Shown here piece after piece: positions 1-64,000 of a DNA stretch of 64,000 bases (positions are counted from its first letter, which is position 1; each line of letters opens with the position of its first letter). The notes beneath the pieces are model-generated. The model was not told the origin of the DNA, did not search any database, and saw only the letters and a list, made by a program, of their open reading frames with translations. A program made the translations under genes and the position numbers. This DNA is from Microthyrium microscopicum. Its lineage: Eukaryota. Location of the stretch: positions 1,054,001 to 1,118,000 of the forward strand of contig MU004239.1 of assembly GCA_010405405.1 (NCBI GenBank), in the 5' to 3' direction.

Positions 1-605
1 GAACATACCCGCGCCTCCCGAAGTGCTGCCCTTAGCAGCGTTGTTTGCCACCGTCTTCGCGAATAGAGTCTGGCCCTTCATTCTGGTTTCACCATCGTCA
101 GCATCAACCATCACCTTTATTATAGCAGAAATACTTACCCCTTGCCCATATGCTTGTTCTTGAAGGCAGCCAACTTCTGCGTCGCCGGTGATTGAATTGT
201 GTCAGACGGGCTAATGTAGGTGTTCTGGAGTCTATTTGCAAGGAGAAGCATGGTGTTAGTCTGCTGATCTACCTGATTCAAGACGCGTGGTTGCTCTAAG
301 ACAGAATGCTCGTCTTGTTTTTCGTCGTCTTCAGGAGACTTGACCGTCACGCGAAATTGTGGTTTAGCTGCTGGCTGTGTACATGATTTGGATGGTTCCG
401 ACGTGGATACAGGAGTTGGGCCCGCAGGCTTGGTGGGAGACGGGGTGGGTGCGCGAGCGCTGGGCTTTACGTACTGTCCGTCTTTGACTTGCGATTCAAG
501 GACTGCGCGGTGGTATTCGAGGCTCTTGGGTTTCGCGTTTGCGGCGCCGTCGAGAGGTGGTGAGAGTTGGGTGTTTGTGTCGCGCTCGGCGAGGGCTGGA
601 GACAT
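1..605 (-). CDS. Spo12-family protein; 3' end runs off the window start
   Basis: Translation contains KSLEYHRAVLES and YISPSDTIQSPATQKLAAFKNKH, typical of the fungal Spo12 family. Introns: 474-232 (or 272-225), 138-84, and another donor GTATGT at 8. Confidence 0.8.
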
Positions 606-1642
606 GGCTCTGGCGAGAGGAGCGTTGTTTAGGGATGTGAGAGTTGTTTGGTAGGATGGAATTGGTTTCGATGGTGGTTGCTTGAATTTTGTAGGTTTAG
701 TTGAATTGTTGGGGGGTTTATGAGGAGTTCGCGGTACGTGGTGTTGGATGGAGTTAAGTCATCGAATTGTTGGTATTTCAGGAGGTTAGTAAATAATGGC
801 GGTTGCTATGGAAAGCGCTCACCTAGAAAAAAGTGGCTAGCGCGTTTTGCTCAACCACTAGCCAGCGAACAAGTCGCTCCTCCATTTCATCTGAATGACG
901 CCGTAATGTTTCTTGTTAGATGTTTTAATATCGCTTCTCTCTTCAATATTTACTGTATACACTTATTTTGGTCGCTAAACAAAGCGCTGTTTTGCAAAGG
1001 CTGCGGAAATTGCGGCATTCTTCACAGAAGCACGCGTCCACAGTCCCCTGGTTTTGATTACTCTATCACAGAATCTGAAGAGTTGGAAAACTCCAGAAAT
1101 TCCTCTGATCATGCCAATCGATCACTATAGCTTACAGCAAGGTTTCCATATTCGTTAGCTGCAGCATTATCATTAAATCTTACTACTCCGCACCACGTCC
1201 CATACTGATCTTATAGAGACAGTAATAGATATATACATCGGCGTATTCTTCGATATATCAACAAGAAAGTAACTCAGCACAATCGACCAGCGATCTAATA
1301 ATCGCCATGTAATGTCCACCATGTTTCTGGTCATTCGGAAGAGACAGTTGTATTCTCATCACGCACAAATGGCAATTCATTACACGACCACAACCGCTCC
1401 TTTAGACTTGTATCGGAAGTCTTCCTAGCGGAGTTCCAAGTGGGTCGAAGAGCGAACCTGGACTTATTCCTTCAGATTCTCGGCTGGAGAGAACAGGAGT
1501 ATGCCCAGCGCGATATTTCTGTGGTTTTTGTGCCATTTGCTTTGGTGATGACGGAGGATCATCGTCAATTAAGCTTGCAGTGGCAAGACCAATGTCGCTT
1601 CTGATCACAATTAGCACAAGTCTCACGTCTACAACTAAACAC

Positions 1643-2593
1643 TCACTGGGCAAAACTGTGCTCGAACGCATTGGTTTCGTGGCCGAAATCGTCTTCAATT
1701 ATGTACGGCGTGTGAGGAATTGGCTCAAGAAGAGTTCTCCCAATACTTTTTCTATTTGGAATTGTAGTTGGACAAGCAGCACTAAGCGAGTCGCTGAAAT
1801 CTCGTGGACTGGCTTGGGCGATGCTGTTGCGTGCAGTAGGAGGCGGGCCAGTCATTGCATGAGTAGACAAGGCCGTCGAAAATCTTCTCATCCATGAACC
1901 TGCAGAGCCAATTGAAGAGTTTCGCCTTCCGTTCTCCGAGCTAATGGAAGCATTGTCATTGGTATTACTGTTGTTTGTGCTACCGCTTGACGACATGAAG
2001 TTCAAGACTCCGCGTAGCGCACCAACGGATGCTTCCACTGCGGTTTGGATTGTCTGCCATCGGTACTCTAGCTGAATGAAGTCATTCAAGACATCGTCTA
2101 GCTCATTCATCGTCATGTGGATCAAGGATGTTTGAATTGCATCGGCAACTATTGTGACACCATATATCCATACACTGGCAACCAAATCCTGTACGCATTC
2201 GGGCTGATTCTCAATCAAAGACGTAGTTGAGCTGACAACCTTGTCGACACCAAAGTCGGTAATTTGTTTTTGCTGGGAAACGTCGACCCGCAGCATGGCA
2301 CGGCGGGTACCATCATCATCACCGGCGCTAGATCTTATATTATCGTATATGGTCTTGAAAGCATCTTGACTGACGAATGCAAGTCCGACGTTTAGATCGT
2401 CAAGGGCTCGTAAGATGGCATCCGCGTCATTGTGGAGAGTGGAAAGCTCTGCTACATAATCAAGCCCTTCAGTGAACATGTGAGCCTGAAGTACTTTGAA
2501 GTAGCTGAAGTCATTGGTTCGAATAGCAGAGTGTAAATTGTGCCTAATGAGAGCAACGCGTTGCATCCAACGCATTCTGTATTTCTCAGTCAT
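1643..2593 (-). CDS. Uncharacterized fungal protein, helical core with Ser-rich tail; 5' end apparently disrupted
   Basis: Intron-free open frame 2644-1643 with first in-frame ATG at 2593 and protein-like composition. A coding-like frame continues upstream in a different phase (see findings). Confidence 0.6.
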   Translation of the reverse strand: MTEKYRMRWMQRVALIRHNLHSAIRTNDFSYFKVLQAHMFTEGLDYVAELSTLHNDADAILRALDDLNVGLAFVSQDAFKTIYDNIRSSAGDDDGTRRAMLRVDVSQQKQITDFGVDKVVSSTTSLIENQPECVQDLVASVWIYGVTIVADAIQTSLIHMTMNELDDVLNDFIQLEYRWQTIQTAVEASVGALRGVLNFMSSSGSTNNSNTNDNASISSENGRRNSSIGSAGSWMRRFSTALSTHAMTGPPPTARNSIAQASPRDFSDSLSAACPTTIPNRKSIGRTLLEPIPHTPYIIEDDFGHETNAFEHSFAQ

Positions 2594-3432
2594 AACGAAG
2601 CTGATGGACCTTGGGGCTTGTTCAAACAAGCGTCGTTGAAACAATTCAACTCGATCAAGTTGAGGAATGCTGGGTTTGACAGTTTAGTATTCAATTCTAA
2701 AGTCAATAATCGGTTCCAGGCAATTGCCAAAATTGAACATCGTTTGCGGAGTGTCTCGGATGCAGGCTCTTTGAAGTTAAATGTCTCACTTGCACTTCTG
2801 CTGAAGAAAGGTATCAACAAAGGGTCTATAGTAAGAAAGAATCCAATATGTCGGTCAAATCCTTGACGTCAACTTCTTTGATATTTTATTATGTTTTTGC
2901 AGTCATTATTGATGGCAAAACCTCATTAGTTAGCCACAATAAAGGACAACAAAGAATGGCACCGCAATGTGAGGTTACACAAAGCTCGTTTTGAGTAAGG
3001 ATTTACATAGATGCTCTATTGTATTTCTTGTAGCAACAAAGCCCTGTAGGTTCACGATGGGTTGACACACCACTCAAAAGTATTGTTGTAGAACTCGAGG
3101 CAAACTTTACGACAGTCCCTAATATCAATTAGCACAAGACAGCGAGCATATGAGGCGGTACCGACTGAGATTGTTGACCTCGTGCATTTCTAGTCGCTGT
3201 ACACTTTTGCTCCAAATGAGGAGCAATTTGAGGACGCTGGGAAGGAGGACCGCCTTTGTTGGGCCCCTTTCCTGGGGGTGGCCTTGTAAAGTTAGTCAAT
3301 GCTCGCTATCAGATGTTACACTCTCCATCAAGTCGCTTTAAAAGCTCACAGCGTGCTTAGAATGCTGCCATCGGAGCATTTGAGCATTGCATCAGCGACT
3401 TGGAGTCGAGTGTGGTCAATAGATTGAGTTTC

Positions 3433-3837
3433 TTACCCTTTCGGGGCAGGCGATCCTGGTCGGGGAGTTTGAGGTTGCGTCCATGGAACTGGTGGCTGGC
3501 TCGGAGGGGCGTTTTTTGGAGGCCATTGATTGTTCGAGGGCGAGGATGAAGAACTCCATGGTGGAGGTTGGCTATTCGAAGTTGGCGAACTCCAAGCTGG
3601 GGCTGGGTTATTCTGTGGTGGCCAATTTTGCTGGGGTTTTTGACATCGGTCTTTATAACAGTCACGAAAGCGCCATTCCTCCCCTAGAAGTCGTTAGTAT
3701 CAAAGCGATTGACGAGGGAATGTAAACTTACTTTGACCTTCGCAAACAGAATCATAAGTACAACCATTTGGTGGAGTCGCCAAAGTGACTGCAACAAGGC
3801 TGCAAGCCACCACGGTTAAGCTCTTGATAAAATACAT
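3433..3837 (-). CDS. Small secreted Cys/Pro/Trp-rich protein (118 aa), candidate effector or cell-wall protein
   Basis: ATG at 3837, exon 1 3837-3732, 48-nt intron 3731-3684 (GTAAGT...CTAAC...TAG), exon 2 3683-3433. Translation MYFIKSLTVVACSLVAVTLA-TPPNGCTYDSVCEGQREEWRFRDCYKDRCQKPQQNWPPQNNPAPAWSSP...PAPKG*. Not in the ORF track. Confidence 0.75.
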
Positions 3838-5433
3838 CTTCGTCACCGGACAATTACGAAGTAAGTCAGGAAAAGGTCACAACTCTATTACGCCCTCCCC
3901 AATCTGGATGTGTGCTTTACTTATACCTCGCAGGAAACCCCCCGGGTTGACACATTCAAGGTAAGTGCTTCAAACTTTACGGTCATATTACAATGGGTGA
4001 ACGATAAAATCACAAGAAAAACATATTACTCCCTTGATTGATCTAGTATTGACCCTGGTAAGCATGGAGTAAGTAAATGACGGAAAGAGTCTGTTCGAAA
4101 TGCCGTTTTATCAGCAGAGTGTCGCCTCGTTGCGCGGTCCGTGGATAGTTCGAGACCGTACCTTGCGGTATGTTTTCTATTCTCGTGAAGGTTAAACTCA
4201 CGGTTCCTTTACCGTGAACCGTACATCGGCACACTCCATAAAGCCCTGGCCCGGGCGTTTATGAGGCCCAAATCAGACTTAATACCTGGAACAAGATATA
4301 TGTATTTCTTGGAATCTCATTAGTCCGACTTACCCGATTTTTGAGTGTGCATAGACCAACTTGTCTACTATAAAATCGTTCACTTGATGATTACTCGTCG
4401 GCGAAATGATAGTGAATTATCCTAAAACTACTGAATGGTCGCATCAATTTTACCGAATTGCTCAGAAATCTAGACAGAATGGAAGAGTTCATTGGTAATT
4501 CGGGACAGGTAGGGACAGGGAAAGAAGAAGTCAATTCCTGGGATTTTTGAGAACCCAGCAAACGTCGAATGTGGAGTATTGCTGGAAGTAGATCTGTTGA
4601 CTAGGTTCAGTCAGAGACTAATAGCTACCAGCGGTCGATCACTCTGTTCATATTCAAGAGCCGGACCGTGATATAAACCACATCTAAGAGGCTTGCCGAG
4701 GTAGCCAAAGGGTTCCCATTATCAATTCAAGGTTCACATTCTTGGGCATAATATCTGCAAAGTCCCCAAGCACGGTATTGGCATTGGAAATAAAGAAGTA
4801 CCCAATCGAGTAACTTGCCCTGTTCGTCTGGAAAGATACAGTATGGTTGCGCAATAGACTTCTGACAGCATAGACCAACAAGGTACACAAGGTCAAGGAA
4901 CGACCCAAATTAATGAATTATCAGGGGATGCCGTTAGTAGTTGCCATTGTATCTGATAGTCTCGATTAGTGTGAGACACGGCTCCCTCAGACGTTTTGAA
5001 TAACTTAGGTACATGCTTAGTAGGTGAACAAGTACTGACTGTAAACAGCACAGTCTGGCTTTAACTCCTGTCTTTTGTCTACATAGGCAGGAAAGCTATC
5101 AAGCTTTTGGCCATATGTTTCAGCTTTAACTCAAGTATTCCGGGCCGAATCGTGTGAGCTAGTCGAAAGTTAAATCATATCATTGGCTTGTGGTTGATTA
5201 TATGACCTGCTTTAGGGTATCAAATTGAAGAAATTGCCCCAGCTACCTCTTATCTTCACAGCAGCGCAATGTGATTTCTTTCAGATTATGCACAAAAGTC
5301 TTTCGATTATAGTGAAATGACTTGATCCTGAAGTGACACAACCTGTATGACTTTCAGTGAGAGTAAGAATACTAGGAACAGGGGCCACGTTCACTGTCGC
5401 TGGTGACTATTGTGGCCATCCCTAGCGCTCATC

Positions 5434-7500
5434 ATGCGTTCCTTTCCTCTGATATTACTAGCCGGCAATGGCGCAGCGTTGGCAACAAGCAATCATATAT
5501 CGAGTATTGCACCTCTCCCGGAGTTGAAATTGCCTTATGGCACTTGGCAGGCCACTGCGTACGATGAAGATACAGATGTACAGTATTTCTTACAAACTGA
5601 CGGAATGAAGGGCTGATGTAGGCCAGACATATATTTTCAAAAACATTCGCTTCGCTGCACCACCAGTCGGTCAATTGAGATTCGCAAAGCCAGCTCCACC
5701 ATTACTTATTGAAGGCGTACAGACTGGAAAAATAGGAAATGACTGTATCTCGACTACGGGCTGGGCATTTGGTGCTGGGTCATTGGGCAACCTAGTGAAT
5801 AGTGTCATTCCAGGGGCAGAAGGTTGGATCATTTCATCTTAAGCGACTTAAGTCCTGACTTCTTCGCTAGATTGCCTGTTTCTTGATGTTTTCGTGCCTA
5901 AGAGAGCGTTTCTTGAGGGCGCTGCTGCAAAGCTTCCTGGTATGAGACTATTCAGTCTTCCACTGTTGTATTTGCAGTTAATGATGCTAGTTGTTTATTA
6001 CATGTATGGCGGAGGGTATACAAAGTCCTTCAGCTCTTTTCTTTGAAGGCGCTGATCACTATGGCCTAGCTTCGATATAGGTAACAAACAACAGGTTTAC
6101 GATGGGCTTGCAATCGTCAAGCAATCAAACGGATCACTCATATATGTATCTGGAAACTACAGGGTGAGTATCTTGAACCTGATTGTGGCGTGAATTCCTG
6201 ACACCATTTAGCTGGGGGCCCTTGGCTTCCTCGGAGGAAAGACTGCCGAAGAGAATAACATGACAAATCTTGGACTTTGGGATCAACGGGCTGCATTGGA
6301 GTGGACTAACAAGTATATTTCGCTCGTAGGTGGGGATCCAGAAAATGTTAGTTGTTGGGGTGAATCAGCAGGTGCTGGATCTGTTATGTTACATCTTACA
6401 GCGTTTGGAGGCAAGCAAGATCCCTTGTTTAAACGAGCTGTCATCGCGAGTCCATTCTTGGAGCCCAGGACAGACCGAAATGGAATACTTGAGGCCAACT
6501 TCAGGACTTTTGAAGCTGGCGCAGGTTGTGCTGGAAAAGGGGTAGCTTGTTTGAGAACAGCAAGTCTGCGTAATCTCGAAAATGGATCCAATGCTGTTTT
6601 CAAAGCATCTCCAGACCGAGCTTTTGCTTTTGGGTATGATATCAAAACACCGTTCGACATGAAGCTGGATAAACACTGACTGCTTGTTAGACCGATACCC
6701 GATGGTCAATGGATGCGCCAATTACCTGCTCTTGAATTCCAATCGGGTCAGTCATAGGCACAGTGTTGTCAAATCTAACTAACAAAGCAAGGGAATCATT
6801 GGAAAAACTTGGAATCGCTAATTGTATCGCACGTGTCGAACGAAGCCGATATCTTCATACCCACTTCCGTTACTAGCAATGCTAAATGGCAAGAATATCT
6901 TACCCAGTGGTATCCAGATCAGGTGAATGTCGTTAAGTCGATAATCGAGCACTACTCAAACAAAACTTCAATCAAAGATAAAGTCAAGCCTACATCGGAG
7001 ATTCAATATTCCACTGCAATACTCGCTGGATTGCATCTGACTATCCCGACAAAACCTATATGCTCCAGTATTCCCGAATGGGAGGACAGCACGGAGTCGA
7101 CGTTTTGGCCACTTACATTGGAACAAAAACCGGGCTTTCAGCTGCCCAGAATGCGGATAAGGCTTTTCCTGCCTTTGCCAAGGCCTATCAGTCTTACTTG
7201 TTATCACAGGCGAAGACTGGAGATCCGAACATGTATCGATTAAAGAGCGGACCATCCCCAACCATTCCTTTGGAGAAGGTAGGTAGTTTAGATCATGATA
7301 TCACTGTAGTAGACGCTGGGCCGAACGGGTTTTCTACAATTCAAGACAAGTTGAACACTGCGGAAGCTTGCGACTTCTGGCTCAACATATTTGCAGAAAA
7401 GACAAAAACTCTTGATATGTTGAATAGTTTGTCCTTCCTTTCCGCTAATTGTACGATCATAAGCTGGAGGTTTATAGGTATCATTCCTTCAGCCAGATGA
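5434..7500 (+). pseudogene. Secreted type-B carboxylesterase/lipase carrying a 1-nt frameshift (pseudogene or assembly error)
   Basis: Signal peptide, FKNIRFAAPP, EDCLFLDV, YGGG oxyanion motif, NYRLG, NLGLWDQRAALEW, GESAG nucleophile, NEA acid and GQHGVD His, spread over about 8 short introns. Frame breaks at ~6989. Confidence 0.8.
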
Positions 7501-8556
7501 AGAAGTCACTGTATTATAATGCTAGTGCTTTGCGAAGGTTCTTGTACGACATGAGACTCGATCTACTCGAATTATTTGGCTGTTTGCCAGTCAGGCGCCT
7601 GTGTCATCGCGGCCATATCTTGAGGATTCCGTGGCACATATCAGAACACCATCGCACAGAACTCAGCTTTACACATTTTATAACATATAAAATGATAATT
7701 AACAAACATGGACGATATTGAGACCGAATCTTCCAGGCCTTACATTTCTTTGAAACACCGACCCCTGGGTAATTGTGTCAGTGTTGTAGACCATTGACTT
7801 TCAGTTCGTCTTTGCTGCTTTACTTCATTCTGGTAACTTGATAGAAGAGCATTTTAGAACATAAAAGCAACACAACACTAGCCATACATGTGGACAAAAC
7901 CTATGTACTCTATTGCCCTATCTCCTAGTGATGATAAAGACACTACAGCTAGATTCTGACATTTCTCTGCGACGACGATTTCGTTACACGATACTGGGGA
8001 GTCAAAAAATCCAGTCGATCTTCAAGATATATAATTGCAACCCACGTCATTGAAAGTAACACAGTTTTTTACTACACGACGTGCACAAAGCATAGTAGCC
8101 TCAATCCAGTTCAGGGGTTCCTTCCGAACAAACGGATCATTTGCCTGCCATAGCCTCGGAAATCCCAAGATAGTAAAACACCAACCCATCCTCGCCAAAA
8201 CCCCACGGATACCTTCCGAGCTTAGTAAACACGAAAAGCCATGTGAGAAGCCCATCTTCTAGAAGGACCTGCCGACTGTGCTCCCGCGCATCCAAAGCCC
8301 TGGTCTCAACACGCGGCTCAAGACCCTAATTTTGGTTCTGGCGTGGATTTAGCTCAAGACATTGACCGAAATGGTCTGAAACCCCCAATCAGAGCTTGCG
8401 CTTTGAATTTAGAGTTATTGACGGAGATTAATGAGATCGGAAAGGTTGGCCAATGCACCCAGAAAATCTACAAAACTCGTGATGTGACGGGAATATAAGG
8501 ATCAGAGCCAAGAAGCTCGATGTGAAAAGCTGCAAAAATATCACGTTATTAACAGT

Positions 8557-9603
8557 ATGCGTTCTGCTCTTCTTTTGCCGCTGGCACAGCTGGCTGCTGC
8601 TCAGACATTCCCTGCGAAGGCTGATGGTGATGTTGCGGGCGGTATCTTTTCTATCAGTTTGCCGGATCTAGGAGCGAGGATAGCGAAAGATGGAGCTGCC
8701 ATGTTTGGATCTGGCCACGGCAAGGAGTCTCCTGCCGCGAAGACTACCGTGAAGACTGGTGGAACTGGCCCATATATTGCGCAATATCAAACAGACCCAA
8801 CTATTCCAAGCCATGTCGTCTATGCGCCAAAGACACCGCCGCCAATTCCAATGCCTGTTATTGTTTGGGGAAATGGAGGCTGTCAGTTCGACGGGACTGC
8901 GTTCTCAAACTTCCTCACAGAGATAGCTAGCCATGGTTATCTGGTGGTAGCTGATGGGCCACCAGGCGGTACCTTTTTGAAGGGCCAGAGTAAGGTGCAG
9001 GATATGCGGGATTCGGTAGACTGGGTGGAGAAGGGTGGTGCTGCCAAATATGGTCAGATTGATACCAAGAAGATCATCGCGGCTGGTCAATCTTGCGGTG
9101 GTCTCGAGGCTTATAGCATGACATATCGTAAGTCAATGCGTAGTGATCCAGAAAAGAGCGTGCAATGCTAACGGAGCATAGATGATCCTCGAATTATCCA
9201 AACCATGCATTTCAATATCGGCATCTTCCAGGACGATAAGAAGTATCTGTTGAAGGAAATCAAGGTGCCTCAAGCATATTTCCTCGGAGGACCTCATGAT
9301 ATTGGATACCTCCTCGTGAGTTTAATCAAATGGTTATGGTAGATCTCCACTAATACGTGATTCTAGGGTGAAAAAGACTATAGTTTGTTGAATGCCGGAC
9401 TTCCAGCGTTCAAAGCGAGCCTCGACACAGGACACGATGGCACCTACTGGTCAGCCAACGGAGGCAAATTCGGCAAGGCTGCAGTCGCATATCTTCAATG
9501 GCAATTGCGCGGCGACGCAAAGTCAAAAGCATACTGTCTTGGAAAGGGCGCTGGATCCCTAGTCGGCGATAACTGGAATGTGACATCCAAGAACTGGACC
9601 TGA
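8557..9603 (+). CDS. Secreted alpha/beta hydrolase (chlorophyllase/cutinase-like fold)
   Basis: Signal peptide, PVIVWGNGGC, EIASHGYLVVA, GQSCGG nucleophile elbow, C-terminal TGHDGTY. Introns at ~9128-9181 and ~9316-9366. Confidence 0.85.
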
Positions 9604-9709
9604 TTCAATTTGCTATTCAGCTCGGCGAAATATATGACAGTGCGCCAATAGACGTAATTATGTACAGTACCTCTAGATAGACAGGCCGCTATACCCCTTA
9701 GACATACCA

Positions 9710-12161
9710 TTATGGTAAAGTAATCAGCGTCGCTCTAGCTTTTTCAATGAGTGCGAGAATGATACTCGACCATTTCCATAATCCACCAACGTTTTTGTCT
9801 TCGATTGACTCGACTAAGCCTGGGAATGTGGCGCCGGCATAGCCGGTCCATCTGCCAGGTGCGAAGACCACATGCTTGAACCACGTTCGACCATCAAGAC
9901 CTTTGCTGTAGATGAACTGTCGCTCAAAGTTCTTGTACCGAGAGTTGACGTTTTGAATAGCAATTCGTAGCTTTATTCGCTCCCACCATTTCCACCAAGG
10001 GAGAGGATTTTCAGCGATCGATTTGGCCAATGCTTCTGCTTTTGCGTCAAACTCAACACTTGAGTTTCTTAGGCGGGCAATGGATCCATCTAATCGATCA
10101 AGGATCTTGGAGTCATTTGCTGTCATGGCAGACATGAGCTCAGTATCTTTGGACAATAGATCACGAACTGAATCCAGGTATTTTTGGAGACCATCGGCAT
10201 AGTCAGTGACATTGAGGGGAACAATAGGACTTTCCGATATCCGTGCCGCTAAAATCGACCACAATTTTGCTGCAGCAACGTGATAATGCCAGCCTGGATC
10301 GCCAAAGTTTTCCATCCAGTAGAAGCTGTCGTAGTTGGAATGATACTGGTAAACAGCCGAGTGTCCAGTGAATTTGAAGCCCATGTCTATACAGGGTATA
10401 CCCGCAAAGTCTTGGAATGCCGTAAAGTCGCTGCCAGAGCCCATGGTTGAGATGTGCTTGTTCCAAAGATCGTAAACAGTCTGGCCTGGGACAGTTTGAT
10501 TTGGCGAGAGCACATCTTTCGTTGTCTCGATTAGAACTTTATTAAGAAGTGGAGCAGCACTGGCAGCGAATTGTGGACCCGTAGTCCCAACATCGACATT
10601 GAGATAAGCTACCACGGTCTTATTCAACCAGGGTAGGTACTCTTCGACCCATTCTGTAGAGCCAATGAGACCGTACTCTTCGCCATCCCAACTGGCAAAC
10701 ACGATCGTACGAAGTGGTTTCCAGCCTTGTGCCAAAGCAATACCAAAGCTCCTGATGACTTCGTTTAGAGCTGCGGAGCCACTGTTGGGATCTCCAGCAC
10801 CTCCAGCAATCCAGGCGTCACGATGATTACCTAGGACAACGACCTCATCCTCGATCGTTCCATTGATGATGCCGATGACGTTCCATAGCGGTGTGATAGT
10901 GTAATTCTGTAGATTGTAAAGGTTCAATGCTATAGAATCCGGTGTTGGGCCAACATAGTAGTCTACGCCTTTATAGCCTAGGCCACCATCCTTCCAGGCC
11001 TTTCCAAGCGACTTGGCTTTGGGACCGTGACCTTTGAGTGCTTTGAGGATAGGCACAGCATCCAGGTAAGATATTGGTAGTGACGGAATTGATGGAGTGG
11101 AGATATTAGCAGGCTGTCGTGGAACACCAGGCTTGGACGGATATCCAGGTGTTGTCGGGTCACCGGGAGCAAATGCTGGATAAGTTAGAGGTCAATGATA
11201 GGTACGGACTCTACGCGGACTTACAAAGAAACTGTGTACTTCCACGCTGAACACTACTAGGGTTGCGAGCTGGTCCACTGGGATAAGTGTCGTTGCCATG
11301 CGCTTCAGTAACGTCCCCATCGTCTGCTGGATCGGTATAGATAACAATTCCAACCATGCCGACCTCCTGTGCTCGCTTGACTTTGAGGCCACGAAAAATT
11401 CCACCATACTTCGCAATGGCAATCTTGCCCTTCAATGAAATGTTGGCCGCTTTGAGGTCCTCAAAGTCTTGATATGTGCCGTAATTGACGTAGACATAAG
11501 AAGCCGTGACATTTCCAGAAGCAGAATAACCATGGAAAGTGGGGATCCTATCTTTCAAGCCAGAAGTGCCGTCTTCCTCCAGAACATCTTCCTCGAGGCT
11601 AGCTTCATATTTGACTTTCCAGTCAGGCTTTTTGGAGCCCTTCTTGGACTTGTCTTGAAGCAGGGCAAGTCGATGGTCCAGTGGATAATTGATGTATACA
11701 TCATAAGCCACTATCTCGGTGTCAGGGAGACCAAATTCGTCCCACTTGTCCTGTGTCCACTTCGCCTGTGAATAGTTCTGTCCTGCCAGATGTGGACCAG
11801 AAGTGTAATATTGGCTCCATTCTCTGATAAGAGTCTCGTTTGGAGTCGTCTTTAGGATATCAATCAAACCGTCAAAATCGAGGTCCTTCGTCTTTACAGA
11901 GGCATCGCTATAAGAATCATGTCTGTGATCTCTATAAAACGGTTGCTTGGGGAGACAGGGCTTGAATCCATGATCGTGACGATTATGATTTCGTTCGCAC
12001 TCAGGTACGAATATCAAAGTCAACAAAATTGCCGAAAGACAAACGACTAAAAGAGTGCCAAGCAGGCAGGTACATGCTCGCCGAACACGGTTGTGTTGAT
12101 ATCGCGGTGGCGGTCGTCGGACCTCAACGACCGCGATGAGCGGCGTATGCTCATCGGCCAT
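9710..12161 (-). CDS. Glutamate carboxypeptidase II-like M28B peptidase (Vps70/Tre-like; TM, PA, M28 and TFR dimer domains)
   Basis: N-terminal TM helix, GPHLAG, YVNYG, FRGLKVK, SVQRGS, GNHRDAW, GAGDPNSG, SWDGEEYGLIGSTEW, GSDFTAF, YHSNYD, WFKHVVFAPG. One intron at ~11224-11178. Confidence 0.93.
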
Positions 12162-12655
12162 ATTTTATGGTAGCTTCAACTTTCCAATTGGGCTGCCAAA
12201 CTGTGATCCGAATCCAATAGATGTTTGTTTTGAGATGTGGTAGATGAGAGATGATGCAAGAGAAGTACTCGATCACGGATCAATTGTGGAGGCGGGGACT
12301 GCAGGGTAGGTCCAACTAATGCGAAGTTTGCCGAAGCCAGTCGAGAGCCAACGGGACAAGATACATGCCATGCTATGTTCGTAGGGATATCTTTCTCAAA
12401 GAATCTTGGATGTGATCAGAAACTGTAGCTTGAATTAATACAGCTAGGACACCAAAGTGGTCGAAAACCGCATCTTCACAGAGTTCGGACTAAGCTAGTA
12501 TCAATGACTTGGATCCACCATTTCACAAGCCGAAAGGCCAGTAACTGTAAACATTCTCATTATTCATATCGAAGGTGAAAAATACATAATGATGCTACCA
12601 GTTCATCCAAAGATGAAACAAACAGATCCTCCCGATATTCAACTAATCTTTGTCT

Positions 12656-13092
12656 TTATTCCGCGAATCCCCACTTTCCAGTCTGATCCAGTCCCAAAGG
12701 ATTCTCTCCCGTCTGCTCACGACCTCCAAGCCCCATCTTCCCATGCTCATAGGAGTCTTTATTGCCGCCTCCAATGACTTCAGCCTTTTCGTCCTTGGTA
12801 CCAGTGACGGGGGCAAGAACTGGTTTGGTGATACCGCCAACAGCACTGGTAAGCGGCTTGGTGATGCCACCTACTACTGCTCCAACTAGATTTCATCAGC
12901 ATGAAGGTCTGGTCTCAAAAATGGTGTTGACTAACCTGGAGAGAGAACGGTTCCTAGTCCCCTTCCAACGGGATCTAGCACCGGTTGCAGTGGGCCTGCA
13001 GCAAGATATGATTAGTAGTTGCAAGCTAATGAGCAGTGTGAGTTCGTGAACATACTGCCTGATTTTTGTTTTTGCTCTTCTTCGTTTGACAT
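12656..13092 (-). CDS. Small Gly-rich hypothetical protein (108 aa, three exons)
   Basis: ATG at 13092 and two canonical introns (GTATGT...CTAAT...CAG; GTTAGT...CTGAT...TAG). Splices in frame to MSNEEEQKQKSGSPLQPVLDPVGRGLGTVLSPVGAVVGGITKPLTSAVGGITKPVLAPV...GGREQTGENPLGLDQTGKWGFAE*. Confidence 0.75.
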
Positions 13093-13413
13093 GATGTTGA
13101 TTGTTGTTGTTTTGTAGGTGATGTTTGTATGGATTTATTTGAAGGCGAGGCTCTGGGACCGAAGTCTTTAACAAGGCTGAAATGGAGGGCTACGTCATGG
13201 CTCGCCAACTTCAAGCTCGCGTGGCATGGGTGAAGCATGGATGCAAGGGATGCGGTGGAACACATGGCAAGGATGCGACTTGAGACATCCATACGGAGAT
13301 TTTTCCCGTGGTCATACATCACATCATAAAGTACCTCTCTACTTTGTGAATGTAGGTCAAGGTTTGAATAATAAACATTCGGTTTTGCAGGAACTCGATT
13401 GTTATAGAGAGTC

Positions 13414-14250
13414 ATGGCTTCTTCCAATTCAAAATCTCCCGTATCACGAGGCCTTAGAGTCGCAATTGTAACAGGCGCGTCTCGAGGCATAGGAGCCGCG
13501 ATTGCTCTAGAATTAGCAAAACGCGGCTATAATGTATCATTCACCTATATATTCATGACTCTTGAGCCGTAGCGGCTAATGCGAGGGCAGGTGACAATCG
13601 TCTACAGCTCGCCATCTAGCGAATCTGCCGCTAAAGATCTCGTAACTCAAATCGAATCTCTTGGAGTGAAAGCAATACTTGCACGCGAAGATCTCTACGA
13701 CACCGAAGCTCCAGATAGAATCGTCAAAGCAACTACTGCAGCTTTTGGACCGCATGTCGACATCCTGGTCAACAATGCTGCTACTGAAGTCAACAAGAGA
13801 CTTGGAAATATCACATTAGAGGATATCTCTAAAGTATACGATCTGAATGTGCGAGCTGCTATTCTCATGTCTCAGGCGGTGTTGCCGTACTTGCGATCAC
13901 CGGGACGGATCATCAACATGTCTTCAGTGGGCGGACGGTGTGGATTCCAGGAACTTAGTTTGTATTGTTCGAGCAAGGCAGCACTGGAAGGTTTGACACG
14001 GTGCTGGGCTGCAGAGTTGGGCAAGGACGGTCATACCGTAAACGCCGTCAGTCCAGGCCCGGTTCAGACGCAGTTGCTGGATAAAATTCCTCCGGAGATT
14101 GTGGCAGCGCAGAAGGCTGCTACGCCTGTGGAGAATCGACTGGGTACGGTGGATGATATTGCTCTGATTGTTGCTTGGCTGGCGAGTGAGGAAGCTCGAT
14201 GGGTGAGTGGACAGGTGCTGAGTGCATCTGGTGGTTTGAACATGTATTAG
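13414..14250 (+). CDS. Short-chain dehydrogenase/reductase (classical SDR)
   Basis: Exon 1 from ATG 13414 holds VTGASRGIG. Intron 13534-13590. Downstream are ILVNNA, catalytic YCSSK and VNAVSPGPV. Confidence 0.92.
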
Positions 14251-14548
14251 ACTGCTATGACTTGTTCCCTGTCGCAGGCTTCAGGCGATATGTATCGGGG
14301 TCCATAGGAATCTTGCCATGACATCCGTTGGGGTATTCCGTTTACTTGTTTGTGTCTTTTGCGACATCAAAGCCATGTTTGCCTGCCCCAGAATGAAATT
14401 CCCGTTTGTCCAAGATGTTCTGAGCTCGACTTTGGCAGATATAACTCAGACTTCTAGGCGCGTCTCAGTAGGCGCCCACAAATCGATCTGCAGAGAGCTG
14501 AATAAGTCCGGCATCATATGCTATTTCAAAGCATATCTGGAAGTGCCG

Positions 14549-15654
14549 TTACGTGCAGTAGGTGGGCACGGGTATGTTTCTCAGCTGTGGTCCGCCATTG
14601 CAGCTCCACATGTTCCTCATCATCCAAGCATCGTATTCTGTAATAAAGACGGCAGAGCCAGCCTTCATCAAGAAGCGTGATTGTGAGCCAGATCGATCTG
14701 GCTTTCGTTTGTTATTCGTATTCTCGGGATTGTAGAAATCGTCGAGTCCAAAGCTGTGACCCTGTAAACATATAATTAGTAAATAAGACTCTTTGTTCAA
14801 AGGAGCGAGATCAGATTACCATTTCGTGAAGAAAGATATGCATCCTGTCAGGATCTGTGCTTTTCAGCTCCTTCAAGATATCGCTACTTCCCAAAGTCTG
14901 ACCAAAATCTTGCCCCTGAGAAAGTATTAGCTTATATCTTGCAACATAATCAGCACCACAAACCGATCCCCCTCCATGTAAGTTGTCCCTCAAGTTAAGG
15001 ATCATATCAAAATGTCCTTTCTTCTTCTCCGGGCATTGCGTATAATGTCCATCCTTATGCTCGTACCGGTAGCAAGCTTTGTCGCAACTAGATCCATGGT
15101 ATGTGAACTTCTCAGCTTCTGCGTCCAATCCAACTAGATTTGCTTTCTCTTTTGCCGCCCATGCCTTTATTCTGACACGAACTTTTGGATATTTCCAGCC
15201 ATCATAGCCGGCTAACACGTCGATCCATTTCTGGATTTGTATAGCGAGCTCTTTATTCAGAGTGGAGCGTTCGTTTCGTGTGATCTTTTTCGAGCTGTCC
15301 CATTTTACGCAGAAGCTGAGCCGGCCTGGAGAACAATCAGCGACGATGGAAGAGTTGTGTGTTTGCAAACATACCTTCATTAGCATATATTTGCTGGAAT
15401 GCCCAGTTTGTGTACTTCTTTTCCCATGTGTAGCTGTCCCAGACCGTTTTCAATGGCGTAAGCAAGTGCTTTGGTGGATCCCAGGTGGTTTTCTGCATGG
15501 AAGAAGCAGTGACGGCGCGGACTGCTACGGTCGGTGTTCCATCAAGTCTCGTTTCTTCAGTAAGAAGACCTCTCTGGATCTGCTCAACTGCTTCCGGGAC
15601 CGTTAGGCTGGCCACAAGGCCTAGAGATAGACACAAGGCGCAGAGCTGGCGCAT
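14549..15654 (-). CDS. Secreted neutral zinc metallopeptidase-like protein (HEXXH)
   Basis: Signal peptide, WDPP...NWAFQQI, FCVKWDS, GYDGW. The motif HEM|GHSFGLDDFY is split by an intron at ~14819-14763. Three introns in total. Confidence 0.8.
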
Positions 15655-16449
15655 CGTGGTTGAGGGAATTCGAACAGCCTATAGTTGCCCTCGAGGGAGT
15701 AAGTATGCATCTGTTCTGCGAGTGCTGCGAGCTGCTATGCACCATAGCCGTCGAAACAAGATGCTATGCTAATCGTGCTGCGATCGTGGGGCAGGCAAGT
15801 AGATCAAGTAAAATTAGTTCCGACTTAATATATTTTCCTAGGCCCTGTTATATTAGCATTGATCTGTTTTTGGCCTGTCTCTCATATGGAGCAGTGATGA
15901 TCTCAGATATCACCAATCAAATAAATGCCGGATATTTTGTATTTTCTGGATTCAACTGCTCAGCAATGGAGTTCAAAGACGTCTCTCGAAGACATCTCCA
16001 TCTGATCGTAATCCAAAACATCCATACGATCCCAAGGCTTCGGCTACAGTCAACAACACACATTTTCCCATGCATTACGGTGTAGTCGCAGGGAACGGAA
16101 CTTGCTCCAATGTTCAGTTGAAATTATTGTGACAATAATAGAAGCTTTTGCCTAGGTCTATCGAACCCGGTTGATTGCCAAACGGAAGCACGGCACGATG
16201 ATCAGACCTCCGACTGCTGCTCAGAGCCTTGAATCCGACCACCGAGATGTGGTAATAGCCCTATTTTGTTAATACTCTAGGATGCAATACAGCCTGGTGT
16301 ATGGTAGAAAGGTAGTTGTCAATCTATACATACTACCACCCTCAAAACTCGTTTCCGGGTTGATGAAGTGAGAAGAAGAGCGCTTGGGAACGATGCACCC
16401 ATCATTGACCTGTATGTAGGTAAAACGAATTGAGTTCCTCGTAATCAAT

Positions 16450-18250
16450 ACAGCGCCAGCTCACTGAAACACTTAGCAAGCACCATGCCAGGTTCTCACC
16501 GCTCTCCCGTGACGAAATCAAGTGGGCTCAAATGTTGCAAACTAAGGCCAAATGCTCAATGTTACTCCGTACTCCTTGGAAGCTCAGCAATGAGCAAGAA
16601 TCCGCAAGAATTAGATTCTGGCGTCACGAAGATGATCAAGTCGCGCAAAACACGCTTGTACCTTTCCAACCCCTTTGTTTGGTTCGCTATGACCACAGCC
16701 GCCCAGATGTGGAGAATTAACGCTGCTGATTCGCTCGGCTGTCATGCAGTGGCACTCTCCACAAAGGCAGCGCGCTGACATGGGTTCGAACCAAGACAAC
16801 TTCTTTCCTTTGATCCAACTTCTCTTCGCAAAGTTTCCCACCGAAGGGGACGCGTTATAGTCGAGCAGATGGTGTAGCCGACCTGTTCTTATCGCGATCG
16901 TTGTATATCGTTGTTGTTCTCTGCTTTCTTGACGGCTTCTTCGTTCTCCTTGCACTCTTCCGCCCCTGTGATTAGGTAAGGGAATTGCAGTATTCTGTTC
17001 CATGCGATTGTCATCATGTTTTGTTGGTTTCTTCGTAAAGACCTGCCTTTCTTCTGAATGCCGCGCCTCCGCAATATCCATCGGCACAACGGCTCGTTAG
17101 ATGGAATGAGACGTGATCAGGAGGTCATTTCCCAGCTCCGTCCGGGTTGTCCGCATCGCCATTGGTCTTGGAAGGTTTGGTCTGCAGCATGAAAGAGCGA
17201 GGGTGTAAAGAAGAGGCGCCACGAATGAGACGCGGCAGCAATACTTGGCTGCAACTGTTCTCCAAGGCATCGTTGAGGTCGTTTGCCAACATTTGCACGC
17301 AATTGGCTGTTAGACAAAGCACCCTTTAATTCTCGGTTTCATTCCCCTCTGGATCGTGGTTCAAGGACTTCTTAGTATTGGCCACTCCTTTTCACCTTGC
17401 TCTTTCCAATGCTCCGCTGTTTCACTTTGGCCTGTTTCTTGGTTTCTGGCTTCAGTAATATCCTTAAGCTCAGGGCTTTGACATTGTCCCTGTGATTTAG
17501 CGTACTGGCTCCAATATTCCAATGCTTTACGACAACACGGCACCATGTTGTTGGTACTCTTGAATACTAAGTCCGCCTGAAGTGCCATCGACGGAGATGC
17601 TGGAATTGATCGAATCACTACCCCAACATGCCGTGAGGCCATTGGGATAGTAAACTTCTCAGATGATCGCTACGAACGGAGGTGGCGAGTCGGGCGGTGT
17701 AGCTCAAAACTGCGGAGAGACTGGCTCCATCCACGGTTGTAGCCTCAACTTTGTTCACTTTGTGCTAATCGTCAGGCTTTGCTTTGCGGGATGCTCGATA
17801 AAGGCGTGCTCGGGGGCTGAAGGACGATAAACTAAACTTGTAGGTCAGCTTCTGGACTTGCCCATCCATCTGTCGCCTTTGCGATGCAAAAGCTCGATGC
17901 TTTGCAGCTGTAACGGGCTCTGCGTCGGCATTGAGGCTCAAGCGCTGTTTACTTGTACTAATGCTTTCCAATGCTATTTTCAGTGGCAACTTTTATCTCT
18001 AGTGGTACGGCAGAGGGATGAATGTTGGCGTGGATGTGTAGCTGGCAACTGCGGCGCGCGGAGGAAGATGCTCCTGTGTTATAGAAGCATCTTTCTTCGG
18101 CTCACAGAGGTATTCGGTCGAGAAGGGATTGTTGTGCTCGCGAGCTGGTCGTATCATCGCCGTTCTCCGATGAGTTGCACTTCAAGGGCCTCATTCAGAG
18201 AAGTGTAGACTATGAAGTTGAAGCTTGCGGACCGGTTCTTTGCTCAGGAT
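16450..18250 (-). pseudogene. Possible decayed coding sequence of unknown family
   Basis: Chain of short protein-like minus-strand frames (17765-17989, 17361-17642, 17125-17322, 16889-17089 and a stop-interrupted continuation). They switch phase without splice signals. No recognisable domain. Confidence 0.25.
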
Positions 18251-20915
18251 TGATGCATTGCGACTCGATGCGCGTGTTTCCCTATCCAATGGTGAATGAA
18301 AAGCATGAAGTTATGACAAGAAAGAAGCTAATGCGGGAATAGGACAAGGATGGAATGAATTTGGCAATCACGGAGCATGGCTTCAGGGAAAAAGACCATT
18401 TCTGAAGCACTAAAGGGCTCGAGCCATGCTGGTTTGGGGTCAGATATCATGGCATGCACGCTTGGAGTGCCATTGGTAAGTACCCAATCCTTCCTAGCGC
18501 CCGAGGTCGACTTGTAATACGGAAGGTTCGACCATCTCGAACACATAAACAACAATCTGGTCCTTGAAAGCAACATATCACAAACATAATCTCTTTGGAT
18601 ATCTTACATTGGACTACTATGAGCTGCAATGCACTGTTTTGTGAGCTATAGTCTACGAAAAGCTTGGCCCCTGATAGAATGCGATGAAATCTCTAGCCTT
18701 CCCTTTCCACCTCCCCTTCAAAAACCATCCACCCGTCGCCAAACATCAACACCACCACGTTTCCATTTCTTTTGACGGTGTGGGCTATTCATGATCGTCT
18801 ACTCTGGTCTTCCGATCGACTTTTGAAGGTCCACAAACCATTTACTGCATGAATGTCAGCCCAAGCGATGACCAGGGGTTTCAGTCAAGCTTTGCATTCA
18901 CACCACAAATATCGACGCAACGGCTCTAGTCTCCGAATACGCGATGGAAATCAGATCGTTTTGCCTATGAGATATGTTCGTATTCATCCAATGACGGCTA
19001 TCACATTTATCTTACATCTGTGCGTGGTTGCTGTCAAATTTGACGGCTTGTTGACGCGCCGTACTTTCGGCATTATCCAATTGCGAATGAATTCAGGTAC
19101 GCTGCTTGCTTATTATGCTTTGTATGCTCTACTCTAACTTGTCTTTGCAATCGAAGATGATTATATAGCCTTTTGCTATCTGCACCTAGGTCGTATGACG
19201 CTGAGTTGGCAATCGTCTACCTCTCTGTTTCAGCACATTTCGTCCTCAATGGGCCAGAAAATCAAAGCAAATACCTTTGTTCACAATTCTAGAATAAGCA
19301 TTGGCTGCTTGAACAGCTCTTCAGCTTCCAAGCGCTGCGAAATTACGACCTAACTGTGCTCCGCAGTGAGCAGCTTGTAAGTCAGATTCCCGTGCTTTGG
19401 TTTTATGAAGTACAAAAAGTCTAACTTGTGAAGCCCATCCTCTTGAATTAACGAGGTTAAATGCACAAGATGGAACCCCTGCCGTCGCATAGTCATTTAC
19501 ACCATCCATCATACGCTTTGTAATCGTCGCGACACCAGTCCAGGAGCTCACGCAACTAGCTTCTATCGATCCATTGAGCAAGCTTTTGTTTTCCTGATGA
19601 TTAAGCACTCTGAGTTTAACGGAAGATCATCTGGAGACCACCGGTTTCTTCTTTGGCGCCTAAGCTGTCATCTTGATGCGTGTGCCTTTCGAACACTTCA
19701 AATTGAGCAACAAGTCGCGGTCCTTATCGTCCCTTTTACAGCCACCAAAACGCAAAGTATCTCAAAGAAAGCAATAGGAACCACAGCAAATCGACGAGGA
19801 GTAAGCCATTGATTCTCCCAAGCTCTCTTCACCTCCGTCAACGAACATTGCTGCTTAGAAGGAAACAAAACGCTCAAAACATGCAAATCCCTCCTCCACC
19901 AGGCGAGCACAAAGCCGATTCCTCAGAAATCCACACGGCATAGTCTAGAATTTGAACACATCATCACGACAAGCCAAGGACACATTATGAAGCATAAGAA
20001 AGCCAAGGATCCCGTCGTAATCATGTTCCGTGCTTCAGTCTTGCGCAATGCAAGGCCGGCACCAGTTTACAATCACTGATCCATTTCGCCGCAACAAAGG
20101 CATGCGAATTCTAGCTGAATGAGCTAAAGAGTACAAAGTACTACCTTCACTGGCGACCTACAGCTTAATGCTCGACTTTCGCGTTGTGGCGCATTTTCTG
20201 CCAATTTTCGGTCAATTCAACCTTTCCTCTTCACCGCCTCCTTGCAACATATGTTCAGAGCAACACGCATCAAATAAAGCCTTTTATTCACTTTTTCAAG
20301 CTCCTCAGGATATGAGTCAAGAGCATGGAATCACATTTACCTGAAGAAACGAAAAGCAAGCAGAAAAAGGGGTTTGCAATGGGCATACAACCTCCATCAA
20401 ACTACTCAGGGGAAGCTCACGCTATACCTCCCTGAGTTAGTAGCAGCAACACTCTACTCTACAACCTGAGGCAAGCCAAAGATATTGCCTTTTATACCAT
20501 ATCATACGGCACACATCTGGCATCTGGCAAGACCCCACTAGGAAGCTAGAATCTATTTCAGCTCATCGCAACAAGTGGTTTTGCTTAAGACTTCACAACC
20601 AGTCAAGCCTGCGCAGTCTCGCAAATCTCAACACCAAGTTCTCCATCACAACATCCAAAGTCAGCATCATTCAAGGCACGAAAGATCACATTGCAACAGC
20701 CAAAAGAGAAAGAGTTTGATGATACAATTCCATTGATGCCCCCCTAATGATGCTTGGGTATAATGCTGATGCTAAAAATGGAAAAATGCTATGCTAAAAA
20801 ATGCAAAAATAAAAATACGGTGCAAGCCGATACAGGAAAGAATTAAAAATACATGGGCACTTGGCCAGGCTCGCAGGCCCCTCCCCCATCACCAAACAAT
20901 TCCCCGAAGGGTCAC

Positions 20916-22752
20916 TCACCACGAATCACGGCCACCACCGACGCGACGAGCAAGCCCATCGCGACGGCGAGAAGGGCTTCCACCACCCCGACGAGTCGGA
21001 GAGTAGAGGCCCTCCGCGGCCGCATTCGCGATTGAGCGCTCACGCTAAGAGGTTGTTAGCATCAAGTCAGATCAAAAGTGGGAGGAGCATACCTTCGCGA
21101 AATTGTTTGGCTCCGGGAAAGGAGCCTCCCTACCAGGGACCTTGCCTGGCTGATCCAGGCAGGTATAGTAGGTGTGGGCCCGCAGAGGGGCCCACTGCGC
21201 CATTACTGACGAGTTTTGGAAGTGGCTCGTCAGAGCCGGCAAGCCTTGGATTGTGCCGAAGCACAGTTTTGGGACCTTGTTGGATCCCAAGATCCCCCAT
21301 CTCACGCCGGTGAGGAAGGCGGAGAGGGGGACCAGGTCGGTGGACTCCACCACGTTGATGAAGGCGTATCCCACATTGCACTGGTTGCGGAAGTCCAACC
21401 GCAGGTACATGAAGTCATAGCGGCCAGGAATGACCGCATCGAGAAGGCGCTTGAGCTCCCAAGGCTGCATCTTGTTGGGGATGTTGCGGACCATGATGCT
21501 CGTCCGGTACTCTTGACCCGTTAGGATCTTGTAGGGGTCGACGTGGTTGCCGCCGATGGATGGTTGAGAAGCCGGAGTGAAGTCTGGCAAGAGGAAGTTG
21601 AGGATGTGGGAGGTGACGTTGACGGCGCGGATGTCAAAATAGATGTTCTGAAAGGAGGTTAGCAGAGGACAGTGAAAGAAGAGTGTGGCAACATACCCAT
21701 GTGCCCATGTTGTCAGGCAAGAAGTCAATGGTGATGGTTTGGTGGCCATCAAGAGGGTTATGCGCGCGCTCCAAGATCACCTTGTCGCCAGCAAGGATGG
21801 ATTCCATCTCGAGATGGAAGGTGACGACTTCGTCGACAATGGAGATGAGCTTGAAGCCGCTCATTGCACCGTAGTGCTTCTCGAAGTGGTGGATCATTGC
21901 GTCGCGAATGGCACGGACGTTAGGGCCGGTCCAGCGGAAGCCCGATCCAGGCTTGCCGATGGTCAATTGACCAACGGCTTCACCTTCGTCGAGCCAGAAG
22001 TGAGGGAGTGGGGCGAATTGGTCACCTGTGGTGGCGGCTTGGTGGAACTCGACAGCTGGGATCCAACTGACATGCAAGTGGGTAATGGTTGGTCGCCAAA
22101 GAGCGAAGAAGTCGACCAGGGCTTCGAAGGCGTCGCGAGCATGGGTGACGCAGTCAAAGCGCAGCATGATGGTGCCTTCGTAGGGAATCATCTTGTATCC
22201 GACTGCCTTGAGCAAGTAAGGGCTCTGCGAAACAAGGTTAGGAAAGCAAGATCAAGAGAGGAGGGAACAACTTACAGTCTTTACTGCTCCCCAAGCTGTG
22301 GTGGTCTTGAACTCGTTCTCGATGTCGTTGTTTGTCAAGCCCTCAATCATGAGGTAGCGTGATTGGACGATGGGAAGATGTCTCGCTTTGGTCAAGTCAC
22401 GAGAAGTGATGAAACCATAAGCGAACTCATCGTCGACGGAATTGTACGGGAACCAGAAGCCGTTTGGTGCTTCATCACGAGGTTGGGATGGGAAGTCTGA
22501 AGCAAGAACCATCATGTTTGATGGTGGAGGTTGGAACATTGAAGGTGACATGGGAGCAACAGCGTTGCGATAGGGGTCGAGGTGATGAAGCTGATAGGTG
22601 TCCATGACAGTCTGACGATAAGCAGGGTCAATGCCATCTGGTGGACCTGGAAGGTCGAGATAGCGATCCAGTGGCAGGCGATTGTCACGCGTGTAGTGGA
22701 TGATGTCTCGAGCTACCTCTTCCATGGTGCGCCATTGGTTTGGGTTAGACAT
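20916..22752 (-). CDS. Mei2-like RNA-binding protein (562 aa; C-terminal Mei2-type RRM, degenerate N-terminal RRMs)
   Basis: Exons 22752-22276, 22224-21697, 21647-21093 and 21044-20916, all phase 0 with canonical signals. RTSIMVRNIPNK...YDFMYLRLDFRNQCNVGYAFIN...TIQG..ALTSHFQNSSVM is the Mei2 RRM3 signature. Confidence 0.9.
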
Positions 22753-22948
22753 GTTGAAGGATCTGTATGATGATGAGCCATGTGAACAAGAGCAAGGGAT
22801 GGATCATGACCCAAGACAGCAACATGATGTTGACCATCATTGATGTCATGAACCAATAGGGGTGGGACATGATACATACCTATGAGTGAAGACCTTGGAT
22901 GAGTGAAGGTTGAAAGAGCAAAAGCTTGGATGAGAAGTGTCAAAGGAG

Positions 22949-23090
22949 GAAGACCAAAGAGAGGAAGGTCAATGAAGGAAGATCAAGATCAAAGACAAGA
23001 AGTATCAATGGATGAAGACCAAAGAGAAGTGCCAGTGAAGGAAGACCAAAGAAGGAAAGGGTCCGTGAAGGAAGACCAAGAAGGAAAGTC
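22949..23090. repeat. Degenerate purine-rich tandem repeat (about 5 units of 27-36 nt, GAAGACCAAAGA...TGAAG)
   Basis: GAAGA(C/T)CAA recurs five times. Pyrimidine-rich on the Mei2-like sense strand, 200-340 nt upstream of its ATG. Confidence 0.7.
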
Positions 23091-24191
23091 AAGTTCAAAA
23101 AAGTCGAACGAAGTCAAAATCTTGGAGCTGATGGTGGAGTGAAGGAGAAAGTTGACGGAGGTGAATGGATCGATCGTTTAAAAGGACCTCGACCAGAAAA
23201 GCACGGATATTAACCCGTGACTGACGAGAAAGACGCTCAATCATTGGCCACGACCTGCAGATGGATGAGTCTAGACTGGATTGGGGTTGATCCAAGCTTT
23301 CTCACGATGATTTTTTGGTGGTTTTGAACCGGCCATACTCGGCAAAATGAGGTCGACCAAAAGAAGGTCGTATGGGCGCAAAACATCAAAAAAGCACTGG
23401 GTTTTGGACTGGGCTGGTTGAGGCAAGCTCAAGCTATCGACTCATATGATTTTTATGCAATACTTTATGTGGGAAGGTGTTGTGTCGAGGGAGGAGCGTT
23501 CGAAAGCTTGGGCGGTTCAGGGGCAGGCAGCACTGCTCTCATGCAGCCTTGCACCACAACTAGGAGCCTGGACTCTAAATCTTTTTGGAGAGGGTTGAGA
23601 TGATATGGAGAAAGCAGCTCTATGTGGTTTTTGAACTCTCGGAGGTCGTGGGCCAGGTTTGCAGCACCATGGATTGTGTTGGGGCCTGTTTGGGAAGAGA
23701 ATCAGGACCGGTTTGAAAGGTCCCAAACCTTTTTTTGTCTCGACCATTTCTGGACGGAATTTCCTCAAATTTGCGAGAGGAGATTCGATGAAAGTCGGAA
23801 AAGCGCCTCCCGTTATTTGAAAGCAATGCAATGAAGGCTGGGTTGGCAGTAAGCATGTTTGGGTGATCATACTCAATCATGAAAACACCAAGGACGTGTC
23901 ATTTTGGCATCGTGAGATCACGCACGGACAAAAAGTGATCAACGGCGATATCGGATCTGAAATGGGACATACGCTGAAAGACGAAGAAGGAGGCTATTTC
24001 CATCAATTCTGAAGCCGGTCTCATCATTCTTGGGGTCGGTTTACCCAGTCCAGCAATTTTCAGGGAGGCGCGAGCATGCGTTGCGGAGCTACAGGCGAAA
24101 ACAGTTATTTGGGCACCCACATTGGCAAACAAAGGCACTCAGCACCACGACCATTGCATTTGGCTAGCTGAAAATCACGCTATGAACTATC

Positions 24192-25748
24192 CTAGGCGTC
24201 AGGATCATCGTCGGCGTCAAAAAAGAAGGAACCAGGACATGTTGATTTTCGCGGATCTGGACCTGCATGTTCTCCCCTCTGGCTGTCCAGCGGATACCCT
24301 CCACCACCTCCACGACCCGAAACTTCGACTTCTAGGCTGTGACGAGCTAGAATCTCCATGCTGAGGGCCTTTCTTGTCGAGCGGGAGGCTCTGTTGGGCC
24401 AGTTCCAGCTGCCGCCGCTCTTACTGTTGTCAAACACTATGGGGGGCAACACCATCTCCCTATCACGATCCATTCTACTACGCCGAGAAAATGCGAATCT
24501 ACTCAGCCGGTGCTTTTTTTCGGGTTTGGGGAGTCCGCCAGTGATTCTTACGGTGTACCCAAGGCCGTCAAGGGCAATGCCTTCAACATCGATATCTCTT
24601 GAGTAGGTGTTCTGGGCGTCAGAGAATTTGTCGGCATAGCTGTCCACTGTGGTTGTGGCATAAGTCTGAAAGTACTTCCTTTCGTGACTAGCTTGCCTAT
24701 TTTTGCGGATCACTCGGCTGATGGGATTTTCTTTGCGAAGCAGACGGCCTATTACTGGTCGAATCGCTGGCATGGAAGCGCAAATCTGTTCCCAGGGATT
24801 AGGGACGATCAACCAAGATATAGATACTACAGGATTTCTTACCATCGCGACGGAGATCTCCACTTCGGAGCAAATCCAATGAGGCGCGGCCCACCAGCTT
24901 AGATCGTCAGTGTTGAAGAGTGTCCATACATAATATGTTCTAAAGGATCCAACCACACTGACGAGGAATCCCGCGCAGAGCAAAACAATAATCCCCCATT
25001 TCTGCTTGGTGTAGGTACCCAACCTAACGATAATGGGGATTGGAAGTGCCGCAACAACAACTTCCGAAAATGTGTTGACAGCCGAAAGAATGGTATCTGC
25101 AAGTCCTTCGTCGAGACAGGTTCCCTTAGGAGGCCAGGCCCAATACTGGTCGATAGGTATACAGGCGAATATATCAGTACCCAGAAAACACAAGTATAGG
25201 CTGACAACAAAAGCCATTGTGGCGTGGACCGCCCAACGATAGTTTCTCATCTCCATGTGATCCAGAAGTCGATAGTAGAGAAACAGCAACGATATACGGA
25301 CGCATGTCGAGCTTGTTATCCAAAATATTTTGCAAACGAAGACAGTTTTAGCACCGGCTACAGCATGTTAAACTTGCTTTCCAAATGTTGAGAGCTTACT
25401 GACGGACTAGGAACGAGAATTTGGTATCCCACATATGGCGATCCCACCAAAACTTGTCATACCCCCAAAAGACGGTAGCGACATCAGCCATACCAAAAAT
25501 CTGTGGCGATTAGCACACTGCCAGAAGAGTTGCTATATTGGACCTACCCAGGCGAGGAGAATGAACACATCGTCTGCACCAAACCATCTTCGTATAAAAG
25601 CGCGGGTATAAAGCCTGATCCATACTGTTATTGTCGCCAGAAAGAAGAATGTGCTATTGATAAAGTATATCTCTGGGCCTCGCTTCACTGGATCAATGAA
25701 GTTTGGTGTTGGCCATTTGGTCATCACTTCGGGGTGTCTGAACTTCAT
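24192..25748 (-). CDS. PTH11-like (rhodopsin-domain) integral membrane protein
   Basis: WPTPNFIDP, RLYTR..FGADD, WDRHMWD, FACIP..YW..C, LPIP, EISVAM|ICASMPAIRP. Three introns. Confidence 0.88.
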
Positions 25749-27617
25749 CTTGGATATAAGAGTGCCAGGAATGAACGCACGTCCGGGTTAGATCACAGAG
25801 AGATCGAAGAAAAGGGCCGAATGGGCTTAATTATAATCTTATACTAACATACCCTGTGAACCAGGAACCAACCCAACGGCATGCACTATTTATGCAAAGC
25901 CAACACGCGAAACCATTATATCGTTCCGCCTATTCTGCATCTTGATGATCAGGCTGCAGAGCCGATTGCAAGCTGTATGCGGTTTGGACGCAGTAAGTTG
26001 CCAAACGTGGCTACAGGCTCAATGACTCGTGCAGATGGGCGTAGCGTACACCCAATTTTCTGCTAGATGCAGCTTGGCCTCGTTTCTTCGGCCTCAGCAT
26101 CTTGTTATTGGAGCAAATGCTTTCCAATATGTCTTCTCTCCCATGAACTGTACGTATGAACCAGGGTCATATACAAGGGACCTTGATAACCAATTACGAT
26201 GCTGGGAGGATTGTATGGGGAGCTATAAGGAAGTATAGGGTAAGAAGCGATATCGTCTACTGCGACGGATTGTGATGGGATTGGAGAACTATGAGTCTAA
26301 GAACCCGCGTCGTTGAGTACTTGGATGTATGACATGAAGCTGCAAGAGAGTACTATAGATTGCATTTGCGATATAGGGACGATGGGAAGCTGAGTGTTGA
26401 GTGCAGTTTGAGGCAGTTGACTTTGTTAGGTCTGGTTCAGATATTCCGAAATGGATTAAGACTCACGACAGCACTTGGTTCTCCCGCCTCTTGATCGTCA
26501 CCATCTCAAACGAACTGCATGAAGTCTGTTCTTCAGAGTTACTTACACATCAAACATTCTAATGCTCGCATCAGGCTCCCAATACCCTCTTCCTTGCTGA
26601 GTCTCGCCTGGCCGTTGACCGTTGACCGTTGACCCCCATTTTGACCTGGAGACATCGCGAACAAAAATTGATGCAACCCGCATTTACCCCGCAGAATGTT
26701 TCTCAAATACTGCAACCAACAAGTACACCATCAAACATCTTTCCAATCCTACAGTACTTGTACATGAAGACCCACTTACATTGGCGATGTACCGGCTGCT
26801 ACTAACTGTTAGCTACAGCTTCATGCAAGCTATCAAACAAGCAACTTCCAACCACATTCTATCGTTAACAAATTGTCAATTAGCACCTCTGGCTATGGAG
26901 AAAGTAGTCTATTCTGATTCCCTGGGACTGACTCGACTTGCGATCACCAGGGCAAGACAAAGACATGACTTTCGACAGTTTCTAACAGCTCCTAGAATAT
27001 TATACTCGAGGTCGGCAAGGTGGCACAATTTCTCGGCAAATGCTGCCGTGACCAACTCCATGAGTCGTCAAACTATCCCATTGGATTTGACCTGTTCCCT
27101 CGGCTTTCCAATCTTCTTCGAGGATTTACGCAAGGTCGAATGCGTGAAACGAATACAAGCGTCGTATTTATGCTCTTGAACTTTTTCGTCATATTCTCGC
27201 TCTGTCATTCGACCGCCTTGCTATAACGCCCGATCGGTCTACTTTCCTTTCCACACCTCCTTCCATATGGCCAATTATTCATGCGTTGGCGTCCTAGGAT
27301 TATATCAAGGCCCTTCGGAGACTATCCTCTGATTCGTGGAATACCGAGCTTCAGTCCAACCACCAACCTATCTTCCTGCTGTCAAATCTCTGGAGATTTT
27401 TGTCCGAGTCAAGGGTTCAAACTCCTAGGATTCACGGTTTTTTCCGGTGAACCATTCTCTTGGCAATACTCTCACCAAAATGCCTGGATTGGGAACTTGC
27501 TACCCGATATTGATTTCATAAGAGGCAGTGTTACGCAAGTTCATCGAGGCTTACGGCAAGTCACTCCTCAAAAAGCGCAATCAGGACATAAAGCAGATTG
27601 ATATTAGTATCATGGAG

Positions 27618-30600
27618 CTACGCAATCCATTTGGATTCCGGGGGGCCAAGTCCTGTGGACTTGACTCCTCCAAAATCCACTACAATCTTCTTCAGTACCA
27701 GGCCAGCGTCAAGCAACTGAAGCTTCAAGGTGTGTTGCCCAGGCTGAATCGGTATCATGTTCTTGCTTTCCCAACGTTCCATGGTAACAGCCTTATCCCA
27801 GCCCGCCGGCAAGTCCCCCTTCACACCATCCTTGACTATTTGTACTCTCTTTGGTGTTTGCCCGTCCACAGCCACGGTGTATGCCATCGGGTTGTCAGGA
27901 TCCGTGTTGAGAGAGGGTGCAAAGTAGACCGTGATGCTGCTGTTCGAGTAAGTCGTAAAGGAGAAAAATGGGATTGACAATATCGGTGCAGATTTCTCGG
28001 TGAGCGTCGATATCGCTGATGGAGCCAATGTCACACCATATTCTGATATTCCCAGATATCTTGGTGAAGCTGCCTCTTCGACGTCCTTAGCTCTGGATGT
28101 CCATTCTTCGTCTCCTTTAGATGGACCCTGCAATAATTCAGGTAACTTCCATGGTTCATACGAAATATATCCATCAGCTTCTATAGCTCCTTTAGTACCC
28201 GAAGGAGCTTGAGCGCTGTTGTATGGTAGGTGCACCGTAGTGGTATCATTTTTGCCGTCTACGGTTCCAATGATCGTGATGGTAGTATTTCCAGACGTCT
28301 TGCTGAGTTTACTCCAATCAATATCCACGAATACTTTGACACTGGAACCTTCTCCATTGACTGGCAGTTCACCCGATCGCTCAGAGAGCTTAACAAATGG
28401 TTCCGCTTTGATCTCATATGACACATCAGCAATTGCTGTAGAGAATACCTCAATCCAACGTCGGGACTGGCTATATGGCGACAGCTGTGGTAGAATCTTG
28501 GGGTCGTTGTTGGCGCCATCATCAGGCATTGGTCCGACAGCAGGTGAACCTTCAGCCATAACTCGGATGTTGCCATTCAGCCCCGGCTCCAAGGTTTGAA
28601 CATAGTGAAGTGGTGGTGTATACTGGCGCATAGGTTGTTGCCTTGATCTGGTCAGTCACATCATATCCAATGAACAGCTTCAACTTACCATGAGGAATAT
28701 CCAAAGTGAGTCTGATCCATCATATGGCTCCATTTACCGTTTAGTAACTCATTATACTGCTTGCTCAGTATATGATCCCGACCGAATGCTTTTCTCACTT
28801 CATCGGCCAACCAGTTTGCGTAATTTCGTCCTTGAAGAGCATGAAGCCTATTCTTTCCAGCCAATATCATGGTCTTGTGAAAGTTTTCTCCGGCTACAAT
28901 TGGATGGTGTATGGTCTGGAAGTATGTCGCTTTGGCGCTCTCTTGAACGCTCTTATAGACCTCGCTCGACTCATCAACCAACTCTTTCCACGAAGCCATG
29001 ACTCTATCCGCTTCATCATAGTGACTGACGCTCCATGTGTCTGGCTCGACGAGTTCGAACTTTCGCTGACCAGCTAGAACCGAAAATCTTGCTGCGATTC
29101 TCGCAATATCTTTGGCTTCATCAGTCCCGAACTCGCGATCAGCCCAAGCTGTTAGCCACGGTACTGGATCTGCTTCCCATCGATTGATGTCGTAGGCCAT
29201 ATCCAAGACGTGGTTGATAGGTATTTCCAGGGGCTTCAGATCACCGACATTGACGACCCAAATGTCTCGCGCATTTTTAGCATGAGCTAGATGGATTTGA
29301 TGCCATGTCTTTTGCAGTATTACCGTATTAATCTTACGCTCATCAGTATCTTCAACCTCACGTTGATCAACTGCGACTTACCCATTTATAATTACGTGGA
29401 TCGCCAACATAGTCGAAATGCTAAAACAAATCAGTCAACGTCTGCAACACCAAGAACCAAACTGACATAATAGACACCCGCACCACCAGTCCGATTATTA
29501 TCCTTCGCATTTGGCAACCGTCTGATGTTCCCCCAATTATCATCCGCCCACAATAACACCACATCATCCGGCACCCTCATTCCCGCCTCATAATACCCCT
29601 GAACCTCCTTATACAGACACCAACTCTGCGGCACACCAGTCATATTCAAGTCCTTCAAAATCGCCCTCTCCGACGCGACAATCTCCTCTAGCACACTCGT
29701 CTCCACATCCGCACTCATCGGCGTATCATGGCTCCCTCGCATCCCAATCGTGAACAACGTCTCATACGGCTTCGCTCGCTCCGCACCCTCCTTCAAAAAC
29801 GGCTCCACGCGCGCGCGATTGCTCTTCCAATTCCATGCACCTGCGCCGCGCACATTCCACTCCTTCGTCGAACGCGCCATGGGTTCCGTATGGCTCGTCC
29901 CCATCACGATCCCGTACTCGTCTGCGCGTGCCTGGCTGCGCTTATCATCGACTGCAAACTGTCCATCCCACATGGCGGGGTACAACAAGTTTGCGCGCAG
30001 TCGTAGGAGTAGTTCGAAAATGGTGGCGTAAAAGTCTGCGTTCATGGCGGCAGCTCCGTTGGGCAACGTGCCGTATTTGGCGCGTACCCAGCCAGAGAGC
30101 GCAGGCGCTTCGTCATTGAGGAAGATCCCGCGGTACTTGATGGAGGGTGGGCCGTTGATTGTGTTGGTGCGTGGGACGGTGTAGATGGCGGAGTGCCGCT
30201 TGGTGGGCACGTCGGCCCAGAAGTGCCATGGGGAGACGCCGATTTGCTCGCTGATGGAGTAGAGGCCGAAGATGGTGCCGCGTTTGTCGGAGCCGGCTAT
30301 GAGGAGGGCACTAGGAATGCCGGGGAGGGGAGATTGGACGATGGTGGTTAGGTAGGTCTCCCATTGCCCGCGGATGGCAGTTGTGGTGTTGAGTGTGAAG
30401 AGGAGACGGTCTACGAGGGCCGATTTCCCGATGGTGCCAGCGATGATCACTCCCGGGCTTTTTGTGGTCGCGTTGCTGTGAAGGACGGTACCGTTGAGGC
30501 CGGTTACTCGACCAAAGTCGTGGGCTAGATCGTTGGCGGTGCGGATTACACCTTTCCAGTCGGATTCTTCCACAAGAATTTGCACTGGTGTGGAAGAGTC

Positions 30601-30714
30601 CGCCAATCTGAGAGATCCGGAGGAGGGTTCAAAGGCAATTACCGGTGTCTGGCCCAAGCCCAGTACTGAAATGGTCCGGGCAAGCAATAGTAGAATTCCA
30701 AAAGTCCTCATCAT
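27618..30714 (-). CDS. Glycoside hydrolase family 115 (alpha-glucuronidase), secreted
   Basis: Signal peptide, AGSDKRGTIFG, IGVSPWHFWADVP, YRGIFLNDEAP, ELLLRLRAN, GTSHTEPM, WCLYKEVQ, DDNWG, YY|HFDYVGDPRNYKW, WVVNVGDLKPLE, GKWSHMMDQTH. Three introns between ~28640 and 29466. Confidence 0.95.
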
Positions 30715-30989
30715 GAACCAGCAATCTACTGTGACAGGAGCAGCGATTGACGCTTACATGGCCAAATCGAGGTGTGCACGATATTTTGTAGAAAAGCTAT
30801 CGTCTCTATATTTATTCCGTTTCCAAATAACGTAAGGAAATTATCAAGTCCAAGCTCATACTGTCCCAGGTTTAGATACTGTGAAGTAATGAGTGTTAAT
30901 ATATCAACAATTGCCCTGACGCGGCTCAGCCTTACTCTCAGCCTCATACCCAACAACACCAATTCCATCACAACATACAACCATCACGC

Positions 30990-31862
30990 CTATTTCCCCA
31001 ACCCATCAACCGCATCCCTCAAAGCCTTACAATCACTAACCATCCCCCAAACCTTCCTACAATTAAACTCCACCATCTCCTTCGCATACCCCGGACTAGT
31101 AGTCGCAACCCCATCCCTCAACAGCACCGTATCAAACCCCCAATCCGCCGCATCCGTCAAACTAGTATAAACACACTGATCAGTATTAACCCCCGTAAAC
31201 AACAACGTCTTCAACCCCTTTTCCCTCAACCATTTCACCACCGGTGCACCCTCTCCTTTCCAAAATCCACTAATCCGATCCTTATCGAATACCACATCGC
31301 CCTTCTCACCACCACGATTCGCTTGATACGATTCCTCAAGAGCTCCATATAATCGACTATTCCACGCGCCCTTGCATAACCGTCGTCCAACTTCGACTTC
31401 TTTCCCGCCGATGGTGACGCTGCCCATATCATCACCTAAGCCCTTACCCGCGCTCTCGCGGATGGCGGTGCTGATTACACCGTCGGGGGCGTTGAAGTTC
31501 ATGGTAAAACAGCGGTGCACAAGCGGTGGCATAATATCCAGATCCTCATCGCTCAATCCCCAATTAACCCATACCACCTGCACTCCTGCCTTTCGGACAG
31601 CAGGTAATGTCGCGAGAAGTTCTTCACCGGCGGCGATACCAGCACTGGTGGGTGAGTTGCCGAGCGCTGGATGCAGGAAGTAATTCTGCATGTCGATCAC
31701 TACGACGGCGGTCTGCGCTGGGTCGAGAGCAAGGGGTGCGGTGGTAGTACCCAGGGTGAGTTTTTTGGCGGAGGACGTTGGGTGGAAGTCATAGCCAGTT
31801 GATGGATTGAAGGTCCAGTGGTTTGGAGGTTTGCCGAGCGTGGTGGTTTCCTGGGAAGTCAT
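30990..31862 (-). CDS. Isochorismatase-family cysteine hydrolase
   Basis: VVIDMQNYF, KDRISGFW, GVNTDQCV (D-K-C triad). Intronless ORF. Confidence 0.92.
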   Translation of the reverse strand: MTSQETTTLGKPPNHWTFNPSTGYDFHPTSSAKKLTLGTTTAPLALDPAQTAVVVIDMQNYFLHPALGNSPTSAGIAAGEELLATLPAVRKAGVQVVWVNWGLSDEDLDIMPPLVHRCFTMNFNAPDGVISTAIRESAGKGLGDDMGSVTIGGKEVEVGRRLCKGAWNSRLYGALEESYQANRGGEKGDVVFDKDRISGFWKGEGAPVVKWLREKGLKTLLFTGVNTDQCVYTSLTDAADWGFDTVLLRDGVATTSPGYAKEMVEFNCRKVWGMVSDCKALRDAVDGLGK

Positions 31863-32464
31863 TGTGGTTGCAGGTTGGTGGTGGGTGTTTGGATTTGGCG
31901 AAATGTTGTATATTTGGTGGACTGTGGTACTTCAAATGCTATTTCCTTGCTCTTATATTGGACGCGGGATTTGGTTGGAAGATTGGTATTGTATCTTACG
32001 GTGCAGTTGTGATAAGCTATCTTGGATTTTCCGGGATGCTGAGCTAGGAAGAAGCTTGGTGTTTTACCAGTACGGGAATAAAAGATGGAATGAACTTCTA
32101 GCTGACAGCAGTAGTTCTTGCTACGAGCACGTACGACATTTACCAATATTCCATTTCATCTCCTGTCATATTTGATGACAAAACCCATAGTCTACATACT
32201 GATGGTTGACAAGAATACCCTTGATGTAGTTAGCAAAGTTAATGGGCACCGGATAACAGGAATTAAAACACACAAAACAAGCTCAAAGAATCGTATTGAT
32301 ACATAAAACAGCTCTATTAATGTAGAGAGAGACTAGAAGTGACAGGATATACCATATTCGTAGCCACAAGTCCGTCACTTTTTGCGACGGCCCTTCTTTT
32401 TCTGGCTCTTCTTTTTCTCCTGCTTCATGAGCTCCTCGCGCTGCCAACCTGACCACTCCCAACC

Positions 32465-32596
32465 AAAGCTAGGACATTCCATCGTGTCGTCGGCTTCAAA
32501 GCTAGGACATTCCATCATGTCGTCGGCTTCAGAGCTAGGACATTCCATTATGTCGTTGGCTTCAAAGCTAGGACATTCCATCATGTCGTTGGCTTT
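32465..32596. repeat. 33-bp minisatellite, 4 near-perfect copies, immediately 3' of the RPD3 stop
   Basis: Minus-strand unit (G/A)AAGCC(A/G)ACGACA(T/C)(G/A)ATGGAATGTCCTAGCT(T/C)T, head to tail with no spacers. Confidence 0.95.
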
Positions 32597-32599
32597 AGA

Positions 32600-34681
32600 C
32601 TATTCCGCCTTGACTTCAGCGCCGGGATCTGGCTTGGGACTCTCCTTCTTTTCCGATGGCGGCACACTAGGATCTTTGACAGCTTCCTCGGCCTCTTTGA
32701 TTTCTACTGTTGGTTCTTCTATTGGCGCAATGTCCATCTCAACATCCTCATCGAGGTCTTCGGCTGGAACAGCTGCTGGTACTGCCGGCACAGGATGCGG
32801 CGCGGGAGGGGGAGATAGAGGTGGTGTGGGATGGAGTTGTTCTGCTGGCGCGGTTGTATCTTCTATTGTAGGCGCCACAGTAGGTTGATTTGAAGCTGAC
32901 GCTGATGCTGGTGTCTCTGCTGGTTCGGGTGCCTCGTCGTCCTCCAAACCGTCGTCGAGGTCCATTTTATCGCCCGAATCGTCATCTGCCTCTGGTGCTG
33001 GTATCGGCGTTGCCTTGCTGGAAGCCTTGGCCGAAGCGACTGGAGGATTTGAAGATTCTGATGCAGCATCCTCCTCATCTTCATTGTCTCCATTGATTTC
33101 ATCATCTGCATCGTCATTACCAGTGCCATTAGCCCCAGTCATGGTTACGTCAATGTCATCATCAGCAATACCAGGTTCCGCGGCGTGAGGATTGGGAAAA
33201 TCAGTAATTCGTGTGCGCTTGGGCACTGGACGTCGAAGATCATCCATCTCCTCATCGCTATCTTCAAACTCATCGTCTCGCTGAATACGTTGATCCAAAG
33301 CTCGTTCTGAGTTGCGAACATCAGGATGTCGGTCTGCATCTTCATCGTCTTCTTCATCTTCAATATCACTGTGTGGATCTCGTGGAGTAGCTATTTGTTG
33401 ATGCCCAGGCTTTCCAGTAAGGCGGATATTTTCAACTACAGATTTCGTCATCTTTTCCAGATACTCTTGATTATTGCTGTTATCCATGTTAGAAGGCCGA
33501 ACGTCAAGTTCGTAGTCTGGGCAGAAATACTGAAACAGTTAGTAATGATCTTTTTACCAAATACTGTGAACTTACTTCGTAGTATTCGGTGAATGGAAGA
33601 GTGGTTGACATGGGCATATCAAGTAGTCTGCCTGTTTCGTATGCCCAAGTTCTTGCAACATTGCGCATTGTGTAGCCGCCTCCTCCAAGGACCAATGTAG
33701 GAATGTTGAAACTCTTGACGTAGTCCACACAGTGAGCGTGACCCTTCATACTGAGGTTGAAACAGCCCAATCGATCGCCTGACAAGCTATCCCCACCGCA
33801 TTGTAGTACTACAGCTTGCGGATCATACGTTGACATGATCTCCTTGATGACTGGCACAAATATGCTAGCATAGGTATCGTCTGTGATGCCATCGCGTAGA
33901 GGGAAGTTGACAGAATGGTATTTTCCTTGGTGAATCCCGATGTCTCTAATTTCCCCAGTTCCTGGGAAGTATTCGCCGTATTTGTGGAAGGAAACGGTCA
34001 TGACGCGATCGGTGGTGTAGAATGCCTCTTCAACGCCGTCGCCATGATGCACATCAATGTCGATATACAGGACCCGTTGATGATATCTAAGGAGCTCAAT
34101 GATACCTAGTACGATGTCTAAGCCTGTTAGCAGATGTCCGGCCTATGAAAGTATGCTCGGGGCTTACCGTTGATATAACAAAACCCACTGGCTTCGCTTT
34201 TCTTGGCGTGATGAAGTCCACCAGCCCAATTGATTGCAATGTCGCACTTTTTGCGGTTCAACCGCGCAGCACCCTCCATGCTGCCACCCGCGCTGATTCC
34301 GCAGAATTCGAATAAGCCATCAAACACTGGACAATCATCGCCAACATTATATTTTCCTTGTTCGCGTTGGAAGTTTTCTATGTTATCGGGAGTAACTTTT
34401 TGAAGAAATTCGACATATTCGTCAGTATGAAATTGGGTCATTTCGTATTTCGTGGCTGGTTTCGCGCGGTATATTTCCATCTTCTTGTAGCAGCCATAAT
34501 TCATAATAAGAGAGTGCGCTACCCGAATTCTGTGAGGTTTCATGGGATGACCTGCGGTATAGGCATAATTTCCTACATCGGAGTCGTAGAAATATGCGAC
34601 AGTCTTCTTCTGGTTTGCGGTGCCATTGCGCAATGCGACGGAAGCGCCATCGACATCGATAGGGGCCACCCCGTTCACCAT
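32600..34681 (-). CDS. RPD3: Class I histone deacetylase Rpd3
   Basis: [82 protein letters not shown], then an acidic/Pro-rich tail. Introns at ~34167-34118 and ~33575-33531. Confidence 0.97.
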
Positions 34682-35526
34682 AATGGCGTTTATCGATCTC
34701 GGGTGTAGGAATCAGACGTTGAAATATCCCAAAATGATTGAAGAGGATTTAAGGGATCCAAGAGTGTCAGTGGGAAAGTCTAGCAGCGATGGTTGTGGTG
34801 CTTGACGAAAAGATGGCGGGGGAGAAGAGGAATTGTTTGGAGGATGGAAGGTTTACTGGCTGGAGATTTATATAGAATCTGGGGTAGCAGCGATTCCAAT
34901 AGCGAGAAGCAATTGGATTTGGTGAAAGAGACAACGGGAGTAGTGGAATGGGGGAGAAAAGGTTAAGAGCTGAGTCGAGGATCAAGAGAAGCAGAACGTT
35001 AGTTGAGACTGAGAGCAAGCAATAGTGCCAAGACATGCAAGCTCACAAGCTGCTGGAAAGAGCTCTCCAGCTTCAAAATAACCGACCCACCGCGTGTCAC
35101 ACTCCCATTAACCACAGTATTGGTAAGAACACCTTCTAGATCAAATCGCATAGTTACCAACATCCTTGTAAGCGAATTATGCGGTTGATGCCAAATAAAA
35201 TAATACATCATATACGTTATGCAGCGAATGTTAGCGTTCTAAACACAATAGGAACAAAAGGGTCGCTGATTTTAACGCGATATGTTAAGAGTTGTGGTTC
35301 CTGACTTTGGCGCTAAAGCTTCGGCCTGCGACGTCTTTCATTGGCCAATGTAAGCCCAGTAAATAGCCGCGAAGCTTCAAGATGTGAGGGTCTCGCAGCA
35401 TCAACCAGGCCAGGCACAACAAGGTGCACGTAATCCCCAGCACCATACCAATTCCAAACTTTTCTTCATCACCCTCCATATCTCTCACATAAACCCTCAT
35501 AGACATCTCCATACATCCCCGACAAC

Positions 35527-36679
35527 ATGGATCGTATAAACCGAATGCTCGCTGCCGCCCAGGCTGGCTCTTCCAATGGCGTGCGTTTTCCATCCCCTCG
35601 TGCTCACAGAATTCCGAGATGGAAGACTGACTGAAAGATATAGGATGCCGCAAACCTCATCGACAACTCCGAAACCGTCCATATCTCCTCCCTAGCCCTC
35701 CTCAAGATGCTGCGGCACGGTCGTGCTGGTGTGCCTATGGAAGTCATGGGCCTCATGCTCGGCGAATTTGTGGATGATTACACCGTTCGCGTAGTGGATG
35801 TATTCGCCATGCCCCAGAGTGGAACTGGTGTCAGTGTCGAAGCTGTCGATCCCGTCTTTCAAACTAAGATGATGGACATGCTACGGCAGACCGGAAGGTA
35901 TGTGCTACTTCAACTCCAGAACGTGGGTTGCCACTAACATTCCAAAGACCAGAAACCGTCGTTGGCTGGTATCACTCACATCCTGGTTTCGGCTGCTGGC
36001 TATCATCCGTCGATATCAATACCCAACAATCATTCGAACAACTCACACCTCGCGCCGTTGCTGTTGTTGTAGATCCTATCCAGTCCGTTAAGGGCAAGGT
36101 CGTTATCGATGCTTTCCGGTTGATCAACCCTCAGACCTTGATGATGGGACACGAGCCTCGTCAAACCACATCCAATCTTGGCCATTTGAACAAGCCATCT
36201 ATTCAAGCCCTCATTCATGGGCTCAACCGCCACTACTACAGCATTGCGATCAACTACCGCAAAACAGGCCCGGAAGAAAACATGCTGATGAACCTCCACA
36301 AACACGTATGGACTGAAGCATTAGAGATGAACGATTTCCGAAACGAGGGCGAACGAAACCAGGAGCGGTTAACGAAGCTTGTGTCTCTAGCAGAGGGCTA
36401 CGAAAAGCGGGTGAAGGAGGAGTCGGAATTGACGAAAGATCAACTCAAGACTCGATACGTCGGAAAGGTGGATCCAAAGAAGCGTATGTTTTCACTGCAC
36501 GATTTGTCTTCACTATCTTACATTTCACAGATATTGAAGATATTGGTCAACTGCTCATCGAAGACAACATTGTCGCAGTATCGAGACAGATGATTGACAA
36601 AGAAGCATCGGTTCCAAAAGCAAATGGTCGATCAAATGGCCAAACTAACGGCGATATGGACATTGACGAAGAACTTTAG
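35527..36679 (+). CDS. RPN11: 26S proteasome lid deubiquitinase Rpn11 (JAMM/MPN+)
   Basis: [26 protein letters not shown] and [21 protein letters not shown] motif. Three introns. Ends MDIDEEL*. Confidence 0.97.
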
Positions 36680-36762
36680 ATTTGGTCTCCTCGATGACCA
36701 TCATGTAGTATACACCCAATATAATGATTAACCAAACAATCATGCCCTTTTATGCCCATATT

Positions 36763-38667
36763 TTACAGCTTAGCAACATCCTTTGTGGACTCGGAAATGC
36801 TCGGAAATGCAATCCTCTGGTCCATATTGAAGTCTCTTCTCCAGATTCCAGGTAATGTTTCCAACTCCGCCTCCTTACGCAGGATGTATCGTCGCGCAAC
36901 CTCTGTCCGAACAACATCTGCGTCTGTCGCCGCGTCTTCTATCATCATTATCGAGCTGACGATCCAAGCTATCATCTCCAACATATCTTTTCCTTTATAC
37001 GCCAACTCCTCTGCGTCCATATTCTCCCACCATGAGTCTAGTTTGTCTCTCTCGGCCGAGATCAGCTCTTCCATACCAGCCCATTCGAGTCCCCAGCTGC
37101 CCGTTCTTGTCTTCACCCAGCTATTGAATGCTCTCTTGACGTGTCGCCCTTGTCTTCCCATTACAACACGAACGACATCAGCGGCAAGAACATTCGATGT
37201 ACCTTCCCAGATACTAGTAACGTTGCAATCACGATATAGTCTTGCAATGTTGAACTCTGGTTCCTCTTCCATATAGCCCACGCCGCCCAGCGAATCCATG
37301 GCCTCTTTCAAGCCTGCGATGCTTCTCTCGGAGCAAATCGCTTTTGCGACAGGCGTAATTAGCCTTGACAACAGCACGGCTTCTTGGGCGTTCTCTACCA
37401 GCACCATACGCTCCTCAGCCTTCATTGCATCAAATTGCTCAGGGTGCTCCGAGATACCTAGCACTGCAACCGCAAAGAATCCCAGATGCATAGCTGCAAC
37501 ATAGCTCACGGTATTCTTTGCCAACGACCTCACATGCGCGGGCACATTGTCTAATGTACGCCCATCGCTCAGTTTTCGCACTCTCGCAAATGCTCGGCTG
37601 ATCGCCAGCCCCCGAGCATAGAAACCCAGCGCTCCCATCGCCGTATGCACTCGTGTAATATTCAATACTACCAGACCTGTCAGTTTCCTTCGCCAACGCG
37701 TGGTATTTGCAGACTCACCAGTACTAATGACCCTTGTACCCTCGCCCTCTTTACCCACTAAGTACGCTCTCGTACCCTCCAGCACAAGCTCTGCTGTTGG
37801 AAGCGCCTTAGTCCCCATCTTACTCTTCAGCCTCTGAATCGTAATCCCATTCATCTCCGTCTCCCCACCCGCCGCTTTCCGCTTCGTAGGCGCCCAAAAC
37901 GCACTAATCCCCTTCTCCGTCCGCGCCAACAATATCGCCATCTGCGCATCCGTCGCACTACTAAACCACTTGAACCCACTCACACTCCAATCCCCCAACG
38001 GCATCCCGCTCTCATCTTTCCCACCCACATCATTGCCAACATACCTAGCCACCGTTTCCGTCCCACGCACATCAGACCCCCCACTCCGCTCCGTCATCCA
38101 CTGTCCCGCCGTCCACGCCCGCCCCACCTCCCTACTCGTCAGCCTCTCATACGCCTCCGCCCAAACTTTACGCTGACCTTCACTGATCTCCCCTTTCAGC
38201 TGGTTCGCTAGCAGGCGCGCGGCACCATCTTGCATGGCATTCGGACACGTCGTCAGCGCATCACTGCCCGTCCACAGCACATATTTCAAAAACTGCGCCA
38301 CGCGCGCTGAATGCGCTAGTTCTGGAGAATCATACGCCGTCGCGACGATCCCGTTCGCATGACCGATGGCCGAGAGCGCGCGCCAGCCTTCGCTGGTGGT
38401 GAGGACGGAGCGTGGATGCCCGAATGTGGAGTGGGTGGAGAGGGTGGGTGGGTGTGTTTCGGCGTTGTGGGTGTGGGAGAGCACGGCGGGCGTGAGGATG
38501 TATGAGGCGAAGGAGGTTAGGTCGGCGGATATGGAGGGCAGGTGGGTGGGGGAGAGGTAGAGGGTGGCGATGCGTCGGAGGGTGATGTCTTCGTTGTATT
38601 GGTTTGGGAGGGTGGGCGGGGTTTGGAAGAAGCCGGTGGTGCCGCTTGATGGGTTGGGGGGAGACAT
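36763..38667 (-). CDS. AidB-like acyl-CoA dehydrogenase with C-terminal PTS1 (AKL)
   Basis: CPNAMQDGA, GQWMTERSGGSDV, GFKWFSSA, RLKSKMGTKALPTAEL, LGGVGY, IWEGTSNV. One in-frame 51-nt intron near 37720-37670. Confidence 0.92.
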   Translation of the reverse strand: MSPPNPSSGTTGFFQTPPTLPNQYNEDITLRRIATLYLSPTHLPSISADLTSFASYILTPAVLSHTHNAETHPPTLSTHSTFGHPRSVLTTSEGWRALSAIGHANGIVATAYDSPELAHSARVAQFLKYVLWTGSDALTTCPNAMQDGAARLLANQLKGEISEGQRKVWAEAYERLTSREVGRAWTAGQWMTERSGGSDVRGTETVARYVGNDVGGKDESGMPLGDWSVSGFKWFSSATDAQMAILLARTEKGISAFWAPTKRKAAGGETEMNGITIQRLKSKMGTKALPTAELVLEGTRAYLVGKEGEGTRVISTGESANTTRWRRKLTGLVVLNITRVHTAMGALGFYARGLAISRAFARVRKLSDGRTLDNVPAHVRSLAKNTVSYVAAMHLGFFAVAVLGISEHPEQFDAMKAEERMVLVENAQEAVLLSRLITPVAKAICSERSIAGLKEAMDSLGGVGYMEEEPEFNIARLYRDCNVTSIWEGTSNVLAADVVRVVMGRQGRHVKRAFNSWVKTRTGSWGLEWAGMEELISAERDKLDSWWENMDAEELAYKGKDMLEMIAWIVSSIMMIEDAATDADVVRTEVARRYILRKEAELETLPGIWRRDFNMDQRIAFPSISESTKDVAKL

Positions 38668-39164
38668 TTTGTTGTGGTTTTGAGTTTTTTGTAGGCGATA
38701 CCTAGGGACTGGACATGATGCTGGTGTTGTTTTTGGAAAGCTTTCTGAAAAGTTGGAGATGTTTGACGGAAGTGGAGTTGGCCGAGGCTATTGGAGCCTT
38801 CAGCCTTGTGTTCAGCCTTATCACATGCTTGCTTTTCCTGTTGACAAACACTGATGGTTTTACAGTCGAGGAGGTATTAGAGGCACATCATTTGTTTTTG
38901 ATTCACTGATTTACTATAAGAACGTAATGGTGTCAAGGGTAAAGAAGTTGGAATAAGTATTTGTTGGCAAACGGATTGACTTCAACTAACTACACCAACA
39001 GAAGAACAGGAAAAAATAGAAGCAAAGAAGACCAATGAGTGAGAGCAGATCAACTTGAAAACATGTGTGGTATCTAGCACCTGAAGAATAAACGCAATCA
39101 TGGGAGTCCAGAAGACCACTTCTCAGACAATATCAAACTTCTCAACCGAGAATTCCGAATCGTA

Positions 39165-40435
39165 CTATACTTCAGAATCTTGATGATCAGTTGAAGATCG
39201 AGGAGTCTTGTCCTTGCCAAAAGCTATGCTCGATAGACGATACGAGCGATGGGCTGTTGAATGCGGCGAAGTAGGAGTATCTGCTCTACCAAATATTAGC
39301 ATCACTGCACATAACGAAGGGTTTAGGTCAAACTCACTCCTTGGAAGCTTTGCTCTCCATCATGCCAGAAGTTACAAGTCGAGCTCGACTGGCAGCTGAA
39401 GTCATGGCACTGGTGTTTTTGGAGCTGCCTGTCGCGTTCAAGCTTGGGAAGATGCGAGCCAGACCCAATTTCCGCCCCCATTGTTTGTACATGTCCAATG
39501 CATCGTTACCAAGTCCAAAAGCCAAGAAGAGGATATATCCGCTGATGATAGCAATGATGCTGTCCCAATGAGCCAGTTGGCCGTTTGTGGGAATCATTCG
39601 TGGACCCCAGTTGACGTAGTGGACATCGTTCCAGCTAAAGCCATGGAATTCTTGGGTCGCGATATAGACTAGGGACGCCACGGCGAGGGGTAAGACGGCG
39701 AATATGAGAAGAATGGAGATGCAGAGGAGGCGGTTGAAGCGTGACTTTGTGGTGGATGCGCTGGTCATGATGGTGGCGAAGTTGCGGCGGTACTTGTACA
39801 TACGGATGAGAATGAGGCCTAGATCAGTTGGTCAGTAATGACCTGAGAAGAGTTTGTAATGTCAACTTACATGCGAGATAGGCGTTGAATGTCGTAATAA
39901 CTAGTGGCCAGATGAGGATCAGGACCACGCTTGGCCATGAACGATCCACTTGCCAGTCACATCCAGTGATGGCAAAGATGTCGTAGCGATCAGATTGGAC
40001 AAGGTAGTAGATGATGATATAGAAGATGGGGAAGCCAATGCAGAGGAAGAATTCCATAACCTTGCGGTTTCTTGGATTCACTCTTGTTTTGGAGAAGTTC
40101 TTGCTTTGCGTGTTCAAAATGGCAGCAAGACGCAAAACGATGCAAGTGATGCATCCTGGTATGCCAACATTGGCTCCCAGTAGCACTCGTATCTCAAGGT
40201 CGCAGAGACCTTTGCCGTCATACCACTCAAATGTGTTGTCACGAGGCCAGATGATTGGGTTGATGACATATGTCAGCTGTATCGCAAAGAACCAACATAT
40301 CATGCATATGGCCGCAAAGTTTCGGTTTCTGACATGCCATATGAAAGGTGGGATTTCCAGTAGAATGGCGGAGACGCTGAAGATTGGAATGACGACTGCC
40401 GCCGGGTAGAGCGGAAACAATGATTCGAGGCTCAT
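39165..40435 (-). CDS. STE3: a-factor-type pheromone receptor (STE3 family GPCR)
   Basis: PFIWH, NPIIWP..WYDGKGLCD, YYLVQSDRYDI..GC, SRFNRL, FLAFGLG.DA, seven hydrophobic segments. Introns at ~39870-39819 and ~39337-39287. The last exon depends on acceptor choice. Confidence 0.92.
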
Positions 40436-40854
40436 GATTGCGGAATTAGTGTTGTATCTGGAGTAAAATCAAGGCCTTGCGAGCGAGTACACAATAGTGC
40501 TAAGAGGCAGACTTTTGGTGTATATAGCGACGATCGTTTCAATCAGGAGTAGGCTTGATACAAAGGTGTTGGAAGATTGCAGTGTGAAACAATCGAGCAG
40601 AAGAGGCTCAAGGCTGAACGAGGGTATATGCCACAATATTTGGTGTTATTGAGGATCTTGTCTATAGACCACTGATTTGATGGAGCGGTATTGAGGCCAA
40701 CGTGGTTGACTTGAGCGCTCGTCAGAAAGCATCCGAATTTGTGAAGTCATTTATTATTTCGCTATTGACGAGAACACAACAGGTTAACTCTTTGCCATGG
40801 CAATAGTATTTTAAGTTGCATTCCAATAGTGCTGTGATGGCAAGTGAGGTTGAG

Positions 40855-40886
40855 ACATTGAGTTTCCTAATCGGGGTCTCAATAAG
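40855..40886. promoter_or_regulatory. Putative Mcm1/alpha-box (QP'-like) element upstream of STE3
   Basis: ACATTGAG-TTTCCTAATCGGGG-TCTCAATAAG: a CC(N6)GG MADS box at 40866-40875 flanked by inverted TCAAT half-sites, about 430 bp upstream of the STE3 ATG. Confidence 0.6.
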
Positions 40887-41123
40887 ATCTTTTATAGGAG
40901 ATTTTGTATGGCCAACACCGCCAACATCTGCCCAGAGCCTGGAGACCAAGACAAGCGGGAGCACCTTTAGATACGATGCAACTAGCTAATGCTGAATCAA
41001 TATTGGTTCAAAACAAATTTGCACCGGTAATGCAGTAGGCAGGTTTGTGCCTACCGCGCTTCCAAGCAGCAATGTAGGTACCGTAGGCTCTACTCACCGC
41101 TTGCCGTCAGAAGTTTCTTATGG

Positions 41124-41560
41124 TCAACTCTTTTTCGTTCCGAAATCAAGTTCGGCGTCTTTTCGCCACTCTATCCAGTACTTACTCGCGGCTCGTTCAA
41201 TAATCTCCTTTTCGCCAAAGGACCAATCTGGATCGTCACTGAATATGAAGGATTTGCTAGGAAGTTGAATTGTATGACCAAATTCAGCCCAGCTCACAAG
41301 ATTCATCATATTCACGTTGACCGGGATTTCACCACGTTCCATCACCGTCCTTGCAGCCCATACCAAGAAGGTCTTTGGATTCCATCTTTCGGGTTGTGTG
41401 GATAAAAACAGGAACTCTGCCGTTAGGATATGTTGAAGCACGTAATCGCAAATTTGAGGCGAATCGGGATGTTTGACTGGGACTCCACTGTGGACATCTA
41501 GCGCCCAGTTTATCCCTGGGAAGTTTCTGCGGCATTTGAACATATGTGCTAGTTCTCGTT
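41124..41560 (-). CDS. Hypothetical protein exon or gene remnant
   Basis: 139-aa protein-like ORF preceded by an acceptor-like TTGAC...CAG. The upstream same-frame sequence contains stops. No domain recognised. Confidence 0.3.
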
Positions 41561-42413
41561 CCTGCCGTAGTAGTCAAGGTAAAAATAGTCCGGTGCGCAC
41601 AAAGGTGCTCTCCCAGTTCGTTTGGAGGCATCTACGATTCTCCGGAACATAGCTTCTTCCGTGCTATGGTAATGACATGTGCGGGAGCTATTCAAGATAG
41701 ATCGTGGTCCAGCACTACCCTTCGGATTCTGGGAATTCCAGGACATGTGAAAGCTGCTGAAGTTCTGGAAAGCTTTCGTAAGATGCAGCAATATTCACCA
41801 GTTCCAGAAAGTTGCGAGGTTTCTGTATCCAGATAGTCTTCTTGTCCGGCCAAGAGGATAGCGCTTGAATTGTATCAATGACATCAACTATCATAGGATA
41901 TCAGTCTTCTTGGTGCTGACGATCGGGTATCATCTGCGTTCTTTTTGTGGTCCATGTGTCCTGGACTGCAAATGCCAAAAATTCACCATTCTAGATATCA
42001 AAGGGATAGTGTACCACGCTTTGTATAATATGTAGTATTGTACAGGAAGCAATTACTCCAGGATTAATTCGGTTATCTCTAACTCAGCAGGTCAGAGGTA
42101 ACTGTGTGTGCGGCAAAAAAGAAACCCTAGAGACTATAAGAGTAGAACTATACCACAAATATGACAGCATACTTACTGGTGGCTGTCAAACAGTCGACAA
42201 ATTGAATGGCGCGCTTCTATTATGTGCAGCGCCTTCATCTCCATCTAGATGCATAGAAGCATCGATTGTCCATCGAATGCGCGGGGAACTGAAGCATCTT
42301 CTTGGTATAGAGTGCGCTGGGAGACATCGTATTTTGATGGGAGCACGCTATTTGTTTGGTTAATTGGTTGACTGCGTTTGGCTAGAGAACAAGGCAATGC
42401 AGAGACCTTTGCT

Positions 42414-43708
42414 TTATCGAGGGCCTAAAAGTCTATCTTCGTTCCATCTGCTACAGTCTAAAAGACGTCAAGGTTAATCTAGAATAAGATCAGAGTTTGA
42501 TAACTTACCGCACGTTTTCCATTTCGCACCACACAAATAGCAGAACTCCGCCTTACAGGGGCAACTGCGAACATCAATAAGTGAACAATGTGGTAGCTTT
42601 GGACTAGACGAACATACGTCATATGATAGCACCCGAAGTTCAACTCCACGATTCTGTTGCACTGGTAGCAAGTTTTCCATCCGTTCAGATCGGCAAGAGC
42701 TTGGGTCGCTTCCATAGCCTTGTCGCGAGCAGTGGCATGAGTTACAGTATCGCAATGTGAGCAGGTAGCTTGCTGGTCGACGATGAAGGTGGGTGGAACA
42801 AACTGGCCGCATGCCGGATTCGCGCAGTATGTACGGTCCAATGTTGCAAATTCTAATTTTGCCTTTTCGTAGGCACGGGAAAGGTCATCGGGCATGTCCT
42901 TGCGAATAAGCAATAGCGAAATTTGACGCGTGCAGCACATGGGAGGGTATAGTACTTCGTCCTTGGTGGCACGACGGAAGTACTCCAAGGTGCAGTCGAC
43001 GCAGAAGATATGACCACAAGGCAGACGAACACGTTGGTGGAAGCTGATTGCCTCGCTGCAGACCTCGCAGTCTGCCAGAGGCGTCAAAGCATCAAGAGCA
43101 ACACGCTGCTCTTCCTTTTGCTTGTCAGTTGAAATTTGCCATGATGAAGAATGCGGAAATTCAATGAGGCAATATAAGCTCCAGCGCAGCTGGACATACC
43201 TGGAACGCGATGGCTGTCAGGCCATCAACCTGCAAAGTCGACGAAGACTGGGATGAAAGCTCTCCATTTGTAGCAACGAATTCCTCCATCTGCTTGACAT
43301 ATTCAGTGTCCACGATGGAATCGACAGAAACGGTAGCAGAGTCCTCAGCATCTTCGTTCAGTCTAAGTGCAAACGATATGGGAGTCAGTAAAACCATGGT
43401 GGTCATGAAAGGATTAAAAGCTCTTGACTTGCCTGAAGGTCATGATGCAGTTGGATGTCCTGCTTGGTGATGCTTTCAATCAGCTCAGCATCAGCCGACA
43501 CTGCACTAGCGATACTGAGAGCCATTTTCTGGTCGGTTAAGAGATCAACCTGAGCTTGAAGTGCAGACGTCTGGCATCGAAGTGCGACATGCGCATTTTC
43601 ATTAGAGTTGGCTTCACAGAGCTCATCATTGGCAACAAGCCCTTTGGCATCGTCCAGTTGAGCTTGACCAATGGCAATATCATCCTCGATTTCCACGTTC
43701 GTGTTCAT
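42414..43708 (-). pseudogene. RBR (RING-IBR-RING) E3 ubiquitin ligase, apparently degenerate
   Basis: RING1 CEVC...CGHIFCVDC...PPMCC, IBR RTYCANPAC...CSHC, RING2 WKTCYQC...GCYHMT|CPCKAEFCYLCGAKWKTC. The IBR is truncated and the first intron does not splice in frame. Confidence 0.7.
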
Positions 43709-44232
43709 CGTGGGCTTGAGGCTGTTGATAGGAGATTACCAAAGAAAATGACTGACACGCAGAGTCACAAGAAAATGACGCTTACATATTAAAGATGCTG
43801 CAGATCGGACAATGGCGAGAGCCGTAGTACTAAAGCAATGATTCCGACGGGTAGTTGCTATGCTTGCAAACAATATCTCTTCCATGATCCGTGAACCTTC
43901 ACACGTATTGGCACGGGAAAGTGCAGGATTCAAGACAGTCTCAACATAGGAGTCAGTGAAAAGTCCGGTGTTGTCTAGTGGAAGCAAAAGAAGATCTTGT
44001 CCTTTATTGCATATTTCCAGCAATTCGCATAGGCAGTTTGACAAAGTGGCATGAAACTTCCAGTAGTTGCAACCAAAAATACGAGACATCACTAGATGTT
44101 GTATGGCTAAGAAAGCTTAGCATCAAGGCGAGAAACACTTCATTACAGAAATTGATCTCGAAGGAATAGAGTGGGTATCACAGCTTTGCAAAAGTAGAAC
44201 ATCGTGCTTCGAGACCAATTCCAGGAAGTTCT

Positions 44233-46344
44233 TCAAATACCTGGCGCATCCAGTATCTGTGGAGTATTTCTCCGCGTGTCGTGAAATATGGATGCTGAGG
44301 CCATCCTTCGACTAGTCTTCCTGAGGTGAGCCAGCAAAGAAACTGCTCCATTTGGTGTCATACCTTCCACGCGTCTGGATTGGCCGACACTCTCTGGTTG
44401 AACACGTTTGAGTATGGACTTTTCTTCCATGCTCAAGCCGACCACTGTATCGTAGTCAATATCAGCCGGGAGAATGGCGCTTTCATCCCTCAGATAATCA
44501 CGAGCTGTTCTTTGCTGATGTTCCACGTAAGGGGCGTACCTGGCATCGATGGTAACACGTTCTCGGACGCGAGCACTGAACTTATTGATTTCTGGAACCA
44601 CTGAAGAGAGATCAGAAGTGGACATGCCATTTTGACGCAGCATTGTGTACGCGCTACGTTTGGTAGAATCTTCGCGAACGGTAAATCCGGCTGCATTCCA
44701 TTGGTTCCAGGGCATGGTCTTTTCTTGCATTGCGGTAGCCAATTCGGCCATTTCACCGCTTTCGTTTGCAAATGCCTGCCATCGAATATCGCCAACGGCT
44801 CCGACGTTTCTCCCAAGAGTCGTCAATCGCAAATCGGCATTGTCCGCTCTAGAGCTCATTCGATATTCGCTGCGAGAAGTGAACATACGGTATGGCTCAC
44901 TCACACCTTTAGTGATAAGGTCGTCGATCATGATGCCAATGTAGGCGTCAGCGCGGGACAGGGTGAAGGCAGGTTTGCCTAACGCAGAGAGGCCGGCATT
45001 GATGCCAGCTACAACTCCTTGTCCTGCTGCCTCTTCATAACCCGTCGTACCATTTATCTGGCCAGCTAGAAACAATCCTTTGATGGCTTTTGTTTCCAAA
45101 GTTGCTCGCAATCCTCGAGGATCCACGTAGTCATACTCCACACCATAACCAGGTTGTAGCATGTGAACATTTTCGAGCCCCTTAATGGTCTTGAGCATTT
45201 CGAGCTGTGCTTCTTCTGGTACAGTCATGGATATTCCGTTGGGATAGACTATGTCGTTGTCAAAGCCTTCGGGTTCTAGCCAGATAATATGGGAGTCTTT
45301 GTGTTTGAATCGAATAACTTTGGACTCTATAGACGGACAGTAGCGGGGCCCTTTGACAGTCTCCCGGATGTGAATGCTGTTTTCGAGATTTGCTTCGATA
45401 ATTGCATGAGTTCCAAGGTTGGTCGAAGTAGCGTGGCACGATAATTGCTTTTCGATTTGGACCTTTTCATTGAGATAGCTGAAAGGCATAGGAGGATCGT
45501 CACCTAGCTGCTCCTCGAGAGCTGAATAGTCGATCGTTTTTCGATCCAGCCTCGGAGGTGTGCCTGTCTTTAGTCGACCAAGTTGGAATCCGGCATCTTT
45601 CAACGACTTGCTGAGACCAAAAGTTGCAGCCTCACCCATACGACCTGACGGATAAGCTTTGAGTCCAATATGTATTTCCCCACCAAGAAATGTCCCAGTC
45701 GTGATGACTACATTATTTGTGAGGAGTATTCTTCCATCCTCCAGTCGTACACCTGTGATTCGCCCAGCTTTTCCATCTTCTTGTTGCCCTTCTTTATCCA
45801 CCACAATATCCGCTACACTTCCTTCTACCAAATTCAAGTTTTTGTATCCCAACAGCTCTTGTTTCATGTATTGTTTGTACAGCGCGCGGTCGATCTGCGC
45901 TCGAGGTCCCCATACCGCCGGTCCTTTCTTGCGATTCAGCACGCGGAACATGACACCAGCCTTGTCAACTATACGACCAACTAAGCCATCAAGCGCATCA
46001 ATCTCTCGCAGCATAGTTCCTTTGCCAATGCCGCCGAAGCTTGGATTACAAGAACAAACTCCAAGGTTATCCGATGAGGGCGTGACGAGGGCGGTTCGCG
46101 CACCAACTCGAGCGGCTGCGGTACATGCTTCGGCGCCGGCGTGGCCACCTCCTATAACGATCACATCGTAGGGTCTAGTAAAACAATTAGCCTTCATTTT
46201 CATTGCAATCGATTGAATTGCACACCTGTTGTTGGAGTCGTCGGAAATGGTTGCGAATGCACGTCTGGCCGATATAGTCCGTACTCGAGGAGTATGGCCC
46301 CAAGGTAATATGCCTCGAGGGCAATATGACAGGCGCATTGCCAT
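44233..46344 (-). CDS. MTO1: Mitochondrial tRNA uridine modification enzyme Mto1 (GidA/MnmG)
   Basis: Arg-rich presequence, [75 protein letters not shown]. In-frame 51-nt intron near 46225-46175. Confidence 0.97.
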
Positions 46345-46769
46345 TTTATCAGGCCGGGTTTGGTCAAATGGAGAAGCTTAACGCCTTTGGATGAAGGAGA
46401 AGTTTCGCGGAAGTTAGCAAAAAGTTGGCCGGAATTAAGAGGCCGCTGGTAATTATCTCCGCCATGCAGCAATTCGACCTCTTCGTTTTCGACGCGTTCT
46501 ATGACTTATCGAGACGTGAAATTCTCAAATTGATAAGAAAATGTGTCAGTAGGCGGTGTTCAAGCAAGCAAGAAAGAAGATTCATTTGCAAGACGTTTTG
46601 CAGTGAGCGCCCAAAAAAAGCTATCGACACGCGTCCTCACCTGATTTCGTGTTTGTTCAAGACGCTGGAGTTTCATCAAGCTTTGATATTTCAGCAAATT
46701 CAATAACAATTGACGTCTTTTTCTAGGACCACTAAAACATCTAGTAGCAAAACTGTCGTCATCCTGGGT

Positions 46770-49074
46770 ATGGAGACTCCGCAATCCGTTGTCGAGGCCA
46801 TCGAGCTTCTTCAACGGAGGGCTCAATGGGTTCAGATTCCCCCTGTCATTTGGGCAACCACGGCGGCTCTGGGAAGTCTCTTGATCTTCTATCTATGGAG
46901 AGATAACGAGACGGCATTGCTTTACACCGTAGACGAACCGGAACAATGTAAATCAGGCTGGCAGGGAACAACAATCGAACAACCATCGATACAGGTAAGC
47001 GCATGTCACAGCAAGAAAATGTCATGATTAATTGTCTCCTTAGCTTCGCGATTCATCGGCTATCCAGTGCTATTGTCCAGCAACAGGTCAATTGCTGGGT
47101 CTGGTCAATCCTGCGACCAAGGAGGGAATCGATCGCGCTATCATCAAAGCCTCAGAGGCACAAAAACAATGGGCAGCGACAAGCTTTTCAGACAGACGAA
47201 AAGTGCTGAAAACACTGCTCAAGTAATTCAATTCACGGTTATACATCCAAGGAAGCGTTCTAAAAATACCACAGATTCGTCCTGTCCCACCAAGACAGTA
47301 TTGCTCAAGCAGCCTGTCTTGATTCTGGCAAGACCAGAATCGATGCCAGCTTTGGGGAAATCTTGGTGACCGCAGAAAAGCTCAAGTGGACCATTGATCA
47401 TGGCGAGAGATATTTACGCCCAGAGAGACGGCCAACCAATTTTCTCATGTTCTACAAGAAGAATCAAGTGATTTATGAGCCATTGGGAGTGGTTTGCGCT
47501 TGCGTGAGCTGGAACTATCCGTTTCACAACCTGCTGGGACCCATCATCTCGGCCATCTTTGCTGGCAATGGGTGAGTAAAGCATCAGATGTTGAAGCAGT
47601 CACTGATGATATGGTAGAATTATCGTCAAAGGCTCTGAGCAGACTGCCTGGTGTTCGCAATACTTCATCAGTATCGTCAAAGGTAAAGTCTACGCTGATC
47701 TTACTCATGAGTATCCAGTTAACCCGCTAAGGTGCTCTCAAGGCATGCGGACATGACCCTAATCTTGTTCAATCAATCATGTGCTGGCCTAACGTTGCCA
47801 ATCATCTTACATCTCATCCTCAAATATCTCATATCACCTTTATCGGCTCTCGTAAAGTCGCACATCAGGTGGCAGAATCCGCAGCAAAACCTTTGACCCC
47901 AGTGTGTTTGGAGCTGGGTGGTAAAGATGCTGCAATTGTTTTGGACGATCTTAAGGACATTGATCGAGTGGTTGCGACTCTAGTTCGGGGTACCTTTCAG
48001 GCCGTAAGTCACACTCTCTTTTCTAATGGGGTGTTATTGCATGTCACCTTGTAACTTCCAATACGTTCCTCTTCTACTTTCGATCCAATACTGACCAATA
48101 CAGGCTGGCCAAAATTGTATCGGGATCGAGCGAATTATCTGCCTACCCGGCATATACGATACTGTTGTGTCAAAGCTTCTTCCCATCATCGAACGACTCC
48201 GGATTGGGTCTGCCCTCCATTCGTCAGAAGTAGATGTGGGTGCCTGCATTTCGGCCGCCAATTTTGACAACCTTGAGACTCTAATTACAGCTGCTGCCAA
48301 GCAGGGTGCGAAACTGCTTGTTGGAGGGAAAAGAGCCCATGTCCCGGATTATCCTGCCGGCCATTACTTCCAACCAACCCTGCTCGTCAATGTCGACAGC
48401 AGTATGAAAATCGCAAGAACGGAACTTTTTGCTCCAGTTTGCGTTGTGATGCGTGCGAAGAACCTTGACGACGCGATCAAGATTGCGAATAGTACAGAAT
48501 TTGGGCTAGGTGCAAGCGTTTTTGGGAGAAACACCAGAGATCTAGACAAAGTGGTTCGCGAAGTGAAGGTAAGCTTTGCAGTATTCATCAGTCAACTAGC
48601 GTGATGTTAGAGTGTTCAAAGCTAACGTGCTGTAGGCTGGAATGGTTTCAGTCAATGACTTTGCAGTCTATTACGCCGTTCAGCTTCCATTTGGTAAGTC
48701 GTTGAGTTTGCTCAATCGTCTTTGTCTTCAACTATATCGGCTCCTTCAGCTTTCTGCCTCAAATAGACGTGTGAAAAACAAGACTAAAGGGCAGAGTCTT
48801 TGACTAAGAACAGTACTAAAATCTTGTAGGTGGCACTAAAGGCAGTGGTTACGGTCGATTTGCCGGATCAGAAGGTTTGAGGTCTCTTTGCAACACCAAA
48901 AGCATTTGCTCAGACAGATGGTCTTTTATGAAAACTTCCATACCCACACCACTGCAGCTACCAGTCCCGAACGAGCCCAAAGGTTGGAATATGTCGAAAG
49001 GCATTGTTGAATTGGGTTATGGCGAATCGCCGCGTCAAAAAGCCAGAGGGATCACACGCTTGATGGGATTTTGA
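46770..49074 (+). CDS. MSC7: Membrane-anchored aldehyde dehydrogenase, Msc7-like
   Basis: N-terminal TM, IQCYCPATG, SWNYPFHN, HITFIGS, LELGGKD, A|GQNCIGIER, ELFAPV, VNDFAVYY, LPF|GG. About 7 introns. Confidence 0.85.
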
Positions 49075-49710
49075 TCATTGACATTTAGTTCACCAACGCA
49101 CTATACCCACATCGTTTGATATATAATATTCTACAGTACTAAACGGCGCATGCATAGCGGCTCCATAATACGAAATCGCGGAGGGGTCAGTTCATCCCAG
49201 CAGTGTTCAGGGGTCGACGTCGAGTCAACTCACATCCATATATCAACTACAAACCTACTATCTTCAACATCTAATATTTCGAGTCTAGATATCTCTAATG
49301 TAAGTAGTTCTCCCGAAATATCTATCACGAAATGCCTGTATTTCAGTAGGACTGGGTGCGAATCGTATTAAACCTTGAGTTTGTCATTCGAATTTGAGGG
49401 ATTTCTTGTCCGCGGAGAAATCCAAAGACAAACAATCCCAGATTGAACCATTGACGTACGAAGGTTTATTCTTGACAAATAGATACTCTCTGACTGGATT
49501 TGTTTTCGATTTCCTGTTTGTCACTCTTTTCCTCAGCGGCAAAGATTCTGACCGCTTCGTGTCTGAAAGTAAAAGGTATCTGCTGCATGTCACCCAATGG
49601 GTCAATGATTTCCACCAGGTCGGCACCTGTTGGTCATCGTCATGACGAAAGCTTTCTTTGATGAAGATACTACTCTATCTGCGCGGAGAAGACCACGAAA
49701 TACCATCATC

Positions 49711-50796
49711 TCATGGTGGTGTCGCCCAGCTCTTATCAGCAGTAGAGTCGCTGTTTTGTCTTGGATGCCTTAAAGACTGTAACCTGCACACTAGTTTTTC
49801 CAACAAGGCTCTTTCTTGATCCTCCAGCTCCATGCTATGCGGAATATTCAATACACCATCAACCGAAACCACTATGGCCTCCTCAAGAGTCGTTTGAGCC
49901 AAAATCTCTAACCCAGCTTCAGATCCAGCCAAGGATCGCGAATGCGCGAGATACTTTTCAACATCGGGCGCCTTGTTTCGACCATTGCTGACCCATGATT
50001 TCCATGCCCGGCCTGTTTCGTGGGGTGTCCACCACCACAGCGGATATCTCCTTTGGATGTTGTTGAGGATTATGGCGACGGCGATCATCATGATACAGGA
50101 CAATAGTACTAGGGGCACAAAGATCCAGCCGAGAGCAATAATTGTCGGGTCTGCCACTGCTAGGATAGCCGTTGCTCCTCCAGGGGGATGTATTGTGTTG
50201 GTCATTGTCATGACTGTAGAAGCAACCGCACAAGCAAATGGCGCAACAATCCACTCGAGTGACTGGGATGAGTTTCCATAACTCTGGAACGCTTTGGCGA
50301 TTGCAACACCGATGATTGCTGAGAGTGAATGTCCCAGTATGGCATTTCGTGGTTGTGCTAATGGCGAGGCAATAGAGTTGTACTCAAGCACTGCCGCGGC
50401 GCCCTGTTGATCTGTGTTAGTCTTTGAAGGAACCGACAAACGCTCCAAGAGTAAAAGAAGGATCATACAAAGCTTGCAATCAGAATTGGAGGATGATGTT
50501 CTTGGATCCATGGATCGTACTTGAATACTGCTGAGATACACAGCAGGCCACAGAATGTTCCTATGAGAACCCAGAACGACACTTGAGCTGTTAGCTTCAA
50601 TTCGAGATGTAGCTTTGTCAGGACACAAACCTAATATGTTTCCAACATCTGCTTTTGGGGATTTACGATGACCAAAGAATCTTGATATTGTTGGCGGCAG
50701 TAAAGGTAATGGTGACGGTGGGATGAAATCATTCAAATATTGATCAATATCAAAATGGATGTTCTCAGCGGCAGGGAGCTTTGAAAAGAAAGACAT
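49711..50796 (-). CDS. HPP-family membrane protein
   Basis: ASF|GAAAVLEY, SPLAQPRN..GH, TIHPPGGATA, NNIQRRYP.WWW. Two introns at ~50630-50582 and ~50469-50405, which the ORF track reads through. Confidence 0.9.
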   Translation of the reverse strand: MSFFSKLPAAENIHFDIDQYLNDFIPPSPLPLLPPTISRFFGHRKSPKADVGNILGLCPDKATSRIEANSSSVVLGSHRNILWPAVYLSSIQVRSMDPRTSSSNSDCKLCMILLLLLERLSVPSKTNTDQQGAAAVLEYNSIASPLAQPRNAILGHSLSAIIGVAIAKAFQSYGNSSQSLEWIVAPFACAVASTVMTMTNTIHPPGGATAILAVADPTIIALGWIFVPLVLLSCIMMIAVAIILNNIQRRYPLWWWTPHETGRAWKSWVSNGRNKAPDVEKYLAHSRSLAGSEAGLEILAQTTLEEAIVVSVDGVLNIPHSMELEDQERALLEKLVCRLQSLRHPRQNSDSTADKSWATPP

Positions 50797-51852
50797 CTAT
50801 ACAGACAACGAGAACTTGAATGATGTGATGAGGACTATTGAAAAGGTATTGAATCAAGAGTATTGTGAAATGCATTCATCGCCACACCAGGGAGTGAAAG
50901 GATATAACAATTCAACATTGTATTGTTTGTGCCACATAACTCTCAAAGGCAATGCAGAAAGGCCTTCGGCAAGAAAGTTGTGCATCGGTCCCATGCCATG
51001 ACGAACGCAGTTCACTTTCTTTTGTACAATGTGACAGAATGTGATTGTAAAGCTTCATGCGTGAAGTTGATTTTGGCATCGTAATAAGAATCATAATGAA
51101 CGAATCAGAGCGGTTGTAATAACGTAATGAATCCAAGGAGGCAATCCGCGCCTCATGCGTACAAATACAGAACCAAAGTCCTGGATAGTATGAAAACAGG
51201 TTGCCCGAGTTGAATGTATGTTTTTCGGGCGACAATAAACTTTTCCTTAATTTTCTTGAGCGTTTGTCCTGGTGCGATCAGTTGTGAATGCCTACCGGTT
51301 CATACAGAAGTGTTGCCTTTGGAGCTACAAAAAGCTTAAACTGTCCACCTTGAGGCTTTGCTAGCAATGTCTTACGGGCCAAGGGAAGAAACTTTCTTAA
51401 GAAGAAAGCGCCCTTGATTTTGTCCATTCATTGTCCAGCAAGCACCTATGCTAATGATGTATAAATAATGCAACGCATACGGACTCAGGACTGATATAAA
51501 ACAGACGGAACTCGACTGAGATCCAAAGGAATTTCGGAACATATATATAAATTCTATTTTCCTCATGAGCACTCACTTATGGTCCATGCTAGAAGTTGAT
51601 TCGACATCATATATCGTCACCAGAGCTGCTGAATCACAAAGGAGCAATGATAACCATTCGTGGTCCATCTACATACTCATTTTGAACTTGTTGTGCTTCG
51701 GCTTTCGGGCATTTTTTAGACATTATCGCCTCGCTTGCTTCGCCCAGCGGGCTCCCCATCTCCATCATTGATCGTCGCTTGCGCTTGGAATCTGCGATTA
51801 ATGGTCTTCATCGTCATCCATCTCCAGTATCGCTTTCGTCATCTTGTACCGC

Positions 51853-53615
51853 TCAGTCGAAGTCTTGTCTCCGCCAAGCTTGGACTCGTTGCCCCCCTTC
51901 CTCAGTCTTTGCGATGGATTGAGCCACAGACTTCTTGGGTATTTTGATGCCAGGCCAGACACGCCAAAGCCTCTTAGGGTGGATCCTAGCAATGTCGTCG
52001 AACATGCTAGAGAGGAAGTTTTTGTCTATAGCTGGCAAGTGGCCCAGACCAGGAACGTTGTTCAAAGTAAACTCATTCTTTTCTGGGATTGCAGTCATCT
52101 GAACCAGCAAAGCCAACGCGCGGGGACACTGCAGCACATGCTCCAGCGCCTTGTCTCGGTGCATCGCCTTGTCCACATTGGGTGAGACAGCTGTCTCAAC
52201 ACTTCCAAAGTAGGACCAAACGCCCTCCACATGCTGTGGGTATTTGTGTGCACAACAGGCACGGCACGAGTATTTATAGGTCATATCTTTGGCGCCAGCG
52301 CGGAAATCTGCAAGATTCGTCAGTACCTGATCGGTTAAGTTTGACGATGACTGAGTTTAAACTCACCAGCCGGGCTTGCGAATTCGAGCTTCGGCAGGCC
52401 AATGGTGACCTGTCGTGGCGAGATTATGCTGCCAATGTGACTAGGTGGGCGTATTTGAGTGCCAAAGGTATTGTCGAGTCTCTCAAAGCGTCTGATCCAT
52501 TCCGGCGGGAAATCACGCTTGCATTGTTTCGTAGATGTAATGATCGTAATGCCTCGAACACTTGGACAAATGGTACCGGGAAACACTTCGAAATAGCCTG
52601 GCTGAGCAGTGATGATGGGGTCGTTTGCATATTTGGCAACGCCATATGGCTTTTTTGACTTCTGCGAGTCATTAGTATCGACATCTTTGATAGAGGGTCT
52701 AATACTGAGCTTACAGGACGCAATGGCATGTTTTGCAAATAAGATGGATTGACAGAGATCAAGGATACATCTAGGCTGCGCTCATTCTCAGTACAGCATC
52801 GTTCTGTTCAGCATGTTAGTGAAGTTGTTCGAGAGCTCCATTGGCCACTAGCGGACGAAAAGCTAGCATGCTCCCATCTTCGCTACTTGTAGTTGAAGAG
52901 ATGGAGGCCATGAGACTCGAACATGGAAGCAGAATGTTTCGTAAGCAAACTGGCATCGGAAGAACTCACCCAAGGTCGGAAGAAACAAATAATGGCCCTC
53001 ATGCTGAGTTTTACGGAGTGGGCATGACTTGGCGACACACAAACGGCCACGCAACAAAGTAATGAGCTCATCCGGGGTGATGTTCTTGGCAGCTCCAGTA
53101 CGAAGCAAAGCACACAGCACAGATGGAGCATGCTTCTTGATGAACTCGAGCTTTGCGAATTGTCTTTGAGTCAATTAGTATTGATCAGCCGTCGGGTAAT
53201 GTTCTACAACTTACGCGGTCGATGAGATCAGCACACGAGCCTTGTTGCTGGTAAGTGAGAATGCCAGGAGTGAACCCAAGTCTAATTGCTCAATGACGAT
53301 GAACTGTAGTTCAACCGACAGTCGGTCAATGTTGCCCAAAGTGGGTAGACCAGATTTGTTGGTCGCATCGGTATGGTCGTATGGCTCAAAAAGGCTACCA
53401 ATGACAGTTGAATGCTCCTCAGGATGGAAGTCTAAAACTTCGTTGAAGCGATGGCAGAATTGTAACAGAAGCTGATATATATAGCGATCTTCTTCGTACG
53501 TAGCGAACGGTTTGATTTTGGTGCCGCAATCCTCGAGTTCGAAGCCATTTGCACGCAGAGAGCTAGCGAGTTCTGCACTCAACATCGAAGGGTTTTGGGA
53601 GGCTATCTCGGACAT
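51853..53615 (-). CDS. F-box-domain protein (five exons; 3' end uncertain)
   Basis: LGNIDRLSVELQFIVIEQLDLGSLLAFSLTSNKAR is F-box-like. It is followed by HAPSVLCALLRTG, FLPTL|ERCC, SCRAC and LEHVLQCPRA. Four canonical introns join the frames. Confidence 0.72.
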
Positions 53616-54084
53616 GACGAAGGGAAATCGAAAAGTGGACCGAGGGGGATCGGAGAGTAGAGAAATTTGAGCGTCTGAAATGAAGCAAAGCGCTGAATGG
53701 AGTGGCGAGAAATCCAAGACTTGAAGAGAGTTGTGTTTGGGATCAAGGTTAGGACTGGAAATACAAAGAGGGTTCAAGCGCTGGTGGAAATGCTTTAGAC
53801 CGCGCAGCAGAGTGACTGAGAAGATCATCTATTAAGTTGATCGGCACCTTGAGTTGTCGTTTAGAGGTGTATATAAGATCACTGCCAGTGACCGGCGAGT
53901 AGGTGAAGAAGCGGTACCTGAGCAGTCACCAACGTAAACATGCAGTCGCCACAAAGATTATTTGGTAGAACGGTCAGAGAACATCCATAGAATGATGAAA
54001 ATCTCAAACAGAAAAGGATATGAGAAGCAAAGGGCCTTCCCGATTGAACTTCGTACCTGTCATTGCAAATGCTATATCATATCC

Positions 54085-55998
54085 CTAATCGTCCAAAGGC
54101 GTCGGTTTGCCAGCACCCTTCGGCCGCCTAGCACCGCCCTTGAAATGCTTCTTCCCATTCCGTCTCAGATCCGCTGGATCAATATCATTCTCCAGTGCCA
54201 CCATCGTTCGCTGTTTGCGCCCCGTCAACTGTTTCTTTCCCTGCTCCGAGTATTGATAGCTGAAGGGCATCCGTAGATGACCTGCGTTACCCTGTCGACC
54301 AAAGAACGTCCTATCGATTGATGCAGTCTTCTGACCTCGTAGCGGCGCATCTTGTAATGAGATCTCATCCGCATCCATCGCTACTGAATTTACATCCGAG
54401 TCTGCTACACTCTCCATCTCGGCCAGGTGACCACGGCGGCGTGCAGGTAAATGTGCATCATCGTAGAGCTCGCGGTTGAAGTGGAGAGCGTCAATTTCTG
54501 GGTCGGCGGGTGGAGGTGTGCAGAACAGGAGTTTGCCTTTGACATAGTCTTTGAGGATGTAGCGAGCAGCGCGCGACTCATCGGGTGAGCCCATGCCTTG
54601 AGTGGCGAAACCACGGGCTGTTGCATAGGCGCGGAGAACTTCGCTGCCAGTGGGGACGCCTAGACCACCTTCTTCTTGAGCACGGATCTTGATTTTCATT
54701 CCGTAGACTGCTTCAAGAAAGCGTTTTGGGATCCGTGAGGCTACAATGCCAGCGGGGCCAGTGAATTCTCGTAGTTGATCGATGGGGAGAACGCCGTTGC
54801 ATACAAGTTCAGCTTTGGTAGTTGCGAAGTTAGGAAATACTAGACCGGGACAATCGCAGAGGATGACTTCTTCGCTGAGATGAATGGTCTGAAAGTGCTT
54901 TGTTTTTCCTGGTGTTGCTGATACTGATACTTTCTTGGCGCCTATGAGAGCGTTGATTGTTGAGGACTTGCCGACGTTGGGATAACCAACTAATCCTATC
55001 GACGTCTTTCGAGGAGCTTCTCCCTCTTTAAGTTGTATCTTCGGCGCGCGCTCCAGAAATAGTGCTTCCAGTTCATCCGTGGTCAGTATTCGTGTCCTAT
55101 TATCTTCAGAATCTCGTGGCTCTGTTTCTTCCTGCGGTTCCAACTTTTTTGGTACCTCAACCTCGTCTTCATCCTCATAGGATCCTTCGCTATCGTCGGA
55201 CTCTTCTGCGGCTGCTCGTGCTTCATTCATTTCCTTGGCCAGTTCTGCAGAGAAAAATGTGTAGTTGATTCCCTCATTTTCGAAATAATCCGCCCATGCT
55301 TGTCGTTGCTCCAGCGTCATCATATCGGCTTTGTTGACAAGTAGTAAGTTGTTTTTCCGTGCATCCACTTCCTTGACGTACTTGTCTAAATCGTCAGATC
55401 GAAACATGAGCGGATTCCGGGCATCGACAATTTGAACTACCAAATCCGAACGTTCAATGACTCGCCATAGTTGTCTCCATACCTCGATATTGCGTTCAAA
55501 GGGAGTAAGTAGTAAGTCGTTGATTTCTTGTAGTTCAGCCAGACCGCGTCGCCATTCCAAAAGTGAGGTTCGCTCTCGATCATCGAGTTCTTGTGGCGTT
55601 GTTTTGTCATCCCAATGAGGTCTTCGGGGGACGGTTAAGCGATTGTGGTTATCCTTGTGTCTTTTCTTGGTTGCGCGTTCCTCGGCCGCTGAAAGTAAAT
55701 ATGGGTTCTTCTGGTCGACATGCACGATCTTGACGTTGTTCATCTTTTCAGCAGTGAAATCTGTTCCGGCGAGCTCCGCTGTATTGAGAAATTCATCCAA
55801 AGCGCCTTGTTCTGTAACACTGCGCATCTTGACCCAAGCCGCCTCTTGTTTCTCGTTTGTGACGTATTTTTCGCCCAGCTGATTTGTACGGTGTATAGCA
55901 TTTCCTCGATGCATGTTGGAGCTTTTGTTCTTGCCGAAGCGATCGTTCATTAGGCTGTTGCCCAAACCGACCGAGTTCTTGGACTTTGGGAGCACCAT
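54085..55998 (-). CDS. LSG1: Large-subunit ribosome biogenesis GTPase Lsg1
   Basis: TPFERNIEVWRQLWRVIERSD, circularly permuted NKAD...GYPNVGKS...TPGKTKHFQT...DCPG. Intronless. Confidence 0.97.
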   Translation of the reverse strand: MVLPKSKNSVGLGNSLMNDRFGKNKSSNMHRGNAIHRTNQLGEKYVTNEKQEAAWVKMRSVTEQGALDEFLNTAELAGTDFTAEKMNNVKIVHVDQKNPYLLSAAEERATKKRHKDNHNRLTVPRRPHWDDKTTPQELDDRERTSLLEWRRGLAELQEINDLLLTPFERNIEVWRQLWRVIERSDLVVQIVDARNPLMFRSDDLDKYVKEVDARKNNLLLVNKADMMTLEQRQAWADYFENEGINYTFFSAELAKEMNEARAAAEESDDSEGSYEDEDEVEVPKKLEPQEETEPRDSEDNRTRILTTDELEALFLERAPKIQLKEGEAPRKTSIGLVGYPNVGKSSTINALIGAKKVSVSATPGKTKHFQTIHLSEEVILCDCPGLVFPNFATTKAELVCNGVLPIDQLREFTGPAGIVASRIPKRFLEAVYGMKIKIRAQEEGGLGVPTGSEVLRAYATARGFATQGMGSPDESRAARYILKDYVKGKLLFCTPPPADPEIDALHFNRELYDDAHLPARRRGHLAEMESVADSDVNSVAMDADEISLQDAPLRGQKTASIDRTFFGRQGNAGHLRMPFSYQYSEQGKKQLTGRKQRTMVALENDIDPADLRRNGKKHFKGGARRPKGAGKPTPLDD

Positions 55999-56650
55999 AT
56001 TGGCGGTTGGAAGGGATTGTGTGAGTATCAGAATGGTGTATGCGAAAAGCTGAAGTTACTCTCGATATAAGGAGTCGGGTGAGGTTTGTCAGCAAATGGG
56101 TATGGTGGTTGTTGTTGTAGAAATGTCTAGATTGGCGATGAGGTTGGCGGCGCTGAGGTCAGAATTAATTCAGAGTGACAGCAACCACCCAAAAAGTAAG
56201 TACAGTTGCCCCACGTTCAACAATTCTTCTATGGAAGAAATTGGGTGAGGGGCAAACTAACCTACCTGTATATTGTAGGTGGTTTATCCAGGTAAGAACT
56301 GTATGTGGTATAATGAAGGGTATAAAAGACCCCACTAAGGAAAGTGGGACTACCGCGGTTGGTTGGCTCGCGGATCCGATACCAGAAAATTTCACAGGCC
56401 TGGCTCAGCCCAACAAGGCAAGCCTAATCTAAAATAAAATATTATCTCTGTCATTTTCGGTCAACCTGAAAATATTACAGTCCTACAACCTTCAACTTGT
56501 TTGTCGCCTACATTCACCGCTTTCTGTGACGTCTCTATATTCTTCTCCGCTCGCTTGCGGAGCGCATTTCAGGCGCGCTTCAAGCCCATTCCCCTTTCTT
56601 CCTCAAGCGTCCCGAAATCCACCGCCTTCGTAATCTACAGCTTGTAGACG

Positions 56651-59600
56651 ATGCCACATCACGAATCACCTCCGATGGCCTCTCGAATCGCTGTCAAATC
56701 AGACAGCGCCGCGCCTTCACCGGCCGACGTTTCCGCACTTCTCACTACAATCCTCAATACCGACAAATCACAAGAATCCTTAGACGCCGCATATGCTCTC
56801 ACAGATCTGTTTTTGAACACCGTAGGCTTTCGTGGACTCAACGGATATGGCATATTCGAAGAAATCCGCAAAGCATCCACAAACAAGAAGAATGCCGGCT
56901 CACGGGAGGGTGCTATGTTTGCACTCGGCGCCCTTTTTGAGCGATTCCCTCCACAGATCCCGATAAGCGAAGTTGTTTTCATGATAGAGCACGAAAATCT
57001 GGTCGCGATAACACTCGATGGGCTAGCGGACAAGATTCCTGCCACGAGAGAATCCGCTCAATATGCTCTGGATGCCCTCTTTGCCAACTTGAAGTGCGAG
57101 GCTCTCGCTTACGGATTTCTCCCTGCTTTGAAGAGATATCTTGACAAATCTACCAGCAAATGGCAAGGGACTGTCGGTGCTCTGTCATTTCTTGCGAAAA
57201 TGGCGGAGAAGGCCAAGATGGGTAGCGGTACCAAGGAAGAAGAAAGTCAAAAGGATTTCCTACGAGCCTCCATGGGACGTCGTCTTGATGGACTTATACC
57301 AGTCGTTGAGAATGGAATGCACGATCTCAAATCCGAGGTTTCCAAACAAGCTATCAAGACCATGCTTTCCCTCACCACCCTTCTACAGAACGACGACGTT
57401 ATTCCACGGATACCTCAACTTCTCAAAGCTATGGAGAAACCATCAACCGAGACTCTTCAAAAAGCAATTCAGGTTCTTTCTCATACAACATTTGTTGCCG
57501 AAGTAGATTCGCCAGTGCTCGCCCTCGTCACTCCACTACTTGAACGTTCATTGAATACTCCTACCACAGCACAAGAAGTGCTTCGACAGACTGTTGTTGT
57601 CATTGAAAATCTTACAAAACTGGTTCATGATCCGATTGAGGCTCGAGCATTTTTGCCAAAGCTACAGCCTGGTGTGAATCGTGTCATTGTAGGAGCATCA
57701 TTGCCAGAAGTACGTGAACTTGCTACTCGAACCCTTGTTGTTATGGACAAGGCCATGGCAGGTGAAGGTGGTCGCAAAGGTGTCATTGAGAGAATCACCG
57801 CTGAAGACGTACTTTCGACGTTAGATCTCATTGTCAAAAAAGACGCCAAGTTTGCCAATTATCCCGGAGATGCAGATACCTGGAAGTCAACCAGACTTTA
57901 TATAACCAATATTCTAGCTGAACTTGTTAATCAGCGCACCTTGGAACGTATACCTCTTTTCATTGCACCCTATATCAAACCACTTCTGTTTGTCGACAAC
58001 TCAGACTCAATAGCTGAACAAGTTCAAAAGCACTTCGTCGCTGAAGATGAAAAGAAATTTGGAGAGCCACCGAAAGACGATGATGGCGAAACCGAAATCG
58101 TTAATGCTAATTTCTCTCTCGGTTACGGTGGTATGCTTCTTCTTTCGCACACCAATTTACGATTACTCAAAGGTCACCGATATGGTCTTTGTGGTCGAAA
58201 TGGTGCTGGAAAGTCTACTCTTATGCGAAGTATTGCGGAAGGGAAACTTGAAGGGTTTCCTCCACAGGATGAAGTCCGAACATGCTTTGTCGAGCACAAT
58301 CAAGGCGAAGACGCCGATATTACCATCTTGGAATACTGTCTCAAGGATCCTAGACTAGTCGATGAAGGAAAAGATCGGATATCCAAGGTTTTGGACGAAG
58401 TAGGATTCGATGCTGGACCTGAAGGACGACAAAATCACAAAGTCGGCTCTCTATCTGGTGGTTGGAAGATGAAGTTGGCTTTGGCCAGAGCCGTACTGAT
58501 GCGTGCGGATGTCTTCCTACTCGATGAACCTACAAATCATCTTGATGTCAAGAACGTTGCCTGGCTCCAGGATTATCTGAGAACACATACCGAAATCACC
58601 AGTCTCATCGTTTCTCACGACTCTGGATTTTTGGATGCTGTTTGCACTGATATCTATCACTATGAAAGCAAAAGACTTGTCCACTACAAGGGCAATCTTG
58701 CTGATTTTGTCAAAGTACGACCTGAAGGCAAGACATACTACACACTCTCTGCTAGTCAGGCTCAGCTCAAGTTCCCGGCTCCTGGTATCCTTACTGGTGT
58801 CAAATCTCACAGCAGAGCCATTCTACGAATGACCAATTGCACATTCACCTATCCTGGGACTCCCAAGCCGTCTCTTTCAGACGTAAGCTGTCATATCTCG
58901 CTTTCATCCCGTGTCGCTATCATTGGTGCCAATGGTGCCGGAAAATCAACACTTCTCAAAGTTTTGACAGGTGAAGTCATTCCTCAAGAAGGCAAGGTTG
59001 AGAAACATCCCAATCTACGTATTGGATATATCAAACAGCACGCATTGGAGCACGTGGAAATGCACATGGAGAAAACTCCTAACCAGTATCTCCAATGGCG
59101 TTATGCGAATGGTGATGATCGCGAAGTCTTCATGAAACAAACCCGTATCTTGACAGACGAGGATAAAGCGCAAATGGAGAAGCCGATCGATCTTGGCGAT
59201 GGACGTGGTGCTCGATTCCTCGAAGCCTTAATCGGAAGACAGAAATGGAAGAAGACCTTCCAATACGAAGTGTAAGTCCGCTCAACCATTCCTTAATCTC
59301 AGCAGCTAACCTGTCTCAGAAAATGGCGCCATCAATTACCAAAATACAACACCCAAGTCTCCCGTGAAACTCTCCTCGAATGGGGTTTCCAAAAACTCGT
59401 CCAAGAATTCGACGATCACGAATCTTCCCGTGAAGGTCTAGGTTACCGTATCCTTGAGCCAAAGGTCATCGCCCAGCACTTTGAAGACTGTGGTCTCGAC
59501 CAAGACATTGCCAACCACACCCTCATCTCCGGTCTATCCGGTGGTCAAAAAGTCAAAGTCGTCCTCGCTTCTTCTCTCTGGAACAACCCACATATCCTCA

Positions 59601-60064
59601 TCCTCGACGAACCTACCAACTTCATTGACCGTGAAACTCTCGGTGCGCTCTCCGTTGGTATCCGTGACTTCCGCGGCGGCGTGGTCATGATCTCGCATAG
59701 TGAAGAATTTGTTGGCGCCCTCTGTCCAGAGCAATGGCATGTTGCCGACGGCCGCGTAGCACACAAGGGCCATTTGGCCGTCGCGCTCGATCGCTTTGAA
59801 GATCGTAGTGGTGTCAGCTCAGGTGTGAGCTCCAAAGTGTCTAGTGCAGTAGCTAGTGCGGCTGCATCTGCGGCAGCAAGCGCAGCAAACTCAGAAGCGG
59901 AAGGCGGTGGAGACATGAAGTTCCGCGCGCGTAAAAAGAAGAAGTTGACGCGTGCGCAATTGAAGGATCGGGAGGTTAGGCGGCGTTTGAGACATATCGA
60001 GTGGTTGAACTCGCCCAAGGGTACACCGGTGCCTTTGAACACGGATGATGAGGCTGATGATTGA
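56651..60064 (+). CDS. NEW1: eEF3-family ABC-F ATPase, New1/Elf1 subtype
   Basis: HEAT-like N-terminus, two ABC cassettes (GRNGAGKS/LSGGW/DEPTNHLD and GANGAGKS/LSGGQ/DEPTN), chromodomain-like insert, C-terminal RRRLRHIEWLNSPKGTP. Intron 59272-59319. Confidence 0.9.
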
Positions 60065-60429
60065 TTGCGGTGGTTGATATCAACTCATGTGGGCTTGTGG
60101 TGAAAAGTGTTTTTCTTGTCTTTTGCATGGGCGGTGTCTTTTGGCGCGTTTCGTTATGGAAAACGGGAATAGGGATTGGATACTATATAGACTTGATGAT
60201 CGAACAACTACTACTTAGAAGGATGAATGCTACGCTAGACTTTTACTGTTTTGTATGAATATCAATCGGCTCTTCTGGTAGCTGACGTGCTCTCAGTTAC
60301 TATCAGCCGGACAACTCATATCATTCGTTATTAGCGGCGGTTTGATCGTGCGTATGGTACAGGTACCTAGGTACGCTGTAAACGGGTTGACAGTACAGAC
60401 ATTAGGTTATAGATGCACGTATACCTGGC

Positions 60430-60628
60430 CAACGGCATGGCAACATAAATGGCGTACTCCATCGACTCTGATGGCGCCCAGACACTAAGTGCTTCATTTG
60501 CGTTAATGGGTGTTCGGATTGGGAATATTTATTAGTTAAGATGGGATTTAAATCACCTTTTGGCTGGCAGCGTTGGTGGTAGCCATCAGAGTTGATAGAA
60601 GTACGCGATTTATTTTGCCATGCCGTTG
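60430..60628. repeat. Inverted repeat (46/47-bp arms, 106-bp spacer), MITE- or foldback-like
   Basis: Arm 60430-60475 matches the reverse complement of 60582-60628 at 42 of 47 positions by manual alignment. Confidence 0.8.
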
Positions 60629-61761
60629 CTAGTCATCACCTTCAATGCTTGCGAGTCACTGCCAAGTTGATACCTACGGAGGATACCCATTAAGTCATCA
60701 GTGGAGTATCAAAACTCGGTTTTTCGAGCTATCTACCTAAGGTAGGGTGTAAAAAAAAGATACGACTCGGGCCAATGTCGCTGGCCAGCGAATCTCACTT
60801 GACTGCTTTTCCTTTGACCGTCGATATTCTCCGAGTATAAATGAAAGTCCTCAAATATACACCGGTGTATAACCACTTTCGTGAACAAGAACATCCAATA
60901 ACTCCGCGAGTGACATGACCCTTTGAACAATGAGAGATCAGGTCCGATAGTTGTATGGCGAGAAGCATTTCAGGCGTCATAGATCGACAGGTAAGCGGTT
61001 GGAGACTATGTTCGATCAGCTTTAATCCAGAATAATGAACAGAGAAAAAGACGCTTTATATTTGTTAGAGTTTAGCTGTCATCAGATTTAGCGTATCACA
61101 CACATATTAGATGCTATGATTCAAGGCAAGAGTTTCTAGACGCCAAACCATCTGTTTCGTGCCGTACTCACACAGGGACATGATTGCTATCTTATTGCCC
61201 ATTCTAAAGTTGGAGTTTGATTTTCTGCTCTGTTTATGCTAGGATGAGTTGCTCACAGTCTCTTACAAAAGTGGCTGAATAATGTAGGTACCTTACCGAG
61301 AACAACTACCACCATACAGCGGTCAAGAACCTAATGAGATGGCAACATCAACGAAGTGACAATCATCGACATCAATCGTAACGCGAATTATCTTGAACCA
61401 TGCTCCAAGCACGTGCTTTTTCCCATGTCTCACTCCAGAGTCTCGAGTTCTTGACTTTTAGAGGCACGGTCATTCTGCTATTGGTAAGCAAAAGCCATAC
61501 GGTAACCCCGATTTAGTTAGCAATTTAACGTCCGCCGAAATCCGAGCAAGCCGAGCCTGAAGATCTGCTCTTTTCTGAAAGAACCATTCATGTATGACAC
61601 GGTGCAAGGAGTGCATAGCGCAAGATCATGACTAATTCTGAATGCTCAACATGCTGATGCTTGAACAGCTGCTCGTGTTACTGGAAGTTTTGATGCGTCT
61701 GTCACCACAATCACCCTGAAGGACTGAAGCGCGTACAGAAGGACTGAAGCGCATACAAAGA

Positions 61762-64000
61762 ATGGAACGATCGCGAGATAACGACGCTAACTCGACGAGT
61801 CCGGAACCCGGTAGACCAAGGAAACTCCGAAAAGGCACTCGAAGCTGCTGGGATTGTAAAAAGCGAAAGGTTAAATGCACTTTTGAATCGTTTACAGATA
61901 CAGTATGCATTTCGTGCAAGAGACGTGGAGCACAATGTATTAGCCAAGAGCACCCAGAGGAAGATTATCGAGTCGCTGAAGACAGTCGAGGTAAGAATTC
62001 GCTGTTTCTTGACTTGGAACCAAAAAAGTCGTATTTCCCATCTTATTCGAAGGCTGCCAAAGAATGCGATGGGTGGGTTACGGTTTTGCCACGAAAAGTC
62101 AGGATGGTCTTCCGCTACATTTCTTGACGATATCCGATGAAACCAAAAATTCACATCTCTGCCATCGCATTGGATGGCTCCCATCAGATGCGATAGGAAT
62201 TTCAACGATATCATCCAAAGAGGTTGATGGTCTTTTCGAAGCGGGTCAGCTCCAATCTTGACCTTGTACTGACCATCTTCAGGCGGCCAAGTACTTGAGC
62301 GCGTGGCGAGAGTTGAATCGCTGTTAGAGAGTCTGGTAACAAAACTCGACCAACATGTCAAGTATACTGGGAACTCGAATGGATTGGAGATACCGAAGTC
62401 TGAGGGAACCGTATCCTTGTATGATACTCGATCAAAAGACTCCATAGTGCCCTCTGTATGTGGTCCTCTTCCATGCATGCATCGTAGCTCAATTCCTAAC
62501 GTTCTGTCTATAGAAACGACCCCTCCAACAAAATAAGGAGCTTAAGGTCTGTGAGCTCAAAGTCTGCGAGCAGATGCCCACCCCTGAATCTTCTATTGCA
62601 ACACCAGGAATTTCGACCTCTGGAGATTTTGAATATATGAAGGTAAGGTTTCCCCTGTGGCATCACATTTCTGATCTCAAACGATGGAATCCAAAATCAC
62701 AAGATCTCCCATCGCACTCGATGCCTACCACGCAATGCGTTTCTGTATGAGTGCTATGGCTCCATCGAATGCGATGCGTGTTCCACGTTTCTGTGAAGGA
62801 AATATCGAATGGCCTGTCCAAGGCGTGTTCGTTTTAATCGCAATCTTATACTAATACATCTCAGTTATCACAAACCCTACTTGCAGCATTCCCGTCACAA
62901 AATGATATCGACATTCTTTGCAAGTCGGATTATCAAGCGACTTATTACTTTCACAAAATAATGACTAATGCGGACCATGGTCTCGATCACGAGGCATACA
63001 ACTTCGTCGACGAGCTAGCTCAGATACCAAGTCCTTCCACACATCCAGTTATGATTGCTAAACGCATGCTGATATTTGCATCGTTCTTACAATATTTTCC
63101 ACCTCACACGGTAGCAGAGCTCAGCGAACCGGCCTCAATAGTTATCAAACGACTGACTGATGCCGCTATTCAATTGGTGACCACGAATGACGATTTGGTC
63201 GACTGTATGGAGGGTTTGGAATGTATCGTTTTGGAAGCATGTTTCCAAGCCAATGCTGGCAACCTTCGGCGATCTTGGTATGCTCTGAGGCGAGCGATGT
63301 TAACAGCTCAAATCATGAAGCTGGATAAAGAAAATCAATCGCCGAGGAGGATCGATCCGAGAACCACGGTTGATCCTAAGTTTATGTGGCTTCGTCTGGT
63401 AATCATTGATCGATTTCTCAGCCTTATGCTTGGTCTTGCCGAAGGAAACCCGGGCAAGCTTTCATACGAAAATCTCAGCGCTGCAGATCCAAGGACACAA
63501 CTGGAGTTCATGCAGGCTGAAATCATTGGCCATCTGATCAGGCGAAATGCAACTGATCCATTGGCGCAAGATGTCCGCACGACACAAGACCTCGATGCGC
63601 AGCTACTACGTGTAGCGAAAAGCATGCCTGAGGAGTTTTGGCATCCCCCAAACTTTTCTATCCTGGAAATGAATTCTCAAGATGACTTTTCGGAGACGAG
63701 GCGTCTTGGCTATCAGCTTCATCATTTCAATCTTGTTCATTTGCTTCACCTGCCGTACTTGCTTAGTAGCAATGGCCACAGCTATGACAAATACGCAAAA
63801 TTTACGTGTATCAACGCGAGCCGCGAAATTCTTAGCCGATTTGTTGACTTTCGAAACTTTCACAAGTTCACGACCTGCTGCCGGACCGGCGATTTATTTG
63901 CTTGTAAGATATTTTCCAGTTTTAAACCCCATTTCTATACTCCGTCTGCTGGAATCAAAGACTTCTATATATATAGTATCTCCCATCGCATTTGATGGCC
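61762..64000 (+). CDS. Zn(II)2Cys6 transcription factor with fungal TF middle domain; truncated by window end
   Basis: RKGTRSCWDCKKRKVKC...CISCKRRGAQC, then EGLECIVLE..NAGNLRRSW, DRFLSLMLGL, LLHLPYLL. Introns 61991-62282, 62456-62513, 62643-62864 and 63904->64000 all keep frame. Confidence 0.93.
61991..64000 (+). repeat. Family of homologous intronic palindromic elements (4 copies in 3 introns)
   Basis: Core CCCATCGCATTCGATGG-loop-CCATCGAATGCGATGGG seen in degenerate form at 62037-62073, 62162-62197, 62708-62776 and 63982-64000, with shared flanks. Confidence 0.75.

Follow-up and report, generated by a model that had tools for sequence, protein, structure and literature searches.

Where do long introns that resemble one another within a single gene come from? 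The question is raised here by a Zn2Cys6 transcription-factor gene of Microthyrium microscopicum, which lies at the right-hand end of the window, the whole stretch of 64,000 nucleotides that we analysed. To our knowledge, the origin of new spliceosomal introns is still open, and the proposed RNA-based spread of ascomycete introner-like elements (ILEs) has never been shown directly. The original prediction had noticed that three introns of this gene share a module with a palindromic core, and had called this an introner-like family, with local intron multiplication, a small palindromic mobile element tolerated only in introns, or repeated regulatory or binding sites in the factor's own gene as possible readings. 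From the analyses below, we consider it likely that introns 1, 3 and 4 belong, as old and diverged copies, to an ILE family of this ascomycete.

The host gene and its introns

The 5' part of the Zn2Cys6 gene occupies positions 61762..64000 of the plus strand. It begins with an ATG at 61762, and the end of the window falls inside its fourth intron. Its exons (61762-61990, 62283-62455, 62514-62642 and 62865-63903, plus strand) follow from an open spliced frame and from the joints of a public contig described below; joined, exons 1-4 give an open frame of 523 amino acids. Exon 1 matches the Pfam domain Zn_clus (E 3.4e-6). A Pfam search with exon 4 returned no match, and the nearest protein atlas clusters of this exon are Ascomycota Fungal_trans clusters, with scores of 0.95-0.96. 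Directly upstream of the gene, a 20-nt unit (GAAGGACTGAAGCGCGTACA) occurs twice in tandem at 61718-61757, with 95% identity between the copies, and ends 5 nt short of the ATG; it may belong to the 5' UTR or to the promoter. Elsewhere in the window, domain matches mark an exon of a STE3-type pheromone receptor gene at 39824-40468 on the minus strand (Pfam STE3, E 2e-55), some 21 kb on the 5' side of the Zn2Cys6 gene, and an MTO1/GidA-type tRNA modification enzyme, encoded by an intron-free frame of 714 codons at 44233-46377, also on the minus strand (Pfam GIDA, E 1.3e-155).

Four introns were placed in the Zn2Cys6 gene, all on the plus strand, with the donors GTAAGA, GTATGT, GTAAGG and GTAAGA in order. 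Introns 1, 3 and 4 follow codons 76, 177 and 523, respectively. Intron 1 (61991..62282; 292 nt, phase 1) is made up of a donor, a shortened leader of 14 nt, two tandem copies of the module, and a tail with a branch site and acceptor. Intron 3 (62643..62864; 222 nt, phase 0) contains the most complete copy, and intron 4 (63904..64000; at least 97 nt, phase 1), which the end of the window cuts, shows the donor, the leader and the left half of the module. Intron 2 (62456..62513) is an ordinary intron of 58 nt; it lies outside the module family and provides an internal control. Branch-like CTGAC and ACTAAT motifs can be read in the family introns.

Seven public runs contain the stretch, and we compared four of them (X1, X5, X6 and X7) over positions 61700-64000 with a likeness threshold of 80%. 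A single X5 contig of 8271 letters matches 61700-61988, 62281-62455, 62514-62640 and 62863-63903, with 0 differing letters and 0 gaps over 1632 exon letters. It omits exactly 292, 58 and 222 letters, each interval having GT..AG ends, which correspond to introns 1-3; moved two places to the right, its joints coincide exactly with the predicted exon borders. After position 63903, at the donor of intron 4, the contig departs from the DNA, and its onward letters keep the frame, as judged by eye. The exact loss of GT..AG intervals from an otherwise identical sequence looks like spliced message, with X5 taken as RNA by guess rather than from its record. Contigs of such runs show the final joined form, rare splice forms having been dropped, and we did not count intron bins without X5 cover as evidence. 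No joint seen here indicates exon skipping or a pairing of arms across introns, as had been suggested in the original prediction; with rare forms dropped from contigs, this speaks neither for nor against them.

The X5 joints and the open 523-aa frame agree with the coordinates and lengths that had been predicted for the three introns (292, 222 and more than 97 nt), which are correct. These introns had also been described as much longer than those typical of the window. This holds roughly: their lengths are 292 and 222 nt, where intron 2 has 58 nt and the 17 short intron candidates of an ORF-joining survey of the window have 43-59 nt, but that survey is noisy and long candidates are beyond its resolution. 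For annotation, it follows that these long introns are real and are not to be read as exons or gene breaks.

A shared module with a palindromic core

The two module copies of intron 1 lie head to tail on the plus strand. Copy a (61991..62115; nhmmer match 61991-62114) is the most decayed of the family, with its arms at 62037-62053 and 62057-62073, and copy b (62116..62240; nhmmer match 62117-62240) is a short-loop form, in which a loop of 3 nt separates the arms at 62161-62177 and 62181-62197. In intron 3, where the leader takes up 21-22 nt behind the donor, the module (62643-62821 by nhmmer, plus strand) has the long-loop form, with 37 nt between the arms at 62708-62724 and 62762-62778. The left half present in intron 4, also on the plus strand, has its first arm at 63982-63998 and is matched by nhmmer with an E of 3.4e-13. 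Over the four copies, which are collinear and all in sense orientation (4/4), the nhmmer E values range from 1e-29 to 3e-13 with a profile built from these same four, and the same search found no module match in intron 2.

The core of the module was also recovered by counting. A repeat search returned a 21-nt family with four copies, at 62034, 62158, 62705 and 63979. With up to three mismatches, the 17-nt core has 8 matches in the window where 0.21 would be expected, a count that 0 of 100 shuffles reach, and the motif CCATCG-N4-CGATGG, with up to two mismatches, has 15 matches in the window where 2.25 would be expected, 7 of them inside introns 1, 3 and 4.

We compared the copies pairwise by Smith-Waterman alignment, with the donor trimmed and each of the six pairs set against 1000 dinucleotide shuffles. 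For four of the six pairs no shuffle scored as high (0/1000); copy a against intron 3 was reached by 2 of 1000 shuffles and copy a against intron 4 by 6 of 1000. Random slices of the window, used as a further control, behave like shuffles. All six pairs beat the shuffles, so that the collinear module proposed as common to introns 1, 3 and 4 is confirmed; scores no better than shuffles, which would have spoken against homology, were not found. Judged by similarity, these alignments show that introns 1, 3 and 4 are homologous. The two tandem copies predicted in intron 1 are likewise real, yet they are 69% alike over 59 nt by BLAST, and copy b and intron 3 are 76% alike over 50 nt. With siblings 69-76% alike, the module copies appear old and diverged.

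The arms of the core had been described as exact reverse complements. This is true of the consensus but not of the real inverted arm pairs, which are 83-93% complementary. Mean pairwise identity is 79% (100/126) and 73% (37/51) in the arms, against 53% (142/267) and 45% (57/126) in the module flanks. No single intron fits its own reverse complement beyond shuffles (the score is reached by 65, 172, 64 and 93 of 500), and by these comparisons the palindrome is a feature of the family consensus and not of single introns. We also considered whether the donor pairs with CAATCTT, a motif of the tail, and dropped the idea, as self-complementarity does not go beyond shuffles. Terminal inverted repeats are absent, the intron head and the reverse-complemented tail matching over just 5 nt. 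Both junctions share AG alone, letters that the splice signals need anyway; a duplication is neither visible nor excluded there.

Against dinucleotide shuffles, the minimum free energy of the fold is -80.6 kcal/mol (z -1.5) for intron 1 and -57.0 kcal/mol (z -2.1) for intron 3. Intron 2 has a z of -0.26, and the family sequences overall range from -0.8 to -2.1. The predicted folding is thus modestly more stable than that of shuffles: comparison with shuffled controls brought out a slight excess and no marked stability. An Rfam search of 61700-64000 gave one chance match (E 0.52) and no snoRNA or other family.

Family members at other loci

Run X1 is the assembly that probably yielded the window. 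Fifteen of its records match the stretch, namely the source contig and 14 others, the latter on parts of the module (62115-62204 and 62688-62776). Each of the 14 has a depth of about 100, which suggests that each is a separate single-copy locus. Two of them are 95-99% alike to the stretch, three 90-95% and nine less than 90%, over pieces of 34-73 nt, and 76% of the matched X1 sequence continues unlike the stretch. Among the matches listed, no second X1 record falls on the exons of the Zn2Cys6 gene, which argues against a close paralogue. As far as depth and likeness tell, these records show a family dispersed over many single-copy loci. Because just 14 other loci are seen, each over a short piece, the family would be a decayed one at best.

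The other loci resemble the copies of the window to different degrees. Among the matches listed, they are 86-96% alike to copy b and 82-89% alike to intron 3 (over 37-73 nt), and copy a matches no other contig at 80% likeness or more. One X5 piece equals copy b in 34 of 34 letters.

Three consensuses of loose ends among the listed matches reach upstream of the module (from one X1 record, two X1 records and one X5 record), and all three carry GTAAGAT 21-23 nt before the module, with TTCC-type letters behind it. The 7-9 letters before GTAAGAT, which are all of the visible 5' flank, differ among the three save for the final G. This succession of donor, leader and module is the same as in introns 3 and 4, the leader of intron 1 being the shortened one.

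Both forms of the module recur. The original prediction had taken the long loop of intron 3 for an insertion of about 35 nt. There is indeed a long loop of 37 nt, but it is probably not private to this intron: among the loose ends listed, at least two other loci carry a homologous long loop behind arm 1, and the loop would then be a variant of the family. At least one other locus among the matches listed has the short-loop form. A locus seen in both X1 and X5 contains two complete short-loop cores 130 nt apart, comparable to the 124-nt tandem in intron 1, and copy b agrees with one of these cores in each of 34 letters. With this second dimer locus, the tandem of intron 1 may not have arisen by local events alone.

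Two further observations concern the runs themselves. Some X5 contigs retain the donor together with a family copy, and their depths are 632 and 428; on the assumption that X5 is RNA, certain members of the family would be abundant in unspliced form or would lie within untranslated regions. Runs X6 and X7, which are labelled as a third organism, contain just small, low-depth pieces (depth ~3), identical to parts of the gene and to one family copy, which means that those samples contain, at a low level, this fungus or one very closely related to it.

The whole intron as the repeat unit

On the 5' side, similarity starts from the donor in all three introns (1, 3 and 4) and in all three readable loose-end consensuses. 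On the 3' side, where the border of the unit is given by one pair, introns 1 and 3, we compared the last 50 nt of each (62233..62282, with the branch site CTGAC and the acceptor CAG, and 62815-62864, both on the plus strand). These tails reach a global alignment score of 11, compared with -5.0 (sd 3.4) for shuffles, of which 2 in 2000 attain 11; 17 real acceptor-ending tails used as controls score 6 or less, so that 0 of 17 attain the score of the pair. A local alignment of the two tails covers 7 nt alone. The global scores suggest that the tails are homologous, and the similarity on the donor side together with this alignment points to the whole intron as the repeat unit. Similarity that spans an intron from its first base through its last is not what a repeat landing in older introns would leave.

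Searches of the window and of other sequence collections

Within the 64 kb, the family is confined to the Zn2Cys6 gene, nhmmer finding the four copies alone as significant. A look-alike of the module core was noted at 42255-42343 on the minus strand, 3' of a RING-IBR gene's stop codon (nhmmer E 0.11, not significant). It has two arm-like 17-mers in direct rather than inverted order, and it may have arisen by chance or be what is left, after much decay, of a copy outside an intron. Sites resembling the leader occur 11 times elsewhere in the window, where 4.9 would be expected; the four inspected, at 6904, 18608, 24843 and 57616, all on the minus strand, have no similarity to the introns and were rejected. 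A metagenome scan with a 20-nt core pattern gave 16 loci, which we regard as chance matches, as the 20-mer alone fits and the flanks are unrelated; 13 of these 16 loci have a G+C content of 0.54-0.62, and the other three 0.40, 0.43 and 0.50. Viral contigs gave 0 core matches. Three motifs of the family are absent from the available part of one supplement to PMC9860276, which may contain no sequences.

Comparison with known systems

ILEs of Dothideomycetes were described in Fulvia fulva, Dothistroma septosporum and Zymoseptoria tritici (van der Burgt et al., 2012, as presented in PMC3609843 and PMC4457414). According to these papers, ILEs are canonical introns that are present in multiple copies, are longer than the usual 50-55 nt, are structured and are quick to decay (PMC4457414; PMC3609843). 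PMC4457414 also reports four genes with two ILEs each, one of which codes for a fungal transcription factor, and a decayed ILE family in D. septosporum. By these descriptions, the introns studied here are of the same kind: they are spliced canonical introns, long and multi-copy, with the whole intron as the unit, no terminal repeats and a tendency to decay. The occurrence of several members in one gene, with a fungal transcription factor among the hosts, is a further likeness to the described ILEs. In contrast to them, the family here is seen at 14 other loci over short pieces, its members are 69-96% alike and not near-identical, its folding advantage is modest, and it includes three copies in one gene as well as a tandem dimer form. 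Ascomycete introner families have neither terminal inverted repeats (TIRs) nor target-site duplications (TSDs) and are biased towards genes, and this has been taken to indicate spread through RNA (PMC9860276).

The sister (stw)introns of Hypoxylaceae and the canonical introns derived from them (Fekete et al., 2021, PMC8469720) have a terminal inverted repeat of 45-55 nt and a palindrome WTTCTAGAAA; the stwintrons are of the [D1,2] type, in which the donor is split by a nested intron and splicing proceeds in two steps. The family studied here shares with them the proliferation of similar introns, internal symmetry, a short conserved palindrome, no visible flanking duplications and the function as an intron on the coding strand only. 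However, its palindrome is internal and of another sequence, and its ends are not inverted repeats. WTTCTAGAAA itself occurs in the window at chance level, with 123 matches where 126 would be expected.

Introners of algae and other eukaryotes that behave as DNA transposons (Gozashti et al., 2022, PMC9860276) are similar in that they are mobile, turn into introns where they insert, and either bring splice sites with them or create them. Many of them have target-site duplications and/or terminal inverted repeats, whereas none were seen here. Repetitive elements within regular introns were described in Rhytidhysteron rufulum, in Fusarium graminearum and in Sclerotinia sclerotiorum (PMC3609843). 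These likewise produce similar-looking introns in multiple copies, but there an insert lies in an otherwise unrelated intron, whereas here the similarity goes from donor to acceptor. The family is likely to be of the ILE kind already known, in a decayed state, and is not of the Hypoxylaceae type.

Alternative explanations

The last of these systems has a direct counterpart among the possible explanations of the locus, namely that a small palindromic, non-autonomous, MITE-like repeat landed in three older introns and elsewhere, in which case the insert alone would be shared. Such an origin would fit the inverted repeat in the conserved core and the dispersal of the family in the genome, it has a precedent in the three fungi in which repeats inside regular introns mimicked ILEs (PMC3609843), and the weak, non-significant look-alike beyond the RING-IBR stop codon could be one of its copies. 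We nevertheless consider it unlikely, since the similarity takes in the very first base of introns 1, 3 and 4 and likewise that of the three readable loose-end consensuses, extends to the acceptor in the pair of introns 1 and 3, and belongs to a unit whose palindrome is internal and whose ends lack inverted repeats; the uniform sense orientation of the four window copies speaks against it as well. It is also conceivable that one long intron was copied locally within this gene and that the matches elsewhere are a separate, low-copy matter. Of the gene's introns, at least four in number, three indeed contain the module, which is found in no other gene of the 64 kb; intron 1 contains a tandem pair; and for fungi, duplication within the same gene is recognised as a class of its own (PMC3609843, Table 1). 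What makes this origin quite improbable is that the siblings within the gene are just 69-76% alike, whereas the likeness of other loci is 86-96% to copy b (34 of 34 letters in one piece) and 82-89% to intron 3, and that introns 1 and 3 differ in their loop variant, each variant being found at other loci too. The same figures speak against recent local multiplication: the copies at other loci are closer (82-96%) than the siblings (69-76%), which argues for separate arrivals, although the comparison is biased in that it includes only those pieces that are at least 80% alike.

The better conservation of the arms than of the flanks would also be expected if the hairpins had been retained within the gene of the factor itself as sites of regulation or of protein binding, for instance for autoregulation or for the control of splicing. 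Zn2Cys6 factors bind CGG triplets, and the arms contain none; the same module, with its own donor, is present at 14 other loci, and no Rfam family was recognized. We regard this explanation as highly improbable. Among the readings that had been offered, the introner-like family is thus the one favoured by the 14 other contigs, by the donor that the copies carry with them and by the similarity of the tails of introns 1 and 3.

Proposed mechanism

As an introner-like family, the element would be a spliceosomal intron of about 200 nt, the whole of which is the unit that multiplies. Its parts, in 5'-to-3' order, would be its own donor (GTAAGA/G), a TTTCC-type leader of 21-23 nt, the module of about 120 nt, and a tail with the branch site and acceptor. 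The best-kept part of the module appears to be the pair of arms, each of the form CCATCG-N4-CGATGG, which would be able to pair into a hairpin. Because each copy would bring its own splice signals, insertion into coding sequence could be harmless. Spread would most likely be RNA-based, in that an excised intron reverse-splices and is then fixed by reverse transcription and recombination, a route that we draw from the literature on ascomycete introners and not from data of the window. The three copies most likely arrived separately and from different variants, a short-loop dimer in intron 1 and a long-loop form in intron 3. As conservation is higher in the hairpin core than in the flanks, the core probably serves the splicing of the long intron or its propagation.

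If the family were small and its insertion random, a gene with three copies would be very improbable; with a large, decayed family it would not. A more speculative idea, to which we give little credence, is that the nested palindrome is the working part of the element: its hairpin would let the excised intron survive and re-insert, preferentially in the transcripts or DNA of its own host gene, and this would explain the three copies. Were this so, the family and the symmetric introns of Hypoxylaceae would jointly suggest that ascomycetes share a way of gaining introns that depends on structure, and the dimer, seen at two loci, would spread as a unit of its own.

The locus offers a compact case, in which one gene combines three members of a family, different variants, one dimer and splicing supported by a contig. 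Should the full genome show the family to be genic and in sense orientation only, the arms of the core would become a defined target for asking what such introns need for splicing and for multiplication.
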